Assembly: GCA_964630375.1 (NCBI GenBank)
Contig: CAZVRT010000002.1
Location: 41,706-105,705 of the forward strand
From: an uncultured Candidatus Saccharibacteria bacterium
GTDB lineage: Bacteria; Patescibacteriota; Minisyncoccia; Phycocordibacterales; JAACPR01
Length of the DNA stretch: 64,000 bases
Direction: 5' to 3'
How positions within the stretch are numbered: position 1 is the first letter of the stretch; every line of letters starts with the position of its first letter. The notes beneath the pieces are model-generated. The model saw nothing but the letters and a program-made list of their open reading frames with translations, was not told the DNA's origin and did not search any database. A program made the translations under genes and the position numbers. Shown here piece after piece: positions 1 to 64,000 of this stretch.

Positions 1-1244
1 GCTTCAGCAGTCGGCTTCAACTGTCCAACAATATCTGAAACCAGCGCACGAAAATCAAAATTCACTTTTCGATAATTCACAGTTCCGTCTTGCAAGTTTG
101 AAGCATCAAGCAAAGATTTCACCATTTGCACAGCTTGTGTGTTTGTATCAAATCCAACATCAACCAACTTTTTCGCTTCCGGAGTCAACGCACCATACTC
201 CCCGTTTTTCAATGCATCAAAGATAAGTCGTGATCGAGTCAAAAATCCTTTCACTTGGTGGTTAATAAATCTCATCAAAGATTCTTGCTGAGAATTTGCT
301 TTTTGTAAATTTTGTCGAGCAACAACTTCGGACTTCACACTTCTAACCAAGAAATATCCCAAAATCGTAATCAACAACAAGTTCACGATAACAATCATTC
401 TCACCAAACTGATTGTTTGCAAAAAGAAAAGTGAAAGAGTTAGAACCCAAAGTCCAACAACTAAAACTTGAGTTGGTAAAATTTTTGTATTAAAAGCTCC
501 ATGTTTTGCAACCAAGTAAGATAGAATTCCGATAAAAATTGGCATTCCAAATAATCCATATTGAGCAACACTCCAATCCAAAGCTAAGCTTCCAAAAATA
601 TTTCCAAATGAAAACATCAATAAGAACATCAACGCACCAACAAAAATTAAAACATTTTTTGAAATTTTTGACTTGTCTTTTTCTGACTTAATAGATTTCA
701 ATCCAGAAATAATAATTAATCCAACTATTACTAACTCAACAAAATAAGCATATCTCCACAACGGGCCTTCAATCGCTTCTCTATCACAGTTCGTAAAATC
801 AAAACCTGTAAGGTTTAGAGCTGTAGGAGCAAGAAAAATTATTGGCAAAAACAAAATGAATAAAGTTATTGTATTAGAAACTGGTAATTCTTTCCTAAAC
901 AAATATTGATACACAAAAATATAAGTAACAATGTAAATTAAAACATCAAAATAAATCAGTGATGCCCAGAAAAACATAACGTAATCAACTCTTTCTGTAG
1001 CCCATAAAACTAAATCAATTAATGACCAGACAACAAACAAGCTAGAGAGAATAAACAAAAGACGATTTAAAGTGCCTCTTGGATTACTAAACAAAACAAA
1101 TACACCAAAAAGCAAAGAAAGAATAGATGGGAACAAATGAGAGTAATATATTAATGGAGAGAAAACATTGTCAGAGAAGATTAAAAAGTTGGCTGTATCC
1201 CATTCACATATCTCCGCACCAATTTTTTGAATATTTTCTAACAT
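1..1244 (-). CDS. Membrane sensor protein, probable histidine kinase; partial, the C-terminus runs off the window start
   Basis: ATG at 1244 on the minus strand. The N-terminal 270 aa are multi-pass hydrophobic. The C-proximal part has an H-box-like 'LMRFINHQVKGFL' and a following 'VNFDFRALVSDIV' segment typical of the HisKA / HATPase junction. It is missing from the ORF track because it is truncated by the window edge. Confidence 0.45.
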   Translation of the reverse strand, partial: MLENIQKIGAEICEWDTANFLIFSDNVFSPLIYYSHLFPSILSLLFGVFVLFSNPRGTLNRLLFILSSLFVVWSLIDLVLWATERVDYVMFFWASLIYFDVLIYIVTYIFVYQYLFRKELPVSNTITLFILFLPIIFLAPTALNLTGFDFTNCDREAIEGPLWRYAYFVELVIVGLIIISGLKSIKSEKDKSKISKNVLIFVGALMFLLMFSFGNIFGSLALDWSVAQYGLFGMPIFIGILSYLVAKHGAFNTKILPTQVLVVGLWVLTLSLFFLQTISLVRMIVIVNLLLITILGYFLVRSVKSEVVARQNLQKANSQQESLMRFINHQVKGFLTRSRLIFDALKNGEYGALTPEAKKLVDVGFDTNTQAVQMVKSLLDASNLQDGTVNYRKVNFDFRALVSDIVGQLKPTAE

Positions 1245-1496
1245 TTTACTTTCATTATTCCTCGACTTCTGGAATTCCGTCCTCAGAATAATAGACTTCG
1301 AAATTATCCCTTAATATATATTCTTCATAAATCCAAAAAATAGAAATCAAAACAAAAACAACAAAAACTACTATAAGTATTTTATTAATTTTATTCACTA
1401 TATTTAGATTGTAGTTGATAGATAAATAATTGCAATAATCTTATGAACAATTATTTTAAAAGAAAAACCTCCGATAATATTTCAATCGGAGGTCTG

Positions 1497-2123
1497 TTAA
1501 AGTTCCCACAGCATTGTGTAGCCTTTTGTAGCTAAATAAGCTGCGCCCGACCAATATGCAATATGCCAGCAAACCATTGGGAGAAGTTTGGCGACACTCT
1601 TTTTTATAAGATCATTCCCACATTCACATTTCTGTGTGTACATGAAAACGCTTTGCGGGTCGAAAACGTGCAGTGTTCCCACCAAGTACAGCAACCATCT
1701 GTTATTCAGTAGCCAGGATTGAAACTTAGTTTGAATCCTAACGTACATCCTTTGCAGAATATGCCATGCAACTTGTGGCTGTCTATCTTTCAACGAAACT
1801 AACCAGAGCTTCAATTGATTGATCGGATACAGAACGGTGTTCTTTCCAAATTTCGGTGGCCTTGTTTTGTGAGCTACTTCCTGCATGGCATGCATGCCAA
1901 AGAGATCTTCACCTCTCTCATACATCGCTCGATAGTGAACCGAGACAATGATTACAGAAAATAGAAAGTAACAAGGAACCGTCACTAGGAAGCAAACGAA
2001 CCAGCCGTAATGCAACGCAAGAAACCAGAGTAATGGATAGAAGATCAAGCGATCCAACCACCCAAAAAACTGATCCCAGGTCAAGGCTTTGACAGTGTTT
2101 ACTGCCAGGTCTTTGGTGCTCAT
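1497..2123 (-). CDS. Hypothetical polytopic membrane protein; GC is about 45%, clearly above the local background
   Basis: 208-aa ORF with several hydrophobic helices. It is Trp/His-rich with no recognisable family motif. Codon and GC usage are atypical for the window. Confidence 0.45.
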   Translation of the reverse strand: MSTKDLAVNTVKALTWDQFFGWLDRLIFYPLLWFLALHYGWFVCFLVTVPCYFLFSVIIVSVHYRAMYERGEDLFGMHAMQEVAHKTRPPKFGKNTVLYPINQLKLWLVSLKDRQPQVAWHILQRMYVRIQTKFQSWLLNNRWLLYLVGTLHVFDPQSVFMYTQKCECGNDLIKKSVAKLLPMVCWHIAYWSGAAYLATKGYTMLWEL

Positions 2124-2190
2124 TTTATAGGGCTATTCGGTTTATAATTGTTACATAAAAATAAGAAAAAGTCAAATTATTTAAAATAGC

Positions 2191-2739
2191 TTGTATTTTA
2201 TTGAAAAAATGGTTATGATAAAAACACACTTTTTAATAAAGTCAAAAAATGATTTTATTAAAAACTATAATGTAATGTTAATGGTCAAAACGAAGGTGAA
2301 AGAGAGTACCATCCCAGGCGCAGGCTTAGGCTTATTTGCGGACGAATTCATTAAAAAAGGAACTGTTACTTGGAGATTTTGCCCTGGTTTTGATCAGATT
2401 TCTTATGAAGACGACCTTTTAAGAATGTCTGAAACAGCAAGAATCCAATTTCTAAAATATTCTTACAAAAGTCTAGATGATGGTCACTATGTATCTTGTG
2501 GTGACGACGATAGATTCATAAATCACTCTGAAAATCCAAATATAATTGAAGGAGAAAATGAAGAAAATTCTGAACCTTTTTCAATTGCCGCTAGAGACAT
2601 TAGACCCGGAGAAGAAATGCTTTGTAACTATTTTGATTATGACGCCAATGCCGAAATGAAGTTGAGTAATAATTTTTCTTACACGCCGCAAAATAATTCT
2701 TTAAATGAAAATTCTGAGTTATCTACATTTCCTTCTTAA
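2191..2739 (+). CDS. SET-domain protein, a putative protein-lysine methyltransferase. The true start is probably an internal ATG near 2281 ('MVKTKVKESTIPGAGLGLFA').
   Basis: SET motifs are present: a GxG N-terminal 'IPGAGLGLFA', 'RFINHSENPN' (the NHSxxPN pseudoknot motif), and a C-terminal 'PGEEMLCNYFDYD' (the ELxxxY post-SET-like motif). Confidence 0.6.
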   Translation: MYFIEKMVMIKTHFLIKSKNDFIKNYNVMLMVKTKVKESTIPGAGLGLFADEFIKKGTVTWRFCPGFDQISYEDDLLRMSETARIQFLKYSYKSLDDGHYVSCGDDDRFINHSENPNIIEGENEENSEPFSIAARDIRPGEEMLCNYFDYDANAEMKLSNNFSYTPQNNSLNENSELSTFPS

Positions 2740-2816
2740 TTAATTCAATACCTCATTTACTTCCCTTTTATTATTCTTTTATCAAAATTTTATCCTCAAC
2801 TTTCTATAATTCTGAT

Positions 2817-3197
2817 GTGAAAAACTTTGATGAGTGGAATGAGGTTAAGAAAAAAACTGATAATGAAGAAAATAGATTATACACAATAAGAGAGATTTGG
2901 TGGTTTAGAATTGGTTTAAATATTGGCACTGAACAGAATGGTAATGGTAAGGAATATACTAGACCATGTTTAATAATTTGCGGATTTGGATTTCATGCTT
3001 GCATGATTGTTCCTTTAACGACTTCTCCGAAACAAAATAGATTTAGAATTAGAATAGGTTTAGTTGAAGAATTTGAAGCAAAAGCCAATATTTCTCAAAT
3101 AAAAGTTATCGACACAAAAAGATTAGTAAGAAAAGTTGGTTTTTTAGATAAAAAGATTTTTGATAATGTAATAAAAAACATCAAAGATTTACTTTGA
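2817..3197 (+). CDS. PemK/MazF-fold protein (toxin-like endoribonuclease fold), paralog 1; GTG start
   Basis: 'REIWWFRIGLNIGTEQNGNGKEYTRPCLII...VPLTTSP...IKVIDTKRL' matches the PemK/MazF signature 'GeiWwv.l.p..G.EQ.G..RPvlVv ... P.Ts ... q.r.iD..Rl'. No antitoxin ORF lies upstream. Confidence 0.5.
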   Translation: MKNFDEWNEVKKKTDNEENRLYTIREIWWFRIGLNIGTEQNGNGKEYTRPCLIICGFGFHACMIVPLTTSPKQNRFRIRIGLVEEFEAKANISQIKVIDTKRLVRKVGFLDKKIFDNVIKNIKDLL

Positions 3198-3344
3198 TGT
3201 TTTTTACATTTGCCTCATCTTTTAGATGTGGCGAGGCCGAAGCCAACTGTTCCTAAATTGTATATAAACAAAATACAAAAGTCAAATATGGAAATTTATC
3301 TTTTCTTTATCAAAACTTCATACTGCATTTTATATAATCCTAAA

Positions 3345-3746
3345 GTGAAAAACTTTGATGAGTGGAACAAAGAAAAACAAGAGATTCACAATACTCCTAC
3401 TAAAAAATTATTTATAAATCCACGAGAAATTTGGCTTACCAAAATGGGTCAAAATATCGGATTTGAAGAAAATGGAAAAGAGAATTTTTTAAGACCGGTT
3501 TTGGTAGTTAAAGTTGTCGGGAATATGTTTTTTACAGCAGCACTAACAACAGGAGGTAAAGATAATAAATTTTATCATAAAATAACTAAAATTAATTTAG
3601 AAAATCCAAAGTATATAGACTCTTCATACTTAATTCTTTCGCAGGTTAAAGTTATGGATAAAAAGCGTTTTTTCAAGAAAATAGGATTTGTAGAAAAAGA
3701 AGAATTTGAAGAGATAAAAACAAAACTCAGAGAACTGCTTCTCTGA
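3345..3746 (+). CDS. PemK/MazF-fold protein, paralog 2. The ORF-track start at 3210 is probably an over-extension, and a GTG at 3345 reproduces the 'MKNFDEWN' N-terminus of paralog 1.
   Basis: 'REIWLTKMGQNIGFEENGKENFLRPVLVV...' shows the same fold signature. A 23-nt stretch around the start, 'gtgaaaaactttgatgagtggaa', is identical to paralog 1 at the DNA level. A perfect 9-bp hairpin, 'ctcagagaa ctgc ttctctgag', overlaps the stop codon. Confidence 0.45.
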   Translation: MKNFDEWNKEKQEIHNTPTKKLFINPREIWLTKMGQNIGFEENGKENFLRPVLVVKVVGNMFFTAALTTGGKDNKFYHKITKINLENPKYIDSSYLILSQVKVMDKKRFFKKIGFVEKEEFEEIKTKLRELLL

Positions 3747-3880
3747 GTTTTGCTTCTTGTTTTGTCTCCTATTTCTAGGAGATGGATCCCGAAGGACATT
3801 TGTATCTACAAGTATATGCGAAATAAAATTTAAAGTCAACTTTAAAAAAGTTATCATTTCTTTATTAAAACTTTATAAAA

Positions 3881-4421
3881 TTAAAACTCAAATTCCTCCG
3901 ACAACTCATAAGCTAATTTGTATTTAGGGTCATTAGGCTCTCTTGTGTAACCCATCTCCCTCAAAACTTTAAACACAGGTATGTGTTTTGCAACGGTTTC
4001 ATCTTTATGAATATTGGTAGGAAATTTATTGTCTGTAAGCAAAACATGTATCAACTCATGTGTGAGTATTTCCATAAACTCATCGGGAGTATATCTGGAT
4101 CTCACAATCAACGGTGCGGACATGTCTCTGTCTGTGGCATTCACAATAAAAACATCAATTATATTTTTCTTAAATTCAAGACCTGTTATGTTGTGAATTT
4201 TTTCTAATGTCTCTGCCCCATTATTTTTAAAAGTTTTTTTTAAAGAGTTTTACTTTTTCTAAAACTTCTTCTGTGCTAGCAAAAATATGATTTGGATATT
4301 TTTTCAAAATATAATCCCTAAAAAATGGTTCCAGTAGTCGCCCGTGACGAATATTTATTTGTGGGTGGTTTTTCATGAATTTATAATTTTCATCATAAAA
4401 TAAAACAAATATAATTACCAC
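3881..4421 (-). pseudogene. Disrupted HExxH zinc-metallopeptidase-like gene, possibly DUF45/YgjP-like, split into two ORFs in different frames
   Basis: The downstream piece, 3881-4144, contains 'EILTHELIHVLL' (HExxH). The upstream piece, 4227-4421, sits in a different frame with an 80-nt gap. Together they would make roughly 180 aa. The family assignment is weak. Confidence 0.3.
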
Positions 4422-4448
4422 CTTGAAATAATTTGCTATTATTTAAAA

Positions 4449-4760
4449 GTGAATTCTGAATTAAGATTAGAAATAGCAAACCTTATAAAAGAACTTTTGA
4501 AAATAACTAAAGAAGAAGATTTAAATTCTGCTAGAAAATTTTATGAAAAAAATCTTCGTGAATTACTTTCTGTAAAAATCAAAGAAATTGACCCTGAATT
4601 TTATAATAAAAATTTTCCTTATTTTATAGAAATAAATGAAATGTTATATGTACATCCGTTTTTTACAAAACCATTCAGATACAAAGAAGATTCTATAAAA
4701 CTTATTCAAGAATTTTTAGAAGAAATTATTTCAAACCCAACTCCCCTTTCTGCTTCTTAG
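4449..4760 (+). CDS. Hypothetical small protein, 103 aa
   Basis: ORF only, with no motif. It overlaps the aspS 3' end by about 35 nt, convergently. Confidence 0.25.
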   Translation: MNSELRLEIANLIKELLKITKEEDLNSARKFYEKNLRELLSVKIKEIDPEFYNKNFPYFIEINEMLYVHPFFTKPFRYKEDSIKLIQEFLEEIISNPTPLSAS

Positions 4761-6135
4761 AAATATCCGCTGGTGCATTCATCATTAAATCTTTTCCGTC
4801 ACCTGTTTTTGCAAAAGCAATAGTTTCTCGAATGTTTGGCTCATTTTCAAGAATCATCATCAAGCGATCAAATCCCCAAGCGATTCCTCCATGTGGCGGA
4901 GCACCAAATTTCAAAGCTTCTAAAAAGTAACCAAAATTGTTTTCAATTCGAGCATCATCGTATCCCATTATTTCAAAAGTTTTTTTCAAAGCTTCAGCTT
5001 TGTTATTTCGAATACTTCCTCCACCAATTTCAAATCCGTTCAAAGTAATGTCATATTGTGAAGTTAAAATTTCTCCAATATTTTCTTTGCTCATAAATTG
5101 TTCAAAATGTGCATCTTTTGGTTTTGAAAATGGATTGTGTGTAAAAGTCCACTCACCAGTTCCATCAAAGTTTTCTTCTCCAGTTTTTTCAAACATTGGA
5201 AAATCTACAATCCACAAAAACGCCAAAAGGTTTGGGTCATTTTTATCTTCTCGAATATCAGGTCTATCACTATCATATTTCTCCATCGCTTCCTTATATG
5301 ACATCCTTGGAAAAGGAATTTGCTGAATTCTTTTTTCAGGGTAAAACTTTTGCACAATTTCAATTAAAAGTTTTTCATTTAATTGCATAACATCTTCTTC
5401 CGAAACAAAAGACATTTCGATATCAAGTTGAGTAAACTCAGGTTGTCTGTCGCCTCTTGTATCTTCATCTCTCATACAACGAGCAAATTGAAAATATTTT
5501 TCCAATCCTCCAACCATCAAAAGTTGTTTGTATTGTTGCGGAGATTGTGGAAGAGAATAAAATGTTCCTTTATAAATTCTACTTGGCACAACAAAAGATC
5601 GTGCACCCTCTGGAGTCGGTGCAGACAAAAGCGGAGTTTCAATTTCTGTGAAATTTTCATCTGCCAACAAATTTCGAATATGATTTTGAACCTTGAAACG
5701 ATTTACAATATTTTTCTTCAATCTATCATTTCGTAAATCAAGATATCGATATTTCAAGCGAATTGATTCATCAACAATTCTTGTATCACCATCCAAAGGA
5801 AACGGTGGTGTTAGAGATTCATTCAAAATATTTATATACAAAATTTCTAGCTCAATGTTTCCATTCAAAATTCCTTCTTTGATATTTCTTTCAGGTCGCG
5901 GATTTATTTTCCCTGTTACCTCAACAACAAATTCTTCTCGAAGAATTTTTCCAGTTTCCATCGCTTCGCTTCCAGGCAAAATAACTCCTTGAACAATTCC
6001 TGTTACATCACGAAAATCCAAGAAAATCATTTTTCCTTGATCTCGACGAACATTAACCCAACCTTTAATAACAACTTCTTCTCCTACTTTTTGAGCTAAG
6101 TCTTTTATATACACTCTATTATTGCCGTTATTCAT
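4726..6135 (-). CDS. aspS: Aspartyl-tRNA synthetase, short archaeal/non-discriminating-type, lacking the GAD insertion
   Basis: It has an OB-fold anticodon-binding N-terminus, class II motifs 'FQFARCMRDEDTRGDRQPEFTQLDIEMSF' and 'GGGSIRNNKAEALKKTFE', and 'HGGIAWGFDRLMMIL'. Length is 469 aa. Confidence 0.9.
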   Translation of the reverse strand: MNNGNNRVYIKDLAQKVGEEVVIKGWVNVRRDQGKMIFLDFRDVTGIVQGVILPGSEAMETGKILREEFVVEVTGKINPRPERNIKEGILNGNIELEILYINILNESLTPPFPLDGDTRIVDESIRLKYRYLDLRNDRLKKNIVNRFKVQNHIRNLLADENFTEIETPLLSAPTPEGARSFVVPSRIYKGTFYSLPQSPQQYKQLLMVGGLEKYFQFARCMRDEDTRGDRQPEFTQLDIEMSFVSEEDVMQLNEKLLIEIVQKFYPEKRIQQIPFPRMSYKEAMEKYDSDRPDIREDKNDPNLLAFLWIVDFPMFEKTGEENFDGTGEWTFTHNPFSKPKDAHFEQFMSKENIGEILTSQYDITLNGFEIGGGSIRNNKAEALKKTFEIMGYDDARIENNFGYFLEALKFGAPPHGGIAWGFDRLMMILENEPNIRETIAFAKTGDGKDLMMNAPADISKKQKGELGLK

Positions 6136-7192
6136 TGTTATGTTTATACACTAAAACCAGCTCTAAAGGAAGTTGAGGCACTGCGCTTCTTCCAACCATG
6201 TCGTGAGCTTTTAGAAGTTCCAGCAAAACTTCAGAATTGATTTTTGTTTGTTTATTGTCAGAAATTTCTGTTATAAATTTCATGTCTTCTTCTGAAAAAA
6301 CATCCGCAAATTGTTTTTTTCTAGAATCAGAAATTTTCATCAACATAATTGCACGAACCTTGCTCAAAACTAATTCCAAGAAAACTTTCATATCAAGATT
6401 TGCTTCGGCAGCTTTTGCCAAAGCATTCAAACCAACATCAATGTTTCCACCATCCAGTGCTTCAATATATTTATTTACCAAATCAGACTTTGGTGCACCT
6501 GTAACTTTTTCAACTTCTTCAACAGAAATTTTTTTGTCTTTTGAAGAGCTAATAACTTTTTGCAAAATTCCTTGTGCATCTCTAAAAGATCCGTCAGCAA
6601 GTAGACCCAACAAATCCGCCGCACTAGTTTCAAGAGAAAAACCTTCCGCTTCTGCGGTTTTTTCAATCATATTTTTCAGAATTTTCTGATTTGGTTTTTT
6701 GAAAGTATAAGTCTGACAACGAGAAATTATTGTTTCAGGAATTTTTTCAGGTTCGGTAGTAGCTAAAATAAAAATAACATGCGAAGGCGGTTCTTCTAGA
6801 GTTTTCAGCAAAGCATTGAAAGCTGACTTCGAAAGCATGTGGACTTCGTCCAAAATATAAACTTTGTATTTAGAATCAAAAGGTTGTGTATATACAGATT
6901 CGTTCAATGCGCGAATTTCATCAACTCCGTTATTTGAAGCAGCATCAATTTCGTACAAGTCGTCATTTGATGTGCCAATTTCTCTGGCAAAAATTCTTGC
7001 AATAGATGTTTTTCCAATTCCGCGAGTTCCTGCAAAAAGATATGCATGAGAAATATTTCCAAGTTTTATTGATTCAGAAAGAACAGAAGTTACATGTTCT
7101 TGTCCTAAAACATCTTTGAATTTTTGTGGTCGATATTTTGTATAAAGCGCAACTCGATCGTGTTGTATATTTGAATCTGATTTCTTCGACAT
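6128..7192 (-). CDS. dnaX: DNA polymerase III subunit gamma/tau. The true start is probably the ATG at 7192 ('MSKKSDSNIQHDRVALYTKYRPQKF'), and the ORF-track extension to 7309 runs through a terminator hairpin.
   Basis: 'YRPQKFKDVLGQEHV', Walker A 'GTRGIGKTSIARIFA', a DExx box 'VYILDEVHMLS' and sensor 'SRCQ'. Confidence 0.85.
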   Translation of the reverse strand: MSKKSDSNIQHDRVALYTKYRPQKFKDVLGQEHVTSVLSESIKLGNISHAYLFAGTRGIGKTSIARIFAREIGTSNDDLYEIDAASNNGVDEIRALNESVYTQPFDSKYKVYILDEVHMLSKSAFNALLKTLEEPPSHVIFILATTEPEKIPETIISRCQTYTFKKPNQKILKNMIEKTAEAEGFSLETSAADLLGLLADGSFRDAQGILQKVISSSKDKKISVEEVEKVTGAPKSDLVNKYIEALDGGNIDVGLNALAKAAEANLDMKVFLELVLSKVRAIMLMKISDSRKKQFADVFSEEDMKFITEISDNKQTKINSEVLLELLKAHDMVGRSAVPQLPLELVLVYKHNNE

Positions 7193-7225
7193 ACTGATGA
7201 AGAAGATTATAGCATAAAAGAGAAA

Positions 7226-7254
7226 GGGCCCGCGCTTGCTTCGCAAGCGGGCCC
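7226..7254 (-). terminator. GC-rich hairpin (GGGCCCGC..TTGC / GCAAGCGGGCCC with a 2-nt bulge) followed on the minus strand by a U-rich tract. It sits between an upstream transcript and the dnaX start.
   Basis: The minus strand reads gggcccgcttgcgaagcaagcgcgggccc then tttctcttttatgctataat. A candidate -10 'TATAAT' immediately precedes dnaX. Confidence 0.5.
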
Positions 7255-7364
7255 AGATGTCAGATATATGTCCTCCTTGATCATACGATCTCCTTTCTAT
7301 GCCTGCCATGCAGGCTGTTTCAAACTGATTCTGACATATATAAATACATTGTCAATATTATTTA

Positions 7365-7633
7365 AAAAAAGAAAAAGGCCCAGTGCACTTTCGTTGAGTA
7401 TTTATTTCCGAAGAAACAAACTAAACGACGCGACTGGACCAGGAAGTATAAACCTGAAAAGTTTTCCGTATAGGAAGGTTCATTGACTTCAATGTGCACG
7501 ACTTTTGGTCGTATCATACAGCTCTTGGGCTGTACAGTGCCGAGCTCAGCTCGGGATTCTTCAATTCTGGTCTGAAGAAACCTTCTCTGTACCTCGACTG
7601 GGTCAAGGTACAAAGGCTCAATGCGAACCCTCA
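7365..7633 (-). ncRNA. Candidate structured ncRNA of about 270 nt, identity unresolved
   Basis: A 550-nt divergent intergenic region with GC of about 45% (background is about 34%). The minus strand has TTGACA (7667-7662), a 16-nt spacer and TATATT (7645-7640), and a GGCC plus U-run end near 7365-7385. It contains a UUCG-capped stem 'guuucUUCGgaaau'. The only ORFs inside (7362-7685 minus, 7505-7714 plus) are low-complexity and unconvincing. Confidence 0.35.
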
Positions 7634-7743
7634 TTTGTAAATATACACCTTCCCTGTTTTTTGTCAACAGTTCCATTTTTATCACTTTTTAATATTTTAT
7701 TTAAATCAATTTAATACTATTTTTTGTAATCTTATAAAACTTT

Positions 7744-8115
7744 ATGAATAATTTTGATAACTGGAACCAAATTAAAAAAGAAATTGGAAAAAGAGATATT
7801 TTAATCCCAAAAGAATCTGAAATTTGGATTATAAACTTGGGATACAATATCGGTTTTGAAATGTATGGTAAAAATAAAAATTATGTAAGACTAGCTTTAA
7901 TTTTAAAATCTTTTGGAGAAAATGGTTGTTGGATTATTCCATTAACCTCAAAATTCAAAAAACATTTCTTCATTCACTCAGTATCCAAAAATAGTTTTGC
8001 AAATATTTTACAATTTAAATTTATAGACAACAGAAGATGTTTAAGAAAAATTAGTAATTGTAATAAAAAAGAGTTTAATGAAATAAAGTGCAAATTCATA
8101 AAACTACTCTCCTAA
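7744..8115 (+). CDS. PemK/MazF-fold protein, paralog 3
   Basis: 'MNNFDNWNQIKK...SEIWIINLGYNIGFEMYGKNKNYVRLALIL...IPLTSK' shares the N-terminal 'NFDxWN' extension with paralogs 1 and 2. There is no upstream antitoxin ORF. Confidence 0.45.
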   Translation: MNNFDNWNQIKKEIGKRDILIPKESEIWIINLGYNIGFEMYGKNKNYVRLALILKSFGENGCWIIPLTSKFKKHFFIHSVSKNSFANILQFKFIDNRRCLRKISNCNKKEFNEIKCKFIKLLS

Positions 8116-8117
8116 AT

Positions 8118-8146
8118 AAAAAGACCTCTTTGTAGAGGTCTTTTTA
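8118..8146. terminator. Bidirectional rho-independent terminator
   Basis: aaaa-AGACCTCT-ttgt-AGAGGTCT-tttt, placed between the 3' ends of convergent genes (a plus-strand gene ending at 8115 and dus ending at 8225). Confidence 0.55.
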
Positions 8147-8224
8147 TAATATATACGGAGCTAAAGCTCCTCGGCCGGTTATCAAAACCTATAATAAATA
8201 ATTGTATTAAATCATTTTGAAAAG

Positions 8225-9217
8225 TCAAATCTTTAAAAACTTCTCAACAATCTCCTCAACTTCCTCCAAATCTTTTGCATCCATTAGTTGAATGCGTAAT
8301 TCTTTTGCCCCATCAAAACCTTCAACGTAAGCTTTATAGTGCTTCTTCATAACAGAAAAATTTTTGTGGGGTAAAATTTCTAAAAAAAGTTTTGTATGTT
8401 CAATCATCACTCGCAATCTTTCTTCAACACTAATATCATAATCACGAATAATTTCCGGATTGAAAAACCAAGGATTTCCAAAAATTCCACGACCAACCAT
8501 TACACCATCAACACCAGTTTCTTCTGAAACTTGTTTTGCCTTTTCCAAAGAATCAATGTCTCCGTTTCCAAGTAAAATTGTTTCAGGAGAAATTTTATCT
8601 CGTAGCTCCACAGCTTTTTTTGCAAGTTCCCAATGTGCAGGAACTTTTGACATTTCTTGCCGAGTTCTCCAATGAATTGTTAAAGCCGCCGGTTTTGTAG
8701 AAAGAATTTCTGAAATCCAGTTTTCCATTTCTTCGATTTTGTTGTAGCCGATGCGAGTTTTTACCGAGATTGGTAGGAGCGGCGCGCCTTGGCGCGCCGC
8801 TCCTACCAAACTTTTCGCCAACTCCGGATTTTTAATCAACGCCGCCCCACTCTTTTGTTTTTCAACACCTCGATCAGGGCAACCCATGTTTATATCAATT
8901 CCATCAAATCCCAAATCTTGCACCAACTTCGCAGCACCCATCATCATCTCAGGCTTTCCAGAAAAAAGTTGTGCCACAATTGGTCTTTCCTCTTCTGTAT
9001 ATTCCAAATCTTTTAACAACTTTTGCTTTGAAGAAAACCCTGAATCATCAAAATTATCATCAGGTGCCATTATCAAACCATCAGCAGAAACAAATTCTGT
9101 CCAAGTAACATCCGGTTTTCCATATTTTGCAAACAAACGACGAAAAGGCGCATCTGTAACATCCGCCATCGGTGCCAAAACAATTATTGGTTTTTTCAAC
9201 TTCTGCCAAAAATTCAT
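8225..9217 (-). CDS. dus: tRNA-dihydrouridine synthase
   Basis: 'VLAPMADVTDAPFR', 'GFDGIDINMGCP' and 'ISVKTRIGY' are TIM-barrel Dus signatures. A 40-nt perfect GC-rich palindrome sits inside the CDS at 8770-8809. Confidence 0.85.
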   Translation of the reverse strand: MNFWQKLKKPIIVLAPMADVTDAPFRRLFAKYGKPDVTWTEFVSADGLIMAPDDNFDDSGFSSKQKLLKDLEYTEEERPIVAQLFSGKPEMMMGAAKLVQDLGFDGIDINMGCPDRGVEKQKSGAALIKNPELAKSLVGAARQGAPLLPISVKTRIGYNKIEEMENWISEILSTKPAALTIHWRTRQEMSKVPAHWELAKKAVELRDKISPETILLGNGDIDSLEKAKQVSEETGVDGVMVGRGIFGNPWFFNPEIIRDYDISVEERLRVMIEHTKLFLEILPHKNFSVMKKHYKAYVEGFDGAKELRIQLMDAKDLEEVEEIVEKFLKI

Positions 9218-9225
9218 CTGCCTAT

Positions 9226-10236
9226 TTATTCATATCGCACATTCTTTTGCAAGAACGACAAAATATTTCTTGTATCTCTCTCAATATCTTGGGTGTTCAA
9301 AATAATAATCGCAATTTTTCTTTCGCCAAAATCCGCATCACCATTCAACTTCACACTAAACAACCCAACATTCGTTTTTCCGGCTGCACTAATATATCCA
9401 TTCTTTCCTCCCAAATAATTTTTATCACCTTTAAATCTAGAATTCGAATGCCAAACTTTTCTTCCAAGACGATAATTTTTCTCTTGTGTAATTTCAAAAA
9501 TAAAACTTCTGTATTTATAAATATACTGACTTAGTGAAAATAAATCCTTCACACTTGAAACATTTTTTGAAGAAAGTCCACTCGGATCTTCGAAAGAAGT
9601 TTTTTCTAAATTTAAAATTTTTGCCCGTTCGTTCATATCAAGCAAAAAAGTATATCGATTATCAAATTCAGAAATAACTTCAGCCGCGTCGTTTGAAGAT
9701 TCCAACAACAGAGGATATAAAAGCTCTTCTATTGTATATTTTTCTCCTCTGTTTAAATTTCCCTGCTCGCCCGTTGTTGAAACAGCACGACTAGAAACAA
9801 CAGTTTCTTTTTCTAAACCAATCTTTTCATCAGCAATCACCGCAGTCATAAGTTTCGTCACAGAAGCAATTGGCACCGAAGCATCTTCTCCTCTGCTAAA
9901 AATAACCTGATTAGTTTCTATATCTCCAACCAAAAAATACTTTGCGGAAATATTCGGAAACTTTGCATCTTCTTCCACGTAATAATTTCTAAAATTTGTT
10001 GTTGGGACTTCTCCATTTCTATCAGAATAAGGTCCACCCAAACCTCCTCTAACAATAATATCTCTACCAAAACTTATTCGTAAATTATTTTTATATTTTT
10101 CAGAAGCAAAAACATAAACACCTTGAGAAACTTTCACAAAACCAACTCCTGCAAAATACAAAATCACTAAACAAAGTAACCCTAAAAGAGAGATAACAAC
10201 CTTATTATTTTTTAACAACAATTTCGCCGTTTTCAT
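9226..10236 (-). CDS. D-alanyl-D-alanine carboxypeptidase (peptidase S11 / PBP5-like), membrane anchored
   Basis: N-terminal TM segment, an SxxK motif 'SVTKLMTA' and an SxN motif 'ESSNDAA'. Confidence 0.65.
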   Translation of the reverse strand: MKTAKLLLKNNKVVISLLGLLCLVILYFAGVGFVKVSQGVYVFASEKYKNNLRISFGRDIIVRGGLGGPYSDRNGEVPTTNFRNYYVEEDAKFPNISAKYFLVGDIETNQVIFSRGEDASVPIASVTKLMTAVIADEKIGLEKETVVSSRAVSTTGEQGNLNRGEKYTIEELLYPLLLESSNDAAEVISEFDNRYTFLLDMNERAKILNLEKTSFEDPSGLSSKNVSSVKDLFSLSQYIYKYRSFIFEITQEKNYRLGRKVWHSNSRFKGDKNYLGGKNGYISAAGKTNVGLFSVKLNGDADFGERKIAIIILNTQDIERDTRNILSFLQKNVRYE

Positions 10237-12622
10237 TTGGAATCAACACTATTCTATCACCATTTTTAATATCTCCCTTAATAATCGCATCTGCAATCTT
10301 TTTCTCAACAACATCCTGAATTGTTCGTTTTATAGCTCTGGCGCCGAATTTAGGGTCAATTCCAACCTTTACAAGATAAGTTACAAGTAAATCCGTAAGT
10401 TCAATTTTCAGATTTTTATCACTCAATCTCTTATTTAAATTTGTCAGCATCAATTTAACAACCTCCGCCAACGCTTTTTCATCAAGTGGATGAAAAATCA
10501 CAACTCCATCAAATCGATTCAATAATTCTGGTCTAAAAATATTTTCACTGATAATTTTATCAATTATTAAATGCTGTTCCGCAACAATGTCAGATTTATT
10601 TTTTATAGCTTCATAAATCAGAGCACTTCCGGCGTTTGAAGTTGCAATGATAATTAAATTTCTTGCATTAATTCTTTCTCCGCGACCATCTGTAAAAAAT
10701 CCTTCATCCAAAACTTGCAAAAACAAATCTTGAACTTCTCTCGCACTTTTTTCAAACTCATCCAAAAGCAAGACTCCGTATTGTGATTCTCGTAATTTTG
10801 CCGCCAAAAATCCAGGTATGTTTGTATTATATGAACCAATCAGTTTTTCCAAAGAATTGTCGCTTGAATACTCTGACATATCGATACGAATAATTTTTTC
10901 TTCATCACCAAAGAAAACTTCTGCAAGTGCTTTTGTTGTTTCAGTTTTTCCAACTCCGGTCGGACCTAAAAACAAAAATGATCCCATCGGTCTTTTTGAA
11001 TCAGTTAACCCAGCTCGAGATCGACGGATAGAGGATGAAATTGAATTTATCGCCAAATCTTGTCCAACAATTCTTTCATGCAAGATATTTTCTAAATTAT
11101 TTAATTTATCCTTTTCGTCTTCACGAATTTCTCCTTGAGGAATTCCTGTTCTTTTTTCAACAATTTTTTCTACATTTTCTCGTGTAATTATTTTCATTTT
11201 CTTTCCATCAACAGAATCAGCTGCAACTTCATTTAAAATATCCACAGATTTGTCATACGAAGAATCATCGGCAAAATATCTCTCAGCACTTTTCACAACT
11301 TCCACTAAAGATTGATATGTAAAAAATACCGGCAACTTTGATTCGATAATATTCGCTTCGTTGTTTATTACTTGAACAATTGATTCGTAGCCCAAATCAG
11401 GAACAATAACTTTTTCAAAATACCTTGTTAATTCATGAGCAGTTTCAATTGTTTCGTGATATGCGCGGTTGTTTGCAATTGCAATAACCTGCAATCTCTC
11501 AGAAGAAAGCGCCTTTGATAAAAAGCTTTTCACATCAACGTCCAAAGAATCTGCACTCAAAATAAAATGCGGCAAATCTTTAATCACCAAGATTACATTT
11601 CCAGCATTCAAAACTTGAGCAAAAACATTATTCAACTCAGTTTCCAAATCAACCTTTTCTCGCATCGAATCAATAATTGCATCAGTATCAAAAACATAAA
11701 CTCGCTTCCCTTCAACCTCAGCACGAACAGTTCTATTTTCAATTTCTTTTCCCAAAGCAGAAACCCATTGCATTGCCAATGCAGTTTCATTTGCAATCAA
11801 CAAAATATTTGCACCACTTTGCTTCGCTAAAATTCGTTCTAAATTATTTACATCGTTTTCAAAAAGTGACAATCTTCCAATCACTGACTGAAATGCAGGA
11901 TCGTTTGAAATCGAGTAACCATACTTTTCCAAATTATAAATTTGCCCGTAAGACCAATCTCGTCCAATCGACGGAATCCGAGACAATCTGTCTTCATGCC
12001 ACCAAGCATATCTTTCAACAAAAGTTTTTTGATTTTGCGCCACCCAATCCAAAACACCTTTCCAAATATTTCCATCAACTCCAAAAGCTTTTAGAAAATT
12101 CGCAAACTCAATATCAAAATGCAAAATTGAACGCGCGTATTCTGAAATTGAAATAAAAGGATCTGCGTCATTTTCAATTACATAAAACTCATCTTTTGTA
12201 ACTTTATCTTTTCTTTCTTTTAAAAATCTTTTTACTTCTTTTTGAGAAATGCCCAATCTCAACATTACAAATCTTCCAACTTCAGAGCGCAAAAAACTTT
12301 TTGTAATATCATCTTCTGTCGTATCGTTAACAATAGTCGCAACTTCAAAATCCATTGATTTGTCTTTTGAAAAATAATAAGAATAAAACATTGCCTCGAC
12401 CATATAAGTGAAAATCCAAAAACTAAACAAAATGAAAAGAGCTCCGCGGATATTGTAAGTATATGCAGGAAACAATTTAAAAATCATCACTGCAAACAAA
12501 GTAAGAATAAACAAAGTTAAAAATCTTCGAATTTTTCTTCTAGTATTAAAAGAAACTATTTTCTCTAAAACCAGAGCCGGAAACACTTCTTCTACTTTTT
12601 GTGTTAATTGATGAAATTTCAT
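10205..12622 (-). CDS. Membrane-anchored Clp/Hsp100-family AAA+ ATPase with a degenerate first nucleotide-binding domain
   Basis: The C-terminal D2 is intact: 'GQDLAINSISSSIRRSRAG', Walker A 'FLFLGPTGVGKTETTKALA', Walker B 'GVLLLDEFEKS', sensor 'ATSNAGS' and 'GARAIKRTIQ'. The N-terminus has two TM helices. The D1-like region lacks Walker A. Confidence 0.65.
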   Translation of the reverse strand: MKFHQLTQKVEEVFPALVLEKIVSFNTRRKIRRFLTLFILTLFAVMIFKLFPAYTYNIRGALFILFSFWIFTYMVEAMFYSYYFSKDKSMDFEVATIVNDTTEDDITKSFLRSEVGRFVMLRLGISQKEVKRFLKERKDKVTKDEFYVIENDADPFISISEYARSILHFDIEFANFLKAFGVDGNIWKGVLDWVAQNQKTFVERYAWWHEDRLSRIPSIGRDWSYGQIYNLEKYGYSISNDPAFQSVIGRLSLFENDVNNLERILAKQSGANILLIANETALAMQWVSALGKEIENRTVRAEVEGKRVYVFDTDAIIDSMREKVDLETELNNVFAQVLNAGNVILVIKDLPHFILSADSLDVDVKSFLSKALSSERLQVIAIANNRAYHETIETAHELTRYFEKVIVPDLGYESIVQVINNEANIIESKLPVFFTYQSLVEVVKSAERYFADDSSYDKSVDILNEVAADSVDGKKMKIITRENVEKIVEKRTGIPQGEIREDEKDKLNNLENILHERIVGQDLAINSISSSIRRSRAGLTDSKRPMGSFLFLGPTGVGKTETTKALAEVFFGDEEKIIRIDMSEYSSDNSLEKLIGSYNTNIPGFLAAKLRESQYGVLLLDEFEKSAREVQDLFLQVLDEGFFTDGRGERINARNLIIIATSNAGSALIYEAIKNKSDIVAEQHLIIDKIISENIFRPELLNRFDGVVIFHPLDEKALAEVVKLMLTNLNKRLSDKNLKIELTDLLVTYLVKVGIDPKFGARAIKRTIQDVVEKKIADAIIKGDIKNGDRIVLIPNENGEIVVKK

Positions 12623-13020
12623 AATTTTGGAATCTTAAACAATGCAACCACACCTAAAATAAACATTCCCACCAAAACTACCGGCGCTACCAGCCACGCA
12701 AGAAAAAATACGAAATAAAATATTGTAAAAATTACAAATGAAAAAATTCCCAAAATAATAAAAAATGTTCGAACTAAAAATCCAACAATTCTCATTAGAA
12801 AATTTGTCACCAAAGCCGAAAAGAAAGCTTCTATATCAAATTTCTTTTCTGGTTTTACACTTAATCTTTGAAAAGGAGAAAACAAAGTTTTCAAGAGTAA
12901 ATTAATTGAAAACATATTCCAAATAAACATTGAGAAATCTTTAAACAAATTTACCAAATCAGAAATGGCTTTTGTGTAATGCCAAGAAATGTAATGAGGA
13001 AAAATTAATAAGAAATTCAT
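12619..13020 (-). CDS. Hypothetical membrane protein, 133 aa; 4-nt overlap with the Clp-like gene
   Basis: Hydrophobic C-terminal half. The overlapping stop and start suggest an operon. Confidence 0.35.
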   Translation of the reverse strand: MNFLLIFPHYISWHYTKAISDLVNLFKDFSMFIWNMFSINLLLKTLFSPFQRLSVKPEKKFDIEAFFSALVTNFLMRIVGFLVRTFFIILGIFSFVIFTIFYFVFFLAWLVAPVVLVGMFILGVVALFKIPKL

Positions 13021-13040
13021 CTCAAATATTATAACAAGAA

Positions 13041-13931
13041 TTATTTAAGCTTGTAGAATACCCTGTTACCAAATCTCAAATCAATGTAATCAATATTTGA
13101 AAACTGTGCTTGATTTATCGCATCTCGTTTTATTACAGTCTCCAGATTATCAAAAACATCCACAATATTATCTTTGCTATCTATATAAATTTTTACTTTT
13201 TCTTTTGTGACAAATGCATAAACTTCCCCATTTGTAGTCCAAACTTGATCAGAAACAATATTCAATCTTCTCAAAAGTTTTGTAAATTCAACCAAAGAAG
13301 CAAATGTTTTTTTATTTGCATAAGTTTGTCTCAAAGGATCAGAAGTAATCCCACCGAAGAATTTGATAACTTCTTGATTATTATCATAATCGGTTGGAGA
13401 AAATACAATTCCAGAATCGTTTAAGAAGAAACAATTTTGCCCGCTAAAAGAAGTTAAAACCTGAGGAATTGCACTTGAAACTTTATCTTGATTTTCTGCA
13501 TCATGAGAAAGCAAAGTAGCCGGAGTAACCGGCACATCGCACCAAATCGCATTCGCAACATACTCTTCAATCTCCAGTTCAATTTCAGTTAAACCTTTTA
13601 CATCAAGATCAACTTTTTTTATTGACGGGAAATTACTTTTTAATTCTTTATAAATATTTCCTCTCGGCAAAATAAAAATATTTGATTTAGCAAAAAGACC
13701 AAAAAATCTTCCGTCTAATTGATTTTTGGTAGCCAACTCAACTTCTTCCCGATTTGCATACTCCAATTCATTTACAACAATTCTTTGAACTCGAAAATAA
13801 CTTGCATTCAGCACGTAAACAAAAAAAACTAAAATAGAAATCGTCACAACCAAGAAAATAATAAGACGAAGTTTTTTTTGCTTCTTCTTTTTTTCTCGAA
13901 GTTTTCTAGATTGATAAGGATTAGCTTGCAT
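13041..13931 (-). CDS. Cell division protein FtsQ/DivIB-like (POTRA domain)
   Basis: Lys-rich N-terminus, then a single TM helix, then a POTRA-like 'FRVQRIVVNELEYANREEVELATKNQLDGRFFGLFAKSNIFILPRGNIYKELKSNFPSIKKVDLDVKGLTEIELEIEEY'. Confidence 0.45.
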   Translation of the reverse strand: MQANPYQSRKLREKKKKQKKLRLIIFLVVTISILVFFVYVLNASYFRVQRIVVNELEYANREEVELATKNQLDGRFFGLFAKSNIFILPRGNIYKELKSNFPSIKKVDLDVKGLTEIELEIEEYVANAIWCDVPVTPATLLSHDAENQDKVSSAIPQVLTSFSGQNCFFLNDSGIVFSPTDYDNNQEVIKFFGGITSDPLRQTYANKKTFASLVEFTKLLRRLNIVSDQVWTTNGEVYAFVTKEKVKIYIDSKDNIVDVFDNLETVIKRDAINQAQFSNIDYIDLRFGNRVFYKLK

Positions 13932-13944
13932 CCAAAATATTCTA

Positions 13945-15231
13945 CTACGATTTTATGATTTCTGTATCCCCAGTATATTTTCTTAGAACTTCTGGAATCA
14001 AAACACTTCCGTCTTCTTGTTGATAGTTTTCAATAATTGCAATTAACATTCTTCCAATAGCAAATAAAGTCGCATCGTTCATGTGAACAAATTCCAATTT
14101 TCCTTCCGGATTTTTATATCGAGTATTAAGGCGACGCGGTTGGAAACTTGTCATTAAGTCCGCTGAATGAGTTTCTCGATATGTATTTTGTCCAGGCATC
14201 CAAGTTTCAATATCAATTTGTCGATAATCTGGCAGACCCATATCACCTGTACAAACATGCACAACTTGATGAGGAAGATTTAATTTTCTAAGCATGTATT
14301 CTTGAATAGCAACTAAAAATTCTTGTTCTCGCAAAGAATCTTCAGGTTTTGTAAAAGATTCCATTTCCATTTTATCGAATTGGTGTTGTCGCAAAATTCC
14401 TTTTGTATCTTTTCCGTATGAACCGGCTTCTCTTCTGAAACATGTTGAGTATCCTAAATATCTCAAAGGCAATTCTTCCGCAGGAATAACTTCATCCATG
14501 TGCATAGAACCAACAGTATGCTCTGCACTTCCTGCAAGATAAACATCATCCTGTTCAAGATAATATTTATCTTCTTTTGGTTCTAGGCGAGCCATTCTGT
14601 TGTAGACAGCAGGTTTTACAAAAACAGGAGGAACAACAGGAATAAAAGGTTTTGTGCTTACATTCAATCCGGCTTCTTCTGAAATAACTTTCAAAGTTTC
14701 TTCATTCGTTAAAACATCAAACGCAAATTGCACTAATGCAAATTGAACTCGTACCAAATCGCCTTTTATGTATGTAAATCGAGAACCAGAAACATTAACC
14801 GCTCTTTCGCTGTCGATAATGTTTAAATCTTTTCCTAAATCCCAGTGAGCTTTTGGTTCAAAATTAAATTTTGGAATTTCTCCCCATTGTCGGATAACTT
14901 TATTTTCTGTGTCGTCTTTTCCGATTGGAGTATCAGCTGAAGGAATGTTTGGGATTTTCAACATCAATGAGATGAAATTTTTTTCAACTTCTGCAAGCTC
15001 AGCATCAACAGCAGAACCTTCTTCTTTTAATTGTTTACCAAGTTCAATATTTTGAGATTTAGCCGCCTCATTTCGTTTTGTGTTTATATCGGCAAGTTTT
15101 TGTCCTAAATCTTTCTTTTTATCAGCAAGGTTTAAAAGCTCATCAAGATCAACGACCTCTCGAACACTCTTATTCTGCATAGCCATTTCTACAATTTCTC
15201 GGTTTTCTCGGATGAATTTTGTGTCTAACAT
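13945..15231 (-). CDS. serS: Seryl-tRNA synthetase
   Basis: N-terminal coiled-coil arm and class II core 'YLGYSTCFRREAGSYGKDTKGILRQHQFDKMEMESF'. Confidence 0.9.
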   Translation of the reverse strand: MLDTKFIRENREIVEMAMQNKSVREVVDLDELLNLADKKKDLGQKLADINTKRNEAAKSQNIELGKQLKEEGSAVDAELAEVEKNFISLMLKIPNIPSADTPIGKDDTENKVIRQWGEIPKFNFEPKAHWDLGKDLNIIDSERAVNVSGSRFTYIKGDLVRVQFALVQFAFDVLTNEETLKVISEEAGLNVSTKPFIPVVPPVFVKPAVYNRMARLEPKEDKYYLEQDDVYLAGSAEHTVGSMHMDEVIPAEELPLRYLGYSTCFRREAGSYGKDTKGILRQHQFDKMEMESFTKPEDSLREQEFLVAIQEYMLRKLNLPHQVVHVCTGDMGLPDYRQIDIETWMPGQNTYRETHSADLMTSFQPRRLNTRYKNPEGKLEFVHMNDATLFAIGRMLIAIIENYQQEDGSVLIPEVLRKYTGDTEIIKS

Positions 15232-15246
15232 TTTAGTATTTCTTTA

Positions 15247-16188
15247 TTGGGACATAATAACAAAAATGATAAATATAAGCCAATGTTTGAAAAATGTAAG
15301 ATTTTAGAAAAAAATTATTGGTCGCAAAAGTTGAACGAAACGCCATTTCCGCCGAAAAAGTTATTTTATGTCGGAACAATGCCGAATTTTTTTGATGAAT
15401 CTCAGAAGTATTTGGCAATTGTTGGTTCGAGAAAATTTAGCTCGTATGGAAAGCAAGCGTGTGAACATATAATAGAAGGATTGCGTGGTTATCCGATTAC
15501 CATAGTTTCAGGATTGGCGCTCGGCATTGATAGCATCGCTCATCATAAAGCAGTTGAATGTGGCTTGCATTGCGTCGCGGTGCCTGGCTCCGGTCTCGCG
15601 CCCCAAACCCTCTACCCTCCCAAAAATCATCGTCTCGCCGAAAAAATTATTGAAAACGACGGATGTTTAATTTCAGAATTTGAACCGGAAATGCCAGCGC
15701 TACCCTGGATGTTTCCTCAACGAAACAGAATCATGGCTGGTTTGTGTGATGCGGTTTTGATAATAGAAGCAGAAGAAAAATCCGGGACACTTATCACCGC
15801 GCGACTCGCACTGGATTACAACCGAGAAGTTTTGACAATTCCGCATTCTATTTTTTCTGCCAATGGCACTGGCTCGAATAAACTTTTGAAAGACGGCGCA
15901 CATCTTGTGACTTCTGCGAAAGATATTTTGGAGATTTTGGGTTTTGATGTTGATGGAGATGATGGCGATGGTGAAAATTCACAAAACAAAAACCGACAAA
16001 AAAGTTTTGATTTCAAAAACTTCACCGCCGAAGAAATTTTAATAATTGAAAATCTAAACGAGCCACAAACAATAGAAGAATTAATTTTCAAAATCGACCT
16101 GCCAGCTGAAAAAATAAACCAAACTATTTCGTTGTTGCAGATTAAAAATATTATTACAAGAAATGAGAATTATATTCAACTAATCTAA
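15247..16188 (+). CDS. dprA: DNA processing protein DprA/Smf
   Basis: 'IVGSRKFSSYGKQACEHI', 'IVSGLALGIDSIAHHKA' and 'PQRNRIMAGLCDAVLIIEAEEKSGTLITARLALDYNREV'. A local GC-rich patch lies at 15520-15650. Confidence 0.8.
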   Translation: MGHNNKNDKYKPMFEKCKILEKNYWSQKLNETPFPPKKLFYVGTMPNFFDESQKYLAIVGSRKFSSYGKQACEHIIEGLRGYPITIVSGLALGIDSIAHHKAVECGLHCVAVPGSGLAPQTLYPPKNHRLAEKIIENDGCLISEFEPEMPALPWMFPQRNRIMAGLCDAVLIIEAEEKSGTLITARLALDYNREVLTIPHSIFSANGTGSNKLLKDGAHLVTSAKDILEILGFDVDGDDGDGENSQNKNRQKSFDFKNFTAEEILIIENLNEPQTIEELIFKIDLPAEKINQTISLLQIKNIITRNENYIQLI

Positions 16189-16830
16189 ATCAGAATTTTT
16201 AGCTTCTTCAAGGTACTCGGCAACTAAACCAAGCATAAGATTTTTTGTATCAGGATGTGAATTGTATACAATTTTCTTTTCTGTTAGTTCTTCTCTAAAT
16301 TGTGCAAGAAAACTTGGAATATCTAAAGTCTGCCAAGACGGCATTTTTTGGAGAGTTTCTTCCAAGTCATCAGTTACAGACATAACTGCAGGCACATCAG
16401 CACTTTCGCCAAGTGATTTAATTAGTTCATAACCACCTCGCATTGTTTTTGGAGCAAAATGAGTCGGTACAAAAACTCCATATTTCAAATATCCAAGCAA
16501 ATAACCTTTTTCTCGTTCACCAAAAGCAAAAGTTGAATCAAAACTCATTCCTTCAAAATGAGAAATAAATCTTTCTTCTTCCAACGGCTCTCTATCTCTT
16601 CGTGAAATAGCAGCTGAATACCATTCATGAATTTCTTCTAAAGTAACACCTTGTCTTTCAAAAATATCTGAAGTTGAAATCAAATCACTAGGAATTTCAT
16701 ATTCAGTTTCTGATTCTTTATCTTCTTTATCCTGCTTAAACTCTTCAAATTCTTCCAAACCCGCCTGAATTTCATCTTGTAAATCTTTTTCTTCTTTATT
16801 TTTAGTTGTCCAAAAATTTTCAAATCCCAT
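16180..16830 (-). CDS. Hypothetical acidic protein, 216 aa
   Basis: ORF with a Glu/Asp-rich N-terminus. No family motif recognised. Confidence 0.35.
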   Translation of the reverse strand: MGFENFWTTKNKEEKDLQDEIQAGLEEFEEFKQDKEDKESETEYEIPSDLISTSDIFERQGVTLEEIHEWYSAAISRRDREPLEEERFISHFEGMSFDSTFAFGEREKGYLLGYLKYGVFVPTHFAPKTMRGGYELIKSLGESADVPAVMSVTDDLEETLQKMPSWQTLDIPSFLAQFREELTEKKIVYNSHPDTKNLMLGLVAEYLEEAKNSDLD

Positions 16831-16973
16831 AACCAGAATTATAGCTTATTCTTATAATTTTAGATATTAAACTAAATGACACATCCCCACCAAAAATTTG
16901 CCAAACAAATAATCGTGTAGTATTACTTGAAGAGCGTTTAAAAAATAACTTCGCCAATTAACCAAGCAACTTT

Positions 16974-19145
16974 ATGTCAAAACTAGTAATCGTAGAGTCA
17001 CCTGCAAAGGCAAAAACAATTGAAAAATATCTTTCAGAAATCGGTGACTACCGAGTGGTTGCTTCTGTTGGACATATTCGTGACCTGCCAAAAAGTCAGA
17101 AAAAAGCTATTGATATTGAAAAAGGTTTCAAACCAAATTACGAAGTTGTAAAAGGAAAAGAAAAAGTTATCAGCGAAATAAAATCTCTGGCAAAAAAATC
17201 TGATGAAGTTCTACTTGCAACCGACCCCGACCGCGAAGGAGAAGCTATTGCTTGGCACTTAAAAGAAGCGGCTGATTTGAAAAAATCAAAGAGAATTGTC
17301 TTCAACGAAATTACAAAAGAAGCGATTCAAGAAGCCATCAAACATCCGCGTGCAATCGACGATGACTTAAAACAAGCTCAAGAAGCTCGACGAGTTTTGG
17401 ATCGACTTTTCGGTTATGGCCTTTCTGGTTTGATTTGGAAAAAAGTTCGCTACGGACTTTCTGCTGGACGAGTTCAATCTCCTGCTCTTCGTATATTAAT
17501 GGAAAGAGAAAGAGAAATCCGTGCTTTCAAGCCTGAAACTTTTTGGGTTATTACAGCCGATTTAAAATCTAAAAATGTTTCTTTCACTACGACTTGCAGC
17601 GAAGAACCTAGAGACAAAAAAGAAGTTGATCGTATCTTGGAAGAAGGAAAAAATGGAGATTGGATTGTAAAAGACATCAAAGAAACTCAAGCCAAAAGAT
17701 CTCCGTATCCTCCTTTTATTACATCAACACTGCAGCAAGCAGCTTCAACACGACTTGGTTATTCCCCTTCTCGAACAATGCAACTTGCACAAAAACTATA
17801 CGAAGCAGGACACATCACATATATGCGAACAGACTCAACAAATCTTTCAAAACAAGCTTTGGGACAAATTGCTGGGGTTGTAGAAAAAAAATACGGAAAA
17901 GATTATTTGTCATTTCGCACATACGGAAAAAAATCTAAAGGTGCACAAGAAGCTCACGAAGCAATTCGTCCGTCAAACATAAACAAAGAAAATGTCGGGA
18001 CAACAGAGGAACAAAAAAGATTATACAACTTGATTTGGGCAAGAGCAGTTTCAAGTCAAATGATTGATGCAAAACTTTTACGAACAAAAATAATTGCGAA
18101 TATAAAAGAAGATTCTATTCCAGATTTTAGTATCAACGGACAAAGAACTCTTGAGCTTGGTTGGATGAAAGCTGACCCTGTTGCAAGAAGCGAAGAAACT
18201 GAAGTGCCTGCAGTTAAGATTGGTGAAGATTTGGATTTGATTGACATCAAAGATGAAGAAAAACAAACTCAACCACCATCAAGGTATACAGAAGCAGGTT
18301 TGATTAAGGAATTGGAAAAAAGAGGTATCGGCCGACCTTCTACTTACGCCTCAATTATTAAAACTCTAAATGACCGAGGTTATGTAGAAAAAGAAGGACG
18401 AACTTTAATTCCGACAGACACAGGCGATGTTGTTTCTAGTTTTATCGAACAACACTTCGACAAATATATTTCTGATGACTTCACTGCCGAAATGGAAGAC
18501 GAACTAGATGAAATCGCTTCAGGAAAAGCAACTTATGAAAAAACTCTAAAAGATTTTTATGGACCTTTTATAAAAGATATTGATAAAAAAGAAGACATAG
18601 AAAAAATTACAAATCTTGGAGATGCTGATCCAAAATTCAAATGTCCTGTTTGTGGCAAAAAAATGCAAATCAAACTTGGTAAAGCAGGAAAGTTTTTGTC
18701 TTGTATAGATTTCCCGGACTGTACTGGAGCTCTTACAATCGATGGCGAAGAATGGAAAGAAAATGCACCAATCGGTGAAGATCCTGAAACAGGTTTGCCG
18801 GTAAAAATTCTTACAGGTCGTTTCGGTCCATACATTCAAATTGGAGAAAAAACAAAAGAAAATCCAAAACCTCGACGAGCAAGCATTCCAAAAGAAATTG
18901 ATCCAAGTACAGTTACAATGGAGCAAGCTTTGAAGTTTTTATCACTTCCTCGAACTTTAGGACAACACCCAGACACGGGAAAAGATATTATCGCCAACAA
19001 TGGACGGTTTGGTCCTTATGTAATGCACGACGGAGATTTTCGTTCTCTAAAAACTGACAATGTTTATGAAGTTGGGTTGAGTCGGGCGTTGGAGATTTTA
19101 GCTGAAGAAAAGAAAACTAGAAGAGGAAGAGGCAAACAAAAATAA
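16974..19145 (+). CDS. topA: DNA topoisomerase I
   Basis: TOPRIM 'LVIVESPAKAKTIEKYL', 'ATDPDREGEAIAWH', an active-site-tyrosine region 'GHITYMRTDS', and C-terminal zinc-ribbon repeats 'CPVCGKKM...CIDFPDCTG'. Confidence 0.9.
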   Translation: MSKLVIVESPAKAKTIEKYLSEIGDYRVVASVGHIRDLPKSQKKAIDIEKGFKPNYEVVKGKEKVISEIKSLAKKSDEVLLATDPDREGEAIAWHLKEAADLKKSKRIVFNEITKEAIQEAIKHPRAIDDDLKQAQEARRVLDRLFGYGLSGLIWKKVRYGLSAGRVQSPALRILMEREREIRAFKPETFWVITADLKSKNVSFTTTCSEEPRDKKEVDRILEEGKNGDWIVKDIKETQAKRSPYPPFITSTLQQAASTRLGYSPSRTMQLAQKLYEAGHITYMRTDSTNLSKQALGQIAGVVEKKYGKDYLSFRTYGKKSKGAQEAHEAIRPSNINKENVGTTEEQKRLYNLIWARAVSSQMIDAKLLRTKIIANIKEDSIPDFSINGQRTLELGWMKADPVARSEETEVPAVKIGEDLDLIDIKDEEKQTQPPSRYTEAGLIKELEKRGIGRPSTYASIIKTLNDRGYVEKEGRTLIPTDTGDVVSSFIEQHFDKYISDDFTAEMEDELDEIASGKATYEKTLKDFYGPFIKDIDKKEDIEKITNLGDADPKFKCPVCGKKMQIKLGKAGKFLSCIDFPDCTGALTIDGEEWKENAPIGEDPETGLPVKILTGRFGPYIQIGEKTKENPKPRRASIPKEIDPSTVTMEQALKFLSLPRTLGQHPDTGKDIIANNGRFGPYVMHDGDFRSLKTDNVYEVGLSRALEILAEEKKTRRGRGKQK

Positions 19146-19146
19146 T

Positions 19147-19215
19147 CGTGCAAATTTTTGCCAGTCCTCGGCTCACGCCTGCGGAAGCAAAAATTTGCAC
19201 GATTATTTTTGTTTC
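19147..19215. terminator. Long bidirectional terminator hairpin: an 18-bp stem with a 25-nt loop, flanked by an A-run on the left and a T-run on the right
   Basis: aatcgtgcaaatttttgc...gcaaaaatttgcacgatt, then atttttgttt. It serves topA on the plus strand and could also end a minus-strand transcript. Confidence 0.5.
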
Positions 19216-19244
19216 CCACTATCTCTAGTTTTCATAAATAAAAA

Positions 19245-19527
19245 GTGGGTTGAGCGACCTGCGAAATCGCTCAACCCTGTTTCAACATAGTGTATTATTT
19301 CCCTGCTCAGCGACAGTCGCTCGGGGCGATTGCGCTGGGTGGTTAAGTCGGCATACACTTTTTGTAACGGCACACAAACCAGAATACTGGACGGATATTC
19401 TATGCTTGGTTGAAACTAACCGCGAGTAGACGCGTCTTTGTGACTGACCCTAGCAAAACCACACATTACGTCAGCCAAGGTGTCGACTGCGCAACAGACT
19501 AAGACAAAGAACGGGCCACTGATTTTA
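19245..19527 (-). ncRNA. Candidate structured ncRNA of about 280 nt, identity unresolved. Some RNase-P-like strings are present but the call is not secure.
   Basis: GC-enriched block (about 50%). A minus-strand promoter TTGCGA-17-TATAAAAT lies at 19549-19522. The minus-strand 3' end is a GGGTTGAGCGA/TCGCTCAACCC hairpin followed by ACUUUUUAUUUAU. Plus-strand reading gives 'ACAGUCGC', 'UAAGUCGGC', 'GUAACGGC' and 'GACUGCGCAACAGA', which resemble RNase P P2/P4 strings. Confidence 0.35.
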
Positions 19528-19560
19528 TACAACAAAACAAAAAATATCGCAATAGCCTTC

Positions 19561-20523
19561 CTAAACTGTAAAATTGCTCAAAGAGAAAGTTTCCTCATCG
19601 TCCATTTCTGACGGCGAATTATCAACTTCCATTTCTGCAACATCTTCCTGAACTTGTTTCTGTATTTCCTCAGCTTTTTCCCGACTTGCATTTATCAAAG
19701 CCAAAATATTTCTTAGATCTTCTTCATTAAAATATTCAATACGAATTCTTCCACCAACTTCTTTTGGTTCAATGTGAACACGAGTCCCAAGAACATCACT
19801 CGCCTTTTGTTCCATTTCAAAAATTTCTGGTGCAAAAAACTTTTCCTTCTTTCGTACTTTTTCTTGTGCAATCCCTCTAGCAATTTTTTCCGCATCACGC
19901 ACAGTCATTTTTTTCAAGACAATTTCTCTAAACAAAACATTTTGTTCTTCAGGTCGATCAGAAAGCATTAAAAGTGGTCGTGTGTGTCCTTCAGAAATTT
20001 TCCCATCACCAAGTGCATTTAAAATTTCTTCCGGCAAAGCAAGTAAACGAATTGTGTTTGAAACATACTCTCTACTTCTTCCAACTTTCTTTGCAATCTC
20101 AACATGTTTCAAATTAAATTCTTCAGCCAATCTCTGGAAAGATCTTGCACGATCAACAGGATTCAGATCTTCTCTTTGCAAGTTTTCGATAATTGCCAAT
20201 TCAAGTTTCACTCGATCGTCATCTTCTTTTGCACGAATCAAAGCTGGTACTTCTCGCAACCCAGCAAGCTTAGAAGCCCGCAGTCTTCTTTCTCCTGAAA
20301 TCAACTCATACTCAACACCAATTCCTCCATCATCTTTCTGATACTCTTTTCGTGTCACAACCAATGGCTGCAAAATTCCGTACATTCGAATAGAATCTGA
20401 AAGGTCTTTTAATTTTGATTCATCAAATTCGTGTCTTGGTTGAAAAGGATTTGGCTTGATTTTATCAACTTCTATAAAGAAAACGGCGTTATTATGAAAT
20501 GCTGAACGTGATATATCTGTCAT
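19561..20523 (-). CDS. parB: Chromosome partitioning protein ParB/Spo0J
   Basis: 'ISGERRLRASKLAG', 'IIENLQREDLNPVDRARSFQRL' and an HTH 'EIAKKVGRSREYVSNTIRLL'. Confidence 0.85.
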   Translation of the reverse strand: MTDISRSAFHNNAVFFIEVDKIKPNPFQPRHEFDESKLKDLSDSIRMYGILQPLVVTRKEYQKDDGGIGVEYELISGERRLRASKLAGLREVPALIRAKEDDDRVKLELAIIENLQREDLNPVDRARSFQRLAEEFNLKHVEIAKKVGRSREYVSNTIRLLALPEEILNALGDGKISEGHTRPLLMLSDRPEEQNVLFREIVLKKMTVRDAEKIARGIAQEKVRKKEKFFAPEIFEMEQKASDVLGTRVHIEPKEVGGRIRIEYFNEEDLRNILALINASREKAEEIQKQVQEDVAEMEVDNSPSEMDDEETFSLSNFTV

Positions 20524-20604
20524 ATTGATGACATTCTAACACAATCTTTCAAACCTCAAAAAACATTGCATATTGAGCTTTTTTTTCGTAAGCTATTGTG
20601 ACAT

Positions 20605-20685
20605 GCCGGAGTGGCGGAATGGCAGACGCGCACGACTCAAAATCGTGTCTCTTCGGGGGTGAGGGTTCAAGTCCCTCCTCCGGCA
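20605..20685 (+). tRNA. tRNA-Leu(CAA), type II with a long variable arm; CCA not encoded
   Basis: Acceptor GCCGGAG/CTCCGGC, anticodon stem CACGA/TCGTG with loop CTCAAAA, variable arm 'tctcttcgggggtga', T-arm GAGGG-TTCAAGT-CCCTC. Confidence 0.85.
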
Positions 20686-20688
20686 CAA

Positions 20689-21531
20689 TTGAAAAAGCTT
20701 ATAGAAAAACCAAAAATTATTGTCGTTATCGGACCAACCGCTTCTGGAAAAAGTGATTTGGCGGTAAAAATTGCAAAAGAAAAAAACGGCGAAATTATTT
20801 CTGCTGATTCACGACAAGTTTACAAAGGTCTCGATATAGGAACTGGAAAAATCACAAAACGAGAAATGCGTGGCGTTCCTCATTATCTTTTAGATGTAGC
20901 TAATCCGAAAAAAACTTTCACTGTTGCAGATTTTAAAAAACTTGCAGAAAAAGAAATTGAAAATATTTTGTCTCGAGGGAAAATTCCAATAATCGCAGGT
21001 GGAACAGGTTTTTATATTGATGCTCTTGTTTATGATTTAGACTTGCCGGAAGTTCCACCAAATAAAGAACTCAGAAAAAAATTAGAGCAAAAAACAATCG
21101 AACAACTTTTTAAAGAATTAGAAAAAATAGACCCAGAAAGAGCTGTCGAGATTGATTCAAAAAATAAAGTTCGACTAATAAGAGCAATTGAAATTGCAAA
21201 AACAATCGGTAAAGTTCCAAAAATAAAACCTAAATCAAAATATAATATTGAATGGATTTATGTCGATTGGCCTGATGAAATTTTGAAAGAAAGAATTCAT
21301 ACTCGCCTGCTAAAAAGAATTCGTGGTGGAATGATAAAAGAAGCTCAAGATTTGCATTCAAAAGGTTTGTCATACAAAAGAATGGAAGAATTAGGATTGG
21401 AGTATCGATATGTGGCAAAATTTTTGAAGGGAGAAATTTCTAAAGAAGAAATGATTAGCGAGCTTTCAACAAAAATCTGGCAATATGCAAAACGCCAACG
21501 AACTTGGTTCAAGAAAACAATCGATTTATAG
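20689..21531 (+). CDS. miaA: tRNA dimethylallyltransferase. The probable TTG start is 3 nt after the tRNA, and the ORF-track start at 20611 reads through the tRNA.
   Basis: P-loop 'GPTASGKSDLA', 'ISADSRQVYKGLDIGTGK' and 'GGTGFYI'. Confidence 0.8.
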   Translation: MKKLIEKPKIIVVIGPTASGKSDLAVKIAKEKNGEIISADSRQVYKGLDIGTGKITKREMRGVPHYLLDVANPKKTFTVADFKKLAEKEIENILSRGKIPIIAGGTGFYIDALVYDLDLPEVPPNKELRKKLEQKTIEQLFKELEKIDPERAVEIDSKNKVRLIRAIEIAKTIGKVPKIKPKSKYNIEWIYVDWPDEILKERIHTRLLKRIRGGMIKEAQDLHSKGLSYKRMEELGLEYRYVAKFLKGEISKEEMISELSTKIWQYAKRQRTWFKKTIDL

Positions 21532-21988
21532 TATTCAAAACATCGCTAGAAGTCACCTCTGCTTTTAAAATATATTTTGTTGCACCAAGATTATTGCCTT
21601 TTTCCATAATTTCAGTTTGATCGCTCATGTTTGAAAGAATAACTTTTATTGATTCCCTTCCTAAATTTTCTTCTTGCATTTTTTGCATAAATTCCAATCC
21701 GCTCATTCCAGGCATAACCACGTCAATCAACATAAGATCGAAACTTTTTCCTGAACGCAATTCATTCAAAGCATCTTCGGCCGAAGTTACAGTCGTAACA
21801 TCATAGCCATGCTCTCTCAATCTTTTTGAATAAATATCCAAAAGAAATTGATCGTCATCAATGATTAAAATATTTTTGTCGGCGACGGCAGAATCAAGAT
21901 AACTTGTTGTCCGTCCACTCTCCTCTGCTTGAACAGCAGCGGCGCCAAATGAACCAATAATTCCAAAATTGTTTGCCAAGGTATTCAT
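21509..21988 (-). CDS. Single-domain response regulator (REC domain only)
   Basis: 'ILIIDDDQFLLDIYSKRLREHGYDV', the phospho-acceptor region 'DLMLIDVVMPGMSGLEF' and 'KVILSN'. No output domain. Confidence 0.7.
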   Translation of the reverse strand: MNTLANNFGIIGSFGAAAVQAEESGRTTSYLDSAVADKNILIIDDDQFLLDIYSKRLREHGYDVTTVTSAEDALNELRSGKSFDLMLIDVVMPGMSGLEFMQKMQEENLGRESIKVILSNMSDQTEIMEKGNNLGATKYILKAEVTSSDVLNTINRLFS

Positions 21989-22039
21989 ATGTAATTAATC
22001 TTATAATAAATTTCTGTTTTTTGAAACAGAAATATGCAG

Positions 22040-22111
22040 CGGGCCCACGAGGACTCGAACCTCGAACCTCGGTTTTGGAGACCGATGTTTTACCATTGAA
22101 ACTATAAGCCC
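22040..22111 (-). tRNA. tRNA-Trp(CCA)
   Basis: The minus strand reads GGGCTTATAGTTTCAATGGTAAAACATCGGTCTCCAAAACCGAGGTTCGAGGTTCGAGTCCTCGTGGGCCCG. The anticodon loop is CUCCAAA. Confidence 0.85.
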
Positions 22112-22155
22112 AATGGAGATACTTTAACAAAGTTGAGTAAATAAGAAAAGTAAGA

Positions 22156-22311
22156 TTATTTCTTAATCTCTTTATAAACTGTCTTCTTTCTCAAAATAGG
22201 GTTGTATTTTTTAAGCTCAAGCTTTTTTTCAACAGTCTTTCGATTTTTTCGAGTATGTCGAATATGCCCAGTTTCAGAACACTTAATTTTTACCAATTTA
22301 TCTTGTGACAT
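22156..22311 (-). CDS. rpmG: 50S ribosomal protein L33, 51 aa; absent from the ORF track because it is under 60 aa
   Basis: It translates as MSQDKLVKIKCSETGHIRHTRKNRKTVEKKLELKKYNPILRKKTVYKEIKK. This matches the L33 pattern 'v.L.Ct.C..rnY.t.KNkrn.perLelkKYcp..rkhtvhkE.K', and the adjacency to tRNA-Trp is the classic rpmG-trnW arrangement. Confidence 0.8.
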   Translation of the reverse strand: MSQDKLVKIKCSETGHIRHTRKNRKTVEKKLELKKYNPILRKKTVYKEIKK

Positions 22312-22371
22312 AGTTCATAGAGATTACCATAAGCTTAAAAATATGGCAATCTCGTTTTAAGCTCATTTTAA

Positions 22372-22405
22372 AGAAAAAAGCCTGCTCGCGGATTGAACAC
22401 GAAGC
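22372..22405 (-). terminator. Rho-independent terminator after the small secreted-protein gene
   Basis: The minus strand reads AAGCCTGCTTCGTGTTCAATCCGCGAGCAGGCTT then TTTTCTTT. Confidence 0.45.
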
Positions 22406-22427
22406 AGGCTTGATGGAGACCTCAGAA

Positions 22428-22652
22428 TCATTTTTTCTCCACCAGCGTAGTTCTGGTGTAGCTTTTCAGAGAACCCCGTCGGTATCCGGTTGGGGAGTTT
22501 TCATCTGGTACGAGATTGTACACAGGAAGGAGCGGACCTTCTTGTTCGTGCCAGATATCGGCAACATCCTTAGTCGGAAACAGCTCGTGGGTCAAATTGA
22601 CCAGTGCAGCTCCGAGAATGATTCCGAGAATGAACACGTGAATTTTCTTCAT
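22428..22652 (-). CDS. Small secreted or membrane-anchored protein, 74 aa, GC-rich (about 50%)
   Basis: Signal-peptide-like 'MKKIHVFILGIILGAALVNLT' followed by its own terminator. An alternative plus-strand ORF at 22410-22658 lacks these features. Confidence 0.35.
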   Translation of the reverse strand: MKKIHVFILGIILGAALVNLTHELFPTKDVADIWHEQEGPLLPVYNLVPDENSPTGYRRGSLKSYTRTTLVEKK

Positions 22653-22749
22653 ACTTGATTTGTTTTTTGTTGTTCAAATTTGGAAGGAATTTTCCGCTTT
22701 TAAATATATCACAAAAATATACTTTTGTCAAAGATAGATAATTGACATA

Positions 22750-24168
22750 ATGACTAAAATCTGCTATATTAATGGCGTTATGTCAAATACATCAAAAAGC
22801 TTCATCGGGAAGATTTTGTTTGTAATCGGGGTGATTATTATCCTGATTCTTCTTGCTTCCCTAATTATTAGATTCGTTCCAAAGATTTTCGGAGGTATTG
22901 CCAACATTGGTTCATCTCTTGGAGGTGCTTTTGGACAAAAAGAAGAAATTATTGTTACTGCCAGCGATGTGAACCTAAACAACGGTGAAAGATTTATCGT
23001 AAGTTGGGATTCAGATATTGACAAAGTTGGTGTATACAACGTTTCTTTTGGTTGTGTTGATAATGTAAATATCGACATTGAAACCACGAGTGGCGTACGA
23101 AGATTGATTTGTGAAAATCCATTCACACTAGGACAAAATCCCGGATCAGTAACTCTTATTGCAAACTTAAACAAAGAAAATAGCTTTGCCGATGTACCTA
23201 TTAAAATTAGTTTTACTCAAGGAAGTAAAGCTGCACTTGCTTCAAGTGAAGTTCTTGTGACAATTCAAAATGGAAATCCAAATGCTGGAACTTTTGGAAC
23301 AACTGGGAGCACAATCACAGCTGAACCGGTTGAACAAGAACCTAAACCTACTAACACAACAACCTCATCACAAACTACTTCAACAAGAACAACAACTTCT
23401 CAACCAAGAACTGTTGTATACCAACCGATTGCAACAGGACCTGCTGATTTAGCAATTTCAAATATTGCCGCAATTGGAAACAACAGAATTGCTTTCACAG
23501 TTTCAAATAACGGTGGAAGAGCTTCTGGAAACTGGTACTTCAATTACGCGACACCAACAAGTCCAAAAGAAACTATTACCTCTCCTATTCAAATGTCTCT
23601 TGGACCAAATCAATCAATGCTTTACACAATTACTTTCAATGCGAAAGCTAGTGGCAATCAAAGTGTAACAGTTCAAATTGATCCAAATAATTTGATTTCT
23701 GAAGCTTCTGAAACAAACAACATCGGAACAATTACTCTTTCAGGTTCTGCTTTTGGTGGAGGTTCATCAAATAATAATGATGACTCATACAACTCAAGAG
23801 AAGATGCTGATTTTGAAATTAGAGATTTACAAGTTGGTAGACTTTCTGGAAATAGATTTATTGAAGATGATGAAGCTGAAGAAGGAGACGATATTGCAAT
23901 CAGATTTGTTGTAAAAAACAGAGGTGGTGAAGAAACTGAAGATTGGAGATTTGAAGTAACTGGTCTTCCTTATCGAACAAGTGATGATTTTACATCAAAA
24001 GAATATCGATATCTTAAACCTGGAGAATCACTTGAAGTAACAGTAGAATTTGAAAATATTTACAGAGGTGATTATGAAATAGAAGTATTCGTTGATTCAG
24101 AAAATGATACACGAGAAGAACGAGAAAACAACAACCGACGATCAGTTGATTTGGAAGTTGTTAGATAA
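22750..24168 (+). CDS. Cell-surface protein with an N-terminal TM anchor, a Thr/Ser-rich linker and CARDB-like beta-sandwich domains
   Basis: An upstream TTGACA-17-TATATT promoter, 'TNTTTSSQTTSTRTTTSQPRT', CARDB-like 'DLAISNIAAIGNNRIAFTVSNNGGRASGNWYF', and a second acidic CARDB-like C-terminal domain. Confidence 0.45.
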   Translation: MTKICYINGVMSNTSKSFIGKILFVIGVIIILILLASLIIRFVPKIFGGIANIGSSLGGAFGQKEEIIVTASDVNLNNGERFIVSWDSDIDKVGVYNVSFGCVDNVNIDIETTSGVRRLICENPFTLGQNPGSVTLIANLNKENSFADVPIKISFTQGSKAALASSEVLVTIQNGNPNAGTFGTTGSTITAEPVEQEPKPTNTTTSSQTTSTRTTTSQPRTVVYQPIATGPADLAISNIAAIGNNRIAFTVSNNGGRASGNWYFNYATPTSPKETITSPIQMSLGPNQSMLYTITFNAKASGNQSVTVQIDPNNLISEASETNNIGTITLSGSAFGGGSSNNNDDSYNSREDADFEIRDLQVGRLSGNRFIEDDEAEEGDDIAIRFVVKNRGGEETEDWRFEVTGLPYRTSDDFTSKEYRYLKPGESLEVTVEFENIYRGDYEIEVFVDSENDTREERENNNRRSVDLEVVR

Positions 24169-24182
24169 TAGATAAAAACAAA

Positions 24183-24214
24183 AAAGCGCCGGCTCCGCCG
24201 GCGCTTTTTTGTTT
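24183..24214. terminator. Bidirectional terminator between convergent genes
   Basis: aaaaa-AGCGCCGGC-tcc-GCCGGCGCT-ttttttgtttt, with gyrB ending at 24221. Confidence 0.65.
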
Positions 24215-24220
24215 TAAAAA

Positions 24221-26281
24221 CTACAAGTCGATATCAGCAGATTTTGCGTTTGTTGTGATGAACGATTTTCGAGCTGGAACATCTGTTCCCATTAACATAT
24301 CAAACACCTTGTCAGCTTCTTCACCATCTTCGATACTAACTTGTTTCATTACTCGATTATTTTTATCCATAGTTGTTTCTTTCAACTCATCAGCGTTCAT
24401 TTCTCCAAGACCTTTGTATCTTTGAACTCGAATCTTCGGCGCACGCTTTGATTTTTCATCTGTCTCTTCTTCAATTTCAATTACATTTCCGTCTTCATCT
24501 AATTCATCTTCTTGTGGTTCTTCATCATCACCTAAATACGCTTTCTTTTCTTCATCAGAATACAAATAGACAACTTCTTTTCCTTTTGTAATTTTATAAA
24601 GCGGAGATTGAGCAATATACAAATACCCTCCTTCAATTACAGGTCTGAAATATCGGTAGAACAAAGTCAAAAGCAAAGTTGCAATGTGAGCACCATCGAC
24701 ATCGGCATCTGTGGCAATAATAATTTTGTGATATCGAAGTTTTGAAATATCAAATGTATCTCCAATTGCTGTTCCAAGTGCAACAACTAGATTTTTAATT
24801 TGTTCAGAAGAAAGCATTCTGTCCAGTCGTGCTCGCTCAACATTCAAAATCTTTCCTCGAAGTGGCAGCACAGCTTGTGTTCGACGATCTCGTCCAACTT
24901 TTGCAGTACCTCCGGCAGAGTCTCCCTCTACAATAAACAATTCAGATTCCTCAGCGCTTTTAGTCTGACAGTCTGCAAGCTTTCCAGGAAGTGTCATTCC
25001 TTCCAAAGCTCCTTTTCTAAGTACAGAATCTTTCGCAGCTTTCGCAGCTTTTCTAGCTTTCACAGCAAGAATCGCTTTTTGAACCATTGCTTTCGCATCG
25101 TCTGGGTTTTCTTCCAAGAAATACGAGAACGCTTCTCCAAAAACACTTTCTACCGCTCCTCTAGCCTCTACAGAACCAAGTTTTGCTTTTGTTTGTCCTT
25201 CAAATTGAATCTCTGGCATTTTTACAGAAACAACAGCAGTAATACCTTCAAGCACATCGTCTCCAGTAAAACTTTCAACATCTTTTGAATTTGTTTTTTG
25301 TTTCTTTACATAGTTGTTTAAACTTCTTGTCAGAGCAGTTTTAAAACCTGTTATGTGTGTTCCACCTTCAGGGTTGCTAATAGTGTTTGCAAATGCGTTT
25401 ATTCTCGCAGAAATATCATCTACATATTGAAGAGCAACTTCAACATTTACATCACCAACATCTTGTTGAACATGAAAAATATTTTTATGAATCGGAGATT
25501 GAATTTTATTTTGATACGCAACAAGCGAACGAAGTCCTCCTTCGAAATAGAAAGTTTTTGAAGGCGCTTCTGCTTCACAGTCACCCAAATAATGAACATT
25601 ATCTGGAATATCTTTTGGATCAGCTTTTCTTAAATCAACAACAGAAATTCTCAAACCACTTACCAAATAGGCTTGTTGTCGCATGTGATTAACACATCTT
25701 TTATAATCAAAAATAACAGTTTCAAAAATTGTTGGATCTGGTTGGAATGTAATAATTGTTCCTTGGAAATCTGATTTACCAACTTTCTTTACAGGACCTT
25801 TTGGTTTTCCAATATTATATTCTTGGACATATTTCGCTCCACCTGTATGAACTTCAGCTTTAGCAAAAGTAGAAAGCGCGTTTACAACTGAAGCACCCAC
25901 ACCGTGCAAACCTCCCGAAACTTTATAACCAGAACCCTCTCCTCCGAACTTACCTCCGGCATGAAGAGTTGTCATAATAGTTTCCAAAGCAGAAACTTTT
26001 GTAACCTTGTGAACATCAACAGGAATACCTCGTCCGTTGTCAGCTACTCTGATAGTGTTGTCAGGCAAAAACGCAATTTCGATATTGTTGGCATGACCAG
26101 CCATTGCCTCATCGCGAGAGTTATCAAAAATCTCAATAATAAGGTGATGAAGACCATCTGGACCTGTTGTACCAATATACATTCCCGGCCGTTTTCGCAC
26201 CGGTTCCAACCCTTCCAAAACCTGAATCTGATCTGCTCCGTAGTTACTCTTAGGTGCTTTTTTATCGTCGTTTTTTGCCAT
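24221..26281 (-). CDS. gyrB: DNA gyrase subunit B
   Basis: GHKL ATPase 'HHLIIEIFDNSRDEAMAG', 'DNGRGIPVD', TOPRIM 'ELFIVEGDSAGGTAK' and 'QRYKGLGEMNADEL'. Confidence 0.9.
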   Translation of the reverse strand: MAKNDDKKAPKSNYGADQIQVLEGLEPVRKRPGMYIGTTGPDGLHHLIIEIFDNSRDEAMAGHANNIEIAFLPDNTIRVADNGRGIPVDVHKVTKVSALETIMTTLHAGGKFGGEGSGYKVSGGLHGVGASVVNALSTFAKAEVHTGGAKYVQEYNIGKPKGPVKKVGKSDFQGTIITFQPDPTIFETVIFDYKRCVNHMRQQAYLVSGLRISVVDLRKADPKDIPDNVHYLGDCEAEAPSKTFYFEGGLRSLVAYQNKIQSPIHKNIFHVQQDVGDVNVEVALQYVDDISARINAFANTISNPEGGTHITGFKTALTRSLNNYVKKQKTNSKDVESFTGDDVLEGITAVVSVKMPEIQFEGQTKAKLGSVEARGAVESVFGEAFSYFLEENPDDAKAMVQKAILAVKARKAAKAAKDSVLRKGALEGMTLPGKLADCQTKSAEESELFIVEGDSAGGTAKVGRDRRTQAVLPLRGKILNVERARLDRMLSSEQIKNLVVALGTAIGDTFDISKLRYHKIIIATDADVDGAHIATLLLTLFYRYFRPVIEGGYLYIAQSPLYKITKGKEVVYLYSDEEKKAYLGDDEEPQEDELDEDGNVIEIEEETDEKSKRAPKIRVQRYKGLGEMNADELKETTMDKNNRVMKQVSIEDGEEADKVFDMLMGTDVPARKSFITTNAKSADIDL

Positions 26282-26377
26282 AAATAAATGATTTTAAGTC
26301 CTCTAATTTTATCAAAATACACCTTATTTACAAGGATTTTGTGTGGTGTAAATACATTTTTTCTGAGGTTTTTTAGG

Positions 26378-26406
26378 TTGACATTTTGCTAAAATATGTT
26401 AATATT
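26378..26406 (+). promoter_or_regulatory. Sigma70-like promoter TTGACA-16-TAATAT, 150 nt upstream of ORF 26557
   Basis: The only near-consensus -35/-10 pair in the 270-nt gyrB-upstream intergenic region. Confidence 0.4.
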
Positions 26407-26442
26407 AGGAGGTGATAGTTCTTTAAAAATTAACTTGCGAAA

Positions 26443-26497
26443 GGTCATAGCGAAAAGCGGTTTATGTAAATAACATAAACCTCTCCTCGCTGTGACC
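26443..26497 (+). promoter_or_regulatory. Structured leader: an 11-bp stem (GGUCAUAGCGA / UCGCUGUGACC, one G·U pair) enclosing an 8-bp inner hairpin GGUUUAUG-uaaauaa-CAUAAACC
   Basis: Nested complementarity read directly from the sequence. It lies in the 5' leader of a GC-rich, foreign-looking ORF. Confidence 0.3.
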
Positions 26498-26556
26498 AAT
26501 GAGTGGTCTAGTCAGTGTCTCCTGAAAGAGATTTAGTTTTCAACGCAAAATAAATT

Positions 26557-26922
26557 ATGAACATACCCTCTAGGCTGAAAGAATACATTACGAAGAGATA
26601 TAGTCCAGAAGTGGGATTGTGGGCTTGCTATGATATCGTTTTTGAAGGCAGAGAAGACATCCAATGCACGCTTAGTCTCTGGTCAGACATGAGACTGTGC
26701 TTGGTGTTGTATGGTACTGACGGAGAAGCAGCATCTGGAGTGGAGAATTATACAATTCACAATATGTCAGGTGTCATAATTGGAAGTTTTGACGAACACA
26801 GTCAAGCAATCGTGGAATCATCTTCTGTGGTTGAAGGATTTGAAATCAGAAACCTTCAAGGAGATGTCCTGAACGGAACGCTTTATGCAGTCGTTAAGAC
26901 AATTCCTCACATCATTGCTTAA
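26557..26922 (+). CDS. Hypothetical protein, 121 aa, GC about 43%
   Basis: ORF with atypical composition. No family motif. Confidence 0.35.
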   Translation: MNIPSRLKEYITKRYSPEVGLWACYDIVFEGREDIQCTLSLWSDMRLCLVLYGTDGEAASGVENYTIHNMSGVIIGSFDEHSQAIVESSSVVEGFEIRNLQGDVLNGTLYAVVKTIPHIIA

Positions 26923-27006
26923 GTGATAGTTGTGATTGCAATTGTCATTCAAAGCTCATACAGGTAATGCTGGTGGGTTTTTTCTTTTTCAAATTTAGTT
27001 GAGTTG

Positions 27007-27142
27007 ATAAATAAAATACTCCATTATAAATACGTAGCGGAGCCGTCCCAAACGGTGAGCTTCAGCGAAAATTAAAATCGCAGACACTTGTGTCTGCGAT
27101 TTTAATTTATCGCGTGTATTTATAATGGAGTATTTTATTTAT
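27007..27142. repeat. 136-bp nested palindromic element: perfect 27-bp terminal inverted repeats (ATAAATAAAATACTCCATTATAAATAC) enclosing a 19-20-bp near-perfect hairpin (AAAATTAAAATCGCAGACAC / GTGTCTGCGATTTTAATTT); MITE-like
   Basis: Left inverted repeat 27007-27033 and right inverted repeat 27116-27142 are exact reverse complements. The inner arms are at 27068-27087 and 27090-27109. The element abuts the stop codon of the 27143 minus-strand gene. Confidence 0.6.
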
Positions 27143-27715
27143 TTACCCAACAAAAATACAAAGCCTCCTCCAATACCTCTCAAACTTCTCTATCTCCACA
27201 AACAAATTTTTCTTTATTCCTCTCGGAGATTCTGGATCGTTATACATAAAACCAAGTACATCACCATTATCATCCAGATCATACCCTGTTAAAACAATCA
27301 GATGAGATGACTTATTATCTCCAAAACCAACATCAACAGAAACAATCACAGGTCTTCCCGCCTTTATCATTTTTACAATCTTTTTGATTCCAGCTTTCGC
27401 CATCTTCGCATCATAAATACTAGGCACACGAGAATTATTTCCATTACCAATCAACTGACTTTTAAATTCTTCCTTGTATGAAAAAATTCCTCTGTTGCGA
27501 AAAATCCTAACTAAAGATTCATGATCCCAACCATTTTCATTGTATCCACCAATTTTTACACCTTCATCAATCAAAGCATCTATACTTTCATCATTGTCTG
27601 GATAAAAATATTTGATAATCATTTTTGCAGAAGTGATTCCACAAGCACGAGAGCGCCACTTTTCTTCTAAAACATTTTGATATTGAGAATAATAAGGCAC
27701 ATCAATAAAATACAT
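27143..27715 (-). CDS. Papain-fold cysteine peptidase, C39-like (Peptidase_C39_2-type)
   Basis: 'VPYYSQYQNVLEEKWRSRACGITSAKMII' carries the catalytic Cys, and a downstream 'SSHLIVLTGYD' carries a His. Confidence 0.45.
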   Translation of the reverse strand: MYFIDVPYYSQYQNVLEEKWRSRACGITSAKMIIKYFYPDNDESIDALIDEGVKIGGYNENGWDHESLVRIFRNRGIFSYKEEFKSQLIGNGNNSRVPSIYDAKMAKAGIKKIVKMIKAGRPVIVSVDVGFGDNKSSHLIVLTGYDLDDNGDVLGFMYNDPESPRGIKKNLFVEIEKFERYWRRLCIFVG

Positions 27716-27734
27716 GTGCTTAATTGTACTACAA

Positions 27735-30065
27735 CTATCGAACCTTCCAACCAGTTTGACTGTTTAAAACTTGAGAAACTTTTTCCATTATCGAGTTAAT
27801 TTGTTCATCAGTTAATGTTTTTTCGAAAGATTGAAAAACTATTCTAAACGCATATGAAACGTTTCCATCTTTCTCAAACTTATCGAATAGGCGATTTTGT
27901 ACAACCAAATCTCCGGCATTTTCTTTTATTAAATTCCAAACATCTTCTTCTGAAACATTTTGTGGAACCCAAACAGCAATATCGCGCACAATAAAAGGAT
28001 AAATTGAAAACGCTTTATATTGTTTTGGAGAAAATTCTTTTTGAATTTTATAAAAACTATTTTGATCAACTTCCGGCAACTTTGAAATAATTTTATCTAA
28101 GTTTATTTCTGCAACTTTTTCTTTTATTTCAAAATCTGCATCACTTAGACTAAATTTATTTTTCAATTCCTCAATTGTTTTTTTCAAAGATTTTGCATTT
28201 GAGTTCGCAATTCCAAGTGTCAAAAATTCTTCTTCACCCTTAAACACTTTTCCAATTTCAAAAATTCGTACTTCACCCAAACCAAGTAAATCAATATTTC
28301 TTGTATTCAATTCTAAACTTTCTTTCAATCCGTCAGATAAATTATTTCTTAAAAAGCCTTTATCTTTTGTTAGAGGATTTGAAATCTGCACATCACCTTT
28401 TGATTGCAACGTATATGTCATCACATCCGTATACCCAAGACTCAAAAGAAAATCAGCGAACTCAAGAGAATAATATTGTGTCTTATCAAGCAACCGTGCA
28501 GTTTCTCTTTTTACCTCGTTGTTTCCAATATTTGAATAACCATAAACGCGTGCGATTTCTTCAATCAAATCTTCTTTGATTCGCACATCAATTCTTTCAT
28601 CCGGCACAGTCACCACAAATCTTTCTTCATCAGGATTTACAACTCTTCCATATCCAACAATATTTTGAAACCTTGTAGAATTTTTTATATCCTCGATAGT
28701 AACACCAGCATTGTTTTCTTCTGTACAATGAATCACTTCGTCATTCCCAAGATAAATTCCACAATGATCTACTCCTTCTGGAACTTGTATTCCTTTCATA
28801 AACTCGATACTTTCAGTATCTATTTTTCTATTTAAAATTCCTGTATTTGAAAAAATTAAATCTCCAGGCAACAAATTGTCTTTACCAATTTTAGAACTAA
28901 ATACATATTGATCTATCGACATTCGCGGAATTGAAGCTCCAGCTTCTTTGTACAAATAAGAAGTAAAAGATGAACAATCAAACGCTTCCGGTGCATCAAA
29001 CAAAACACTCGCTCCATATTTATAAGGTCGTCCAACAAAACTTTTTGCCATCTCAACGATATTTTCCAACGGCTTTACTTTATTATGTTCAAAATGCAAT
29101 CTATCCAAAATATTTGAAATTTCAGATTCAGAAAGATTTGTTCCAAGATATTTATTCACCTCGTTCACAGATACACCAGTTTTATATTGCCCTGCTTTTC
29201 TTGGATAAACATCAATAATGCTTCCAACTTTTGTATTTTCGTCAGATGCATACTTCAAAAGCATTTCTGTTAGCCGATTCATTGCAATCTCCGCCCACAG
29301 AGGTGTGATATCTCTTTCAAATCTTTTTGAAGATTCAGTATCAATTTGCAAAGCTCGTCTAGTTTTTCTTATTGCAACTGCGTCAAAGTTTGCAGCCTCC
29401 AAAAGCAAATTTACAGTTCCTTCTGCAACTTCAGCTTTTTTCCCTCCTTTAATACCTGCAATTGCTAAAACATCTTTTTCATCTGCAATCACCATTTCAT
29501 TTCCGGCAAATTTCACTTCTTTGTTATCCAAAGTTGTAAATTGAGTTTCGGCTTCAACGGTTCGCACCAAAATTTTCTTTCCACTCAATTTATCAGAATC
29601 AAAAGCATGAAGTGGTTGCCCTAAATCAAACATCACCACATTTGTACAATCAACAATATTATTTATAGATTTTTGCCCAATCGTTTCCAATTTCTTTTTC
29701 AATTCTTCAGGAGACGGACCAAGCTTTACTCCACGAATTTCTCGAGAGATATATCGCTTACAATTTTTGTCGTTCACTTCAACAGAAAATTCTGTTTCAA
29801 AATCAACTCGACTAATTTCATTTGGATAACCCTTCAAAGAAATTCCTGTCAAAACATTTACTTCTTTCGCAATTCCATAATGAGCAAAAGAATCATGTGC
29901 TCTGTTTGGTTGCACATCTATTTCATAAAGAAAATCATCTCCAACTTCTTTTACAGCTTCAACTTCATAAGCACCAACAGTCAAAGTGTGAGCAAGAGAT
30001 TTTGCATCAGGAAGTTTTCCATCTAAATGTTCTTGTATCCAATTGTACGAAACTCGCATACTCAT
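27735..30065 (-). CDS. pheT: Phenylalanyl-tRNA synthetase beta subunit. It lacks the N-terminal tRNA-binding domain and carries an inserted NlpC/P60 peptidase domain.
   Basis: B1-like 'SYNWIQEHL...VQPNRAHDSFAHYGIAKE', a B3/B4 editing region, B5 'VTVPDERIDVRIKEDLIEEIARVYGYSNI' and a C-terminal core. Residues about 335-475 are 'GRPYKYGASVLFDAPEAFDCSSFTSYLYKEAGASIPRMSIDQ...PGDLIFS...VDHCGIYLGNDEVIHC', the NlpC/P60 signature. Confidence 0.85.
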   Translation of the reverse strand: MSMRVSYNWIQEHLDGKLPDAKSLAHTLTVGAYEVEAVKEVGDDFLYEIDVQPNRAHDSFAHYGIAKEVNVLTGISLKGYPNEISRVDFETEFSVEVNDKNCKRYISREIRGVKLGPSPEELKKKLETIGQKSINNIVDCTNVVMFDLGQPLHAFDSDKLSGKKILVRTVEAETQFTTLDNKEVKFAGNEMVIADEKDVLAIAGIKGGKKAEVAEGTVNLLLEAANFDAVAIRKTRRALQIDTESSKRFERDITPLWAEIAMNRLTEMLLKYASDENTKVGSIIDVYPRKAGQYKTGVSVNEVNKYLGTNLSESEISNILDRLHFEHNKVKPLENIVEMAKSFVGRPYKYGASVLFDAPEAFDCSSFTSYLYKEAGASIPRMSIDQYVFSSKIGKDNLLPGDLIFSNTGILNRKIDTESIEFMKGIQVPEGVDHCGIYLGNDEVIHCTEENNAGVTIEDIKNSTRFQNIVGYGRVVNPDEERFVVTVPDERIDVRIKEDLIEEIARVYGYSNIGNNEVKRETARLLDKTQYYSLEFADFLLSLGYTDVMTYTLQSKGDVQISNPLTKDKGFLRNNLSDGLKESLELNTRNIDLLGLGEVRIFEIGKVFKGEEEFLTLGIANSNAKSLKKTIEELKNKFSLSDADFEIKEKVAEINLDKIISKLPEVDQNSFYKIQKEFSPKQYKAFSIYPFIVRDIAVWVPQNVSEEDVWNLIKENAGDLVVQNRLFDKFEKDGNVSYAFRIVFQSFEKTLTDEQINSIMEKVSQVLNSQTGWKVR

Positions 30066-30079
30066 AACTAAAATTGCAA

Positions 30080-30808
30080 TTAAAACTGATTGTTAAATCT
30101 TAAATCTCCAGATTGAAGAAGACGAATATCATCGATTCCATAAAGCATCATCGCAATTCTGTCCCAGCCAAAAGCAAAAGCATATCCTTGATATTCTCGT
30201 GGGTTCACTCCTCCTCTTTCCAAAACTTTTGGATGAAGCATTCCTGCTCCTAAAACTTCAATCCAACCAGACTGCTTGCAAACAGAACAACCTTTTCCTT
30301 CACATTTGAAACATGACATATCTACTTCAACTCCCGGCTCCACGAAAGGAAAGTATCCAGGTCGCAATCTTGTCGTTGTATTTTCTCCAAAAAGTTTTTT
30401 GAAAATTCTTTCAATCGTATATTTCATGTGGCCAAGATTTAAATCTTTTCCAATTGCAGCACATTCAAATTGATGAAACACTGCTTCGTGAGTCGCGTCT
30501 GTTGTTTCATTTCGATAAACTTTTCCGAAATATAAAATCTTTAAAGGCACCCCTCGCTCTCGCGGACCCTTCACTTGCCCAGCTGATGTTTGTGTTCGCG
30601 CAAGCATTCCCTGACGATTTTTCAACCAAAAAGTATCTTGTTCATCTCGAGCGGGATGAGAATCAGGAACATTCAAAGCATCGAAGTTGAAAAATTCTGT
30701 CTCAATCTCAGGAATTTGGAAAATATCAAAACCCATCTCGTCAAAGACTTCAATAACTTGATGCATTATTTGATTCAGAGGATGAATGTGTCCTTTCTGT
30801 TCGCTCAT
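30080..30808 (-). CDS. pheS: Phenylalanyl-tRNA synthetase alpha subunit: catalytic core only, with no N-terminal coiled-coil arm
   Basis: Class II motifs 'FGKVYRNETTDATHEAVFHQFE' and 'GWIEVLGAGMLHP...GFAFGWDRIAMMLYGI', plus a CxxC...CxxC insert 'CFKCEGKGCSVCK'. Length is 242 aa. Confidence 0.85.
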   Translation of the reverse strand: MSEQKGHIHPLNQIMHQVIEVFDEMGFDIFQIPEIETEFFNFDALNVPDSHPARDEQDTFWLKNRQGMLARTQTSAGQVKGPRERGVPLKILYFGKVYRNETTDATHEAVFHQFECAAIGKDLNLGHMKYTIERIFKKLFGENTTTRLRPGYFPFVEPGVEVDMSCFKCEGKGCSVCKQSGWIEVLGAGMLHPKVLERGGVNPREYQGYAFAFGWDRIAMMLYGIDDIRLLQSGDLRFNNQF

Positions 30809-30823
30809 ATTTTTAGAAGTTTA

Positions 30824-31825
30824 TCAAATTTCAGCGCGATATAACTCTTGACCGTCTTTTATAAATATAGTGTTACCTCGCAACTTAAATTCAGGCTTTT
30901 CGCCTTTAAATATAGTTTGAAGGTTTTGTCTTGATCTATCGTCAGCCTCTACAGCAAAAATGTGATTTTGTGTAGCAACAATAAAAGCGTCATCTCTGTT
31001 TGGATAAAAATCAAATTGCGAAATATCCGTATTCAAAGAAACTTTTATATTATTTTTACAATCTCTAATATTACAGAAGAAAAACGGAGTCGCCTTTACT
31101 TCACCTGTCCAATAAACTTGAATATCACCAGATTCCAACCAAGCAATCATCTTTCCAGATTCTCTTAATTGTTTTTTGTTTTCAATATCTTTGATATTTA
31201 ATTTATTTAAATAATCAGGAATTATTATTTTTGAAGAAGTTGCAGGTTTTGTTGAAGTTGTTTTTGTCGAAGTCGCAGAAGAAGTTGAAACAATAATTTC
31301 TTCTTTAAATACAACTAGGTTTCTATCCGGAGTTGTAGTTGAGGTAAAAATAGCCAAAGTGTCTTCGTATTCTTTATTCAAAGTTCTAGTTGTTGTAGAT
31401 TTTTGATCTTTGTCTAAAGTTTCTGTTTCAGTAAATTGTTCAATCTTTTTGAAAGGAATTTCAATCGGCAACATCAAAATTCTAGCCTCTGTCACGATAT
31501 TCGGATATACATTTAATTCTTTATACCAAGGCAAGTATCCGTCTTTCTCAACTCGAATTTGATATGACTGATTTGATTTCAGATTTTGAACCAAAATATT
31601 TCTCAAAAGCAAACCTCCTGATTCTGCAAATTCTTCGTCAACAAACAATCTGGTATCAGATAAATCAGAGTGAATAAAAAATCCACCAGTCTTTTCAAAA
31701 GTTAAGTTCTCCCAATCCAATCTATAACCAGAAGAGTACGCCAAAAGAAACGGAATAGAAATTATAAAAATTAAAAATAAAAATCCCAATGAAAATGATC
31801 TTCGTTTTTTTGATAATGGTTTCAT
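30824..31825 (-). CDS. Membrane-anchored PEGA-domain protein with a Thr/Ser-rich linker
   Basis: N-terminal TM 'FLFLIFIISIPFLLAY', a PEGA-like 'YQIRVEKDGYLPWYKELNV' and 'TSSATSTKTTSTKPATSS'. Confidence 0.4.
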   Translation of the reverse strand: MKPLSKKRRSFSLGFLFLIFIISIPFLLAYSSGYRLDWENLTFEKTGGFFIHSDLSDTRLFVDEEFAESGGLLLRNILVQNLKSNQSYQIRVEKDGYLPWYKELNVYPNIVTEARILMLPIEIPFKKIEQFTETETLDKDQKSTTTRTLNKEYEDTLAIFTSTTTPDRNLVVFKEEIIVSTSSATSTKTTSTKPATSSKIIIPDYLNKLNIKDIENKKQLRESGKMIAWLESGDIQVYWTGEVKATPFFFCNIRDCKNNIKVSLNTDISQFDFYPNRDDAFIVATQNHIFAVEADDRSRQNLQTIFKGEKPEFKLRGNTIFIKDGQELYRAEI

Positions 31826-31837
31826 TTAATTTACTAA

Positions 31838-33401
31838 TTATTTTACCTCACTTCTGTGTTTTGGTGTAACCCAAAATCCCATGTATTTTCCAAACATTAA
31901 TCTTGTTTGCGCATCTAATCCAGGAATCGCACCGAAGATAACAATTGTAAATGGAATCAAAAACCATTGAACAGCCATAATGAACCATTTCCATTTTCTG
32001 TGTTTGATATACGGTGGCATTTTTGGAATCAAAGTGAAAGCAATCACCGCAGAAACCACAAGACCACTCATCGCAAGAATCATTAAGTTTCTTGTAATAA
32101 TCGGCAAATTGTAAGAAAGAATTGTTGTTCTAAATTCCGATCCTCCTAGAATTAAAGGTAACCAACCTAAAAGCAAAATCACAAGCGGATTGGTAGCCAA
32201 AGACCAAAAACCTTCCAACTGAATCAAGCTGTACTTAATCTTATCTTTCAAAGCAATTTTCTTATGCTTCATAAAGTTGAACAACATATATGGAACATTC
32301 TCCACTCCCCAACTCCATCGTCGGTGTTGCTTATAAATATTCACCATTGTTTGCCAGAAAGTTGGCGCCAAGTTTGCATCCATAGAAACCGGATACGAAA
32401 TAGGAACAACTCGATAATTTCCATCATGCGCAAAATACAAATTCCAAAAAATTCTTGAATCTTCCGAAACCATATTTTTTTGCCAATAACCAATTTTTTG
32501 CAAAACAGAAAACGGAACAGAATGCGAAGAAAAAGTAGTAAGCTTTTCTGGCCGCTCTTGTTGAATCATTTGCCAAAAAGTAGAAGACATCGCTGTCACA
32601 CGAGAGATCGCCGGTGCTTCCCAAATATTATTATTGTACAAAGGCACAGGTTGATAAGAAGCATGATATCGGTCTTCTGTTGTTAGGAAATACCAAGTTA
32701 GACAAAGAAGATATTGCTCCCAAGCCACAGTATCAATATCAAAAGCAGAAACCAAAACATCTTCGTAAGGAATTTGATTTACATCCAAAACTTCAATTCT
32801 TGCTCTTTCAGCAGCATAAGAAATGTTTGAACCTTTTCCAGCCATTTCACCAACAATATCTGCAGGATGTCTTGTTGTAATAAAATGTGCAAACTCACCA
32901 GAATATTTTTCCTTCATCTCTTGTGCCAAAGCCCAAGGTTCTTCTCCGGCTCTTTCTTCCGCCGCCAAAACAACAATGATTTTTTTCTTGTCATATTTTG
33001 TCTTCAACAAAGACTGAATACTTCCTTCTACAACATCAATTCCTTCTTTATAAAAAGGAAGAATGACCATGTGATAAATATGTTCGTATTTTAAATCCTT
33101 CAATTGTTCCTCCCAATCAACTTTTATATTATGTAAAAGCCTCTTCCAATTGTGTCGGTGATGGTATGACAAGTGAATTGTTTTCAAAAGCCAATACAAG
33201 TCGAAAGCAATAATGAAAAAAGCCGCCCAAACAGGTTTGAAAATCGAAAGAATAACTATTATTAAAATTGTTCCCCAAGAAAGTGCACCTGGCAATATTT
33301 CTAAAAGCCTAAAAATTTTTCTGTCTTTACCTTGTAGATGAAAAGCATGTCCTGCATTAAATCCGGGGATTTTTATATACTCCTCATTCATGGAGCCACT
33401 T
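31838..33401 (-). CDS. Processive family-2 membrane glycosyltransferase (cellulose/chitin/hyaluronan-synthase-like). The probable start 'MNEEYIK' overlaps the tRNA-Thr 3' end by 1 nt, and the ORF-track start at 33451 reads through the tRNA.
   Basis: N-terminal TM helices, a GT2 region 'KIIVVLAAEERAGEE', 'FDIDT', the processive-GT2 hallmark 'QHRRWSWG' (QxxRW) and multiple C-terminal TM helices. Confidence 0.55.
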
Positions 33402-33476
33402 GTCGGGCTCGAACCGACGACCTGCCGTTTACAAAACGGCTGCTCTACCAACTGAGCTAAAGTGGCGTGTTTACTA
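33401..33476 (-). tRNA. tRNA-Thr(UGU) with genomically encoded CCA
   Basis: The minus strand reads GCCACTTTAGCTCAGTTGGTAGAGCAGCCGTTTTGTAAACGGCAGGTCGTCGGTTCGAGCCCGACAAGTGGCTCCA. The anticodon loop is UUUGUAA. Confidence 0.85.
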
Positions 33477-33854
33477 TTCTACCTCACTTTTTAGTTGACC
33501 TTTATAAGAATCAACAGCTTGCAAATGTTCTGAAACATAGCCTCGTACAGAGCCATCTGCGCGACCTTGTACTAAACTAACTGCTTTCAAAGTTTTTCGC
33601 AAGGCATAACCCCAAACAACAATCAGCACATGCAAAACGTAAACAAAAGCTTTTTTTAAGGTTTGCAATACTTTTTGTTTTTTCTCTGACAACCAATCAG
33701 AACAAATTTTCCAAATATCAAAGATCAACTCATCAAATGCTTCTCGAAAATTTTTAGAAATAATATCACGACCCAACTTGATTTCAAATGCTCTAAATAG
33801 CACCATTGAAACTAGTATAATTGCCGAAACGGCAAAGATATTTAATAAGGTCAT
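33474..33854 (-). CDS. Hypothetical membrane protein, 126 aa
   Basis: Two hydrophobic helices. No motif. Confidence 0.3.
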   Translation of the reverse strand: MTLLNIFAVSAIILVSMVLFRAFEIKLGRDIISKNFREAFDELIFDIWKICSDWLSEKKQKVLQTLKKAFVYVLHVLIVVWGYALRKTLKAVSLVQGRADGSVRGYVSEHLQAVDSYKGQLKSEVE

Positions 33855-33860
33855 GATGGG

Positions 33861-34448
33861 TTATTCTACCACTGAAAATCGCGCGATGCGACCAACTTCG
33901 ATTCTTTCTCCAAGCTTTTGAATAGCTTCTTCAATAAGTTTTGCAACTGTTTTTGAAGAATCTTTAATGAATTCTTGTTCCAAAAGAACTTGTTCTTTGA
34001 AATAAGAATTCAATTTTCCTTCCAAGATTTTTTCTTGCATATCTGCAGGCTTGTCTTGAATTTCATTTTGGAAAACTTCTGTTGCTTTTTGTCTTGAAAC
34101 TTCATCAATTTCCGCAACTCTTACAAACTTTGGATTTGTTGCAGCAATTTGCATAGCTAATTCTTTTGCTAGATTTTGAAATTCTTCATTTTTTGAAACG
34201 AAGTCAGTCTCACACAAAAGCTCAACCATTGCTCCAACATTTCCACCTGAGTGAATGTAAGAAGATACTGTTCCAGCTCCCAAATCTCTATCCGCTTTTT
34301 TAGACGCAGCTTTTGATGAAAGTTTTTGCAAGATAATTCTTGCTTTATCCATATCTCCACCCGCTTCTTCCAAAGCGTTTTTACATTGCATCATAGATAC
34401 ACCAGTTGCTTCTCTTAGTGCTTTAATTTGGTCAGTTGTAACAGCCAT
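33861..34448 (-). CDS. tsf: Elongation factor Ts, short form
   Basis: UBA-like 'IKALREATGVSMMQCKNALEEAGGDMDKA' and 'GAMVELLCETDFVSKNEEF'. Confidence 0.85.
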   Translation of the reverse strand: MAVTTDQIKALREATGVSMMQCKNALEEAGGDMDKARIILQKLSSKAASKKADRDLGAGTVSSYIHSGGNVGAMVELLCETDFVSKNEEFQNLAKELAMQIAATNPKFVRVAEIDEVSRQKATEVFQNEIQDKPADMQEKILEGKLNSYFKEQVLLEQEFIKDSSKTVAKLIEEAIQKLGERIEVGRIARFSVVE

Positions 34449-34473
34449 AAAAATTTAAAAAATTAATTGTAAT

Positions 34474-35199
34474 TTATTTTGTTGCAGGAGCTGATTTCTT
34501 TCTTTTTAATCCTGCTTGGTATGAAGAAACGATTTCTCCAAGAACATAGTTTATTGTAGCAACAGAACTGTCATTTCCAAGTACTGGGTACTTGATATCT
34601 GAAATATCACAGTCTGAATTTGAAAGAGTAATAACAGGAATTTTTTCCAACTTAGCTTCAGCAACAGCGTTGTCTTCTTTTCGAACATCAACAATGAATA
34701 CTGCAGCCGGTTTTGATTTCATGTTTGTGATTCCACCAAATCTTTCGTTTAGTCTTTCGATTTCTCGATCAATCAAAAGTCTTTCTTTCTTTGTGTATTT
34801 AGCCAAAAGTCCTTTTGCTTTTTCCATTGAAAGTTTTTCAAATCGAGAAACTCTTTTTTGAATTTCTTCAAAGTTTGTAAGAGTACCTCCAATCCATCGT
34901 CCAGCAACGTAAGGTTGGTCGATTTTTTCTGCAAAATCTTTTACTGGTCTAATAGCTTCTCTTTTTCCTGAAACAAAAAGGATTTGTTTTCCTTGTGCGC
35001 CAACTTCTTCAGCAAAAGCTTTTGCTTCTTCTAGTTGAAGTGAAGTTTTTTCAAGATCAAAAATTTCAACTCGATTTTTGATACCAAAAATAAAAGGTGC
35101 TACTGAAGGATGTCTTCTAGATTTTGAATAACCAAAGTGCGCCCCTGCTTTAAACAGAGCTTCTACCACATCTTTGTTAACTGTCTTTTCATTAGTCAT
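34474..35199 (-). CDS. rpsB: 30S ribosomal protein S2
   Basis: 'LFKAGAHFGYSKSRRHPSVAPFIFG' and 'WIGGTLTNF'. Confidence 0.9.
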   Translation of the reverse strand: MTNEKTVNKDVVEALFKAGAHFGYSKSRRHPSVAPFIFGIKNRVEIFDLEKTSLQLEEAKAFAEEVGAQGKQILFVSGKREAIRPVKDFAEKIDQPYVAGRWIGGTLTNFEEIQKRVSRFEKLSMEKAKGLLAKYTKKERLLIDREIERLNERFGGITNMKSKPAAVFIVDVRKEDNAVAEAKLEKIPVITLSNSDCDISDIKYPVLGNDSSVATINYVLGEIVSSYQAGLKRKKSAPATK

Positions 35200-35251
35200 G
35201 TAGGCACGAGTTTATCAGAAAGTAAGAAATATCGCAAGAGTTTCAATACAG

Positions 35252-36208
35252 TTACTCTGCTTTGGCAAACTCTTCGATTTTTTCGAAAATATCGTCCAAA
35301 TCGCCAAGCATAATTTCATCAATATTGTGCCAGTTTTCCTTGATTCGGTGGTCTGTAACACGGTTTTGAGGAAAGTTATAAGTCCTGATTTTCTCTGATC
35401 TATCCCCTGTTCCAACCTGATCTTTTCGCTCTGCTGAATACTTTTTCGCCTCTTCTTCTTCTTTTAAAGCCTCTAATTTAGCAATCAAAATACTCATCGC
35501 TTTTTCTCGGTTGGCTTGTTGGCTTCTTTCTGAAGTTGAACGAACATCAATACCTGTTGGCTTATGAACCAATCTCACCGCAGTCTCAACTTTGTTAACA
35601 TTTTGCCCTCCAGCTCCTCCAGAACGAGAAAATTCCATTTCAATATCATCGGGTTTAATTTCAATTTTTGTCTTTTTTCGAATTGGCAAAACCGCAACTG
35701 AAGCAGTCGATGTGTGAATTCTCCCTTGTTTTTCTGTTGCCGGAATTCTTTGAACTCGATGAACACCAGTTTCGTGACGCAAAGTTTTGTAAACCCCTTG
35801 ACCTCGGATTTCAAAAGCCGCTTCTTTGTATCCACCAATATCGTTTTCTGAAGAGTGAATTTTTCTTACTCCCCAACCCTTTTTTTCAGCATATCTTTGA
35901 TACATTTCTGCTAAGTTATATGCAAAAATTGACGCCTCATCTCCACCTGCGCCACCTCGAACTTCTAATATAATTTCATTTGGAAACTGATCTTCTTTTT
36001 CTTCTTCTGCAAAAATAGTGTCCATTTGTTCTAAAATAGCTTTTTGTTGAACATCAATTTGAGTTTTTTCTTCTTCTGCAAGCTCTCGCATTGTCTCGTC
36101 TTCAGACATGGCATCCAAATCCACTCTTTGCTTTTCTAAGCGCTCAAACTCAGACGCCAAAAATTGAGTTTTATGATTTTCTTTATATTTAGTTAAATCA
36201 ATTTCCAT
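35252..36208 (-). CDS. prfA: Peptide chain release factor 1
   Basis: GGQ motif '[25 protein letters not shown]' and the RF1-type PxT tripeptide within '[16 protein letters not shown]'. Confidence 0.85.
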
Positions 36209-36339
36209 ATATTTAGTTTATCAGAAACACTTTTGTGAGAAAATAAATTTAAAAAACGTTGCCGAATAGTGCATCCGCAGGTTGTATAACGAAGTTATAC
36301 AAAACCGAGGACCGCACTGAGAGGCAACGTTTTTTAAAT

Positions 36340-36546
36340 TTATTTCTTCGCAGCAGCTCTTCGCGCCTTGAACTTCTCAACTCGTCCCGCAGTATCCAAA
36401 ACTTTTTCTTGTCCTGTATAGAAAGGATGGCAAGCGCTACAGATTTCCACATTCAATTTTTCTTTTGTAGAACCAATAACAAAAGAAGCTCCGCAGGCAC
36501 ATACCGCGTTTGAACTTGCATAAAAATCTGGATGAATATCTTTTTT
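36340..36546 (-). CDS. rpmE: 50S ribosomal protein L31. The start is '[10 protein letters not shown]', and the ORF-track N-terminal extension is unlikely.
   Basis: '[47 protein letters not shown]' contains the CxxC...CxxH zinc ribbon. Confidence 0.8.
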
Positions 36547-36600
36547 CATAGTGACAAAGACTATATCAGATAAAATGAATAATAGCAATATACCCTATTT

Positions 36601-36993
36601 CTAGGCCTTATTGAACAAAATAGTCGTCATATTCTTCTCCACAACTGGACCATAGCTATTGATGGTTTCATCTCCTCTTTTGAATACCAAGTATATGAAA
36701 AGTATGATGTTTACAGGAGAAACGAAGTAAAATAGAGCCCATTTCCAATCTTGATTGAAATCCTGCAATCTTCTAACAAACATAGAAAATTTAATATAAA
36801 GCAATAATGTCATATCTATAATAAATGCAACCATCAGAATAAAAGCAACAAAAATATTATCTACAAACATATAAAGTAATCCAAAAGCAACCATTGTCGA
36901 CAGTGCCGCAAGAAAACAAACAAGCAACACACCGATAACAAACTCTTTTCTACTCAACCTTCCACTTAAAACATTTTTTAACCAATTTTTCAT
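36601..36993 (-). CDS. DUF805-like small inner-membrane protein
   Basis: 'GRLSRKEFVIGVLLV' and three hydrophobic helices. The start was chosen at 'MKNWLK' to avoid overlap with the upstream gene. Confidence 0.35.
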   Translation of the reverse strand: MKNWLKNVLSGRLSRKEFVIGVLLVCFLAALSTMVAFGLLYMFVDNIFVAFILMVAFIIDMTLLLYIKFSMFVRRLQDFNQDWKWALFYFVSPVNIILFIYLVFKRGDETINSYGPVVEKNMTTILFNKA

Positions 36994-37009
36994 AAAATTA
37001 TTTTTATTT

Positions 37010-38455
37010 TTAATCAACGTCTGACAAGAAATCAATTTGATCTTGGAATCCAGCAGCATGACTCAATACTGAATTTCCGTAACTTTGACCAGGACCTCCT
37101 GCATAATTATTTCCTGCATAATACTTTGCAGCTGCTGTATGTTCAGCCGAATATCCTCCAGCAGCAGCCCCCAAATCTCTCAAGTAAAGAGCAGTTGCAG
37201 TAAAAGCGTGTTCTGGGTTCCAAGGGTTCGGAGTTGAGATTCCAAGCGCAGCAGCAATTTTTGATTCGTAAGATCTCCAAGTTGTAGGAATAAATTGTGA
37301 AGGTCCCATCGCTCCTCCCCAACCACCGACTGAAGCAATCGGACACGACAATGGAGTGGTTTCATAATCCATTCCAAGTTTTCTTGTAATTTCTTTAAAG
37401 GTAGTTTGGTCATCTCTCCAAGAACAAGGCGACGCAGCTCCGGTACATGAGTTTCCATTTGCAACATAGTTGGCATAGTGAAGAGGTCCAGGCATGATCA
37501 CTGTATATTTTTTCTCAGCTGGGTCTCCGGCACGGTTACATGTCCCTACATTATTACCCAAATCAGATTCTTGTTTCAAAATAGCCAAAATCAATGCCGG
37601 ACGAACTCCAGTTGCTTTTCCTGCGACAGTTGCGTATTTAACAGCATCTCCAAAAGAAATTCCGGCAGAGTCTCTCAATCGGAATAGTGCTGAACGAATT
37701 TGAGCAGCCTTTGCTCTTTTTTCTGCTAAATAAGATTCTAGTGTTGCTTCAGCATTTTTTGAATGAGACAAAAGAGTAGATTGTTCGTTTTCTTTAGCTC
37801 TAACTTTTCTTTGTTCTGCTTCAATTTCTGCTTTTACATCTTGTTCTTCTGCTCGTCGTTTTTCCAGCTTGGCTTTTTCTTCTTCTGTTAGACCTCTAAT
37901 GTCTCTGATTTCAGCGAACAATTCTTCCAGTGAAGATTGCAATAAGTTATATGTATCCGCTGCAACGAAAAATTCTGAAAAATCTTTTTGCGACAAAATA
38001 ATTTCCACTAAAGAAATATCATCAAGTTCGTTCTTCTTTTTTATCAGTTGAGCCAAGTTGGTTTTCCCTCTTTCCAACTTTGCATTCAATTCTTGAACAG
38101 TTTGATCTCGTAAAGAAATATCCCCACTTAATTGTTTAATTTCAATATTTTTCTTATCAATTGAAAGTTGAGATTGTTTGATTTGTGTAGTTAGTTTTGA
38201 AAGCTCGGTTTGAATAGAAGCTGATTGTGCTTTTTGTTGTTGAACAGAACCTTCCAAAGCTTTTTCTTCCTGACTAATACGTTCGTATTCGTCACAAAGC
38301 CTTTTAGTTTCTGTATCTTCTGGCTTTCTACAAACTTCTTCTACTGATTGAGCAAATAAAGAAGTAGCTGACATAAACAAAAATGCAGCAAAAATTATCA
38401 AAAATATTGAATAACTTAAAACTCGTTTTACAATAAATTCTATCTTTTTATCCAT
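37010..38455 (-). CDS. Secreted coiled-coil protein with a C-terminal lytic transglycosylase (SLT/MltB-like) domain
   Basis: Signal/TM 'IFLIIFAAFLFMSATSLFA', a coiled coil of about 200 aa, then 'ILKQESDLGN' and 'GAMGPSQFIPTTW'. Confidence 0.55.
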   Translation of the reverse strand: MDKKIEFIVKRVLSYSIFLIIFAAFLFMSATSLFAQSVEEVCRKPEDTETKRLCDEYERISQEEKALEGSVQQQKAQSASIQTELSKLTTQIKQSQLSIDKKNIEIKQLSGDISLRDQTVQELNAKLERGKTNLAQLIKKKNELDDISLVEIILSQKDFSEFFVAADTYNLLQSSLEELFAEIRDIRGLTEEEKAKLEKRRAEEQDVKAEIEAEQRKVRAKENEQSTLLSHSKNAEATLESYLAEKRAKAAQIRSALFRLRDSAGISFGDAVKYATVAGKATGVRPALILAILKQESDLGNNVGTCNRAGDPAEKKYTVIMPGPLHYANYVANGNSCTGAASPCSWRDDQTTFKEITRKLGMDYETTPLSCPIASVGGWGGAMGPSQFIPTTWRSYESKIAAALGISTPNPWNPEHAFTATALYLRDLGAAAGGYSAEHTAAAKYYAGNNYAGGPGQSYGNSVLSHAAGFQDQIDFLSDVD

Positions 38456-38483
38456 AGGTAATTATTATACCTAAAAATAGAAA

Positions 38484-39116
38484 CTATGCCTCCTCTTTTT
38501 CCGACTCAGCTTTCTTTAGTTCTCCTTCTGTTTTTACAGCGTTTGGATCAAATTCTACTGATTCTTCAGCTTCTTCTTTGTGAGCTTGTACCAAAACAAT
38601 CACTTCTTCTTCATCTGTAAGAAGTGTAACTCCTGATGGCATTACCAGGTCTTTTGCGTGAATTTGTGCATCTAGATCATTTAGAGATTCAATAGAAACT
38701 TCGATTTGATGTGGAAGATCTTTTGGCATAGCCTCAACTTCAACTTCGTGCATAACTTTCACAACAACTCCACCAAGAGATTTTTCTGCAAAAGATTCTC
38801 CAACGAATTCCAGTGGAACATGAACAGAAACTTTCTTTCCTTTTTCAATAGCGTAAAAATCAACATGACGAACATCGCCTTTTACCGGATCTCTATCGAT
38901 ATCATGGATAAGAACATCGTGTTTTTCTCCATCCACAGAAAGCTCAACAACTGTTGATTCTCCAGATTCTTTGTAAGATTTTTTAAAGTCGGCTGTACTT
39001 AATTTGATAGAAATTGACTCTTGTTTAGGGCCGTAAACAACCGCAGGAATAAAGCCACCTTTTCTAATAAAGCCTAGATTTTCTTTTATATCTCTTTTTT
39101 GCGCTTCTAAAGTCAT
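38484..39116 (-). CDS. rplY: 50S ribosomal protein L25 / general stress protein Ctc, long form
   Basis: 'RKGGFIPAVVYG' and 'HVDFYAI', with an acidic C-terminal tail. Confidence 0.8.
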   Translation of the reverse strand: MTLEAQKRDIKENLGFIRKGGFIPAVVYGPKQESISIKLSTADFKKSYKESGESTVVELSVDGEKHDVLIHDIDRDPVKGDVRHVDFYAIEKGKKVSVHVPLEFVGESFAEKSLGGVVVKVMHEVEVEAMPKDLPHQIEVSIESLNDLDAQIHAKDLVMPSGVTLLTDEEEVIVLVQAHKEEAEESVEFDPNAVKTEGELKKAESEKEEA

Positions 39117-39185
39117 GCTTAAAATTTATATATTAGTGGGCTTGATTATACACACAGATTTAAAATTGGCAATATTCAAGCTTGG

Positions 39186-40841
39186 TTATTTACCAACAAT
39201 ATGGCTTTCGATATATTCTTTGCTTCCGCCAACTTTTTTGCCTGGATTAAAGATATTATTTGGGTCAAAGATAGATTTAACTTGCTCAAAAAGCTTATAA
39301 ACATCATCGCCAAACATTTGCCGAACATAAGGAGTACGCATAATTCCATCATTGTGCTCAGCGGTGATTGTTCCATCATATTTCAAAACTAGATCATAAA
39401 TCTCATTTGCTGCTGGCAAAATTTTGTCTCGTTCGCTTTTCTTTGAAAGATCCATCAGGGGAATAATATGCAAATTACCTTCTCCTGCGTGACCTGTAAT
39501 ATTCACAGTAATTTTATATTTATTCAAAATTTTAATTATCTTTGGCAGGAACTTTGGCAAATGCTCTGGACGAACACAAACATCATCAACAAACGGAGCA
39601 GTTTGTTTGTCTTTAACTTTTTGTCGCAGCAAATTGAAACTTTCTCGACGCATTGTCCAATATTTTTCGGCTTCTTTTTCATCTTTAATAACTCGATAAT
39701 GCAAAGCTTGTCCTTTTAGAGTTTCAATAACTTGATCAACTTTTCTATCAGCTTCTTTTTCTGTTGATTCTGCAACTTCAACTAAAACAATCAATTTTGG
39801 CAAACCACCAATTTTTAGACCAATAACAAACTCAGGCCAGAACTTAAACAAAAATTTTATTAAGTTTGTTTTTGCTTTCTTTGCAATTTCTGGCATAAAT
39901 CTCAAACCTAGTTTCAAAGTCGTATCATCAAAAGTCTCCATGCTTTGAACACCAATTGGAAGAAGTTTATTTACAGCATAAGGCAAATCATCCCAACTTT
40001 TGAAAAATAATGTAACCAGTCTTTTATGCTCTTTTAATTCAACAACTCGAATTTCTGCAGAAGCCATAACTCCCAAAGTTCCTTGTGAGCCAGTAAATAG
40101 CTGAGTTAAGTCAAAAGTTCCTTTTTCTTTGTCATAAACATCCCATAACGCATATCCTGAACTATTTTTTAGAGTTTTTGGTTTTGCTGATTTTATTAAA
40201 TCGTAATTTTTATTTATCAAATCAAAAGTTCTTCGATATATTTCCCCTTCAAAATCTTTTTTATTCATCTTTTCTTCCAGCTCATTCATTGAAAGTTTTT
40301 TGAAAGTGTATTCTCTTCCGTTTGCCAAAACCATATCTAATTTTTCAACAAAATCTCTCATTTGTCCGTAACGCAAAGAGTTTTCGCTTCCACAATTGTT
40401 CATTATCATTCCACCAAGTGCTGCAAGATTTTTTGAAGCCGGGAAAACTGGCATTGAAACATGCTCGGGTAAAGTTATTTTTTCAAAATCTCGATAATAA
40501 ACTCCAGGACCAACATTTGCCCGAAGTCGCTCAATATCAACTTCTTGATGATTAAAATATTTTGTAAAATCTAAAATTATTCCCTCACCAATTGCACCTC
40601 CAGACATGTCTGTTCCGGCAGATCGAGAAGTCAAAGAAAGATTTGGAAATTCTTTTTTGTTTTGTTGTGTGAAATTAATTATATTTTCCAAATCTTTTAT
40701 ATGTTTTGGAAAAACAACAACTTGAGGTCGTACTTTGAAAAGGCTGGCATCTCGACTATATTTTTCTAAAGTTTCTGAATCAATTAAAACTTCTCCTTGT
40801 ATAACTTCTTTCAACCTATCTGCTAAAACCTTTGATGACAT
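39186..40841 (-). CDS. FAD-linked oxidoreductase (GlcD/Dld family, FAD_binding_4 / PCMH type)
   Basis: 'RSAGTDMSGGAIGEGIILDF' is the FAD-binding signature, and a C-terminal FAD-oxidase_C-like region is present. Confidence 0.65.
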   Translation of the reverse strand: MSSKVLADRLKEVIQGEVLIDSETLEKYSRDASLFKVRPQVVVFPKHIKDLENIINFTQQNKKEFPNLSLTSRSAGTDMSGGAIGEGIILDFTKYFNHQEVDIERLRANVGPGVYYRDFEKITLPEHVSMPVFPASKNLAALGGMIMNNCGSENSLRYGQMRDFVEKLDMVLANGREYTFKKLSMNELEEKMNKKDFEGEIYRRTFDLINKNYDLIKSAKPKTLKNSSGYALWDVYDKEKGTFDLTQLFTGSQGTLGVMASAEIRVVELKEHKRLVTLFFKSWDDLPYAVNKLLPIGVQSMETFDDTTLKLGLRFMPEIAKKAKTNLIKFLFKFWPEFVIGLKIGGLPKLIVLVEVAESTEKEADRKVDQVIETLKGQALHYRVIKDEKEAEKYWTMRRESFNLLRQKVKDKQTAPFVDDVCVRPEHLPKFLPKIIKILNKYKITVNITGHAGEGNLHIIPLMDLSKKSERDKILPAANEIYDLVLKYDGTITAEHNDGIMRTPYVRQMFGDDVYKLFEQVKSIFDPNNIFNPGKKVGGSKEYIESHIVGK

Positions 40842-40842
40842 T

Positions 40843-41712
40843 TTATTTTATAAAGTTAAATAATTTTAATCTTTCAGTAACAACTTCTTTCATTGCATCT
40901 ACTGTTGGTTGCATTATTTTGTATGGTGCAATTTCTTTTTTATTTTCCTTTAAAGATTTCTTCAATGCTTCAACAAATGCTAATCGAATTTCTGTATTGA
41001 TGTGAATAGTTGAAATTCCGGCTTTGATTGCCTCTTGAAAGTCTTCATCAGCAATCCCAGAACCTCCGTGCAAAACAAGCGGCACACCACAGGCTTTTCT
41101 AATGTCAGCGATTCTTTGAATGTTTAATTTTGGATTTTTCTTTCCTTTCAACATTCCATGCATATTTCCAACTGCTGGAGCAAGCAAATCAACTCCCGTT
41201 TTTTCCACGAATTCTTTTGCTTCTTCTGGAGTTGTCAGATATTTTTCATCAGTTGCAACACCTTCAGGGATTTTATCTAGAATTTTTGAAGACTGACCAA
41301 TGTTTCCTAATTCAGCTTCAACTAAAACATCTCTTCCACAATTTCTGGCATATAAAACACATTCTTTTGTGGCTTTTATATTTTCTTCATAAGAAAGTTT
41401 TACTCCGTCGAAAATTACAGCATCAAAGCCGGCATCAATAGCTTTTTTTACTCCTTCAACAGTATAAGTGTGATCTGCATTTAAAAAAACCGGTTGGTTG
41501 TAGTCTTCGCGATAAGTGCGGATAAGCGCCGCCGCTTCGTGTACCCCCACGAAGTCGCGCTCTCCCTCGGAAACTCCTATTACTATAGGAAGTTTCAGTT
41601 CCCTCGCGGCGGCGCACACCGCATGTAATGCCTCTAAGTTTGAAATATTAAAATGTCCGATTGCAACTCCTTTTCTTTCTGCATCTGCAACATAATCTCG
41701 TAAATTATTCAT
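40843..41712 (-). CDS. fba: Fructose-bisphosphate aldolase class II
   Basis: 'HFNISNLE', 'LNADHTYT' and 'LVLHGGSG'. A GC-rich patch lies at 41510-41640. Confidence 0.85.
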   Translation of the reverse strand: MNNLRDYVADAERKGVAIGHFNISNLEALHAVCAAARELKLPIVIGVSEGERDFVGVHEAAALIRTYREDYNQPVFLNADHTYTVEGVKKAIDAGFDAVIFDGVKLSYEENIKATKECVLYARNCGRDVLVEAELGNIGQSSKILDKIPEGVATDEKYLTTPEEAKEFVEKTGVDLLAPAVGNMHGMLKGKKNPKLNIQRIADIRKACGVPLVLHGGSGIADEDFQEAIKAGISTIHINTEIRLAFVEALKKSLKENKKEIAPYKIMQPTVDAMKEVVTERLKLFNFIK

Positions 41713-41814
41713 CTTAATAATTCTAACACAACAATATAATTCACAAAAAACAATTTATAAAAAATGTTACAATAAAAACATATCAGGAAGTAAAAAAATA
41801 AATTTTTAAATTTT

Positions 41815-42822
41815 ATGCACAACAAAGATGAAAATAGAATTGATTTTTTAGCAATTGGAGATATTGTCACCGACGCTTTTATTGAACTACAAGACGCTTG
41901 GGTTGAAACAGACAATCCAGAAAAATCAAAAGAACTTTGTATGAAATTTGGAGATAAACTTCCGTTTAAAAAAGTTGATGTAGTTGCAGCAGTTGGAAAT
42001 AGTCCAAACGCAGCTGTATCTGCACACAGACTTGGCTTAAAAACAGCTCTAGTTACAAATGTTGGTGCTGATTTTTTTGGAGAAGAACAAATTCAAACAT
42101 TAAAAGCAAACGGAATTGATACAACATACGTTACAAAACACGATGGCATGGAATCAAATTATCATTATGTTTTGAGATTTGGTCCAGAAAGAACAATTCT
42201 AGTAAAACACACTGCTTTTCCTTACTCTTTTCCAGATATCCAAACAGCTCCAAAGTTTATTTATCTTTCATCTTTAGCCGAAAATTCTTTGCCTTATCAC
42301 GGTGAAATTGCTCGATATCTAAAAGAACACCCTGAAACAAAATTAGCTTTTCAACCTGGAACTTTTCAAATGAAATTAGGAAGAGAAACTTTGAAAGATT
42401 TATATGAGCTTTCTTATCTATTTTTCTGCAATAAAGAAGAAGCTCAAAAAATTCTTGAGACAAAGGAATCTGATATTAAAGTTTTACTAAAAATGATGAG
42501 AGACATTGGTCCAAAGATCGCGATTATCACAGACGGACCAAACGGTTCTTATGTATTTGATGGAAATGAATATTGGTTTATTCCAATGTACCCAGACCCT
42601 GCTCCACCAGTAGATCGAACCGGTGCTGGGGATTCTTTCTCAAGTACTTTCACATCAGCACTGGCATTAGGAAAAAGTATTCCGGAAGCATTGTCATGGG
42701 GACCAGTAAATTCAATGTCAGTTGTTCAACATGTTGGCGCACAAAAAGGTTTGTTATTCAAAGATAAACTAGAAATGCATCTTAAAAACGCTCCAGAAAG
42801 TTTTACACCACAAAAAATTTAA
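41815..42822 (+). CDS. PfkB-family carbohydrate kinase (ribokinase-like)
   Basis: 'DRTGAGDSFSSTF' resembles the DTxGAGD motif, and 'AIGDIVTDAF' resembles the N-terminal glycine-rich motif. Confidence 0.7.
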   Translation: MHNKDENRIDFLAIGDIVTDAFIELQDAWVETDNPEKSKELCMKFGDKLPFKKVDVVAAVGNSPNAAVSAHRLGLKTALVTNVGADFFGEEQIQTLKANGIDTTYVTKHDGMESNYHYVLRFGPERTILVKHTAFPYSFPDIQTAPKFIYLSSLAENSLPYHGEIARYLKEHPETKLAFQPGTFQMKLGRETLKDLYELSYLFFCNKEEAQKILETKESDIKVLLKMMRDIGPKIAIITDGPNGSYVFDGNEYWFIPMYPDPAPPVDRTGAGDSFSSTFTSALALGKSIPEALSWGPVNSMSVVQHVGAQKGLLFKDKLEMHLKNAPESFTPQKI

Positions 42823-42860
42823 TAACTTTTAAAAAAATATTTTAGTTATATAATTTTATT

Positions 42861-43175
42861 ATGGATAATGAAATCCAATTTGAAGAAGAATACGGAGATT
42901 CGAGGTTTCATATTAAATCTAGAAAGCTTTTAGGAGAACCAACAACTCCAACAATGATAAATTTCTTATTGGAGAAAAAAATAGCCAAAAATGAAAAGCA
43001 AGCAACTATTATGTTGGTTATAGCGATTGTGGTGTTTTTGGGATTTAGTGCTTTAATTATTAATGATTCCATATCCGAAAGCAGAGAGATAATTATAGTG
43101 AACAAATACGGTCAAGAAATACCTTTTGACCAGTATGTAGATATGTTAAACAGAGGGATTGATCCAATATTATAA
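42861..43175 (+). CDS. Hypothetical single-pass membrane protein upstream of the pilin gene
   Basis: ORF with TM 'IMLVIAIVVFLGFSALII'. Confidence 0.3.
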   Translation: MDNEIQFEEEYGDSRFHIKSRKLLGEPTTPTMINFLLEKKIAKNEKQATIMLVIAIVVFLGFSALIINDSISESREIIIVNKYGQEIPFDQYVDMLNRGIDPIL

Positions 43176-43182
43176 TATTATT

Positions 43183-43701
43183 ATGATTTCAAATACAAAA
43201 AAAGGTTTTACATTGATTGAATTGTTGGTTGTGGTTTCGATTATTGCACTTCTTTCATCAGTTGTTGTTGCCGCTTTAAGCGATGCAAGAGAAGGTGCAA
43301 AAAATAATAAAAGAAATGAATTGGTTAGACAATATGTAACAGCACTTGGTTTATATCATGGAGAATATGGAAAATATCCGGGTAACAATACTACAAGATA
43401 TTGTCTAGGAAGCGGATACCCTAGCGGAAATTGTTACGTTGTTGGTTCACACACAGAAAACCTTGCTGTAAATAACGCATTAACTGAATTTGCACCAGGA
43501 ATGCCGGCGAGTTTGGAATCTACTAATGCAGGTGGAAATACTTTTCTTGGTATTGCATATTCATGCTTAACATCAGATTGTGAAGATTACAAACTAGAAT
43601 GGGTTGTTAAAGGATCTGGAAGCAGCGCAGAATGTTTTGGAGGGGCAACAAAAACTAATTCTACTGGTGATTTAGGAATTTGTACTTACTCTACAATATA
43701 G
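43183..43701 (+). CDS. Type IV pilin-like protein (prepilin N-terminal cleavage/methylation domain)
   Basis: 'KKGFTLIELLVVVSIIALLSSVVVAAL', and Cys pairs in the C-terminal half. Confidence 0.65.
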   Translation: MISNTKKGFTLIELLVVVSIIALLSSVVVAALSDAREGAKNNKRNELVRQYVTALGLYHGEYGKYPGNNTTRYCLGSGYPSGNCYVVGSHTENLAVNNALTEFAPGMPASLESTNAGGNTFLGIAYSCLTSDCEDYKLEWVVKGSGSSAECFGGATKTNSTGDLGICTYSTI

Positions 43702-43706
43702 TCCAT

Positions 43707-44336
43707 CTACTCAGAAATATTTAAGCGGATACTAATTTTTTGCAAATCGTCTTTTTTAGAAAAGGCGATTTTGTTTTTTGATTTTGTTAAAAATAATTTT
43801 GCCATTTCATATCCTGGAGTTTCAGAAAGATTTGTTTTATCTTTCTGTGCGAATACAATTTTGAAAACCAAAACAATGTCACCTCCCTCTTTTTCAACAT
43901 CTAAAGATACATTCCCTTTATTTAAAGCCAACAATATTTCTTGAGAAATTGCAGAAATTGCTTGAACAAATAATTTTTTATTTGTAATTACTTTTGCAGT
44001 GCTTTGTCCTGAAAAAGAAAAATCTATTTTTCTGGTTTTAGCTAAGCGAATAAATTTTGCAACTGACTCATAAGTAACAGAAAGCACAGGAATGTTTTCC
44101 AATTTAATTTTTTTCTTATCATTTTCAACTTCAAATGACATCAACAAAAATTGAACCGCTGATAAAACTCTTTCAGAAGAATGGTCAATCTTATTGATAT
44201 TTTTTATTGCAGATTCCGGCAAATCAAAAGAATTTTTTAAAATTGCAGCATAACCTTGAATAAAAGTTATTGGAGTCAAAATTTCTTTTTCTAATTTACT
44301 CAAAAGTTGTATTTCTTTTTTATTTCGTTTAAGCAT
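43707..44336 (-). CDS. Histidine-kinase-like protein with degenerate catalytic motifs (pseudo-kinase?)
   Basis: A HisKA-like 'LSKLEKEILTPITFIQGYAAIL' where the phospho-acceptor His position is Lys. The HATPase-like 'VQAISAISQEILLALNKGNVSLDVEKEGGDIVLVFKI' lacks the N-box Asn. Confidence 0.35.
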   Translation of the reverse strand: MLKRNKKEIQLLSKLEKEILTPITFIQGYAAILKNSFDLPESAIKNINKIDHSSERVLSAVQFLLMSFEVENDKKKIKLENIPVLSVTYESVAKFIRLAKTRKIDFSFSGQSTAKVITNKKLFVQAISAISQEILLALNKGNVSLDVEKEGGDIVLVFKIVFAQKDKTNLSETPGYEMAKLFLTKSKNKIAFSKKDDLQKISIRLNISE

Positions 44337-45330
44337 TCTTTCTTCTTAAAACATTTTGAATTGCATTGTAAATAGAATCTTCACCCATGCCGTAATGTTC
44401 AATTAATTCTTGCGGTTTACCAGATTGTCCAAAAGAATCATTTACTCCAATAAATTCCATCGGAACAGGAGTGTTTTGAGCTAAAAATTCTGCAACACAA
44501 CTTCCCATTCCTCCAGCAATTTGATGCTCTTCTACAGTTACGATGGCCCCCGTCTCTTTTACCAAATTTAAAATCGCTTCTTTATCCAAAGGCTTAATGG
44601 TCGGTAAATTCAAAACAACAGTACCAACACCTTCATCCTCAAGCCTTTTCGCAACTCGCAATGCATTAAAAACCAAAGCACCTGTAGCTACAATTCCAAC
44701 TTCTTTTTGCAAATTTTTTGATTCGTAAAAACGATATGCTTTTCCAATTTCAAATGGAGTTTCTTCTGTTGTCATTAAAGGAGTCGCTTCTCGAGCAAGC
44801 CTGATATAAGTTGGTTCTTTTGTTTGAGCAGCAAGAAGCGTAGCTTTTTTTGCTTGCACAGAATCGCAAGGTGAAATTACTACCATATTTGGAATAACCC
44901 GCATTATCGCCATATCTTCAATCGCTTGATGAGTTCCTCCGTCAGGACCAACAGACACACCAGCGTGAGAACCGGCAATCTTCACAGGAACATCGTTATA
45001 ACAAATCGTAGTTCTAATTTGTTCCCAATTTCTTCCAGGACTAAACATTGCATAACTAGAAATAAAAGGAATTTTGCCCATAGCAGCCATTCCTGAAGCA
45101 ACTGAAGCTAAGTTTTGTTCAGCAACACCGACTTCAAAAAATCTATTTGGAAATTCTTTTGCAAAATCTTCCATTCTTGTTGATTCCAAAAGATCAGCGC
45201 ACAAGCCAACCACTCTTTCGTCTTTTCTTCCAGCTTCCAACAAACCTGCACCAAAACCAACACGAATCGGCGCAGATTCATTTTTATCTTCAAAAATATC
45301 TTTTCTTAATTTTAGTTCTGGGTTTAACAT
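44329..45330 (-). CDS. Transketolase, C-terminal subunit (pyrimidine-binding plus C-terminal domains)
   Basis: 'EVGVAEQNLASVASGMA' and 'SHAGVSVGPDGGTHQAIEDMA'. Confidence 0.8.
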   Translation of the reverse strand: MLNPELKLRKDIFEDKNESAPIRVGFGAGLLEAGRKDERVVGLCADLLESTRMEDFAKEFPNRFFEVGVAEQNLASVASGMAAMGKIPFISSYAMFSPGRNWEQIRTTICYNDVPVKIAGSHAGVSVGPDGGTHQAIEDMAIMRVIPNMVVISPCDSVQAKKATLLAAQTKEPTYIRLAREATPLMTTEETPFEIGKAYRFYESKNLQKEVGIVATGALVFNALRVAKRLEDEGVGTVVLNLPTIKPLDKEAILNLVKETGAIVTVEEHQIAGGMGSCVAEFLAQNTPVPMEFIGVNDSFGQSGKPQELIEHYGMGEDSIYNAIQNVLRRKNA

Positions 45331-45345
45331 AATTATTTCTTATGA

Positions 45346-46239
45346 CTACTCTCCACATTTTATTTTTCCTCCTAATGTTCTCAACTCTTTCATCGCCATA
45401 TCGCTCTGCTCTTCTTTTTTATAAATATTCTCAGGACCTTTTCCTGGAGGATTTCCATGCCAACGATAATCTCTTTCCATAAACGCAACACCTTTTCCTG
45501 GAATTGTATGTGCAATGATCACAGATGGCATATCAAAAATAGCTTTTGCTTGATTTACAGCTTCATCTATCGCTTCAAAATTATGGCCATCGATTTCCTG
45601 AACATGCCAGTTAAACGCTTCAAATTTATTTCTCAATGAATTTAAAGGCATTATGTCTTCAGTAAAACCATCAATTTGAATGTTGTTTCTATCAACTATC
45701 ACAATCAGATTATGAATTCTTTCTTTTGCAGCCATCATTATTGCTTCCCAGTTTTGTCCTTCATTTAATTCTCCATCACCTGTTAAACAGAAGAAAAATT
45801 TATTTGAAAGTCTTCCATTGTCAATTCTATCAGCTAAAGCCATACCAAGAGATTGCGACAAACCTGAACCAAGTGGACCAGAACTGTTTTCCAACATCGG
45901 TAAAAATTCTCTATGTGGATGACCTTGTAACCTTGAACCAAAGGTTCTCAGAGTTTCCAATTCTTCTAAAGGAAAATAACCAGCATGTGCCATTGTTGCA
46001 TACAAAACAGGACAAATGTGTCCGTTTGAAAGAATCAGTCGGTCTCTTCCTTCCCAATTATAATTTTTTGGATCGTGAGTCATTCCTCCAAAATATAAAT
46101 ATGTAAAAATATCTGCCATTCCCAATGGACCGGCGCTGTGTCCTGAACCCGCTGTTACCAACATCGAGATTATTGATTGTCTGATTCGATTCGCAGTTTG
46201 TTCAAGTTCACAAATTTTCTCGTCTGTAAGATTTCTCAT
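45346..46239 (-). CDS. Transketolase, N-terminal subunit (TPP-binding)
   Basis: 'GHSAGPLGMADIF' and 'GDGELNEGQNWEAIMMAA'. Confidence 0.8.
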   Translation of the reverse strand: MRNLTDEKICELEQTANRIRQSIISMLVTAGSGHSAGPLGMADIFTYLYFGGMTHDPKNYNWEGRDRLILSNGHICPVLYATMAHAGYFPLEELETLRTFGSRLQGHPHREFLPMLENSSGPLGSGLSQSLGMALADRIDNGRLSNKFFFCLTGDGELNEGQNWEAIMMAAKERIHNLIVIVDRNNIQIDGFTEDIMPLNSLRNKFEAFNWHVQEIDGHNFEAIDEAVNQAKAIFDMPSVIIAHTIPGKGVAFMERDYRWHGNPPGKGPENIYKKEEQSDMAMKELRTLGGKIKCGE

Positions 46240-46243
46240 TCTT

Positions 46244-47959
46244 TTATTCTACCAAATATAGAAAAAGATTCTCGCTACTTTTTCCCAAAAGTTTTATTCC
46301 TTCGCATTGAGTTTCAGGTATATAGAAGTATTGAATTTTTAATTTCTTTGCTGTTTGTAATTTTTCTTGGCAATTCATACTCAAAAAAATATTATAATTC
46401 ATCAAATTTACAGTGATTGTCGAAGGTTTAGTCACAATGGGAATATTTTTTGTTGCAACAGCAATTGTTAGGCCTTTCCAAGGAGGAGAAATAAATCTGG
46501 AATTTTTTATATCTTTAAATAAAGCCAAATCATCATCTGTTAAATATTTGCTCACAGGTGGAGCCGGATCAAAATTAAAAGTTTTGAAATATATCCAGCC
46601 TTCTCTTTTTGTAAATGAAAAACTTAATACAAAAAATAAAACTAACATCAAGATTAATAGGGCATTTTTTATTTGAAAGTTTTTCAGAAAATTATATTTT
46701 TGCTTTAAAAATTCAACTAAATCTTTTAATCCAAAAGCAGAAGCAATTAGAAGCAAGATTCCTGAAATAGCGACAGTTCGATGATAATCCATAACAATAG
46801 TTTCAATACCTAAAGAATACAGAAGCCATAAAATTAAAGTTATAAAGATAGGAACAGAAATAAATTTGTATTCTTTTCTGATTTTCCATAAACCATAAAG
46901 TGCAAAAGGCGTCATAAAAAATGGTAAGACTCGCCAAATTATAAATAATGGTGGTTCACCCAAAGCACTGTTTAATGGTCTAAATAAAAATTTGAAAATA
47001 AAATTAAAGCTATTTTTGATTGTGCTTAAATCGTTCAAAGAGCTTAATATTCCTGCAAATATAATTCCCAGCCCCAAAAATATTATGTAATTAATTTTCA
47101 GTTTTTTATTTATAGAAGTAAAAAATAAACTAGGAACCGCTAAAATACTTATCGGCGGATAAAAAGAAATTGCCAGTAAATTAAGTAGAATTCCAGTTTT
47201 CGCATAATTTTTCCTTATCGCAATAAAATAACTAATCAAAAATAATAATCCAATATTCCAAGGCAAAAGATTCCATAAAATCGGCAAGTTAGAAGAATTA
47301 GGCAAATAAGAAATCATAAAGACCACAAAAACAGAAATTCCAACTGAGATTTTCAATTCTCTCAAAAGAATATAAACGAATGACAAAAGCAGAATTGAAA
47401 AAATAATCGATAAAACCGGATAGAAACTTAATAAATCCAAATCAAACAATAAATCAATTTCAGAAATAAAAGATTGAAATACAAAAAGAAAATTCACAAG
47501 TTTTACGCCGTTAAAAGGATTGATCAAAGGTAGCCTTCCTGTTTCTATGATACTTTCAGAAACCGCAACTGTTATCCACTCATCAGAAAAAGAAGGAGCC
47601 GTTGATCGAAAATTTTCAACTTCCGAAACTCCAGTGTGACTAATAATTTTTCCTGAGTAGTTAAAATGAACAAAATAAAATTGCAAAGCAACAATAAATA
47701 ATGCAATCAAAATTGCCCAAGGAATTTTTTTACTAAACTTGAAATTAATTAATCGGAAATTTAATAAAATAGAAACCAAGGCAACTATAATATGCAAAAT
47801 TAAAAGCAAATTAAAATTAAAAATTCCAAAAATTTGCAACAAAATAGCAATGGAAGCATGTCCCGCAATCATCGCAGATGAAACCAAAACAAAACCAAAA
47901 ATTCGGTCTTTAAATCTTAAAATCCAGATGAGTGGCACCAAAATTAATAAAACAAGCAT
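46244..47959 (-). CDS. Large polytopic membrane protein, a possible GT-C-type glycosyltransferase or polymerase
   Basis: 571 aa with at least 12 hydrophobic helices. It sits at the edge of the glycan cluster. The family is not identifiable from sequence alone. Confidence 0.35.
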   Translation of the reverse strand: MLVLLILVPLIWILRFKDRIFGFVLVSSAMIAGHASIAILLQIFGIFNFNLLLILHIIVALVSILLNFRLINFKFSKKIPWAILIALFIVALQFYFVHFNYSGKIISHTGVSEVENFRSTAPSFSDEWITVAVSESIIETGRLPLINPFNGVKLVNFLFVFQSFISEIDLLFDLDLLSFYPVLSIIFSILLLSFVYILLRELKISVGISVFVVFMISYLPNSSNLPILWNLLPWNIGLLFLISYFIAIRKNYAKTGILLNLLAISFYPPISILAVPSLFFTSINKKLKINYIIFLGLGIIFAGILSSLNDLSTIKNSFNFIFKFLFRPLNSALGEPPLFIIWRVLPFFMTPFALYGLWKIRKEYKFISVPIFITLILWLLYSLGIETIVMDYHRTVAISGILLLIASAFGLKDLVEFLKQKYNFLKNFQIKNALLILMLVLFFVLSFSFTKREGWIYFKTFNFDPAPPVSKYLTDDDLALFKDIKNSRFISPPWKGLTIAVATKNIPIVTKPSTITVNLMNYNIFLSMNCQEKLQTAKKLKIQYFYIPETQCEGIKLLGKSSENLFLYLVE

Positions 47960-47986
47960 ATTTAGGTATACTTAATAATACTTGCT

Positions 47987-49144
47987 ATGGAAAATAAAGA
48001 CCAGCCAAAATTGAGTGTAATTCTCCCCTGTTTGAACGAAGAAGCGTCCATAGAAAAATGTGCTGAAAGCATACAGCAAGAATTAAAAAATAAAGTTGAT
48101 AGTTTTCAAATCGTACTCGTTGACAACAATTCGACAGATAAAACAAAATTTCTTTTGGAAAAATTGAAGCGAAAATATTCTAATATCAAAATAATATTCG
48201 AGCCTGTTTTAGGATATGGAAGCGCTTGCAGAGCAGGTTTTGAAAATTCAGACGGAAAATATCTTTTATTAATGGATTCTGATCAAACTTATCCTGTAAA
48301 TAAAATTATGCAGTTTGTTGAAGAATTGGAAAAAGGAAATGAGTTTGTAATTGGAAACAGATTTACAGGAGAAATTGAAAAAGGCGCAATGCCGAAACTT
48401 CATCAGTTCATCGGCAATCCAGTTTTATCTTTTATTTTAAGATTGTTTTTTAAAACTGAAATTCGAGATTCTCATTGTGGCATGAGAGCGATAAAAAAAT
48501 CTGAATATGAAAAATTACATTTTAGAACAATTGGAATGGAGTTTGCCAGCGAAATGGTTATGAAATCAATAAAAGCAAATTTAAAAATATCTGAAATCCC
48601 AATCAGCTATCACCCAAGAGTTGGAGAATCAAAATTAAAATCTTTCAAAGACGGCTGGAGACACCTTCGTTTTATGCTTCTTTATTCCCCGCTCTATTTA
48701 TTTCTGGCACCAGGAATGATTTTGTTTTTAATTGGGGCAATAACAATGACCGTTCTTTATTTCACAAAAATAAATCTAGCCGGAATTCAGCTTTTAGTTC
48801 ATCCAATATTCGTATCTTCTTTGTTAACAATTATTGGATACCAACTAATAATTTTTGCAGGTTTCGCCAAGATTTATGCAATTACACATTTAAGTGCAAG
48901 TAGTCCAAAATTAGAAAAAGCTTTCAAATTTCTTTCTATAAATAATGTCAGCTTGGTTGGATTGATTTTGCTAATAAGCGGATTCATTATTTATGTAGTA
49001 ATTTTAAATAAATGGATTGCGTCGAATTTTGGTTTCTTGGATGAAATTAAAAATGCAATTATCGGCTTAACTCTTATGGTTTTAGGAGTTCAAACAATTT
49101 CTTCAGCTTTTATGTTTAGTATTATTTCTATAAAAGAGAGTTAG
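47987..49144 (+). CDS. Family-2 glycosyltransferase with C-terminal TM helices (DPM1/GtrB-like polyprenyl-phosphate sugar transferase)
   Basis: 'LSVILPCLNEEASI', 'VLVDNNSTDKT', 'LLLMDSDQTYP' and C-terminal hydrophobic helices. Confidence 0.7.
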   Translation: MENKDQPKLSVILPCLNEEASIEKCAESIQQELKNKVDSFQIVLVDNNSTDKTKFLLEKLKRKYSNIKIIFEPVLGYGSACRAGFENSDGKYLLLMDSDQTYPVNKIMQFVEELEKGNEFVIGNRFTGEIEKGAMPKLHQFIGNPVLSFILRLFFKTEIRDSHCGMRAIKKSEYEKLHFRTIGMEFASEMVMKSIKANLKISEIPISYHPRVGESKLKSFKDGWRHLRFMLLYSPLYLFLAPGMILFLIGAITMTVLYFTKINLAGIQLLVHPIFVSSLLTIIGYQLIIFAGFAKIYAITHLSASSPKLEKAFKFLSINNVSLVGLILLISGFIIYVVILNKWIASNFGFLDEIKNAIIGLTLMVLGVQTISSAFMFSIISIKES

Positions 49145-51566
49145 ATTTAGAAAAAATATCATCTATTAAATCTTGTATTTTTGGCAATAAAACTTTACTG
49201 TCATATTTTTTTTGATTATGAATGGCTTTATTTCCCATTTCAATTCTTTTTTGTTTATCTAAAACCAAATTTTCTATTGCATCGGCAAAATCTTTTTCAT
49301 TAAATTCCTCAACAATTGTCCCAGCATCTTTTACAGCTGAATGAATTCCTCCTGCTTCTTTAAAAATTACTGCCGGTTTACCAAGAGACATTGATTCTAG
49401 TACAACCAAAGGAAACGGATCTTCTCTTGATGGAAGAGCAAAAATATCTGCTTGTTTCATGTACGGAAATGGATTTACTTTTTCTGAAATTAAAGTAAAA
49501 AATGGAGAATAAAAAGCAAAATCTGACATGAAGGGTTCTTTAAAAGGCTTGCTTCCAACCCAAATAAATTTTACAGGCAAGCCCTTTTCAACTAAACTCT
49601 TTGCTGTTCTCATAAAAATATCTGCACCTTTTCTATAAATAAACATCCCAACACTCATTACAATAATTTCATCTTCTTTCTTTTTTAATTCAGATAAAAT
49701 ATTGTATTCGGATATTTCATTGCTTTTTTGTATGTTCTTTTCAGAATCAACAAACGCATTTATTAAAACTACTTTATTCTGTTCACAATTTAAACTATTA
49801 ATTAAAATATTATAAACCGGCACAGAAACAGCAATAAAAATATCAGCAAAACTTTTAAAATCTTTTCTTTTTTGTCCTCTAAACATCATATTGATTGCAA
49901 TATCCAATTCATGGACATGAAAAATTGTTGGAATATTTAATTCTTTTGCAGCAATACAAAAAGGATGAGAACCAATAGAATTTGCATATACTACTTTCGG
50001 CTTAATCTTTTCAAGAATTTTTTTTGCCTGATCAACCGGCTCCAATTCACCATAAAGCTCATCAGGATACATAACAGTCCCAAATTCATCACTAAAATCT
50101 TGAGTCATAGAACCTCGTGCCAAAGACACCATAGCCACCTTATATTTTTCTTTTGAAGCTTTTGCCACATCAAAAATTATTCTAGGCGCTCCAGTTCTGG
50201 ATTCATCGTGAGTTATAAAAAGAACATCAATATTTGAAAAATTTTCTTTATTTCTCTTCCAAAACTCATCAGTATAGCTTGGCTTGTTTTTCTGAACTTT
50301 CTTTGCACTTTTAAAAAGTATTCCCGGAATTAATTCATTAAAAATTTTCTGATTAAAAGAAAGAATTTTTTCATATTGTTTTCGAATAAACGAACCTCTC
50401 GGAAAAAATAAATTTAAAAACATGTCCCAACCTTTTACAATTTTCCAAGTAAAACTTTGTTCGATATTTGTTAAGGCAATATTTAAATTCAAAATTTCAT
50501 TATCTTTAGAGTCAATTAAACTTTTTTGATATTGAGAATGTAAAAAATTTTTATGAACCAATTCTTTTTGGTACTCAACTTCTTTTTTCAGAATTTCAAT
50601 ATCGCTTTTATAATCATCTTTTATTTTTTGAATGCCTTTCAACAAAGCTGTGCTTTTATTTACCAAAACATCTTTCTCTTCAAGTTTTGCTTCATATGAA
50701 CCTATGATTTTTTGTAAGCTATCTTGTGATTGATTCGATAGAATTTCAAGCCTTTCCTCATATAAGCTGATAATTTCTTTTTGCTCGGCATCTTTTTGCT
50801 CCATCAAACCACTCAATAAGTCGGTTAAAAAATCTTCAGAAGAAACTTTGTTGTGACGCAAATTTATATCTAAAAAAGATTTGATAATATTTTCAGAATT
50901 AAATGTTTTTTCCAAACCATTATCAGCAAAAAAATCTGTTATATTTTTTATTGCACTTTCATAATTTTCAAAGAAATTATCATACCAAAAATCCAAATGC
51001 GGAGTGTTATATAATACAGAATCAATATTTTGATAATAATATCGATAAGTATTTATCGCTTCTAAAGTGCTTATTTTATTTCTTTTATAAAGAGACAAAA
51101 CAACATCTTGAACATTCCTACGCATCACAACAAACTTAGTATTGATATTTAATTCATTAAAAATTTCAATATAAACTTTTAACAAAATAGAAATCCTAGG
51201 GTCTTTTATCAAAAATAAATTCGTGTCTGCAAAATCTCTTTCTATTATCACTTTAATCTGTTTTTTGAATTCTCCTATTTTATAATCTTCCTGCCAATTT
51301 TTTGGAAGTTTAGAAAACAAACCATCTGAATCAATTCCAAAATAACTCAACAACTCTTTATTTAATTCAACAATGTCTTTATGCTCAAAAAACCCCTTTG
51401 GATTATCTGTATGAGACTCTATTAATTTTTTACTTAATTCTACACCCAAAATTCCTAAAACTCCGGACATAGTTGATGTGCCAGAACGGTGCATTCCTAA
51501 CACTAAAATACATGTCTTGGAATCTTTGGGTAACATAAAAAGAATACTACCCTTTTTTGTATTCAT
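49128..51566 (-). CDS. Tri-partite protein: N-terminal sulfotransferase domain, central coiled coil, C-terminal GT4 glycosyltransferase
   Basis: A 5'-PSB-like 'LGMHRSGTSTM', a 3'-PB-like 'VMRRNVQDVVLSLYK', about 150 aa of heptad-rich sequence, and GT4 'EPFPLVVLESMSLGKPAVIF'. Confidence 0.6.
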   Translation of the reverse strand: MNTKKGSILFMLPKDSKTCILVLGMHRSGTSTMSGVLGILGVELSKKLIESHTDNPKGFFEHKDIVELNKELLSYFGIDSDGLFSKLPKNWQEDYKIGEFKKQIKVIIERDFADTNLFLIKDPRISILLKVYIEIFNELNINTKFVVMRRNVQDVVLSLYKRNKISTLEAINTYRYYYQNIDSVLYNTPHLDFWYDNFFENYESAIKNITDFFADNGLEKTFNSENIIKSFLDINLRHNKVSSEDFLTDLLSGLMEQKDAEQKEIISLYEERLEILSNQSQDSLQKIIGSYEAKLEEKDVLVNKSTALLKGIQKIKDDYKSDIEILKKEVEYQKELVHKNFLHSQYQKSLIDSKDNEILNLNIALTNIEQSFTWKIVKGWDMFLNLFFPRGSFIRKQYEKILSFNQKIFNELIPGILFKSAKKVQKNKPSYTDEFWKRNKENFSNIDVLFITHDESRTGAPRIIFDVAKASKEKYKVAMVSLARGSMTQDFSDEFGTVMYPDELYGELEPVDQAKKILEKIKPKVVYANSIGSHPFCIAAKELNIPTIFHVHELDIAINMMFRGQKRKDFKSFADIFIAVSVPVYNILINSLNCEQNKVVLINAFVDSEKNIQKSNEISEYNILSELKKKEDEIIVMSVGMFIYRKGADIFMRTAKSLVEKGLPVKFIWVGSKPFKEPFMSDFAFYSPFFTLISEKVNPFPYMKQADIFALPSREDPFPLVVLESMSLGKPAVIFKEAGGIHSAVKDAGTIVEEFNEKDFADAIENLVLDKQKRIEMGNKAIHNQKKYDSKVLLPKIQDLIDDIFSKSNSLL

Positions 51567-52266
51567 TCACAACTTCTTGGGCGTTTCCAAACATTTTCAA
51601 CTCCCCTTTTTCGAGCCAAATAATTTTTGAACATTGTTTTAAAAGAAAATTATAATTATGACTGGCAATCAAAACCATTTTAGAGGAATCAATATATTCT
51701 TGTATTTTTTTTGAAACTTTATCTTTAAAATATTCATCCAAGCCGGCACCGATTGCTTCATCTAAAATTAAAATATCCGGAGATTTTGGCAGAGTAAAAA
51801 TTGTAATTGAAAAAACCGCCCTTGTCATCATCCCATTTGAAAATTTATACAACGGAACATCAACAAAATCTTTCAATTCACTAAACAGCAAAATATCATC
51901 TACTCTTTTTTTTATTTCTTTTAGAGACAAACAATTTAAAATACCGATTATAAAAATGTTATCTCTCATTGAAAGATTTTTATTTACTCCGCTATAAAAA
52001 CCACTTAAGTAAACAACATTCCCCTTAACAAATACATTTCCTTCAGTCGGCTTTAATATTCCTGCAATGATCTTTAAAAGAGTAGATTTTCCAGACCCAT
52101 TATTCCCTACCACCCCAAAAATTTTATCTTCTTGTAAATTTAAAGAAATATTTTTTAAAGCAAACAAATCTTGTTTTTCTTCATGTAAATTTGTAACAAA
52201 ATTTAAAAAGCCTTTTTTAGCTTTATTGATGATAAATTTTTTTGAAACAGATTCAACGTTAATCAT
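51547..52266 (-). CDS. ABC transporter ATP-binding protein (Wzt/TagH-like, no C-terminal carbohydrate-binding extension)
   Basis: Walker A 'GVVGNNGSGKSTLL', signature 'FSNGMMTR' and Walker B 'ILILDEA'. Confidence 0.8.
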   Translation of the reverse strand: MINVESVSKKFIINKAKKGFLNFVTNLHEEKQDLFALKNISLNLQEDKIFGVVGNNGSGKSTLLKIIAGILKPTEGNVFVKGNVVYLSGFYSGVNKNLSMRDNIFIIGILNCLSLKEIKKRVDDILLFSELKDFVDVPLYKFSNGMMTRAVFSITIFTLPKSPDILILDEAIGAGLDEYFKDKVSKKIQEYIDSSKMVLIASHNYNFLLKQCSKIIWLEKGELKMFGNAQEVVNEYKKG

Positions 52267-52267
52267 G

Positions 52268-53008
52268 TTATTTAATTCTCTCAGAGATTACATCTTTTCT
52301 GAAATCAAAAATTATTTTACCAACCAAAAAAGTCCCCAAAGAAATTACAAGACAAATTAAAATCAAATCAATAGAAACCGATTTAAAATCATATACCAAA
52401 TATCTTCCCAACTTTAAAAAATAATAAATTGGATTTAATTTAACCAACCAATTTTCATCTGAAACTGAATAATATATCGGTAATATAAACCATAAAATCT
52501 GACAAAAATAATTCCAAACGTACGTAATATCAAAAAACCTTGTTGATAAAACACATAAAATCTTTCCTAATCCAAAAATAAATAAGCTATATAAAGGCAG
52601 AATCAAAAAATAAAATATTCCATGATAATAACCAAAAAACATTAATATTAATAAAACTAAAATTGTTTCGAAAATATGGTGCCACAAAGAAACAAAAAAA
52701 TTTGATAGAACAAAAATTTCAGGATTTAATTTTTTTGAATTCAGCAATTCATAGTGTTTAGTAATCGATCCAGATACTTGCATGGTGCTTGAAATAAAAA
52801 AATGAACCATAATCACACCAATAAATAGATACGGAATAAAATTTTCTATATGCAAACCAATTAGATTACGCTTCACATAATAAAGCACTAAAAACATAAA
52901 CAAAGGCTGTAAAAAATACCAAACAAAACCCAAATATGTATTATGATTTCTAGCTTTTAGTTCAAAAAAAGAGAGTGTTAAACTTTTTTTAAAAATGTCT
53001 ACAGTCAT
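52268..53008 (-). CDS. ABC-2 type transporter permease (Wzm/TagG-like)
   Basis: Six predicted TM helices, ABC-2 topology, adjacent to and co-oriented with the ATPase. Confidence 0.7.
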   Translation of the reverse strand: MTVDIFKKSLTLSFFELKARNHNTYLGFVWYFLQPLFMFLVLYYVKRNLIGLHIENFIPYLFIGVIMVHFFISSTMQVSGSITKHYELLNSKKLNPEIFVLSNFFVSLWHHIFETILVLLILMFFGYYHGIFYFLILPLYSLFIFGLGKILCVLSTRFFDITYVWNYFCQILWFILPIYYSVSDENWLVKLNPIYYFLKLGRYLVYDFKSVSIDLILICLVISLGTFLVGKIIFDFRKDVISERIK

Positions 53009-53709
53009 TAGAAAATTTGCTCCATTAGCTCTTTTAAATTTTCTTCAGGACTTCCTTGAAAAATAAAAGAACCAGAAACCAATCTTTCAGCACCAGCTTC
53101 AACTAAAAATTTTGCAGTATCTAATCCAACTCCTCCGTCTACTGCTACAGGAATTCCTGGAAACTTACTTTTAAAATCTTTGATGTTTTTTAAAATATCA
53201 TCAACAAATTCCTGCTGTTGGAAACCAACTTTTTCAATTCCCATAAACTGAACACAATCAATTTTGTGCAAAATATTTTCAATTCTCGAATAATCTTCAT
53301 TTGGCAAAATAGCAATTCCAACTTCAACTCCGAGACTTTTTATTTCATCTATTAGACTTTCAAAATCATTATCCAAAGTTTTTAAATGTAAAATAATTCT
53401 TGCAGCACCAGCTTTTACCCATTTCAAAGATTCATCTTTTGGATTTAAAACCATCAAATCCAGTTCGTAATTTAAATTTTCCCAAAAAGGCATTCCTTCA
53501 TCTCCATTTAAAATATCAGAAAAATTTTCATCAGAAGAATATGGCCAAGAAACTGAAGGTGTATATCTTCCATCCATCACATCAACTTGTACCCATTTCA
53601 CTTTATTGCGAACCAAACCTGCTTTTGAAACCAAGTCATCATAATCAGTTGGCATAATAGCCGGAATAATTTCAATTTTAGTTGTGGTATCCATCATCAA
53701 TTTTTTCAA
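53008..53709 (-). CDS. rpe: Ribulose-phosphate 3-epimerase family protein
   Basis: 'IIPAIMPTDYDDL...VQVDVMDGRYTPS' and 'VAVDGGV'. Confidence 0.65.
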   Translation of the reverse strand: MKKLMMDTTTKIEIIPAIMPTDYDDLVSKAGLVRNKVKWVQVDVMDGRYTPSVSWPYSSDENFSDILNGDEGMPFWENLNYELDLMVLNPKDESLKWVKAGAARIILHLKTLDNDFESLIDEIKSLGVEVGIAILPNEDYSRIENILHKIDCVQFMGIEKVGFQQQEFVDDILKNIKDFKSKFPGIPVAVDGGVGLDTAKFLVEAGAERLVSGSFIFQGSPEENLKELMEQIF

Positions 53710-54184
53710 TTCTTCTTATATGTCTTTCTTCTCCAGAAAATTCTGTTTCTAAAAATAATTGAACTGCTTCAATCGATTCTCTTATACTCAAAAATCTAGC
53801 ACCTAGAGAAATTATATTCGCATCATTATGTTGTCGTGCTGTAACAATTTCATCAGGAACTTCTCTTCCATCAGCAGGATGGTATTGTCCATTAAAAACA
53901 ATCGCTCGAATTCCAGGAAATCTGTTGGCAACTATCGCTTCCCCTTGACCAGAACCTCCGATAACAATTCCCATTTCATCTGGATTTATTGCAACAGAAT
54001 TTGCGACCGGAGCAATAAAATCTGGATAATCATCCTCAGCTTCGTATTCATAAGCTCCATAATCAACAACCTCATAACCTTCGCTTTCCAACCATTCTTT
54101 AATAGCTTCTTTATGCTCAAAACCAGCGTGATCCGCCCCTATGTGTATCACTCGGTTATCTTTCATTGTATCTGGATTAGTCAT
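53678..54184 (-). CDS. rpiB: Ribose-5-phosphate isomerase B. The start is probably 'MTNPDTMKDNRVIHIG', and the ORF-track extension to 54337 is unlikely.
   Basis: 'IHIGADHAGFEHKEAIKEWL' and 'GIVIGGSGQGEAIVANRFPGIRA'. Confidence 0.75.
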   Translation of the reverse strand: MTNPDTMKDNRVIHIGADHAGFEHKEAIKEWLESEGYEVVDYGAYEYEAEDDYPDFIAPVANSVAINPDEMGIVIGGSGQGEAIVANRFPGIRAIVFNGQYHPADGREVPDEIVTARQHNDANIISLGARFLSIRESIEAVQLFLETEFSGEERHIRRIEKIDDGYHN

Positions 54185-54267
54185 TATCTCAATTCTATCA
54201 CGAATTTTAATCAAAAAATAATCCCTGAAATTTTGAGAAAATAACAAATTGTTTATAATAAAAAATA

Positions 54268-55422
54268 ATGATAGATAAAAAAAACATCCACATACTTGGA
54301 CTAGATACCCACATTCCAGATTCTGCATTCTTAACAACAGAGGAACTCGACAGAAAAGTTGGATCTAATAATGGCAACTTGGTTTATCATCATGCTATAT
54401 CTCAGATATTGGATCTGAAACCATTCGGAATTCCTTGGCATGCATTTTCAGAAGAAAAATATCCTGACATAAAAGTTTTAATACTTCCTCTCGCAAATCA
54501 ACTTGGCAAACACATAGACTTAAGCGAACTTATAGATATATTTTCCAGAATAAAAATTCCAATAGTTTCAGTTGGACTTGGATACCAATGCCAAAATAAT
54601 GACTTAGATATCACAGAAGTACCAGAAGGTACTTGGAAATGGTTCGATAAACTTATCAACCATGCGCCAAATAACAATCCGAATATTTCTCTTCGTGGAA
54701 ATAAAACTTATAATTTTATCTCAAAAACAGGCAAACAAAATCATTGCATTGTAACAGGTTGTCCTTCAAACTTTATCAGCCCAGAAATAAATTTAGGAAA
54801 ACTAATTTCGAAGAAAATAATTCCAGACAACCCTAGATTTGCTATAGCCGCAGGAAATCCTCTGTTTTTAAAATTTATAAAAATAGAAAGACAATTAATT
54901 GAATTATTAAACTCATCAAATGGTATATACATTATTCAAAGCCCACCCCCTTTAATCAAGTTATCCAGAGAAGGAATTGATGCGCTTCCGGTAAAAGATA
55001 AAATACTTATAAGAACATGGTTAGGTTGGTTTGTAAGTGATGCTGAAATATCAAAATGGTTCAGAGAAAAATCTCATGTGTTTTATAGCGTTCCAGAATG
55101 GATGGAAACATTAAAACGATTTGATATTGTAGTTGGAATGAGAATACACGGTGTATTACTTGGCATACAAACCGGAATACCATCTTTGTGCATATGTGTA
55201 GATTCGAGAACATTGGAATTATGCCAGATAATGAAAATTCCACACATAGATGCAAATGATTATTGGAAAGGCATTACAAAAGAAGAGATCATTACAATCC
55301 TTAAAAATTGGGACTGGCAAGAATACGATAGGACCAGAAAACATTTAGCTAGAATTTTAATGGACTTTTTTCATAAAAATGAGATTCCGACAGCTGATTA
55401 TTTCAAAAAATTATGTAATTAA
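54268..55422 (+). CDS. Polysaccharide pyruvyl-transferase-like protein (CsaB/WcaK family)
   Basis: An N-terminal 'GSNNGNLVYHHA' like GxxNxGD, and a C-terminal 'VGMRIHGVLLGIQTGIPSLCICVDSRTLEL' matching the R.H..I.a...G.P...i.Y..K pattern. Confidence 0.45.
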   Translation: MIDKKNIHILGLDTHIPDSAFLTTEELDRKVGSNNGNLVYHHAISQILDLKPFGIPWHAFSEEKYPDIKVLILPLANQLGKHIDLSELIDIFSRIKIPIVSVGLGYQCQNNDLDITEVPEGTWKWFDKLINHAPNNNPNISLRGNKTYNFISKTGKQNHCIVTGCPSNFISPEINLGKLISKKIIPDNPRFAIAAGNPLFLKFIKIERQLIELLNSSNGIYIIQSPPPLIKLSREGIDALPVKDKILIRTWLGWFVSDAEISKWFREKSHVFYSVPEWMETLKRFDIVVGMRIHGVLLGIQTGIPSLCICVDSRTLELCQIMKIPHIDANDYWKGITKEEIITILKNWDWQEYDRTRKHLARILMDFFHKNEIPTADYFKKLCN

Positions 55423-55432
55423 AGACAAGAAA

Positions 55433-55738
55433 TTACTTTTCACCACTCAAAATAATCCTTTCATCAAAGCCCCCTCGTTCTTCTTTTTTATTTTGCCTAA
55501 CAATTTCAACTTCCGTATATTCAGGAATATTTTTCAAAGCTTCTATCACCTCCAACACATCAGCAAGTTCTTCCACATCAAAGCTTTCTTTGAATTCTTC
55601 AACTTCTTCAAAAAGTTTTTGGATTAACTCAGCTTTATACTCATCATCATTAGCAATTCTCTTTTCATAACTAACACCTTTTTTATCAAGAATTTCTGGA
55701 ATTTTGTCTCTAACTAATTTGTTATAACTTTTTATCAT
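55433..55738 (-). CDS. MazG/HisE-like all-alpha NTP pyrophosphohydrolase
   Basis: 'YNKLVRDKIPEI', 'KLFEEVEEF', 'EELADVLEVIEAL' and 'KKEERGGFDERIIL'. Confidence 0.5.
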   Translation of the reverse strand: MIKSYNKLVRDKIPEILDKKGVSYEKRIANDDEYKAELIQKLFEEVEEFKESFDVEELADVLEVIEALKNIPEYTEVEIVRQNKKEERGGFDERIILSGEK

Positions 55739-55988
55739 TTTTAATATCCTTAATATCACTCTCAATAACTGTAACTCTTTTTTTCAAGTCACTTACATCT
55801 TCTTTTATATCAGCAATATCTTTTCTAACTTCAATAAAATTATCTTGAGTTTCTTTGAAACTATTTTGAATCATAATAGCAAACTCATTGAATTTTTCAT
55901 CAAGTTTTTTATCCAGTTTCTCATCAAGCTTTCTGTCCAAAAGCAGATCAATATATCGTCTATCACTTTTTGTTAGCATGTGGAACAT
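55722..55988 (-). CDS. Hypothetical coiled-coil protein, 88 aa
   Basis: ORF with 'KLDEKLDKKLDEKF' repeats. The call is weak. Confidence 0.25.
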   Translation of the reverse strand: MFHMLTKSDRRYIDLLLDRKLDEKLDKKLDEKFNEFAIMIQNSFKETQDNFIEVRKDIADIKEDVSDLKKRVTVIESDIKDIKNDKKL

Positions 55989-56109
55989 AATACAAAATTA
56001 TATCTAAAATTCTGATAAAGAATTACATTTTTCAAAAACATAACATAAAAACAAACTTCTATCCAGAAAATTCACAAAAAAATCCTTATTTATCTACTTA
56101 AAATAAATT

Positions 56110-57129
56110 CTATTTCTGACCCAACTTAATCACATGCTCAATCAGCGAATTTGTATACCCCATCTCGTTATCATACCAAGACAAAACTTTCACCAAATTT
56201 CCATCAACAACGCGAGTGAATGCTAAGTCTGCAATCGCAGCATGAGTGTTTCCTGTAATATCGCTTGAAACAACATCATCCTCTGTGACTGTAAAAATTC
56301 CTTTCCATCTTGGCATTTGTGCAGCACTTTTTAGAGCTGAATTAATTTCTTCAACACTTGTTGGTCTTTTTGAAATGAAAGTGATATCAGCAATTGATCC
56401 AACAACCACCGGCACACGCAAAGAAATTCCATCAAATTTATTTTCAAGTTGAGGTAAAGCCTTTGCAACTGCAATCGCAGCACCAGTAGATGACGGCACA
56501 ATATTTTGTGCAGCTGCGCGCCCTTCTCGCAAATCCTTTTTACTTGGACCATCAACAAGAGATTGTGAAGCGGTATAAGCATGAGTCGTACTTAAAACAG
56601 CTTTTTCAATTCCAACAACTTCATCCAAAATAGAAATCAAAGGACTTGATGCGTTTGTTGTACAAGAAGCGTTTGATGTTACAACACAAGTTTTTAATTT
56701 TTCATCATTGATACCCATCAAAACAGTGCCTTGAGTATCATTTGCCGGATCATCTTTTGCTGGAGCAGAAATAACAACTTTTCGTGCACCAGCTTTTGAA
56801 ACATGGACATCAGCATCAGCATATTTTGTGAAAAAACCCGTAGACTCAACAACAACATCAATTCCCAACTCTCCCCATGGCAAAGCCGCCGGATCCTTTT
56901 CAGAAAAAACAGAAATTCGTCGCCCGTCTACAACTAAAGTTTGTTCCTCTGCTTTCACTTCGTAAGGCAAAACCCCGTAAGCCGTGTCGTATTTCAAAAG
57001 ATAAGCTAAATTTTCAACAGAACCCAAATCATTTACCGCAACAATTTCTATCTCTGGACGATTTTTCGCCAGTCTAAAAACCGCTCTTCCAATTCTTCCA
57101 AAACCATTAATTGCAACTTTTATAGCCAT
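56110..57129 (-). CDS. gap: Glyceraldehyde-3-phosphate dehydrogenase
   Basis: 'INGFGRIGR', 'SNASCTTN' and 'WYDNEMGY'. Confidence 0.9.
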   Translation of the reverse strand: MAIKVAINGFGRIGRAVFRLAKNRPEIEIVAVNDLGSVENLAYLLKYDTAYGVLPYEVKAEEQTLVVDGRRISVFSEKDPAALPWGELGIDVVVESTGFFTKYADADVHVSKAGARKVVISAPAKDDPANDTQGTVLMGINDEKLKTCVVTSNASCTTNASSPLISILDEVVGIEKAVLSTTHAYTASQSLVDGPSKKDLREGRAAAQNIVPSSTGAAIAVAKALPQLENKFDGISLRVPVVVGSIADITFISKRPTSVEEINSALKSAAQMPRWKGIFTVTEDDVVSSDITGNTHAAIADLAFTRVVDGNLVKVLSWYDNEMGYTNSLIEHVIKLGQK

Positions 57130-57178
57130 ACAAATATTCGATTATTTTAATAATTTTATTATAGCAAAATTTTTAAAA

Positions 57179-57502
57179 TTAAATTATACCGACAAGTTCA
57201 GCTAGGACTCCAGCAAAAAACAAAAGAGAAGGAATCATAAGAGGAATAATTAGGAATTTATCTATTTTACTAAGTGGTTTTTCTTTTTTAAATTTTTTAT
57301 TAAATTTAACTAAAGAAACAATTCCTATAATTGAGATAACAAAACTGAGCAACAAAAAAGTTGAAGCCGCCTCACTTCCACCAAAACCGTGCGCAATAGC
57401 AAGAACAAGACTAATTAGAGCTAATGTAACAGTAAGTGAAACAATCCCCACAGATGCAGTAATTCTATAAACCTGTCTCCAAAAAATATATCTAGATTCC
57501 AT
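57179..57502 (-). CDS. Small membrane protein, 107 aa
   Basis: Three hydrophobic helices. Confidence 0.3.
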   Translation of the reverse strand: MESRYIFWRQVYRITASVGIVSLTVTLALISLVLAIAHGFGGSEAASTFLLLSFVISIIGIVSLVKFNKKFKKEKPLSKIDKFLIIPLMIPSLLFFAGVLAELVGII

Positions 57503-57561
57503 ACATTTTATTATATCAAAAAATATGCTAGTTTTGAGATAAATTGAACCCTAAATAAAAT

Positions 57562-57909
57562 ATGATATTAAACCAAACTCTGTTGCTTCACTTCAACAAA
57601 GAAGAGATTCAAAAAATTCGACTGATTGCTGAAGAGGTCGAAAAGCAAGTCCAAGACCAACTTCTCGCACTAGCACCTTTGCAGAGACCATCTGGATTGT
57701 ATGCTCCAGCGGCAAAAATTTCGATAGATTTGGAATTGCCGGATGAAAGCATTGCTCTTATCCTAGGCAACACAAATGTCGTTGCAACATACTTGCGAAG
57801 AATTCTTAGTCCTCATCAAAGGGACTGGCAGACTGTTGACATAAAAATCACTTCGCACGAAAACACGGTTAATTTTTATATCGAATTCACTCTTTGGGGA
57901 GGAGTATGA
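57562..57909 (+). CDS. Hypothetical protein, 115 aa
   Basis: ORF only. Confidence 0.3.
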   Translation: MILNQTLLLHFNKEEIQKIRLIAEEVEKQVQDQLLALAPLQRPSGLYAPAAKISIDLELPDESIALILGNTNVVATYLRRILSPHQRDWQTVDIKITSHENTVNFYIEFTLWGGV

Positions 57910-57970
57910 CTTCCCCTTTTTATTTTATATTTTAATTTGACAAAAATTTTTGAGCGTATAAAATATAGGC

Positions 57971-58041
57971 ATCTTAAGGTCTTGGACTTTGAGGGTACTA
58001 CATCCGAGGGCAGCCCTCCGCAAGGTGGGCTGTTATTTTTT
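57971..58041 (+). ncRNA. Candidate small RNA of about 70 nt with its own promoter and terminator
   Basis: TTGACA (57937-42), a 16-nt spacer and TAAAAT (57959-64). The transcript is AUCUUAAGGUCUUGGACUUUGAGGGUACUACAUCCGAGGG followed by a terminator CAGCCC-uccgcaaggu-GGGCUG-UUAUUUUUU. GC is about 50%. Confidence 0.3.
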
Positions 58042-58596
58042 ATCCTTATGTTTAAGTTTCTTTCCCCAAATATCATCTTTCACCCTTAAAATATCTATAT
58101 ATTTATTTGCACCTATTCGTAACTCTGTAGATACATTATTTCTTGAAGAATAGATATATACTTTCTTCCCTGTTTTTTGTATGTATTTTATTAACGGCAA
58201 AAAATCTGAATCTCCGGTAAATAAAATTGCCAAATCATATTCCTTAATATTATGTATTGCATCGATTGTTATTTCTACATCCATATTTCCTTTTTCCATG
58301 ACAAAATTATTACCCTTATCATCTTGTGCTTTTATTCTCTTGAGTGGTTTTTTAACCACAATAAAACTCAGTCTCTTTTTTAAGAAAACAAAGAAATTAT
58401 GTTTAACGGAAATATCATACTTTCTGGTTCCAATGTCAGGGTAGGCAACATAATAAAAAATGTGTAAATTTTTATCAGAAACTTGATATTCTTTTTCAAT
58501 ATGGTTTTTAAGTTTGGAAAAATCAAATAATTTTTTCTTTGATTTCTGTGCCGCCCAAATATTCGACGCATCTATAAAAACAAATAACCGAGTCAT
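58033..58596 (-). CDS. NYN-domain (LabA-like PIN-fold) protein
   Basis: 'LFVFIDASNIW' and 'DLAILFTGDSDFLPLIKYIQKTGKKVYIYS'. Confidence 0.55.
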   Translation of the reverse strand: MTRLFVFIDASNIWAAQKSKKKLFDFSKLKNHIEKEYQVSDKNLHIFYYVAYPDIGTRKYDISVKHNFFVFLKKRLSFIVVKKPLKRIKAQDDKGNNFVMEKGNMDVEITIDAIHNIKEYDLAILFTGDSDFLPLIKYIQKTGKKVYIYSSRNNVSTELRIGANKYIDILRVKDDIWGKKLKHKDKK

Positions 58597-58748
58597 GACG
58601 AATGAACTATATCATCAAGCAAAAATTCAAAATCTACATCGGTTCCAAAATTTTATTTGTATTTTATCCTTTATTTAGAATTTTTTAATATTATTTGTCT
58701 TAACCCAAATTTATGTTAGCTTTATAAACAAACTGAACCCTATAAATT

Positions 58749-59120
58749 ATGATACTGACCGAAGAACAAATTGGGGAATTTGCCACACAAATGGTTGAAT
58801 TCTTTTTGCCAAAGATTCAAGAAAAATCTCCAATAAATAGAAAAAAGAAAAAATCTGAAAGTGAGCATGCATGGACTTCTGTTGAATTGGATGACGAATT
58901 GGAATTCTTAAGATTTCAAGCAGCGGAGTTGGATATCAAAGCTCAAATTCACAAACAACTCTCTGAAAAGTTGCCTGACTGGGGCCAAATAGAAGTCGAA
59001 ATTTCTACTCAAACAGTTCCTCATAAAAATTTCCTACCAATTACTGATAGAGATTTTGAGGAGCTTGAGCTTCAGACATACGGAAGAGCTCTAATCACAA
59101 TCAAACTTTTCGCCAAGTAA
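58749..59120 (+). CDS. Hypothetical protein, 123 aa
   Basis: ORF followed by a hairpin GTAACC-tcg-GTTAC and a T-run at 59121-59150. Confidence 0.3.
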   Translation: MILTEEQIGEFATQMVEFFLPKIQEKSPINRKKKKSESEHAWTSVELDDELEFLRFQAAELDIKAQIHKQLSEKLPDWGQIEVEISTQTVPHKNFLPITDRDFEELELQTYGRALITIKLFAK

Positions 59121-59152
59121 CCTCGGTTACTTTTTTATTTTAAAACTTCAAT

Positions 59153-60601
59153 TTATTTAATTTTACTCAAAAACACTTCGCGCAAAACTTGTGGATTTGC
59201 AGAACCACGCGAAATCTTCATTCCTTGTCCGATTAGGAATTGCAGAGAGGCTTCTTTTCCGCCTTTAAATTCTTCCCATACAGATGGATTCTCAGAAATA
59301 ATTTGGTCGACGATTGCTTCCAGTGCATCGATGTCGCTTTGTTGCTTCAAACCTTTTTCCTCCGCAATCTTTTCAGGGTCACCACCTTCTGCTACCATAA
59401 CTGCCAAAATATCTTTTGCCCCACGAGATGAAATTTCATTTTTCAAAATCATTTCTATAAGTTTTTTAAAATTCGCAGCTTCAGGAAAATTTTGTCCGTC
59501 TTTCATCAAAGCCGCCAAATCAGATGTAATGTAGTTCGCCGCAGTTTTAATAAACTCTTTATCACTTTCGCCACCTTCATTTTTCGCAACATTCTTGCCC
59601 GCAACAACCTCATCAAAAAACTTTGAAAAATTCTCGTTCACCACAAAAATATCCGCCGCCATTTCAGAAATTCCAAAGTCTCGCACCAATCTTTCTTTTC
59701 TTTCCCAAGGCAATTCCGGTAATTCGCCTCTCATTTTTTCCAAATCAAAAACTTCATGCAAATTCATTTTTGGTAAATCAGGTTCGGGAAAATATCGATA
59801 ATCGTCTGAGGTTTCTTTTTTTCTTTGAGAAAAAGTCCGAGAATTGTTTTCGTCCCAACCGCGAGTCTCCTGCACAATTTCATCACCTCTTCCGATTTCC
59901 AAAAGATCAATCATTCTTTTTATTTCATACTCAATTGCTTTCTCTACAACTCTAAAAGAATTCAAATTTTTCACCTCAACTTTTGTTCCAAATTTATCAG
60001 TATCAGAAACAGAAATATTTGCTTCAATTCGCATTTCCCCTTTTTCCATATTTGCATCACCTGCCCCCAAATATCGCAAAAGAATCTGAAAACTTTTTCC
60101 AAACTCCACAGCTTCTTTTGCGCTATGAATCACCGGCTCTGTAACAAGCTCCATCAAAGGCACGCCCGCACGATTAAAATCAACCAAAGAAAAATCCCCT
60201 CGATCGTGCTTTGACAATCCAGTATCTTCTTCCAAATGAATTCGAGTCAAATCAATTCCATTCAAACTTCCACCAGAAACAATCGGATATGCATACTGAC
60301 TTATTTGATAACCTTTCGGAATGTCAGGATAAAAATAATTTTTTCGATCAAACTCGGTAAAATTCGCGATATGACCACCAAGAGCAAGCCCAACACGAAT
60401 CACATGTTCAACTGCTTTTTTATTTATAGTCGGCAAAGTCCCAGGATGTGCCAAATCAATCGGATGCACATTTGCATTCGGCCGAAATTCATCAGGGTCA
60501 TTTTTAGATGTAGAAAACATCTTTGTCGCCGTCTTCAGCTCAGCGTGAATTTCTAGCCCAATTGTAGCTTTATATTTTGGGTTATTTGTCTCCTCGGTCA
60601 T
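59153..60601 (-). CDS. gatB: Asp-tRNA(Asn)/Glu-tRNA(Gln) amidotransferase subunit B
   Basis: 'KATIGLEIHAELKT', 'RAGVPLMELVTEP' and a C-terminal GatB/YqeY domain. The start is probably 'MTEETNN'. Confidence 0.85.
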   Translation of the reverse strand: MTEETNNPKYKATIGLEIHAELKTATKMFSTSKNDPDEFRPNANVHPIDLAHPGTLPTINKKAVEHVIRVGLALGGHIANFTEFDRKNYFYPDIPKGYQISQYAYPIVSGGSLNGIDLTRIHLEEDTGLSKHDRGDFSLVDFNRAGVPLMELVTEPVIHSAKEAVEFGKSFQILLRYLGAGDANMEKGEMRIEANISVSDTDKFGTKVEVKNLNSFRVVEKAIEYEIKRMIDLLEIGRGDEIVQETRGWDENNSRTFSQRKKETSDDYRYFPEPDLPKMNLHEVFDLEKMRGELPELPWERKERLVRDFGISEMAADIFVVNENFSKFFDEVVAGKNVAKNEGGESDKEFIKTAANYITSDLAALMKDGQNFPEAANFKKLIEMILKNEISSRGAKDILAVMVAEGGDPEKIAEEKGLKQQSDIDALEAIVDQIISENPSVWEEFKGGKEASLQFLIGQGMKISRGSANPQVLREVFLSKIK

Positions 60602-60633
60602 TTTGTGAATATTATCATAAATCCACAAATTAA

Positions 60634-62334
60634 CTACCACCAAACTCCCTCTAAATTAGCATTCTTCATCTGTGTTCTTGTAAGTGGCCCAAAGTATCCA
60701 GAAGCTGGAGAGATTCCATTTGTGGCTTGGTATCTTGCAAGTGCAGACTGTGTTAAAGCACCAAAGAATTCTGTTTCATTTCCTAAAGAACCAGTACCTG
60801 AAGTTGTTATTATATATCCGTTTGAGTTTAGGAGTTTTTGTAGTGAAATAACATCTTGTCCTGTCATTCCTAACTCCAAGTTTCTAACTGGAATATTTGT
60901 TGTTGTATTGGTTGTTTGTATGTTTAGTATATCTAGTATGTTTTGTGGGAGAGATATGATACCTAGAGTGTGTAGTGTTGTTAGGGAGTCTTTGTATTGG
61001 AGTACAATAGAGTTTAGGGTGTTGTTTTTAGCTTGGAGGCTAGAAGGGACTGAGCGAGAAGAAGAGCGACGTGAGGGTTCTTCTGAGGGGGTTTGTTCTT
61101 CTGGTTGTTCTTCAATAGGGTTTTCCTCCCATATAGCATACAGTGTTGTATCAGAGTTTAGTGTGAATGAGTCACCTGGTTGGTATGAGTCTCCTTCACC
61201 ATCTGCTTGTGTGTTCCAGTTTAAGAAGGTGTATCCTTCGTATGTTGGTGAGGGTGGGAGTGTTACAGAGGTTCCTTCATCTTCTGTTATGTCTGGTATG
61301 GGAGATGCTCCTTGGGTGTTGAAGGAGAGGGTGTGGGATGGGAGGGTGAAGGTTCCGCGGTAAATGTAGTTACTATGTCCCACTGCAACTAATTTTGTAC
61401 CATCTGCAGAAGATGTGATTGACCTCCAGGACCTTGCACCAGCAGAAATTTGTTCTGTCCATGTGGCTCCTGAGTCTGATAAAGTGTGTATGTATCCACC
61501 ATTCACACCAGCCGCCAACTTTGTACCATCCGCAGATAAAGTTATTGCTTGCCAACTTCTTAAACCAGCAGAAGTTTGCTGGGTCCATGTAGCTCCTGAG
61601 TCTGAGGAGGTGTATATGTATTCACCAGCACCAGTAGCAGCTAGTTTTGTACCATCATCAGACGATGTTATTGCCCACCAGTTTCTAGAACCAGCGTCAG
61701 TAGAAGTTGCCCATGTAGCTCCTGAGTCTGCGGATGTATAGATGTATCCACCCTGTACCACTGCAGCTAATTTTGTACCATCTGCAGATGAGGTGATTCC
61801 ACGCCAACTTCTAGAACCAGCGTCAGTAGAAGTTGCCCATGTAGCTCCTGAGTCTGCGGATGTATAGATGTATCCACCCTGTACCACTGCAGCTATTTTT
61901 GTACCATCTGCAGATGAGGTGATTGAATCCCAGCTCCTGGAACCAGAATCTGTTTGTTCTGTCCAAGTTTCTCCGGAGTCTGTGGAGGTATAAATATATC
62001 TATCTCCTGAAGAACCACCAACTGCAGCCGCCAACTTTGTACCATCATCAGACGATGTTATTGCCCACCAGTTTCTAGAACCAGCGTCAGTAGAAGCTGC
62101 CCATGTAGCTCCTGAGTCTGAGGAGGTGTATATGTAGCTGCCAAGTGCAGTTGCAGCTAATTTTGTACCATCTGCAGATGAGGTGATTCCACGCCAAAAC
62201 CTTAAACCAGCCCCTGTCAACTCCTCCCACACCCACTCACCAGCAGCTTCTGCAGTTTGGGGTTTTATTATTAGAGGTGAGTAAGAGATTAATAAAGTAA
62301 ATAAAAGTATAAGGGCTGTGATTTTATTTTTCAT
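60634..62334 (-). CDS. Secreted BNR/Asp-box repeat beta-propeller protein with a Listeria-Bacteroides-type repeat and a C-terminal peptidoglycan-binding domain
   Basis: A signal peptide and at least eight copies of 'YTSxDSGATW' (SxDxGxTW) on about 42-aa units. There is a 'TFLNWNTQADGEGDSYQPGDSFTLNSDTTLYAIW' repeat and a PG_binding_1-like C-terminus 'GMTGQDVISLQKLLNSNGY...YQATNGISPASGYFGPLT'. Confidence 0.6.
   Translation of the reverse strand: MKNKITALILLFTLLISYSPLIIKPQTAEAAGEWVWEELTGAGLRFWRGITSSADGTKLAATALGSYIYTSSDSGATWAASTDAGSRNWWAITSSDDGTKLAAAVGGSSGDRYIYTSTDSGETWTEQTDSGSRSWDSITSSADGTKIAAVVQGGYIYTSADSGATWATSTDAGSRSWRGITSSADGTKLAAVVQGGYIYTSADSGATWATSTDAGSRNWWAITSSDDGTKLAATGAGEYIYTSSDSGATWTQQTSAGLRSWQAITLSADGTKLAAGVNGGYIHTLSDSGATWTEQISAGARSWRSITSSADGTKLVAVGHSNYIYRGTFTLPSHTLSFNTQGASPIPDITEDEGTSVTLPPSPTYEGYTFLNWNTQADGEGDSYQPGDSFTLNSDTTLYAIWEENPIEEQPEEQTPSEEPSRRSSSRSVPSSLQAKNNTLNSIVLQYKDSLTTLHTLGIISLPQNILDILNIQTTNTTTNIPVRNLELGMTGQDVISLQKLLNSNGYIITTSGTGSLGNETEFFGALTQSALARYQATNGISPASGYFGPLTRTQMKNANLEGVWW
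61370..62220. repeat. Tandem 126-nt coding repeats, some copies near-identical at the DNA level
   Basis: For example 61690-61770 and 61810-61890 share 'ccagcgtcagtagaagttgcccatgtagctcctgagtctgcggatgtatagatgtatccaccctgtaccactgcagct'. Confidence 0.6.
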
Positions 62335-62412
62335 ATCGTACTTAATTGTATAAGAGTACCCCCCCCCGCAAGAGGGTTTTCAACAAAAATATTAAATGTT
62401 TACTAAAAATTT

Positions 62413-63621
62413 TTAAAATGCCGAGCTAACATTATAAATCGGAATCAACACAGAAGCCAAAAGTGTTCCCACACCAAGACCAAGCAAAACAATCATTATA
62501 GGCTCAATCAAACCAACCAAAGTATCTACTGAGTTTGTAACTTCTCTTCGGTAAAATCTCGCAAGCGTTGAAAGAATTTCTCCCAAGTTACCAGTTTCCT
62601 CTCCAACTCTAATCATTTGAATCAAAATATTTGGAAACTCTTCATATCGAGAAAACGCTTCAGAAACTGCAGCACCAGATTTTACATCTTCTGTTGCACC
62701 TTCAATCGCACGCAAATAAACTTCGTTATCAACCACAGATTTAGTAAGCTCCAAAGATTTAACCATCGGAATACCAGAAGCAAGCATTGTATTTAAGTTG
62801 TCAGAAATTCTTGAAAGATAAAGCATTTTGTATAACTTTCCAACGTAAGGAATATTCAATCTAAAACTATCAAATGATTCTCTTCCAGCAGATGTATTTC
62901 TAAATCTGATAAGTAAAAATACTCCAACGATAAGCGCTATCAAAATATAAATTCCATAACTCACAAAGAAGTTTGAAATACCGATAACGATTTGCGTATA
63001 AATAGGAATCTCTTGTCCTGAGTCGATCAAAATCTGACTAATTTTTGGAATAACCAAAGTCAACATCAAAGCCATCACAGCAATAAAAGTTGTAATAACA
63101 AAAGCTGGATAAATCAAAGCATTTTTTGCTTTTTGAGTTATTTCATAAGTTCTATCCAAATAATCAGCAAGGAAAAGCAACACTTCATCAAGTCGTCCAG
63201 ATTCTTCTCCGGCTCGCACCATTGATACATAGAAAGCACTAAATACATCAGGGTGTTTTTCCAAAGCTCCTGCAATAGAACTTCCTCCTTGCAAATCGCT
63301 CACAATATCAGAAAGTTTTCTCGCCAATTTAGGATTTTCAGTTTCAGTTGCAAGCAATTGAAAAACACGCAAAGCAGAAACTTGAGCCTCAAAAAGAGTT
63401 GCAAGTTGTCTTGAAAGAATAACAATATCTTTGTTTGAAACTCTTTCCAAAAAAGCTAAATTTTTATTTAGAAATCCTTCTTTTGCGTCAGATTCAACAA
63501 TATTAGAAATAATGAAACCTCTTCTTTGCAAAGACGCAATTGCAATATCAATATTGATAGCTTCGATTGAACCATCTTTTTGATTTCCATCTTTATCTAT
63601 TGCTGAATATTGAAATAACAT
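62413..63621 (-). CDS. pilC: Type IV pilus assembly / type II secretion platform protein (PilC/GspF family)
   Basis: Two GspF-like repeats and three TM segments, next to the pilT-like ATPase. Confidence 0.75.
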   Translation of the reverse strand: MLFQYSAIDKDGNQKDGSIEAINIDIAIASLQRRGFIISNIVESDAKEGFLNKNLAFLERVSNKDIVILSRQLATLFEAQVSALRVFQLLATETENPKLARKLSDIVSDLQGGSSIAGALEKHPDVFSAFYVSMVRAGEESGRLDEVLLFLADYLDRTYEITQKAKNALIYPAFVITTFIAVMALMLTLVIPKISQILIDSGQEIPIYTQIVIGISNFFVSYGIYILIALIVGVFLLIRFRNTSAGRESFDSFRLNIPYVGKLYKMLYLSRISDNLNTMLASGIPMVKSLELTKSVVDNEVYLRAIEGATEDVKSGAAVSEAFSRYEEFPNILIQMIRVGEETGNLGEILSTLARFYRREVTNSVDTLVGLIEPIMIVLLGLGVGTLLASVLIPIYNVSSAF

Positions 63622-63628
63622 AATTTAA

Positions 63629-64000
63629 TTATAACAGCTTCTCTAGAACATTTGGTCTAAATGAGTGTAGATAAGCGTCTTCAACCGTAATCTCTCCTCT
63701 TCGCACCAAGTCAGCCAAACATCTGTTCATATCAATCATTCCGTGTTCCATTCCGGTTTCAATCACAGTATCAATTTCGTGTGTTCTGTTTTCACGAATT
63801 AAGTTTTGAACAGCATTTGTATTTATCAAAAGTTCATAAGCAGGAATCATTCCTCCAGAAATTCTTGGGATAAGTCTTTGTGAAAAAATTCCCATCAAAG
63901 AACCTGATAATTGAACTCTGATTTGATCTTGTTGTTCAGCTGGGAAAGAGTCAATAATTCTGTCGATAGTCTGAGAAGCGTTGTTTGTGTGTAATGTAGA
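63629..64000 (-). CDS. pilT: PilT/PilU-family retraction ATPase: C-terminal part only, the gene continues beyond the window end
   Basis: 'TLHTNNASQTIDRIIDSFPAEQQDQIRVQLS', 'QRLIPRISGGMIPAYELLINTNAVQNLIRENRTHEI' and 'GMIDMNRCLADLVRRGEITVEDA'. Confidence 0.7.
   Translation of the reverse strand, partial: STLHTNNASQTIDRIIDSFPAEQQDQIRVQLSGSLMGIFSQRLIPRISGGMIPAYELLINTNAVQNLIRENRTHEIDTVIETGMEHGMIDMNRCLADLVRRGEITVEDAYLHSFRPNVLEKLL

Follow-up and report, generated by a model that had tools for sequence, protein, structure and literature searches.

A recurrent convergent small RNA gene is probably the missing antitoxin of N-terminally extended MazF-family toxins in Patescibacteria

Antitoxins that are RNAs include those of type I loci such as par (fst/RNA II) of pAD1, txpA/RatA and bsrG/SR4, in which a convergent RNA overlaps the 3′ end of the toxin transcript. 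In the type III systems ToxIN, CptIN and TenpIN the antitoxin consists of tandem RNA repeats that are located upstream in the toxin operon, with a terminator between them and the toxin gene, and that the toxin itself processes; type III toxins, exemplified by ToxN, display a Kid/MazF-like fold, and the systems are often anti-phage and mobile. A further type I system, cjpT/cjrA, is reportedly attributable to Shen et al. 2016. PMC7826846 and PMC10470494 place this cjrA/cjpT RNA-antitoxin system, classed as type I, on the Campylobacter plasmid pVir. For C. jejuni 81-176, Tables S5 and S12 of PMC3656092 describe the pVir transcript CJpv3 as a 77-nt sRNA (31119 to 31043) that is convergent to pVir0047 and was detected by Northern, its transcription start site being the strongest of those given in that section of the table. 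Thus far we regard pVir0047 as probably cjpT, and CJpv3 as probably cjrA, a putative identity. Expression of an sRNA of the type considered below is known solely for this C. jejuni counterpart.

Here we analysed a 64-kb stretch of DNA (hereafter the window), in which an initial annotation had recognized three PemK/MazF-fold paralogs with a common N-terminal extension. These are P1 (2817..3197, + strand, GTG start, 126 aa), P2 (3345..3746, + strand, GTG start, 133 aa), which represents a second orthogroup, and the divergent paralog P3 (7744..8115, + strand, ATG start, 123 aa). The assignment is borne out by the profile search, in which the three proteins score 47.7, 43.5 and 24.8 bits, respectively, against PF02452 (PemK_toxin), all above the Pfam gathering score of 23.1 bits that served as cut-off. 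The fold search agrees: the AF2 model of P1 (pLDDT 95.9) has MazF-mt1, MoxT and YdcE as its best Foldseek matches, with TM about 0.7, and all of the 50 top PDB matches are MazF-type toxins (MazF, MoxT and YdcE; TM 0.6–0.8) with the MazF/Kid SH3-like barrel. A phmmer search of the PDB for solved relatives by sequence gave nothing meaningful, the fold search alone being successful. When P1 was aligned with B. subtilis MazF (hhalign), R49-P50 and T68 corresponded to R25-P26 and T48, of which R25 and T48 are the catalytic residues. Among 143 family sequences R49 is invariant and T68 is at least 90% conserved, and P3 retains the arginine and threonine at the catalytic positions, with leucine or methionine replacing the proline (RL/RM instead of RP). 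In the same alignment residues 1–22 of P1 fall outside the part matched by B. subtilis MazF. This extension is modelled by AF2 as a confidently packed helix (residues 4–15; pLDDT >90) and contains an FxxWNxxK motif, present in P1 as FDEWNxxKK, in which F4, W7 and N8 are each found in at least 90% of the 143 family members and K11 in all of them; the match to phrog_9567, 'MazF-like growth inhibitor', takes in the extension too. The NCBI start of P2 is the ATG at 3288, giving 152 aa. The orthologs of P2 are 134–138 aa in length, which favours the GTG at 3345. The tandem arrangement of P1 and P2, as originally described, holds. The products of P1–P3 are predicted, from sequence and model, to be MazF-family endoribonucleases equipped with an extra N-terminal helix, and would be expected to be toxic.

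A type II MazEF or PemIK operon contains an adjacent, co-transcribed antitoxin gene of the AbrB, RHH or Phd type, and no such gene accompanies P1, P2 or P3. The 77 nt upstream of P1 contain no + strand ORF of at least 20 aa, the 147 nt upstream of P2 hold a single, unconvincing 20-aa ORF (3194–3256) that overlaps the P1 stop codon, and the ORFs in the 434 nt upstream of P3 display no family match. Of the small intergenic ORFs of the window, 26 in all, none matches an antitoxin-type Pfam family, a PADLOC search for defence systems gave no match, and clustering of 1913 neighbour ORFs from 80 related loci revealed no conserved neighbouring protein family. The initial annotation was therefore correct in reporting the absence of a protein antitoxin. 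Its proposal that these are solo toxins, either domesticated or independent of immunity, is superseded by the presence of a conserved convergent sRNA gene at the 3′ end of every copy. An inspection of small ORFs upstream of the toxins could never find this gene, which lies 3′, on the minus strand and beyond the stretch first annotated.

The sRNA gene, ~80–90 nt in length, is located on the minus strand directly 3′ of each of P1, P2 and P3. Its TTGACT-N16-18-TAnnnT promoter is followed by a C(UUCG)G hairpin, then by a GNRA hairpin and, at the toxin stop codon, by a rho-independent terminator. sRNA-P1 (3165..3252, − strand) has three hairpins, namely GGC(UUCG)GCC, one further stem-loop and the stem of a bidirectional terminator that spans the stop codon of P1; it matches the covariance model R1 with 73.3 bits (E 1.6e-14) and has a predicted folding energy of −30.2 kcal/mol (z −6.6). 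Its promoter (3257..3285, − strand) reads TTGACT-N17-TACAAT. sRNA-P2 (3711..3804, − strand), in which a UCC(UUCG)GGA hairpin and a GAAA-loop hairpin precede a terminator over the P2 stop codon, matches R1 with 39.5 bits (E 5.8e-7), folds with −38.1 kcal/mol (z −8.0) and is served by the promoter TTGACT-N17-TATACT (3811..3839, − strand); the same element is found 3′ of the P2 orthologs in L007–L011. In both loci the final codons of the toxin gene are covered, in antisense, by the 3′ arm of the sRNA terminator. sRNA-P3 (8113..8194, − strand) is a variant form in which the two hairpins are GGUU..AACC and GGAGC..GCUCC, and its terminator (8120–8146) abuts the P3 stop codon; the sRNA scarcely reaches the coding sequence. 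A search with R1 did not match this element, which folds with −28.5 kcal/mol (z −5.7) and is kept, with compensatory changes, in four orthologous loci (A5). Its promoter (8201..8228, − strand), TTGACT-N16-TACAAT, retains both the −35 and the −10 in the three orthologous loci that cover it, the sequence of the fourth (L098) being too short. Each of the three promoters scored 10/12 matches in the promoter scan. Searched against Rfam 15 at gathering scores, the 64-kb window yielded tRNAs only, and the matches obtained at E≤5 over 2700–8400 were weak and all well below the gathering scores. The sRNA matches no Rfam family, and its covariation is enough for modelling.

The association between toxin and sRNA extends well beyond the window. 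The N-extended MazF subfamily comprises 1639 clusters at 50% identity (E≤1e-3), and 264 of its loci were confirmed by tblastn in GTDB species genomes. The sRNA element lies 3′ of the toxin stop codon in all of the independent loci L001–L011, and the covariance model matches 74 of 80 related loci (E≤0.001); in the six negative loci two hairpins, one of them with the UUCG loop, are seen by eye, and a promoter is visible in all three of those inspected further, as it is in most divergent array paralogs. A −10 element is present in 72 of the 74 loci, and the combination of −10 and −35 at a spacing of 16–18 nt in 69, compared with 4.9% of shuffles, the promoter being placed 4–10 nt ahead of a conserved ACAG. 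Covariation in the structure is strong: alignment cells at paired positions are indeed paired in 91.8% of cases against 84.0% after shuffling, double-change cells number 112 against 32 (none of 500 shuffles was as high), and controls in which the alignment was slid gave 40–62% pairing. Loops and wobble pairs both favour the minus strand as the transcribed one: UUCG and GNRA loops are read on that strand alone, and the ratio of G-U to A-C is 98:42. Across loci, identity is 88% in the 5′ part of the sRNA that does not overlap the toxin gene, 79% at codon positions 1 and 2, and 41% at position 3. Hairpin A differs with toxin subtype, being GGC/GCC in P1-type loci, UCC/GGA in P2-type and Campylobacterota loci, and GCC/GGC in a subset of divergent loci. 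Orphan sRNAs with decayed toxin remnants were seen in L001 and L010, where remains of the C-terminal codons of MazF, now decayed, accompany the extra copies; these are located, respectively, next to hicB and an IS200-type Y1 transposase and after relB-yafQ. No toxin copy was seen that clearly lacks the sRNA, one weak paralog (L061) being doubtful; this asymmetry, in which the RNA but not the toxin occurs alone, is that expected of an antitoxin. A distantly related homolog on an L. salivarius plasmid (27% identity) displays no obvious sRNA by eye, and thus the pairing may miss some Firmicutes members. A Bradyrhizobium chromosome also contains both toxin and sRNA, suggesting that the two are transferred as a unit. 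The modules are found in many unrelated contexts and often as tandem arrays.

In the window P1 and P2 themselves form a two-cassette array. Their starts share 23 nt, and the identity first noted is exact (2817–2839 and 3345–3367), from which recent duplication or gene conversion had been proposed. The pairwise identity of P1, P2 and P3, however, is only 38%, while closer orthologs of P1 (up to 65%), P2 (up to 87%) and P3 (up to 80%) reside in other Patescibacteria, and recent duplication or conversion of the P1/P2 pair was thus rejected. The shared stretch encodes the conserved KNFDEWN motif and, given the identity in amino acids, identical codons would arise with a chance of ~0.17 under the codon usage of the window, so that the conserved peptide largely explains it. 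It falls within a 98-nt direct repeat (D2; 2767..2864 and 3295..3392, + strand; 73% identical) that spans the putative promoter region and the start codon, with TATAAT at 2805–2810 and 3333–3338, in each instance 6 nt before the GTG; a partial third copy is found at 3847–3877 (repeats D2 and D6). At most, therefore, the 23-nt identity reflects conversion that was local, or a common module of promoter and start. P3 is syntenic in one related genome, where it lies between dnaX and dus. A pattern scan of metagenome contigs found no close relatives of P3, and a protein search identified three orthologs; the orthologs of P3 share 75–80% identity with it. P3 is probably an older, vertically inherited copy.

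The toxin-plus-sRNA pairing thus recurs in dozens of related genomes, and the sRNA is probably the missing antitoxin. The explanation we favour, and believe to be reasonably likely, is that P1, P2 and P3 are each the toxin half of a toxin/RNA-antitoxin module, in which the sRNA holds the toxin in check primarily as a cis-antisense RNA. A dedicated sigma-70-type promoter on the opposite strand would drive transcription of the sRNA towards the toxin gene, and the rho-independent terminator of the sRNA would double as that of the toxin mRNA. Restraint of the toxin would then occur mainly through pairing with the 3′ end of its mRNA, much as type I systems operate, and the conserved 5′ hairpins very possibly contact the toxin protein as well. 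An opposite-strand RNA gene overlapping the toxin transcript, as in type I loci, is indeed present at the sequence level, as judged by promoter, terminator, fold, covariation and model matches; the sRNA is presumably expressed in this organism and would neutralize the toxin. It should be emphasized, however, that the cis-overlap amounts to only ~35–40 nt if a common hairpin terminates both transcripts, and that the strongest sequence conservation resides in the non-overlapping 5′ half of the sRNA, which is a point against antisense action alone. Pairing in trans between the sRNA and the 5′ region or coding sequence of the toxin mRNA, the one computational proxy for repression of its translation or stability, was also considered and rejected, as cognate pairs showed no advantage over non-cognate ones, with p values of 0.56 and 0.32. 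A second test gave −33.2 kcal/mol for cognate against −32.7 kcal/mol for non-cognate pairs, and a consistent site was absent.

It could be argued that the main mechanism resembles that of type III systems, the structured sRNA binding the MazF-like protein directly and inhibiting it as a pseudo-substrate, for example by docking its 5′ ACA-containing leader and UUCG hairpin on the N-terminal helix or the RNA groove, with the overlap a by-product of terminator sharing. The 5′ leader and hairpin A are the most conserved stretch of the locus (88% against 79% at codon positions 1 and 2), the hairpin sequence varies with the toxin subtype, the packed N-terminal helix is conserved like the catalytic residues (F4, W7, N8 and K11), and a signal of trans-pairing with the mRNA is absent, all of which would fit such a mechanism. 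No tandem repeat array of the type III kind, however, lies upstream of P1, P2 or P3 or near any copy, and the sole reported precedent, on pVir, has been classed as type I; we thus view direct inhibition as the main mechanism as possible but rather doubtful. Were the sRNA to bind directly, it would correspond to a type III antitoxin, but in single copy and encoded on the other strand. By extension, the N-extended MazF subfamily, at least several hundred clusters at 50% identity, might be a class of RNA-controlled toxins in which the sRNA contacts the N-terminal helix or groove, and the tandem arrays of diverged cassettes in the tiny CPR genomes, together with the plasmid and prophage copies, might be diversifying abortive-infection or addiction modules, a proposal that we offer tentatively and think unlikely to hold in full.

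A different possibility is that the 3′ element is not an antitoxin, but a shared bidirectional terminator beside a convergent transcript with no bearing on the toxin. Alternatively, it could be a recombination or transposition site, forming the structured end of a cassette that carries small toxin genes from place to place, the toxins being otherwise controlled or being mild, specific RNases. The many unrelated contexts of the modules, the extra elements beside hicB and the Y1 transposase in L001 and after relB-yafQ in L010, and the repeated boundary sequence that flanks the cassettes in the window (2767, 3295 and 3847) are consistent with mobility. The exact positioning of the promoter in 69 of the 74 loci, together with the canonical terminator, nevertheless argues for a transcription unit; the 5′ boundary is not conserved across loci, no integrase or transposase recurs among ORFs within 1.2 kb (the Y1 transposase is found at L001 only), and the decayed MazF codons identify the extra copies as remnants of modules. 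Three separate hairpins, moreover, are unlike the single hairpin pair of an attC-like or IS end, and an integron attC or IS200-IS605 end was discarded on the basis of these independent hairpins and the element's own promoter and terminator, the attC boxes being compared by eye. An attC would be one long imperfect hairpin with R/L boxes, and an IS would have hairpins at its left and right ends, in either case with an integrase or Y1 transposase. This explanation is accordingly improbable. Equally to be weighed is a protein antitoxin, either fused in cis as the N-terminal extension or specified by a gene in another part of the genome. Tryptophan occurs in the C-terminal tails of MazE-type antitoxins, as it does in the conserved ~22-residue extension, and the part of the genome inspected is 64 kb. 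The extension is, however, predicted to be a packed helix and not a flexible tail, the window yielded no family of antitoxin type and the 80 loci no conserved protein neighbour, and the conserved sRNA would be left unexplained; a protein antitoxin is thus very improbable.

In databases, hundreds of these genes bear the label "type II toxin-antitoxin system PemK/MazF family toxin", yet a type II antitoxin never accompanies them. If the sRNA is the antitoxin, a large MazF subfamily would need to be reclassified as RNA-controlled and a new structured-RNA family, absent from Rfam, would be defined. It would also provide a concrete, testable account of how Patescibacteria, with their reduced genomes, can withstand several "orphan" RNase toxins, and would join the Northern-detected CJpv3 of Campylobacter to a family that extends across several phyla.

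With respect to known systems, P1–P3 resemble the MazF, PemK and Kid toxins of type II systems, such as B. subtilis MazF (YdcE/EndoA) and M. tuberculosis MazF-mt1, in fold, HMM match and the positions of the arginine and threonine. In contrast to these, they contain the extra FxxWNxxK helix of ~22 residues, and a convergent sRNA gene takes the place of a MazE/PemI-type antitoxin gene, which is found neither upstream nor nearby. The pVir0047 toxin is homologous to P2 (tblastn, 35.8% identity over 79% of P2) and has the same N-terminus, FDEWNEVKK; CJpv3, like the three sRNAs described here, starts a short way downstream of the toxin gene, runs convergently to it and stops beside the toxin stop codon, which is abutted by two hairpins. 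CJpv3, however, does not overlap the coding sequence, as sRNA-P1 and sRNA-P2 do, and lacks the UUCG hairpin. The CPR-derived model R1 does not match it, and thus the link to the Campylobacter RNA is based on position and architecture. With par, txpA/RatA and bsrG/SR4 the modules share a convergent RNA and a 3′ overlap or bidirectional terminator common to both transcripts. The toxins of those loci are small membrane peptides, whereas here the toxin is a predicted RNase of 125 aa, 5′ complementarity to its mRNA was not found, and conservation is highest in the part of the RNA that lies outside the overlap. Like ToxIN, CptIN and TenpIN, finally, the modules combine a MazF-related endoribonuclease toxin with a structured RNA that would neutralize it; the RNA, in contrast to that of type III systems, is present as a single copy, downstream and on the opposite strand, under a promoter of its own.

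The three paralogous genes P1 (2817-3197, GTG start, 126 aa), P2 (3345-3746, GTG start, 133 aa) and P3 (7744-8115, ATG start, 123 aa), all on the plus strand, encode bona fide members of the MazF family. The PemK/MazF relationship proposed in the initial annotation is borne out by searches against PF02452, in which the proteins score 47.7, 43.5 and 24.8 bits, respectively, all above the Pfam gathering score of 23.1 bits. The genes reside in AT-rich DNA (GC of the window ~0.33) carrying the housekeeping gene set usual for a reduced genome, and the relatives of P1 are labelled Patescibacteria, Paceibacterota, Kaiserbacteria and similar. An AlphaFold2 model of P1 (pLDDT 95.9, 143 homologs as input) consists of a barrel with an added N-terminal helix, residues 4-15, and its best PDB matches are all MazF-type (MazF-mt1, MoxT, YdcE and the S. 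aureus and E. coli MazF; TM ~0.7). In a profile alignment with B. subtilis MazF, which begins at residue 23 of P1, R49-P50 and T68 are aligned to R25-P26 and T48 of the Bacillus protein, in which R25/T48 are the catalytic pair. The N-terminal extension noticed in the paralogs is indeed common to the family, and comprises the modelled helix and a conserved FxxWNxxK motif. Across 143 family members K11, N35, E39, R49, Q94 and R102 are invariant, while F4, W7, N8, R25, E26, W28, P50 and T68 show 90% conservation or more, indicating that the motif is constrained as strongly as the active site. The family is large, with 1639 representatives of 50%-identity clusters at E<=1e-3 and 662 at E<=1e-10, and a strict pattern of the N-terminal motif is present in 106 of the best 150 cluster representatives.

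The view that these genes lack an upstream antitoxin also held. The 77 nt 5' of P1 contain no plus-strand ORF of at least 20 aa, and the 147 nt 5' of P2 nothing but one of 20 aa, which overlaps the stop of P1. At eleven loci with exact P1- or P2-type orthologs the neighbours all differ (polA, rplJ/rplL-fusA, map-truB, NYN and hicB among them), and no consistently flanking protein family emerged when 1913 ORFs of at least 30 aa, located within 1.2 kb of the toxin in 80 further loci, were clustered. PADLOC returned no match, and antitoxin-type Pfam families were represented by none of the 26 small intergenic ORFs of the whole window, whose matches were to ribosomal proteins L31 and L33, besides some weak non-antitoxin families. 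On a Nitratiruptor plasmid (L013) a 62-aa ORF at 2955-3143, RHH/CopG-like by eye (KTIRVEDDLWDKFKKIA), lies 3' of the MazF-like gene with its pair of hairpins and just 5' of the rep gene; it is not conserved elsewhere, and its product may be either a regulator of the plasmid or a local antitoxin protein.

The biggest ORF cluster, drawn from 80 loci, comprises 40-aa pseudo-ORFs on both strands directly 3' of the toxin gene, and thus reflects conserved non-coding sequence. On the plus strand the element reads CGGCTTTTC..ACATTCT, hairpin 1, YGAG, hairpin 2 (GGC-CGAA-GCC), AACTGT, ~10 nt, TATA.., ~17 nt and AAGTCAA, and its 20-nt core is found in 55 of the 80 related loci and 3' of P1. The minus strand of the element constitutes an entire small gene, with a promoter (TTGACT-N16-18-TAnnnT), a start within a conserved sequence, ACAG, and three hairpins. 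Hairpin A is GGC(UUCG)GCC; hairpin B has 5-7 bp and a loop of the GNRA type (GCAA, GAAA or GUAA), and is separated by an A-rich linker from hairpin C, after which comes UUUUCUU. This last hairpin is a rho-independent terminator, its 3' arm being antisense to the final ~eight codons of the toxin; on the plus strand the hairpin and its U-run can also terminate the toxin mRNA, so that the convergent transcripts would have a common bidirectional terminator. A covariance model (R1), built from an alignment of 62 of these small RNAs (A4), matches the predicted sRNA-P1 at 3165-3252(-) with 73.3 bits (E 1.6e-14) and sRNA-P2 at 3711-3804(-) with 39.5 bits (E 5.8e-7), with no other credible match over the 64 kb; sRNA-P3, 3' of P3, is a variant form that R1 does not detect. 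All three fold as predicted (z -6.6, -8.0 and -5.7, respectively), and each has a minus-strand promoter with 10/12 consensus matches (3285-3257, 3839-3811 and 8228-8201). Four orthologous loci show conservation of the P3-type RNA, including changes that compensate for one another (GGAGC/GCUCC to GGAGU/ACUCC), and in two of the four its hairpin A' has a GCAA or GUAA loop. The region upstream of and including the P3 start (7700-7764) and the promoter and 5' end of sRNA-P3 (8175-8221) are imperfect inverted repeats (74-75%), and thus the 5' end of this sRNA resembles the start of the P3 mRNA rather than being complementary to it; these repeats may be due to chance in AT-rich DNA.

Statistical tests support both the promoter and the structure of the sRNA gene. 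TAnnnT lies 4-10 nt 5' of ACAG in 72 of 74 loci, and this -10 box is combined with a -35 element at 16-18 nt (TTGnnn, or at least four of six matches to TTGACA) in 69 of the 74, compared with 4.9% of shuffled sequences; the -35 is TTGACT or TTGACA in 43. In A4, 91.8% of cells in the three-hairpin structure are paired against 84.0% in shuffles, 18 of the 23 pairs contain double changes, and compensatory cells number 112 against 32.4; none of 500 shuffles reached the observed pairing or compensatory values, and sliding the partners reduced pairing to 40-62%. Independently, RNAalifold recovered hairpins A and C and part of B. The UUCG and GNRA loops occur on the minus strand only, and G-U pairs outnumber A-C pairs 98:42 overall and 89:29 in hairpin C. 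R1 matches the toxin 3' end in every independent P1/P2-type locus (L001-L011), all outside its training set. It also has matches in 74 of the 80 related loci, the majority of them contributors to the alignment used for training, together with six second copies. By eye, the six loci missed by the model display a UUCG hairpin along with another hairpin. In the three of these that were inspected for promoters (L085, L087 and L093), and likewise in most of the divergent array paralogs, the hairpin comes after a TTGACT-type promoter or a -10 box. No Rfam family matches the sRNA.

An antitoxin is able to outlive its toxin, whereas a toxin cannot outlive its antitoxin. The sRNA accompanies nearly every toxin copy examined, the exceptions being a doubtful weak paralog (L061) and a distant Firmicutes homolog. 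Two orphan sRNA copies adjoin decayed MazF C-terminal codons: one (L001, 4831-4917) has a hicB-like gene and a Y1 transposase of the IS200 type next to it, and the other (L010/L011, 7082-7174), where the TGA is mutated to GGA, is 3' of a relB-yafQ pair, which apparently took the place of a second MazF gene. This asymmetry, orphan RNAs beside decayed toxins and few toxins without an RNA, fits an antitoxin role. The complete alphaproteobacterial chromosome of Bradyrhizobium sp. DASA03120 (L023, 675315-681689) contains two P1-type MazF copies (58% and 51% identity), each with a Patescibacteria-type sRNA scoring 103 and 57.5 bits, the former the best score overall; this looks like transfer of the toxin and sRNA as a unit across phyla. 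Across 46 P1-type loci the 5' leader and hairpin A are 88% identical, while the proteins are 69%, codon positions 1+2 79% and third positions 41% identical.

The 23-nt identity at the P1 and P2 starts, from which the initial annotation had suggested recent duplication, is exact (2817-2839 = 3345-3367). A young duplication as its source is argued against, however, by the 38% pairwise protein identity of P1, P2 and P3, by closer orthologs in other genomes, and by a probability of ~0.17 that the codons would be identical given the shared KNFDEWN peptide. Orthologs of P1 reach 65% identity (>170 clusters) and those of P2 87%; the length of the latter, 134-138 aa, supports the GTG start of P2, for which a 178-aa TTG ORF and a 152-aa ATG ORF are upstream over-extensions. 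P3 has orthologs of 75-80% identity in three relatives, one of them syntenic, with dnaX on one side and dus on the other. P1 and P2 are 58% identical in nucleotides overall and 67-83% only between -30 and +30 of the start, a stretch contained in a 98-nt repeat (2767-2864 / 3295-3392, 73% identical). This repeat and the codon probability indicate that the 23-mer reflects a conserved peptide and a common promoter/start module. Both copies of the repeat contain TATAAT exactly 6 nt 5' of the GTG (2805-2819 and 3333-3347), a spacing suggesting that the mRNAs may be leaderless and GTG-initiated, or that the true start may be elsewhere; the same spacing is seen in two further loci (L042 and L059). 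Two to four diverged toxin copies inside 3 kb, all but one on the same strand, are found in 12 of the 80 loci, and the P1-P2 pair is one such array. A boundary sequence of ~30 nt, TTT(C)TTTATCAAAA(C/T)TT.ATA, occurs 5' of P1 (2767-2797) and P2 (3292-3322) and again at 3847-3877, beyond the sRNA-P2 promoter with no gene after it; this last copy, 87% identical to the second, may mark a lost third cassette or cassette duplication at the boundary.

With respect to the flanking genes, the SET-domain assignment stands: the protein encoded directly 5' of P1 (2191-2739) matches PF00856 (E 7.9e-15), and its true start is probably an internal ATG, not the listed TTG. SET domains are uncommon in bacteria. 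The proposed disruption of an HExxH gene is upheld in part, as the 87-aa ORF with HELIH (3881-4144, minus) is only weakly SprT-like (E 0.028) and the 64-aa ORF upstream (4227-4421, minus) is in a different frame, an arrangement compatible with one frameshifted metalloprotease-like gene. The ~430 nt between dnaX and P3 (7310-7743) hold no credible ORF and no Rfam match at E<=5. The minus strand of this interval displays a near-consensus promoter (TTGACA-16-TATATT, 7667-7640), hairpins at 7615-7585 and a long hairpin with a U-run at ~7440-7355 (fold z -5.0), and ~7338-7425 is conserved in syntenic relatives. The gene ffs is often located upstream of dnaX, and the interval may be an unannotated RNA gene at that position.

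A tblastn search of plasmids and phages with P2 showed that members of the family are also carried by plasmids of Campylobacter, Helicobacter and Nitratiruptor and by CJIE4 prophages. The copy on pVir (record positions 30634-31038; N-terminus MQNEDLKFDEWNEVKK) is CJJ81176_pVir0047 in the dRNA-seq study of Dugar et al. 2013 (PMC3656092), in which the minus-strand TSS 31119 has a read value of 16164, by far the highest among the pVir entries listed, and Table S12 places the sRNA CJpv3 (minus, 31119->31043, 77 nt) between pVir0047 and pVir0048 with the remark "Detected on Northern blot". CJpv3 ends 5 nt beyond the pVir0047 stop codon, and thus has the position and orientation predicted for the sRNAs of the window; two hairpins abut the stop codon in each of the pVir, H. 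suis, Nitratiruptor and CJIE4 loci. For pVir of C. jejuni 81-176 a type I system named cjrA/cjpT has been described, in which the antisense sRNA CjrA serves as antitoxin (PMC7826846 and PMC10470494, citing Shen et al. 2016), and it is likely that cjpT is pVir0047 and cjrA is CJpv3. If this is the pair of Shen et al. 2016, the CPR loci would be new and far more numerous members of a little-noticed family, in which the RNA is better defined.

From the genes, the protein fold, the signals for transcription, the covariation in the RNA structure and the co-occurrence of toxin and sRNA, we infer a toxin/RNA-antitoxin module. The sRNA would act in cis as an antisense RNA on the toxin mRNA, a type I-like action that is favoured because complementarity is guaranteed at the common terminator and because of the pVir precedent. 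Three observations argue that the sRNA may also, or instead, contact the toxin protein in a type III-like manner: the RNA is strongly conserved outside the overlap, no extra cognate-specific pairing between sRNA and toxin mRNA was found, and the N-terminal helix is specific to the family. P1-P3 lack what defines a type II MazEF operon. In the arrangement of their RNA, with its 3' overlap and bidirectional terminator, the modules resemble the type I loci par, txpA/RatA and bsrG/SR4, while an RNase toxin held by a structured RNA is an idea common to type III systems, which, in contrast to the window modules, contain tandem repeats. The closest specific relative of the modules is pVir0047/CJpv3.

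Follow-up and report, generated by a model that had tools for sequence, protein, structure and literature searches.

Several described kinds of palindromic sequence invite comparison with the locus that is analysed here. Bidirectional intrinsic terminators evolve fast through compensated changes, and in B. cereus they are under tighter constraint than ordinary terminators, which contain ~5% G·U (PMC5381666). The Correia elements (CREE) of Neisseria are miniature inverted-repeat elements (MITEs) of ~100–150 bp, with a conserved core set between long inverted repeats of ~26 bp; they are transcribed together with the genes beside them, and RNase III acts on their folded RNA, providing a precedent for cleavage within paired repeats (PMC2649163, PMC10969869). 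SPRITE sequences are terminator-like repeats, enriched between convergent genes and near gene 3′ ends, with AAAA/TTTT at their ends (PMC3049150); they are AT-rich, shorter than 200 bp, form a long duplex, and occur in ~30 sequence-similar copies per genome. REP sequences and REPINs are palindromes outside genes, richer in GC than the genome as a whole, and are found at convergent junctions and the 3′ ends of genes; the conserved repeat of a REPIN is its arms, and its loop varies. Finally, attC sites are palindromes of 57–141 bp downstream of small orphan cassette ORFs, conserved in structure, variable in sequence and in some cases branched in their central part.

The window, by which we mean the whole 64,000-nucleotide stretch of DNA from an uncultured Candidatus Saccharibacteria bacterium, is gene-dense and has a GC content of 34%. 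At positions 27007–27142 it contains a palindrome of 136 bp, for which a preliminary description had offered three explanations: a MITE, a recombination or cruciform site marking an insertion boundary, or a protein-binding operator. We conclude that this nested palindrome is real, non-random and evolutionarily maintained, and that it is a variation on known kinds of element—bidirectional terminators and terminator-like palindromes—and not a MITE.

Genomic context

The local order is gyrB (24221–26281, − strand), divergent promoters, a structured leader, an ORF of 121 aa, a terminator (here called T1), the element, a C39-like peptidase gene (27143–27715, − strand; Pfam PF13529, 5.5e-15), pheT and pheS. 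The peptidase gene, referred to as C39 below, is the last of a pheS-pheT-C39 string, and its stop codon (27143–27145, − strand) directly adjoins the element, just as the preliminary description had it. Converging on C39 is the 121-aa ORF (26557–26922, + strand), a rare orphan, and the element lies between these two converging units. The promoter of the ORF, TTGACA-16-TAATAT (26378–26405, + strand), is divergent from that of gyrB, near consensus and equipped with a TG extension, and T1 (26951–26990, + strand), an imperfect hairpin followed by a T-run, is the ORF's own one-way terminator. The ORF had been called GC-rich; its GC content is above the window mean of 34%, but only ~40%.

The only genuine homologue of the 121-aa protein is P0028 (84 aa, 61% identity). 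Neither the 121-aa protein nor the ORFs found at this place in relatives had a match in Pfam, PHROGs or PADLOC. Residues 25–41 of the former carry a short motif, D.VFEGRED...L.L, that also occurs in P0029, a repetitive protein of 4211 aa, as a unit repeated ~15 times; this may reflect a fragment-like relationship or merely a common beta-sandwich motif.

The surroundings are of a housekeeping kind. Between 12.6 and 42.8 kb, we find serS, dprA, topA, parB, miaA, gyrB, pheST, tsf, rpsB and the genes for a release factor and L25, among others, and Pfam scans of ORFs of ≥70 aa in the same region revealed no transposase, recombinase, integrase or reverse transcriptase. PheT (27735–30065, − strand) carries an NlpC/P60 peptidase domain (residues ~345–470, E 1.3e-16) between B3_4 and B5, an insertion that is kept in all relatives examined (L012, L014, L017, L019, L021 and L022). 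At 242 aa, the PheS beside it is unusually short, and a gene for a further papain-like (C39-like) peptidase comes next.

Anatomy of the element

Exact terminal inverted repeats of 27 bp had been reported, and we confirm them: ATAAATAAAATACTCCATTATAAATAC at 27007–27033 (+ strand) is the perfect complement of 27116–27142 (− strand), a match of which none is expected in shuffles of the window, even at up to three mismatches. Weaker complementarity extends beyond the arms, at 85% over 47 nt, into the last codons of the peptidase gene. The inner hairpin, previously given as near-perfect over 19–20 bp, is perfect over 19 bp (arms AAATTAAAATCGCAGACAC at 27069–27087 and 27090–27108, with a loop of 2 nt), the twentieth base being unpaired. 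As a whole, the element folds at −77.6 kcal/mol on the + strand and −76.5 kcal/mol on the − strand (z ~ −14), which none of 200 shuffles equalled. An identical element is present in two independent Logan assemblies from other runs (L001, L002), ruling out an assembly artefact.

The resulting shape is a three-way-junction palindrome, composed of an outer helix P1 of 27 bp, an inner helix P2 of 19 + 4 bp, and a GC-rich core that includes the small hairpin P3. In the sense of C39, the order is P1 (27 bp), AC, the P2 base (GCGA/TCGC) with the 19 bp of P2, TGAAGCTCA, P3, CTCCGCTAC and P1′. The 5′ arm of P1 (27116–27142, − strand) begins at the base after the C39 stop and pairs perfectly over 27 nt with the 3′ arm (27007–27033, − strand). 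P2 occupies 27065–27113 on both strands, its 19-bp hairpin standing on the 4-bp base GCGA/TCGC; the top of the stem is GC-rich, and on either strand an A-tract lies 5′ and a T-tract 3′ of it. The core (27034–27064, − strand) is asymmetric, with P3 (CCGTT TGG GACGG) between TGAAGCTCA and CTCCGCTAC, and has an internal loop that is closed by a 3-bp helix, AGC/GCT. Against Rfam, only tRNAs of the window scored above the gathering threshold and no family matched the element; in E-value mode, it drew only generic long-hairpin microRNA models, far below threshold. Topologically, though in no other respect, the combination of arms that pair at the ends with one small and one long hairpin is like that of a retron ncRNA; a retron msr-msd was rejected, there being no reverse transcriptase domain in 12.6–42.8 kb.

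Of all parts of the element, P2 most resembles a terminator. On both strands it reads CGCAGACAC-NN-GTGTCTGCG followed by ATTTTAATTT, that is, a GC-rich stem and a U-tract, and on both it folds at −29 kcal/mol. In size and energy it matches the plain bidirectional terminator between gyrB and the CARDB gene (24175–24215), which has perfect 19-bp arms, folds at −30 to −32 kcal/mol and is flagged by a terminator scan. From the GC-rich stem top, the U-tracts on both strands and this likeness to plain bidirectional terminators, we infer that P2 is a working intrinsic terminator for polymerases arriving from either side. The preliminary description had considered the palindrome too long and too perfect for a terminator. 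This does not apply to the inner hairpin, since the plain bidirectional terminators at 8770–8809 and 24175–24215 also have perfect 19-bp arms, and perfect arms of 19–26 bp are usual for bidirectional terminator hairpins in this clade; what sets the element apart is thus its outer helix and conserved core, and not that its hairpin is perfect. Accordingly, the likeness to bidirectional intrinsic terminators covers the GC-rich stem top of P2, its A- and U-tracts on both strands and its convergent-gene position. It ends at the second perfect helix that encloses P2, of 20–31 bp among the homologues described below, and at the sequence-conserved GC-rich junction, two features that no described terminator has.

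Inverted repeats that are identical at the DNA level are also typical of invertons, and here the interior contains a hexamer resembling a −35 box, and the repeat one resembling a −10 box. In such a case, the 27-bp repeats would serve as recombinase crossover sites for flipping the 82-bp interior. However, only one orientation of the interior occurs in the assemblies (window, L001, L002, L017, L018, L019, L020, L023–L026 and L029), no recombinase is encoded nearby (12.6–42.8 kb), and a spacer of 82 bp is at the lower limit for site-specific inversion, all of which makes an inverton highly improbable.

The C39–gyrB interval in relatives

For comparison, we took the contigs of 13 close relatives of the peptidase (71–80% identity). 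The synteny GT2-hyp-pheS-pheT-C39 ... gyrB-CARDB is conserved among them, and the interval between C39 and gyrB is variable. It is empty in L022 and L027, with 66 bp from stop to start codon; it holds a co-directional Mur ligase gene in L012 and L013, a co-directional Big_7/PG_binding gene in L014–L016, and a converging cassette in the window, L017, L019, L023 and L028 and, as judged by its flank, in L029. The slot of the cassette corresponds to 26282–27142 in the window, 6577–7077 in L017, 6574–7563 in L019, 702–1648 in L023 and 1048–1675 in L028. With a length of ~0.8 kb, it is bounded by the element and has a conserved promoter and terminator, and the ORFs within it are mutually unrelated orphans of 121, 159, 205 and 119 aa; in L017, there is only a hydrophobic peptide of ~24 aa. 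The promoter is kept in L017 and L023 despite the differing ORFs downstream, and the T1 sequence (GCTGACGGGATTTTTCTTTT) in L017, L019, L023 and L029. T1 is imperfect, in contrast to P1 and P2; its copy in the window carries several G·U pairs, which the full-length copies of L017, L019 and L023 do not.

The leader of the 121-aa ORF, downstream of the cassette promoter, contains a hairpin of ~55 nt (26443–26497). The first ~40 nt of the leader (GTTCTTT...GAAAGGTC) are common to the otherwise different leaders of L023 and L028, and these two share a structured leader of ~90 nt as well as the first few codons, ahead of unrelated ORFs.

The element itself was seen only at loci with a converging cassette, always directly after the C39 stop: orthologues are present in L017/L018, L019/L020, L023–L026 and L029, and partial copies in L021 and L028, which amounts to five independent homologues whose adjacent peptidases are 72–80% identical. 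It is absent from the empty sites of L022 and L027 and from L012–L016, which have co-directional genes. Two of the copies are composite or truncated. All that is left in L028 is the 5′ arm and P2; beyond these, a different converging ORF starts, and P2 serves it directly. In L023/L024, P1 is degenerate (15 of 28 pairs), its 5′ arm resembling that of L028/L021 and its 3′ arm that of the window. The L028 remnant and the mixed arms of L023/L024 indicate recombination breakpoints within the element. Hence, the suggestion that it marks an insertion boundary stands to the extent that the element is located at the edge of a variable segment of foreign look, with breakpoints lying inside the element in these relatives.

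Might the palindrome then be a DNA-level recombination or cruciform site—an attC or the target of another hairpin-recognising recombinase—by which the neighbouring cassette is exchanged? The breakpoints inside it, its location at the 3′ end of an ORF that is small, an orphan and variable between strains, and perfect arms with a mirrored indel (see below), suggestive of DNA-level processes, would all fit, and with attC it shares a conserved structure with variable sequence, the location downstream of a small orphan cassette ORF and, for some attC sites, the branched central part. Yet its arm ends (ATAAATAAA... and ...TTTATTTAT) bear no RYYYAAC/GTTRRRY boxes and there are no R″/R′ core sites; the arms lack extrahelical bases, bulges, or an unpaired central spacer or bubble; and there is no array, nor any integrase or other recombinase within ~15 kb on either side. 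Supercoiling is positive where genes converge, which works against the extrusion of a cruciform, and plain homologous recombination in the flanks (C39, P2 and the core at one end, the gyrB promoter at the other) suffices for cassette turnover. We thus consider a dedicated recombination site unlikely. Resemblances of some arms to dif/Xer and parS sites were rejected as well, as they are not conserved between copies.

Evolution of the helices and the core

In an alignment of four sequences (A2), 95.9% of cells pair, and 18 of the 43 pairs change on both sides, compared to a single pair that changes on one side. None of 500 shuffles reached the observed values, and slid registers pair at 34–45%. 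Changes on both sides affect 7 of 12 inner P1 pairs (four homologues) and 10 of the 23 pairs of P2, and a pair of the core (68–93) covaries from A-U to U-A. Judged by these alignments, both long helices are maintained via fully compensated changes and the core is conserved in sequence.

The layout is the same in L017, L023/L024 and L029 and more divergent in L019. Four lineages have a perfect P1, which measures 27 bp in the window, 26 bp in L017, 26–31 bp in L029 and 20–21 bp in L019, and each time its sequence is different: identity of the arms between orthologous copies is 53–83%, with some pairs almost unalignable. The core, by comparison, is 81–90% identical among the window, L017, L024 and L029, versus 74–81% for adjacent coding DNA. 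Between the arms of the window and of L017, there are substitutions and a 1-nt indel, all of them mirrored in the partner arm, and in L029 the perfect helix takes in the C39 stop codon and the last five coding bases. In the four intact homologues, P1, P2 and the P2 base together comprise ~185 pairs, of which, read in the C39 sense, none is G·U and two are A·C.

As in the window, a GC-rich stem with an immediate U-tract on both strands characterises P2 in L017, L023/L024 and L029. It does not in L019, where the A/T polarity of the equivalent hairpin is reversed and the U-tract is missing, a departure from bidirectional terminators, and in L029 and L019 no U-tract follows P1. Termination is therefore not the sole conserved function. 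Likewise, the degenerate P1 of L023/L024 implies that a perfect outer helix is not indispensable. A hammerhead core, suggested by CTGATGA in the P3 loop of L019, was rejected: the motif is no more than the loop on a 4-bp stem, and Rfam gave no ribozyme match.

A conserved core and a strong fold could equally be expected of an independently transcribed small RNA or antisense RNA gene, and a promoter-like sequence, TTGGGA-17-TATAAT (− strand), lies inside the element and is aimed at the 3′ end of the cassette. Its spacing or its hexamers are lost in L029 and L019, however, and the internal promoter was rejected for this lack of conservation. Moreover, a transcript starting there would leave out one arm of P1, Rfam yields generic hairpins only, and the absence of G·U on either strand argues against an RNA that is made from one strand. 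An RNA gene of this kind is accordingly even harder to defend than a recombination site, and we regard it as rather improbable.

Copy number and the MITE hypothesis

At 136 bp, AT-rich, devoid of a credible ORF and folding into a long hairpin, the element has the size and shape of a MITE. It does not behave like one: it is present as a single copy in the window, lacks a target-site duplication and keeps its orthologous position after the peptidase stop. Exact searches, searches with up to three mismatches and covariance-model searches all returned one copy in the window, and the inner arm is likewise unique; the element's covariance model, applied with filters disabled, found one full copy at 120.8 bits, all other hits being plain hairpins of at most 29 bits. 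A 20-mer of the arm gave five lone arms and no paired copy in 185,579 species genomes, three lone arms without a partner in JGI metagenomes and none in IMG/VR. These lone matches, in unrelated Bacteroidota-type contigs, are chance matches. Searches of viral contigs for the core pattern and blastn against phages found nothing.

The flanks (...GAGTTG / element / TTACCC...) show no direct repeat, and the empty sites of L022 and L027 miss the whole 0.8-kb cassette, not merely 136 bp. Since the arm sequences are unconserved (identity down to 53%), they cannot be terminal repeats recognised by a transposase, and the same free variation leaves the protein-binding operator without support. Instead, comparison of related loci shows the element kept as the 3′ end of the peptidase gene, which speaks against a MITE. 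To call it simply the terminator of that gene captures only part of this, as the element is conserved there but only its inner hairpin resembles an ordinary terminator.

The element nonetheless resembles described repeats in several ways. Like Correia elements, it consists of long inverted repeats around a conserved core at a comparable total length; of the >100 copies, conserved terminal repeats, IHF site and outward promoters that mark those elements, none was found here. Correia elements also carry a TA duplication, of which there is none here. With REP sequences and REPINs it has in common that it is an extragenic palindrome, is GC-rich against the genomic background and sits at a gene 3′ end and a convergent junction, yet the roles of the parts are exchanged—its arms vary and its loop is conserved—and the portion of the window that we scanned showed no RAYT gene.

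Palindromes with a GC-rich core at other gene ends

A scan for perfect inverted repeats identified four more elements of the same architecture, two in the window and one each in L019 and L022, in which a long, perfect, AT-rich helix extends from the stop codon around a GC-rich imperfect hairpin. At the topA stop codon (19134–19214, + strand), a perfect helix of 28 bp surrounds GTCCTCGG..CCTGCGGA; at that of rpmE, which encodes L31 (36241–36345, − strand), a perfect helix of 23 bp surrounds the same core and an inner hairpin; and two elements are located at the end of gyrB, in L019 (9624–9708) and L022 (5565–5711). The arms of these four palindromes are perfect over 23–31 bp, and all four contain, oriented in the sense of the gene that they abut, the invariant core GTCCTCG..CTGCGG; Rfam has no match for these palindromes. 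A role of the GC-rich core as an uptake signal sequence was rejected, the motif occurring only twice in 64 kb. In viral contigs, GTCCTCGG..CCTGCGGA has at least 120 matches, GC-rich and without flanking palindromes, and these are due to chance; three phage contigs with a hairpin at the match have a different fold and no tRNA.

Two neighbouring features of the window deserve mention. Between the palindrome at the topA end and parB, ~330 nt are free of genes (19227–19560), have a GC content of ~45% versus 34% and contain several GC-rich hairpins; no Rfam family matched at E up to 1, there is no tRNA or tmRNA, and the segment could be an unrecognised RNA gene. The L31 gene (69 aa; 36343–36552, − strand; Pfam 6.1e-29) is hidden from a simple ORF map by an ORF of 84 aa on the opposite strand (36259–36513).

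How do these palindromes relate to the element at C39? The core variant of the latter was seen only at the orthologous C39 site, the sole candidate elsewhere being the gyrB-junction element of L022, which has the full layout P1-AC-P2-core-P1′ and matches the model of the 136-bp element over its whole length at 38 bits. Plain terminators reach 22–30 bits with this model and the true, divergent orthologue of L019 scores 29, the sub-types thus not being cleanly separated; the L022 match is for this reason weak evidence of homology, and a common origin of the two core types is suggested rather than established by it.

The preliminary idea of a MITE finds some echo here, in that gene ends elsewhere do bear elements of the same architecture, which one relative may have and another lack at an orthologous junction; to this extent the class behaves somewhat like a dispersed repeat. 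At the gyrB/CARDB junction, there are plain hairpins in the window, L012, L014 and L017, and a core-bearing element in L019 and L022. (In L019, gyrB itself shows several frameshifts over ~500 bp at 8700–9250, probably owing to poor consensus quality or a pseudogene; what appeared to be an insertion there was tried as a further element and proved to be this run of frameshifts.) In addition, the topA copy of the window and the gyrB copy of L019 are readable as a simple terminator stem with an insert of 45–47 nt that starts with AAATTTT and ends with AAAATTT.

The main rival to an account in terms of a terminator module draws on the same observations: a small, non-autonomous, terminator-like repeat family, in the style of SPRITE, Correia or REP sequences, that colonises the loops of bidirectional terminators or is copied from one such loop to another. 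The variable arms would then be the stems of the colonised terminators, and the core, with or without P2, would be the repeat unit. It is in line with this that four copies of GTCCTCG..CTGCGG reside within unrelated perfect helices, that orthologous gyrB/CARDB junctions are polymorphic, that two copies look like stems with inserts, and that the L022 element has the complete layout. SPRITE sequences set a precedent (PMC3049150), and the elements are like them in being AT-rich, under 200 bp and of long duplex, with A/T-tract ends, near 3′ ends between converging genes and with no demonstrable target-site duplication; they differ in that the helices here are dissimilar from copy to copy, and what is shared is a short GC-rich core. 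On the other side of the balance are the confinement of the 136-bp element's core variant to the orthologous C39 site, the modest margin of the 38-bit match over plain terminators (22–30 bits) and the L019 orthologue (29 bits), and the lack of target-site duplications, conserved termini or a transposase. That all cores point in the sense of the abutting gene also fits a role in RNA better than random insertion. We give such a repeat family roughly one chance in several.

Only slightly greater is the weight that we attach to a broader proposal, namely that these palindromes constitute a new class of 3′-end element in an uncultured, AT-rich lineage, defined by a conserved GC-rich core and a fast-evolving, perfect helix of 20–31 bp at the stop codon. 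Tentatively, such an element might act as a transcript-insulation module or be a tiny repeat that colonises loops. On this same tentative proposal, the helix begins at the upstream stop codon or includes it, and a two-way terminator is sometimes built in. Spelled out, the alternatives would be a structured RNA or protein-binding module on the one hand, and a repeat without terminal repeats or target duplications on the other.

Discussion

What might the physiological role of the element be? As the point at which the pheS-pheT-C39 string meets a converging, strain-variable cassette, it may be a nested two-way terminator combined with a read-through trap, a proposal to which we assign about even chances. 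In terms of kinship, we place it, on the architecture of the palindromes compared above, within a lineage-specific class of terminator-like palindromes that abut stop codons and have a GC-rich core. P2 would end transcription arriving from either side. Only when transcripts read through P2 would P1 form in the RNA, closing into a perfect double-stranded RNA of 20–31 bp, which might serve as a second block or as a cleavage site of the RNase III type, thereby keeping read-through from becoming antisense RNA to the opposing gene. A perfect duplex of this length is long enough for RNase III-type recognition. The conserved core, for its part, probably binds a factor or sets the fold.

The near-total absence of G·U can be explained along the same lines: a device that must fold in both transcripts tolerates only Watson-Crick pairs. 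Processes in the DNA may contribute, as arm-to-arm template switching could help keep P1 perfect. Quasi-palindrome correction by template switching is established in E. coli and, acting at the DNA level, would account for the mirrored indels. Two considerations count against a trap made of RNA. If termination at P2 is efficient, P1 will be rare in RNA and selection on it weak; and homogenisation at the DNA level accounts for perfect arms and mirrored indels no less well than selection on RNA does.

If true, the proposed two-way terminator and read-through trap would mean that a small, gene-dense genome insulates its essential pheST operon from a converging, often exchanged cassette by means of a single palindromic device, which terminates transcription in both directions and traps what reads through. 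Aside from that, the element is an unusually clean case of long helices that are kept Watson-Crick through rapid turnover, mirrored indels included, and this upkeep bears on the interplay of selection in both transcripts and palindrome correction in the DNA. The conserved frame with its swappable ORF forms a small hotspot of gene turnover that is worth cataloguing. And the GC-rich core that recurs at the ends of housekeeping genes represents a tractable candidate for an RNA motif or a repeat family in a poorly studied lineage.

Follow-up and report, generated by a model that had tools for sequence, protein, structure and literature searches.

A cysteine peptidase domain of the NlpC/P60 type nested within the B5 domain of phenylalanyl-tRNA synthetase beta in Paceibacteria

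The pheT gene in the window (the whole stretch of DNA analysed, 64,000 nucleotides) encodes a phenylalanyl-tRNA synthetase (PheRS) beta subunit in which an NlpC/P60 domain, apparently complete and catalytically competent, is nested within the B5 domain. The gene is followed by a second papain-like cysteine peptidase gene, Peptidase_C39_2 (C39_2), which is a conserved operon partner of pheT. We propose that B5 together with its insert (B5::NlpC) may be a cysteine amidase that works autonomously although it is part of PheRS beta, acting with C39_2, probably on muropeptide-like peptides, a reading that we consider about equally likely to be right or wrong.

The synthetase and the domain inserted in it

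Judged by its sequence, the pheT product is a genuine, and probably the housekeeping, PheRS beta of a Paceibacteria (CPR/Patescibacteria) bacterium. Its whole-protein score against TIGR00472 was 424.4 bits, over the curated equivalog cut-off of 402.65, and, like the bacterial heterotetrameric PheRS beta subunits with which it was compared (2RHS_B, E. coli 3PCO_B and T. thermophilus 1B70_B), it shows B1, B3/4, B5, B6/7 and B8 in colinear order, conserved editing residues and a pheS-pheT operon, in which 14 nt lie between the end of pheS and the start of pheT. As the preliminary description had claimed, pheT is otherwise colinear. It is a single uninterrupted frame in which B3_4, B5, CLM and FDX-ACB were all found. 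The domains run from a B1 remnant through B3/4, a B5 split by the NlpC/P60 domain and CLM (B6/7) to FDX-ACB (B8); B2 is missing, while B5, the catalytic-like module and FDX-ACB keep their canonical order. Unlike the three structures compared, this PheT is without B2 and its partner PheS is without the N-terminal coiled-coil. Both reductions had been claimed earlier and were borne out. No Pfam match to the B2 OB-fold (tRNA_bind, PF01588) was found in PheT, whose N-terminus corresponds to the canonical B1 start and whose residue 43 pairs in the alignment with residue 160 of 2RHS_B, the B2 region being gone. PheS matched PF01409 over residues 4-242 (E 2.4e-84) and gave no Pfam match to Phe_tRNA-synt_N, and its match to TIGR00468 (250.8 bits, cut-off 237.45) begins only at model position 67. 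Since the loss of B2 is on record for many CPR PheRS beta subunits (PMC5370408), it is no argument against the identity of PheT. The same gene is annotated elsewhere as 'C40 family peptidase', 'PheT-related protein' or 'hypothetical protein', and these discordant names are a warning for automated annotation.

Table 1. Features of the pheS-pheT locus, with positions in the window
Feature	Position	Strand	Remarks
pheS, PheRS alpha	30080..30808	(-)	ORF, 242 aa; class II catalytic core only, without N-terminal coiled-coil
pheT, PheRS beta	27735..30065	(-)	one uninterrupted ORF, 776 aa
B3/4 editing domain	29247..29762	(-)	aa 102-273; PF03483, E 4.3e-58
B5, N-terminal half	29085..29198	(-)	aa ~290-327; strand b1, helices a1 and a2, strand b2
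NlpC/P60 (C40) papain-like cysteine amidase domain	28626..29084	(-)	aa 328-480, within the B5 b2-b3 hairpin
Codon of Cys364, catalytic nucleophile	28974..28976	(-)	motif F-D-C-S-S
Family-specific sub-insert	28770..28844	(-)	aa ~408-432, directly before the catalytic His; consensus I-x-x-E-S/T-V/I-E-F-L/M-x-G-T
Codon of His434, catalytic	28764..28766	(-)	motif V-D-H-x-G-x-Y
Codon of His446, third triad residue	28728..28730	(-)	from motif position and alignment
B5, C-terminal half	28527..28625	(-)	aa 481-513; strand b3, helix a3
Catalytic-like module, B6/B7	28026..28490	(-)	aa ~526-680; PF17759
FDX-ACB anticodon-binding domain, B8	27738..28007	(-)	aa 687-776; PF03147, E 2.5e-24
Peptidase_C39_2 papain-like cysteine peptidase	27143..27715	(-)	190 aa, 19 nt after the pheT stop

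The insert had at first been placed between B3/4 and B5. It is instead nested inside B5, in the beta2-beta3 hairpin, as is seen from the split Pfam match, the alignment and the AF2 model. Pfam B5 matched PheT in two stretches, the best being residues 475-510 on profile positions 32-67, and PheT residues 327 and 481 pair with residues 444 and 449 of S. haemolyticus PheT (2RHS_B), so that ~150 residues stand in place of a loop of ~4 residues. In the AF2 model of the module the elements follow in the order b1-a1-a2-b2-[NlpC]-b3-a3, and it is proposed from this model that the B5::NlpC unit forms a single compact, self-contained fold. Among the solved structures and descriptions of PheRS that were compared, none carries such a catalytic domain splitting B5. 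The interval first described, 28641-29063, corresponds to PheT residues ~335-475, and all six motifs quoted for its NlpC/P60 signature lie where they had been located. The HMM search suggested at that stage gave an NLPC_P60 (PF00877) match to residues 345-470 well over the gathering cut-off (60.9 bits against 23; E 1.3e-16), and the insert has the papain-like alpha+beta fold of the P60 type. The insertion is in frame and, as had been suggested, intein-free, with no Pfam match to intein elements; an intein or a mobile in-frame insertion was rejected, as Pfam found neither Hint blocks nor a homing endonuclease and the distribution is not patchy.

Comparison of homologues indicates that the insertion is ancient and vertically inherited in a large Paceibacteria clade. 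A homologue search, which had also been suggested earlier, showed that orthologues share the insert: it was present in all of the best 120 homologue clusters (43-100% identity; drawn from NCBI, JGI, ENA and Logan), always at the identical insertion point. Scanning the species genomes of GTDB yielded 537 related stretches, and the 80 loci retrieved from them all carried the names of Parcubacteria/Paceibacteria lineages or of generic CPR. The uninterrupted architecture was found in 98 of the 103 retrieved loci with a classifiable domain. An artefact, whether from mis-assembly or from two genes joined by a frameshift, has nothing in its favour and a negligible probability, being refuted by the recurrence of one architecture, with one insertion point, in so many independent clusters and loci. 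It had also been claimed that the insertion is not recent, and this agrees with its GC content (0.327 in the insert, 0.330 in the rest of pheT); a recent horizontal insertion was ruled out by this matching composition and by the co-divergence of the insert with its host protein. The architecture had been called non-standard, which holds for characterised PheRS but not within the large Paceibacteria clade, where it is the norm. Full-text literature searches on PheRS, NlpC/P60, CPR aminoacyl-tRNA synthetase (aaRS) architecture and single-chain PheRS turned up no account of the nested architecture; they showed only that the absence of B2 from PheRS beta of CPR bacteria has been reported before.

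The active site and its relatives

The Cys-His-His triad that had been reported is present, with C364, H434 and H446 pairing with the catalytic residues of 7CFL in the non-permuted order. Cys364 and His434 were found in 120 of 120 clusters and in 110 of the 111 sequences of a second set; His446 was found in 118 of the clusters and in 103 of the second set, with F, Q or Y in the remaining eight. It was earlier suggested that the domain might be a repurposed RNA- or protein-binding module, and this is disfavoured because the catalytic dyad is near-invariant. The same conservation argues against a non-catalytic module, that is, a prop, a protein-docking surface or a ligand sensor making up for the loss of B2 and of the N-terminal domain of PheS. 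Although B2 and the PheS coiled-coil are indeed missing, and NlpC/P60 domains without catalytic activity are known, RipD among them, such a role is very unlikely, as B5::NlpC outlasts the loss of the whole PheT (see below) and two homologues (P0059 and P0065) retain B2 yet carry the insert. These two homologues also ruled out compensation for B2 loss.

By both sequence and structure, the closest relatives of the insert are ordinary peptidoglycan DL-endopeptidases, whose common groove motifs D-C-S and P-R-x-x-x-D-Q it conserves. Cluster look-ups of the NlpC proteins nearest to it outside PheT yielded neither names nor taxa that would point to a donor lineage. Compared with the NlpC/P60 (MEROPS C40) DL-endopeptidases C. 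difficile Acd24020 (7CFL), B. subtilis CwlO and LytE, and B. cereus YkfC (3H41), the insert differs in being nested in a cytoplasmic aaRS without signal peptide, SH3b or LysM, and in two additions, a loop (S353-D357-P359) and, ahead of the catalytic His, a hairpin of 16-25 residues. The loop lies near the active site and is family-specific and highly conserved. The sub-insert at residues 408-432 is predicted to form a beta-hairpin that is not in canonical P60 enzymes (a 16-residue gap against 7CFL), and it is conserved at E421 (103/120), F422 (113/120) and G425 (111/120). These family-specific elements suggest that the substrate could differ from muropeptides.

The downstream peptidase and the stand-alone modules

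The most informative facts, both missed in the preliminary description, are the downstream C39_2 gene and the occurrence of stand-alone B5::NlpC proteins. A C39_2 gene lies downstream of pheT in 46 of 73 assessable loci, 19 of the 73 having none within 6 kb, and in reverse seeding from C39_2 pheT was upstream in 39 of 41 assessable loci. The catalytic residues Gln11, Cys25 and His138 of C39_2 are conserved, and no signal peptide was found in its sequence. A sequence search against the PDB gave no match, and the C39_2 model was about equally like leader-peptide C39 proteases, the phytochelatin-synthase-like Alr0975, Ufm1/ubiquitin-type proteases and the isopeptidase PeiR. This range of likenesses, along with the customised surroundings of the NlpC active site, would suit a hydrolase of some cytoplasmic substrate unrelated to the cell wall, engaged in protein or peptide processing or acting on a gamma-glutamyl or isopeptide compound, with C39_2 as the second step. 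We hold this to be unlikely, given that the P60 groove motifs of DL-endopeptidases are retained and that, at the loci examined, the operon shows no conserved gene that would be a candidate for the substrate.

In lineages whose PheRS is a single chain, B5::NlpC persists as a separate protein of 200-234 aa that begins directly with the domain and is without signal peptide or wall-binding domain. In most cases it adjoins the single-chain PheRS, usually directly after it. The single-chain enzyme consists of the catalytic core and FDX-ACB and has no editing domain, B3/4 having gone along with PheT. Mitochondrial-type single-chain PheRS (TIGR00469) and SrmL (NF051887) have the same layout, and the enzymes of this sublineage scored 209-250 bits, under both curated cut-offs (258 and 300); the comparison bears only on the context of the stand-alone module. 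At one locus (L132) the stand-alone gene is apart from PheRS and overlaps C39_2, and at two others (L134 and L135) it is transcribed divergently from PheRS, and B5::NlpC thus appears independent of the ligase.

It is also conceivable that the module is an exported or released lytic enzyme, set free by a non-classical route or by sibling lysis, which cuts the wall of the host organism with C39_2 as a second lytic activity. Autolysins and phage tail lysins are among the closest relatives, a PHROGs search gave generic tail-lysin matches only, Peptidase_C39_2 and NLPC_P60 are found together in endolysins, and Patescibacteria are host-attached parasites. Nevertheless, neither a signal peptide nor a wall-binding domain such as SH3b or LysM is present in PheT, the same holds for the stand-alone modules and for C39_2, and nesting in the essential and cytoplasmic PheRS would be an odd export route for a lysin, all of which makes this explanation distinctly improbable.

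Proposed activity and relation to tRNA charging

In the alignment to 3PCO_B, PheT residues N142, H153, E223 and T243 correspond to E. coli N254, H265, E334 and T354, and these editing-site residues are kept in 119-120 of the 120 family clusters. The conservation of the canonical B3/4 site suggests that the NlpC domain supplements editing and does not replace it, and a function as substitute for a degenerate editing site was ruled out. Clade-wide hydrolase domains inserted in an aaRS loop are also seen in the ProRS INS/YbaK-like and class I CP1 domains; unlike these, the present insert sits in B5 and not in the catalytic domain, and its PheRS has its own intact editing domain. No homology of the insert to the known editing folds (B3/4, INS/YbaK, AlaX/N2, CP1, DTD) was found. 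Another parallel is offered by E. coli glutathionylspermidine synthetase/amidase and trypanothione synthetase, in which a terminal CHAP amidase undoes the product of its own ATP-dependent ligase, whereas in PheT the amidase is nested and an aaRS takes the place of that ligase.

Hundreds of species have the domain as a covalent part of their PheRS beta, and the lineage that is without B3/4 keeps the module, usually right after an editing-less single-chain PheRS. Such persistence and adjacency could mean a functional tie to PheRS and not inherited gene order. One such tie would be tRNA-linked chemistry, in which the Cys attacks an activated ester made by PheRS, whether phenylalanyl or with a mis-acylated or N-blocked aminoacyl group, for editing or deacylation in cis or in trans, or for an aminoacyl transfer to some acceptor, for instance a precursor of peptidoglycan. 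The conserved elements that the family has near its active site would fit this chemistry, as would the thioester acyl-enzyme intermediates used by the LRAT/PLAAT relatives of NlpC/P60. However, we regard it as unlikely. With the canonical editing site conserved in full there is no need for another, the nearest relatives are ordinary DL-endopeptidases with shared groove motifs, and the module can lie off PheRS while still coupled to C39_2 (L132) or be divergent from PheRS (L134 and L135). LRAT/PLAAT proteins, which belong to the NlpC/P60 clan, are circularly permuted with His before Cys; membership in this acyltransferase group was rejected, the LRAT match being below threshold and the Cys-before-His order being that of P60. 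For the host domain B5, moreover, the relevant portion of a PheRS review (PMC3275996) gives no description beyond that of an HTH, 'DNA binding-like' domain. A more specific form, in which B5::NlpC would be a new aaRS catalytic domain that takes an aminoacyl, mis-acylated or N-blocked group from tRNA(Phe) or Phe-AMP, is quite doubtful. It would act as a deacylase, or with C39_2 as a transferase to a gamma-D-Glu-containing acceptor, e.g. a peptidoglycan precursor, and a papain-like editing fold would be unprecedented; it would explain the retention of the module in or beside PheRS, even in lineages without the canonical editing domain.

In the autonomous amidase model that we prefer, a complete NlpC/P60 (C40) domain would have entered the beta2-beta3 hairpin of B5 long ago, leaving PheRS with all that is needed for charging and canonical B3/4 editing. 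B5::NlpC would be a peptide amidase paired with the co-transcribed C39_2 enzyme, the lack of signal peptides pointing to a cytoplasmic location for both. Homology to DL-endopeptidases suggests muropeptides, and the most plausible substrates would be small gamma-D-glutamyl-type, peptidoglycan-derived peptides, handled in salvage or turnover. The amidase activity would be separate from tRNA aminoacylation, with PheRS beta as a host scaffold that is expressed constitutively.

Few known proteins are as conserved as aminoacyl-tRNA synthetases, and new catalytic domains recognised in them have usually pointed to a role in editing or signalling. In the present case an essential subunit of such an enzyme, in an ultra-small, host-dependent bacterial class, holds a conserved, apparently active cysteine peptidase with a dedicated partner peptidase. 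B5::NlpC can serve as a lineage marker for Paceibacteria, and the ~235-residue module and its 190-aa partner offer a testable target whether the module is autonomous or acts on aminoacyl-tRNA. If it acts on aminoacyl-tRNA, it would represent a new class of aaRS-associated chemistry. If it is autonomous, it would be a clean natural case of domain nesting, in which an essential protein doubles as expression scaffold in a reduced genome, and would reveal an unrecognised two-enzyme cytoplasmic peptide pathway, possibly for muropeptide salvage, in organisms unable to make their own building blocks.

An NlpC/P60 domain within the B5 domain of PheT

The PheRS beta subunit encoded in the window is a housekeeping protein, intact except that the hairpin of its B5 domain houses a complete NlpC/P60 fold whose catalytic dyad or triad is conserved. 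It was proposed in the preliminary description that such a domain interrupts pheT in frame at 28641-29063. We have found that pheT is one unbroken reading frame, that this interval corresponds to residues ~335-475 of its product, with Cys364, His434 and His446 as the proposed triad, and that all six motifs quoted for the domain are present. PheT scored 424 bits against NCBIfam TIGR00472 (pheT_bact; cut-off 402.65), and Pfam detected B3_4 (102-273), B5 in two stretches, NLPC_P60, a catalytic-like module and FDX-ACB. The NLPC_P60 match (residues 345-470, E 1.3e-16) reached 60.9 bits where the gathering score is 23, which, together with the passes of the two subunits against TIGR00472 and TIGR00468, indicates that the signature is real, strong and inside a genuine pheT. 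The protein is a PheT and its insert an NlpC/P60 member, the defining features tested being present save B2 for PheT; known editing domain, intein and LRAT-type enzyme were each rejected as identities of the insert.

The domain had been placed between the B3/4 editing domain and B5. Alignment to the S. haemolyticus PheT (2RHS_B) instead nested it within B5, with query residue 327 pairing with 444 and query residue 481 with 449, about 150 residues standing in place of a loop of ~4; the best Pfam B5 stretch (475-510) covers profile positions 32-67 only. Other parts of the description held: the tRNA-binding OB-fold (B2) is missing, with no PF01588 match and query residue 43 pairing with residue 160 of 2RHS_B, an absence already on record for many CPR PheRS beta proteins (PMC5370408); pheS is reduced to its core, its TIGR00468 match starting at model position 67; and the GC content of the insert (0.327) is that of the remainder of the gene (0.330).

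Directly upstream of pheS lies a gene whose 333-aa product has a hydrophobic segment at its N-terminus and gave zero matches in a Pfam search; homologues occupy the equivalent site in about 25 of 80 related genome loci. A tRNA-Thr(TGT) overlaps the first ~20 codons of a TTG-start ORF for a Glyco_trans_2_3 membrane protein, whose true start is probably a downstream Met (MNEEYIK...).

Coordinates of the operon, its surroundings and genes at related loci (L-numbers)
Feature	Position	Strand	Basis or remark
pheT, 776-aa ORF, uninterrupted	27735-30065	(-)	ORF reading
pheS, 242-aa ORF, 14 nt upstream of pheT	30080-30808	(-)	ORF reading; passes TIGR00468
C39_2, 190-aa ORF, 19 nt downstream of pheT	27143-27715	(-)	Peptidase_C39_2 profile match
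Gene for 333-aa protein	30824-31825	(-)	
537-aa ORF, TTG start	31838-33451	(-)	Glyco_trans_2_3
tRNA-Thr(TGT)	33391-33466	(-)	
Gene order common to distant relatives	24221-26281	(-)	
Gene order common to distant relatives	33861-36208	(-)	
Single-chain PheRS, L072	4757-5926		
Single-chain PheRS, L045	4766-5914		
Single-chain PheRS, L131	3826-4971		
Single-chain PheRS, L133	3853-5001		
Single-chain PheRS, L134	3794-4963		
Stand-alone module P0226, L134/L135	5001-5669		

Inheritance and conservation of the insert

In a search for homologues, each of the 120 best clusters (43-100% identity; NCBI, JGI, ENA and Logan) carried the insertion in a Pfam architecture identical to that of the window PheT; two of them (P0059 and P0065) keep B2 alongside it. 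Across these clusters the insert is 147-177 aa long and its insertion point is constant. Pairwise distances in the insert track those in the rest of PheT (r 0.60, a value reached by 0 of 999 Mantel permutations), divergence being slightly lower in the insert (0.48) than in the rest (0.51). The constant site, the universal presence in the best 120 clusters and the correlated distances point to a single ancient insertion followed by vertical inheritance, in agreement with the earlier claim that the insertion is old.

When one genome per GTDB species was scanned for the pattern by motif-seeded tblastn, at least 537 confirmed stretches related to insert-bearing PheT emerged, a small number of which may be relatives other than PheT. 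Of the best 80 of these loci, which were fetched, 75 have the domain embedded in pheT and five have it stand-alone; their titles name Nomura-, Yonath-, Campbell-, Lloyd-, Taylor-, Zambryski- and Wolfebacteria, Paceibacterota or Minisyncoccia, and many are MAGs labelled only as generic CPR. An exhaustive HMMER search queried with just the insert returned 98 clusters (50% identity) at E<=1e-30, the matches listed being mostly ~780-aa proteins matched at ~335-480. An artefact, or a recent or rare event, was rejected on the universal presence in the clusters, the extent of the GTDB scan and the co-divergence with the host. Many gene-bearing MAGs are titled 'Candidatus Saccharibacteria', while the named relatives all belong to Parcubacteria/Paceibacteria lineages; the former label may be generic.

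In the 120 clusters Cys364 and His434 are invariant and His446 is kept in 118, as are the P60 groove motifs (D363, S365, P380, R381, D385, Q386, G401, D402). In an independent set of 111 genome loci, metagenome loci and stand-alone proteins, the Cys-His dyad was kept in 110 and the third residue differed in eight; the sole site loss was an embedded copy, L055, in which the triad is replaced by S-R-Y. In conservation the insert equals B3/4 and the anticodon-binding domain and exceeds the catalytic-like module. A non-catalytic role for the domain is highly improbable.

Two features are specific to the family: a loop near the active site, four residues longer than canonical (S353, D357, P359), and a hairpin of 16-25 residues just before the catalytic His that canonical enzymes do not have (E421, F422, G425). 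The hairpin has ~25 aa in most members and 40-45 aa in some embedded copies (P0011, P0013) and all L045-type stand-alone forms (L045, L072 and P0199 were compared), its end, E-x-x-E-F/Y-x-x-G-T, being retained in all length variants. The stand-alone protein P0226 has F-S-C-S-S for F-D-C-S-S and M-P-S-L-S-I-D-K for I-P-R-x-S-x-D-Q, and no adjoining C39_2 gene; its motif changes and the L055 loss read as signs of decay.

Stand-alone modules and the C39_2 partner

The insert is inherited together with its host, its gene is predicted to share a transcript with that of another conserved cysteine peptidase, and it can persist as the B5::NlpC module alone. Six loci (L045, L051, L072, L098, L131, L133) encode PheRS as one chain of 381-389 aa, comprising the class II core and FDX-ACB with no B3/4. 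There the pheT remnant is a 225-234-aa protein of two B5 halves around NlpC/P60, and C39_2 and gyrB usually come next, as they do in the window. In the tree, the five stand-alone loci that could be placed form one clade. At L134/L135 the single-chain PheRS lies on the strand opposite to the module, and at L132 the module is far from any PheRS gene while its stop overlaps the C39_2 start. The module thus needs no covalent tie to PheRS, and C39_2 is the companion it keeps most steadily.

The gene order around the operon (prfA/RF-1, rpsB, tsf ... pheS-pheT-C39_2 ... gyrB) is common to distant relatives, including the single-chain loci L131, L133 and L134, suggesting that the stand-alone module arose in place. 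The single-chain PheRS, for which no paper was found in a literature search, belongs to one Paceibacteria sublineage, has no beta subunit and resembles the mitochondrial enzyme in architecture; in NCBIfam its scores place it between 'PheS-related mystery ligase SrmL' and pheS_mito, below the cut-offs of both.

The C39_2 product is a papain-like enzyme of the Peptidase_C39_2 family, with its catalytic set of Gln11, Cys25 and His138 conserved in 54-55 of 55 sequences. Among the 73 assessable of the best 80 genome loci, its gene was immediately downstream of pheT on the same strand in 46 (gaps of -46 to +376 nt, stop and start codons often overlapping) and anywhere in the locus in 54. Reverse seeding from the subfamily in metagenomes found pheT upstream in 39 of 41 assessable loci, the NlpC insert being visible in 28 and the contig ending within pheT in the other 11; pheT::NlpC also lies close to the gene for a more distant member (37% identity). 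Members of the subfamily are almost confined to sites that follow pheT::NlpC or the stand-alone gene. A sequence search against PDB found no relative, and phage endolysins carry Peptidase_C39_2 and NLPC_P60 domains together.

Possible role of the module

None of PheT, the stand-alone modules and C39_2 has a signal peptide or wall-binding domain, indicating a cytoplasmic location; an exported lysin is very unlikely. With middling confidence, we favor from sequence a cytoplasmic cysteine amidase that would be hosted by PheRS beta as a scaffold and act on a small soluble peptide together with C39_2. The closest relatives and the retained groove motifs make a gamma-D-glutamyl-type peptidoglycan-derived peptide the most plausible substrate; another cytoplasmic substrate is improbable.

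Editing or aminoacyl transfer by the module would explain its long association with PheRS and its retention where B3/4 was lost. Such tRNA-linked chemistry seems unlikely, however, as the module stands apart from the PheRS transcription unit at L132 and L134, and the canonical editing site is intact: N254, H265, E334 and T354 of E. coli PheT (3PCO_B) correspond to N142, H153, E223 and T243, which 119-120 of the 120 family clusters retain (Ser or Ala at the A356 equivalent). NlpC as a substitute for editing was rejected on these residues.

The NlpC-in-PheT arrangement has its nearest conceptual precedent in glutathionylspermidine synthetase/amidase, where a ligase carries a fused CHAP amidase; that enzyme differs in that the fusion is terminal and the amidase acts on the product of its own ligase. 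Passages of a PheRS review describe B5 solely as a 'DNA binding-like' domain of HTH type (PMC3275996), and a full-text literature search found no paper describing the NlpC-in-PheT architecture. Public databases already contain it, under automatic names that are inconsistent; orthologues appear as 'phenylalanine--tRNA ligase beta subunit-related protein', 'C40 family peptidase', 'hypothetical protein' and 'phenylalanyl-tRNA synthetase beta subunit'. Specialists in aaRSs would find the architecture surprising, and it offers experiments a well-defined target. On the most likely reading the module would function independently of translation, and peptide salvage would suit organisms with minimal biosynthesis.
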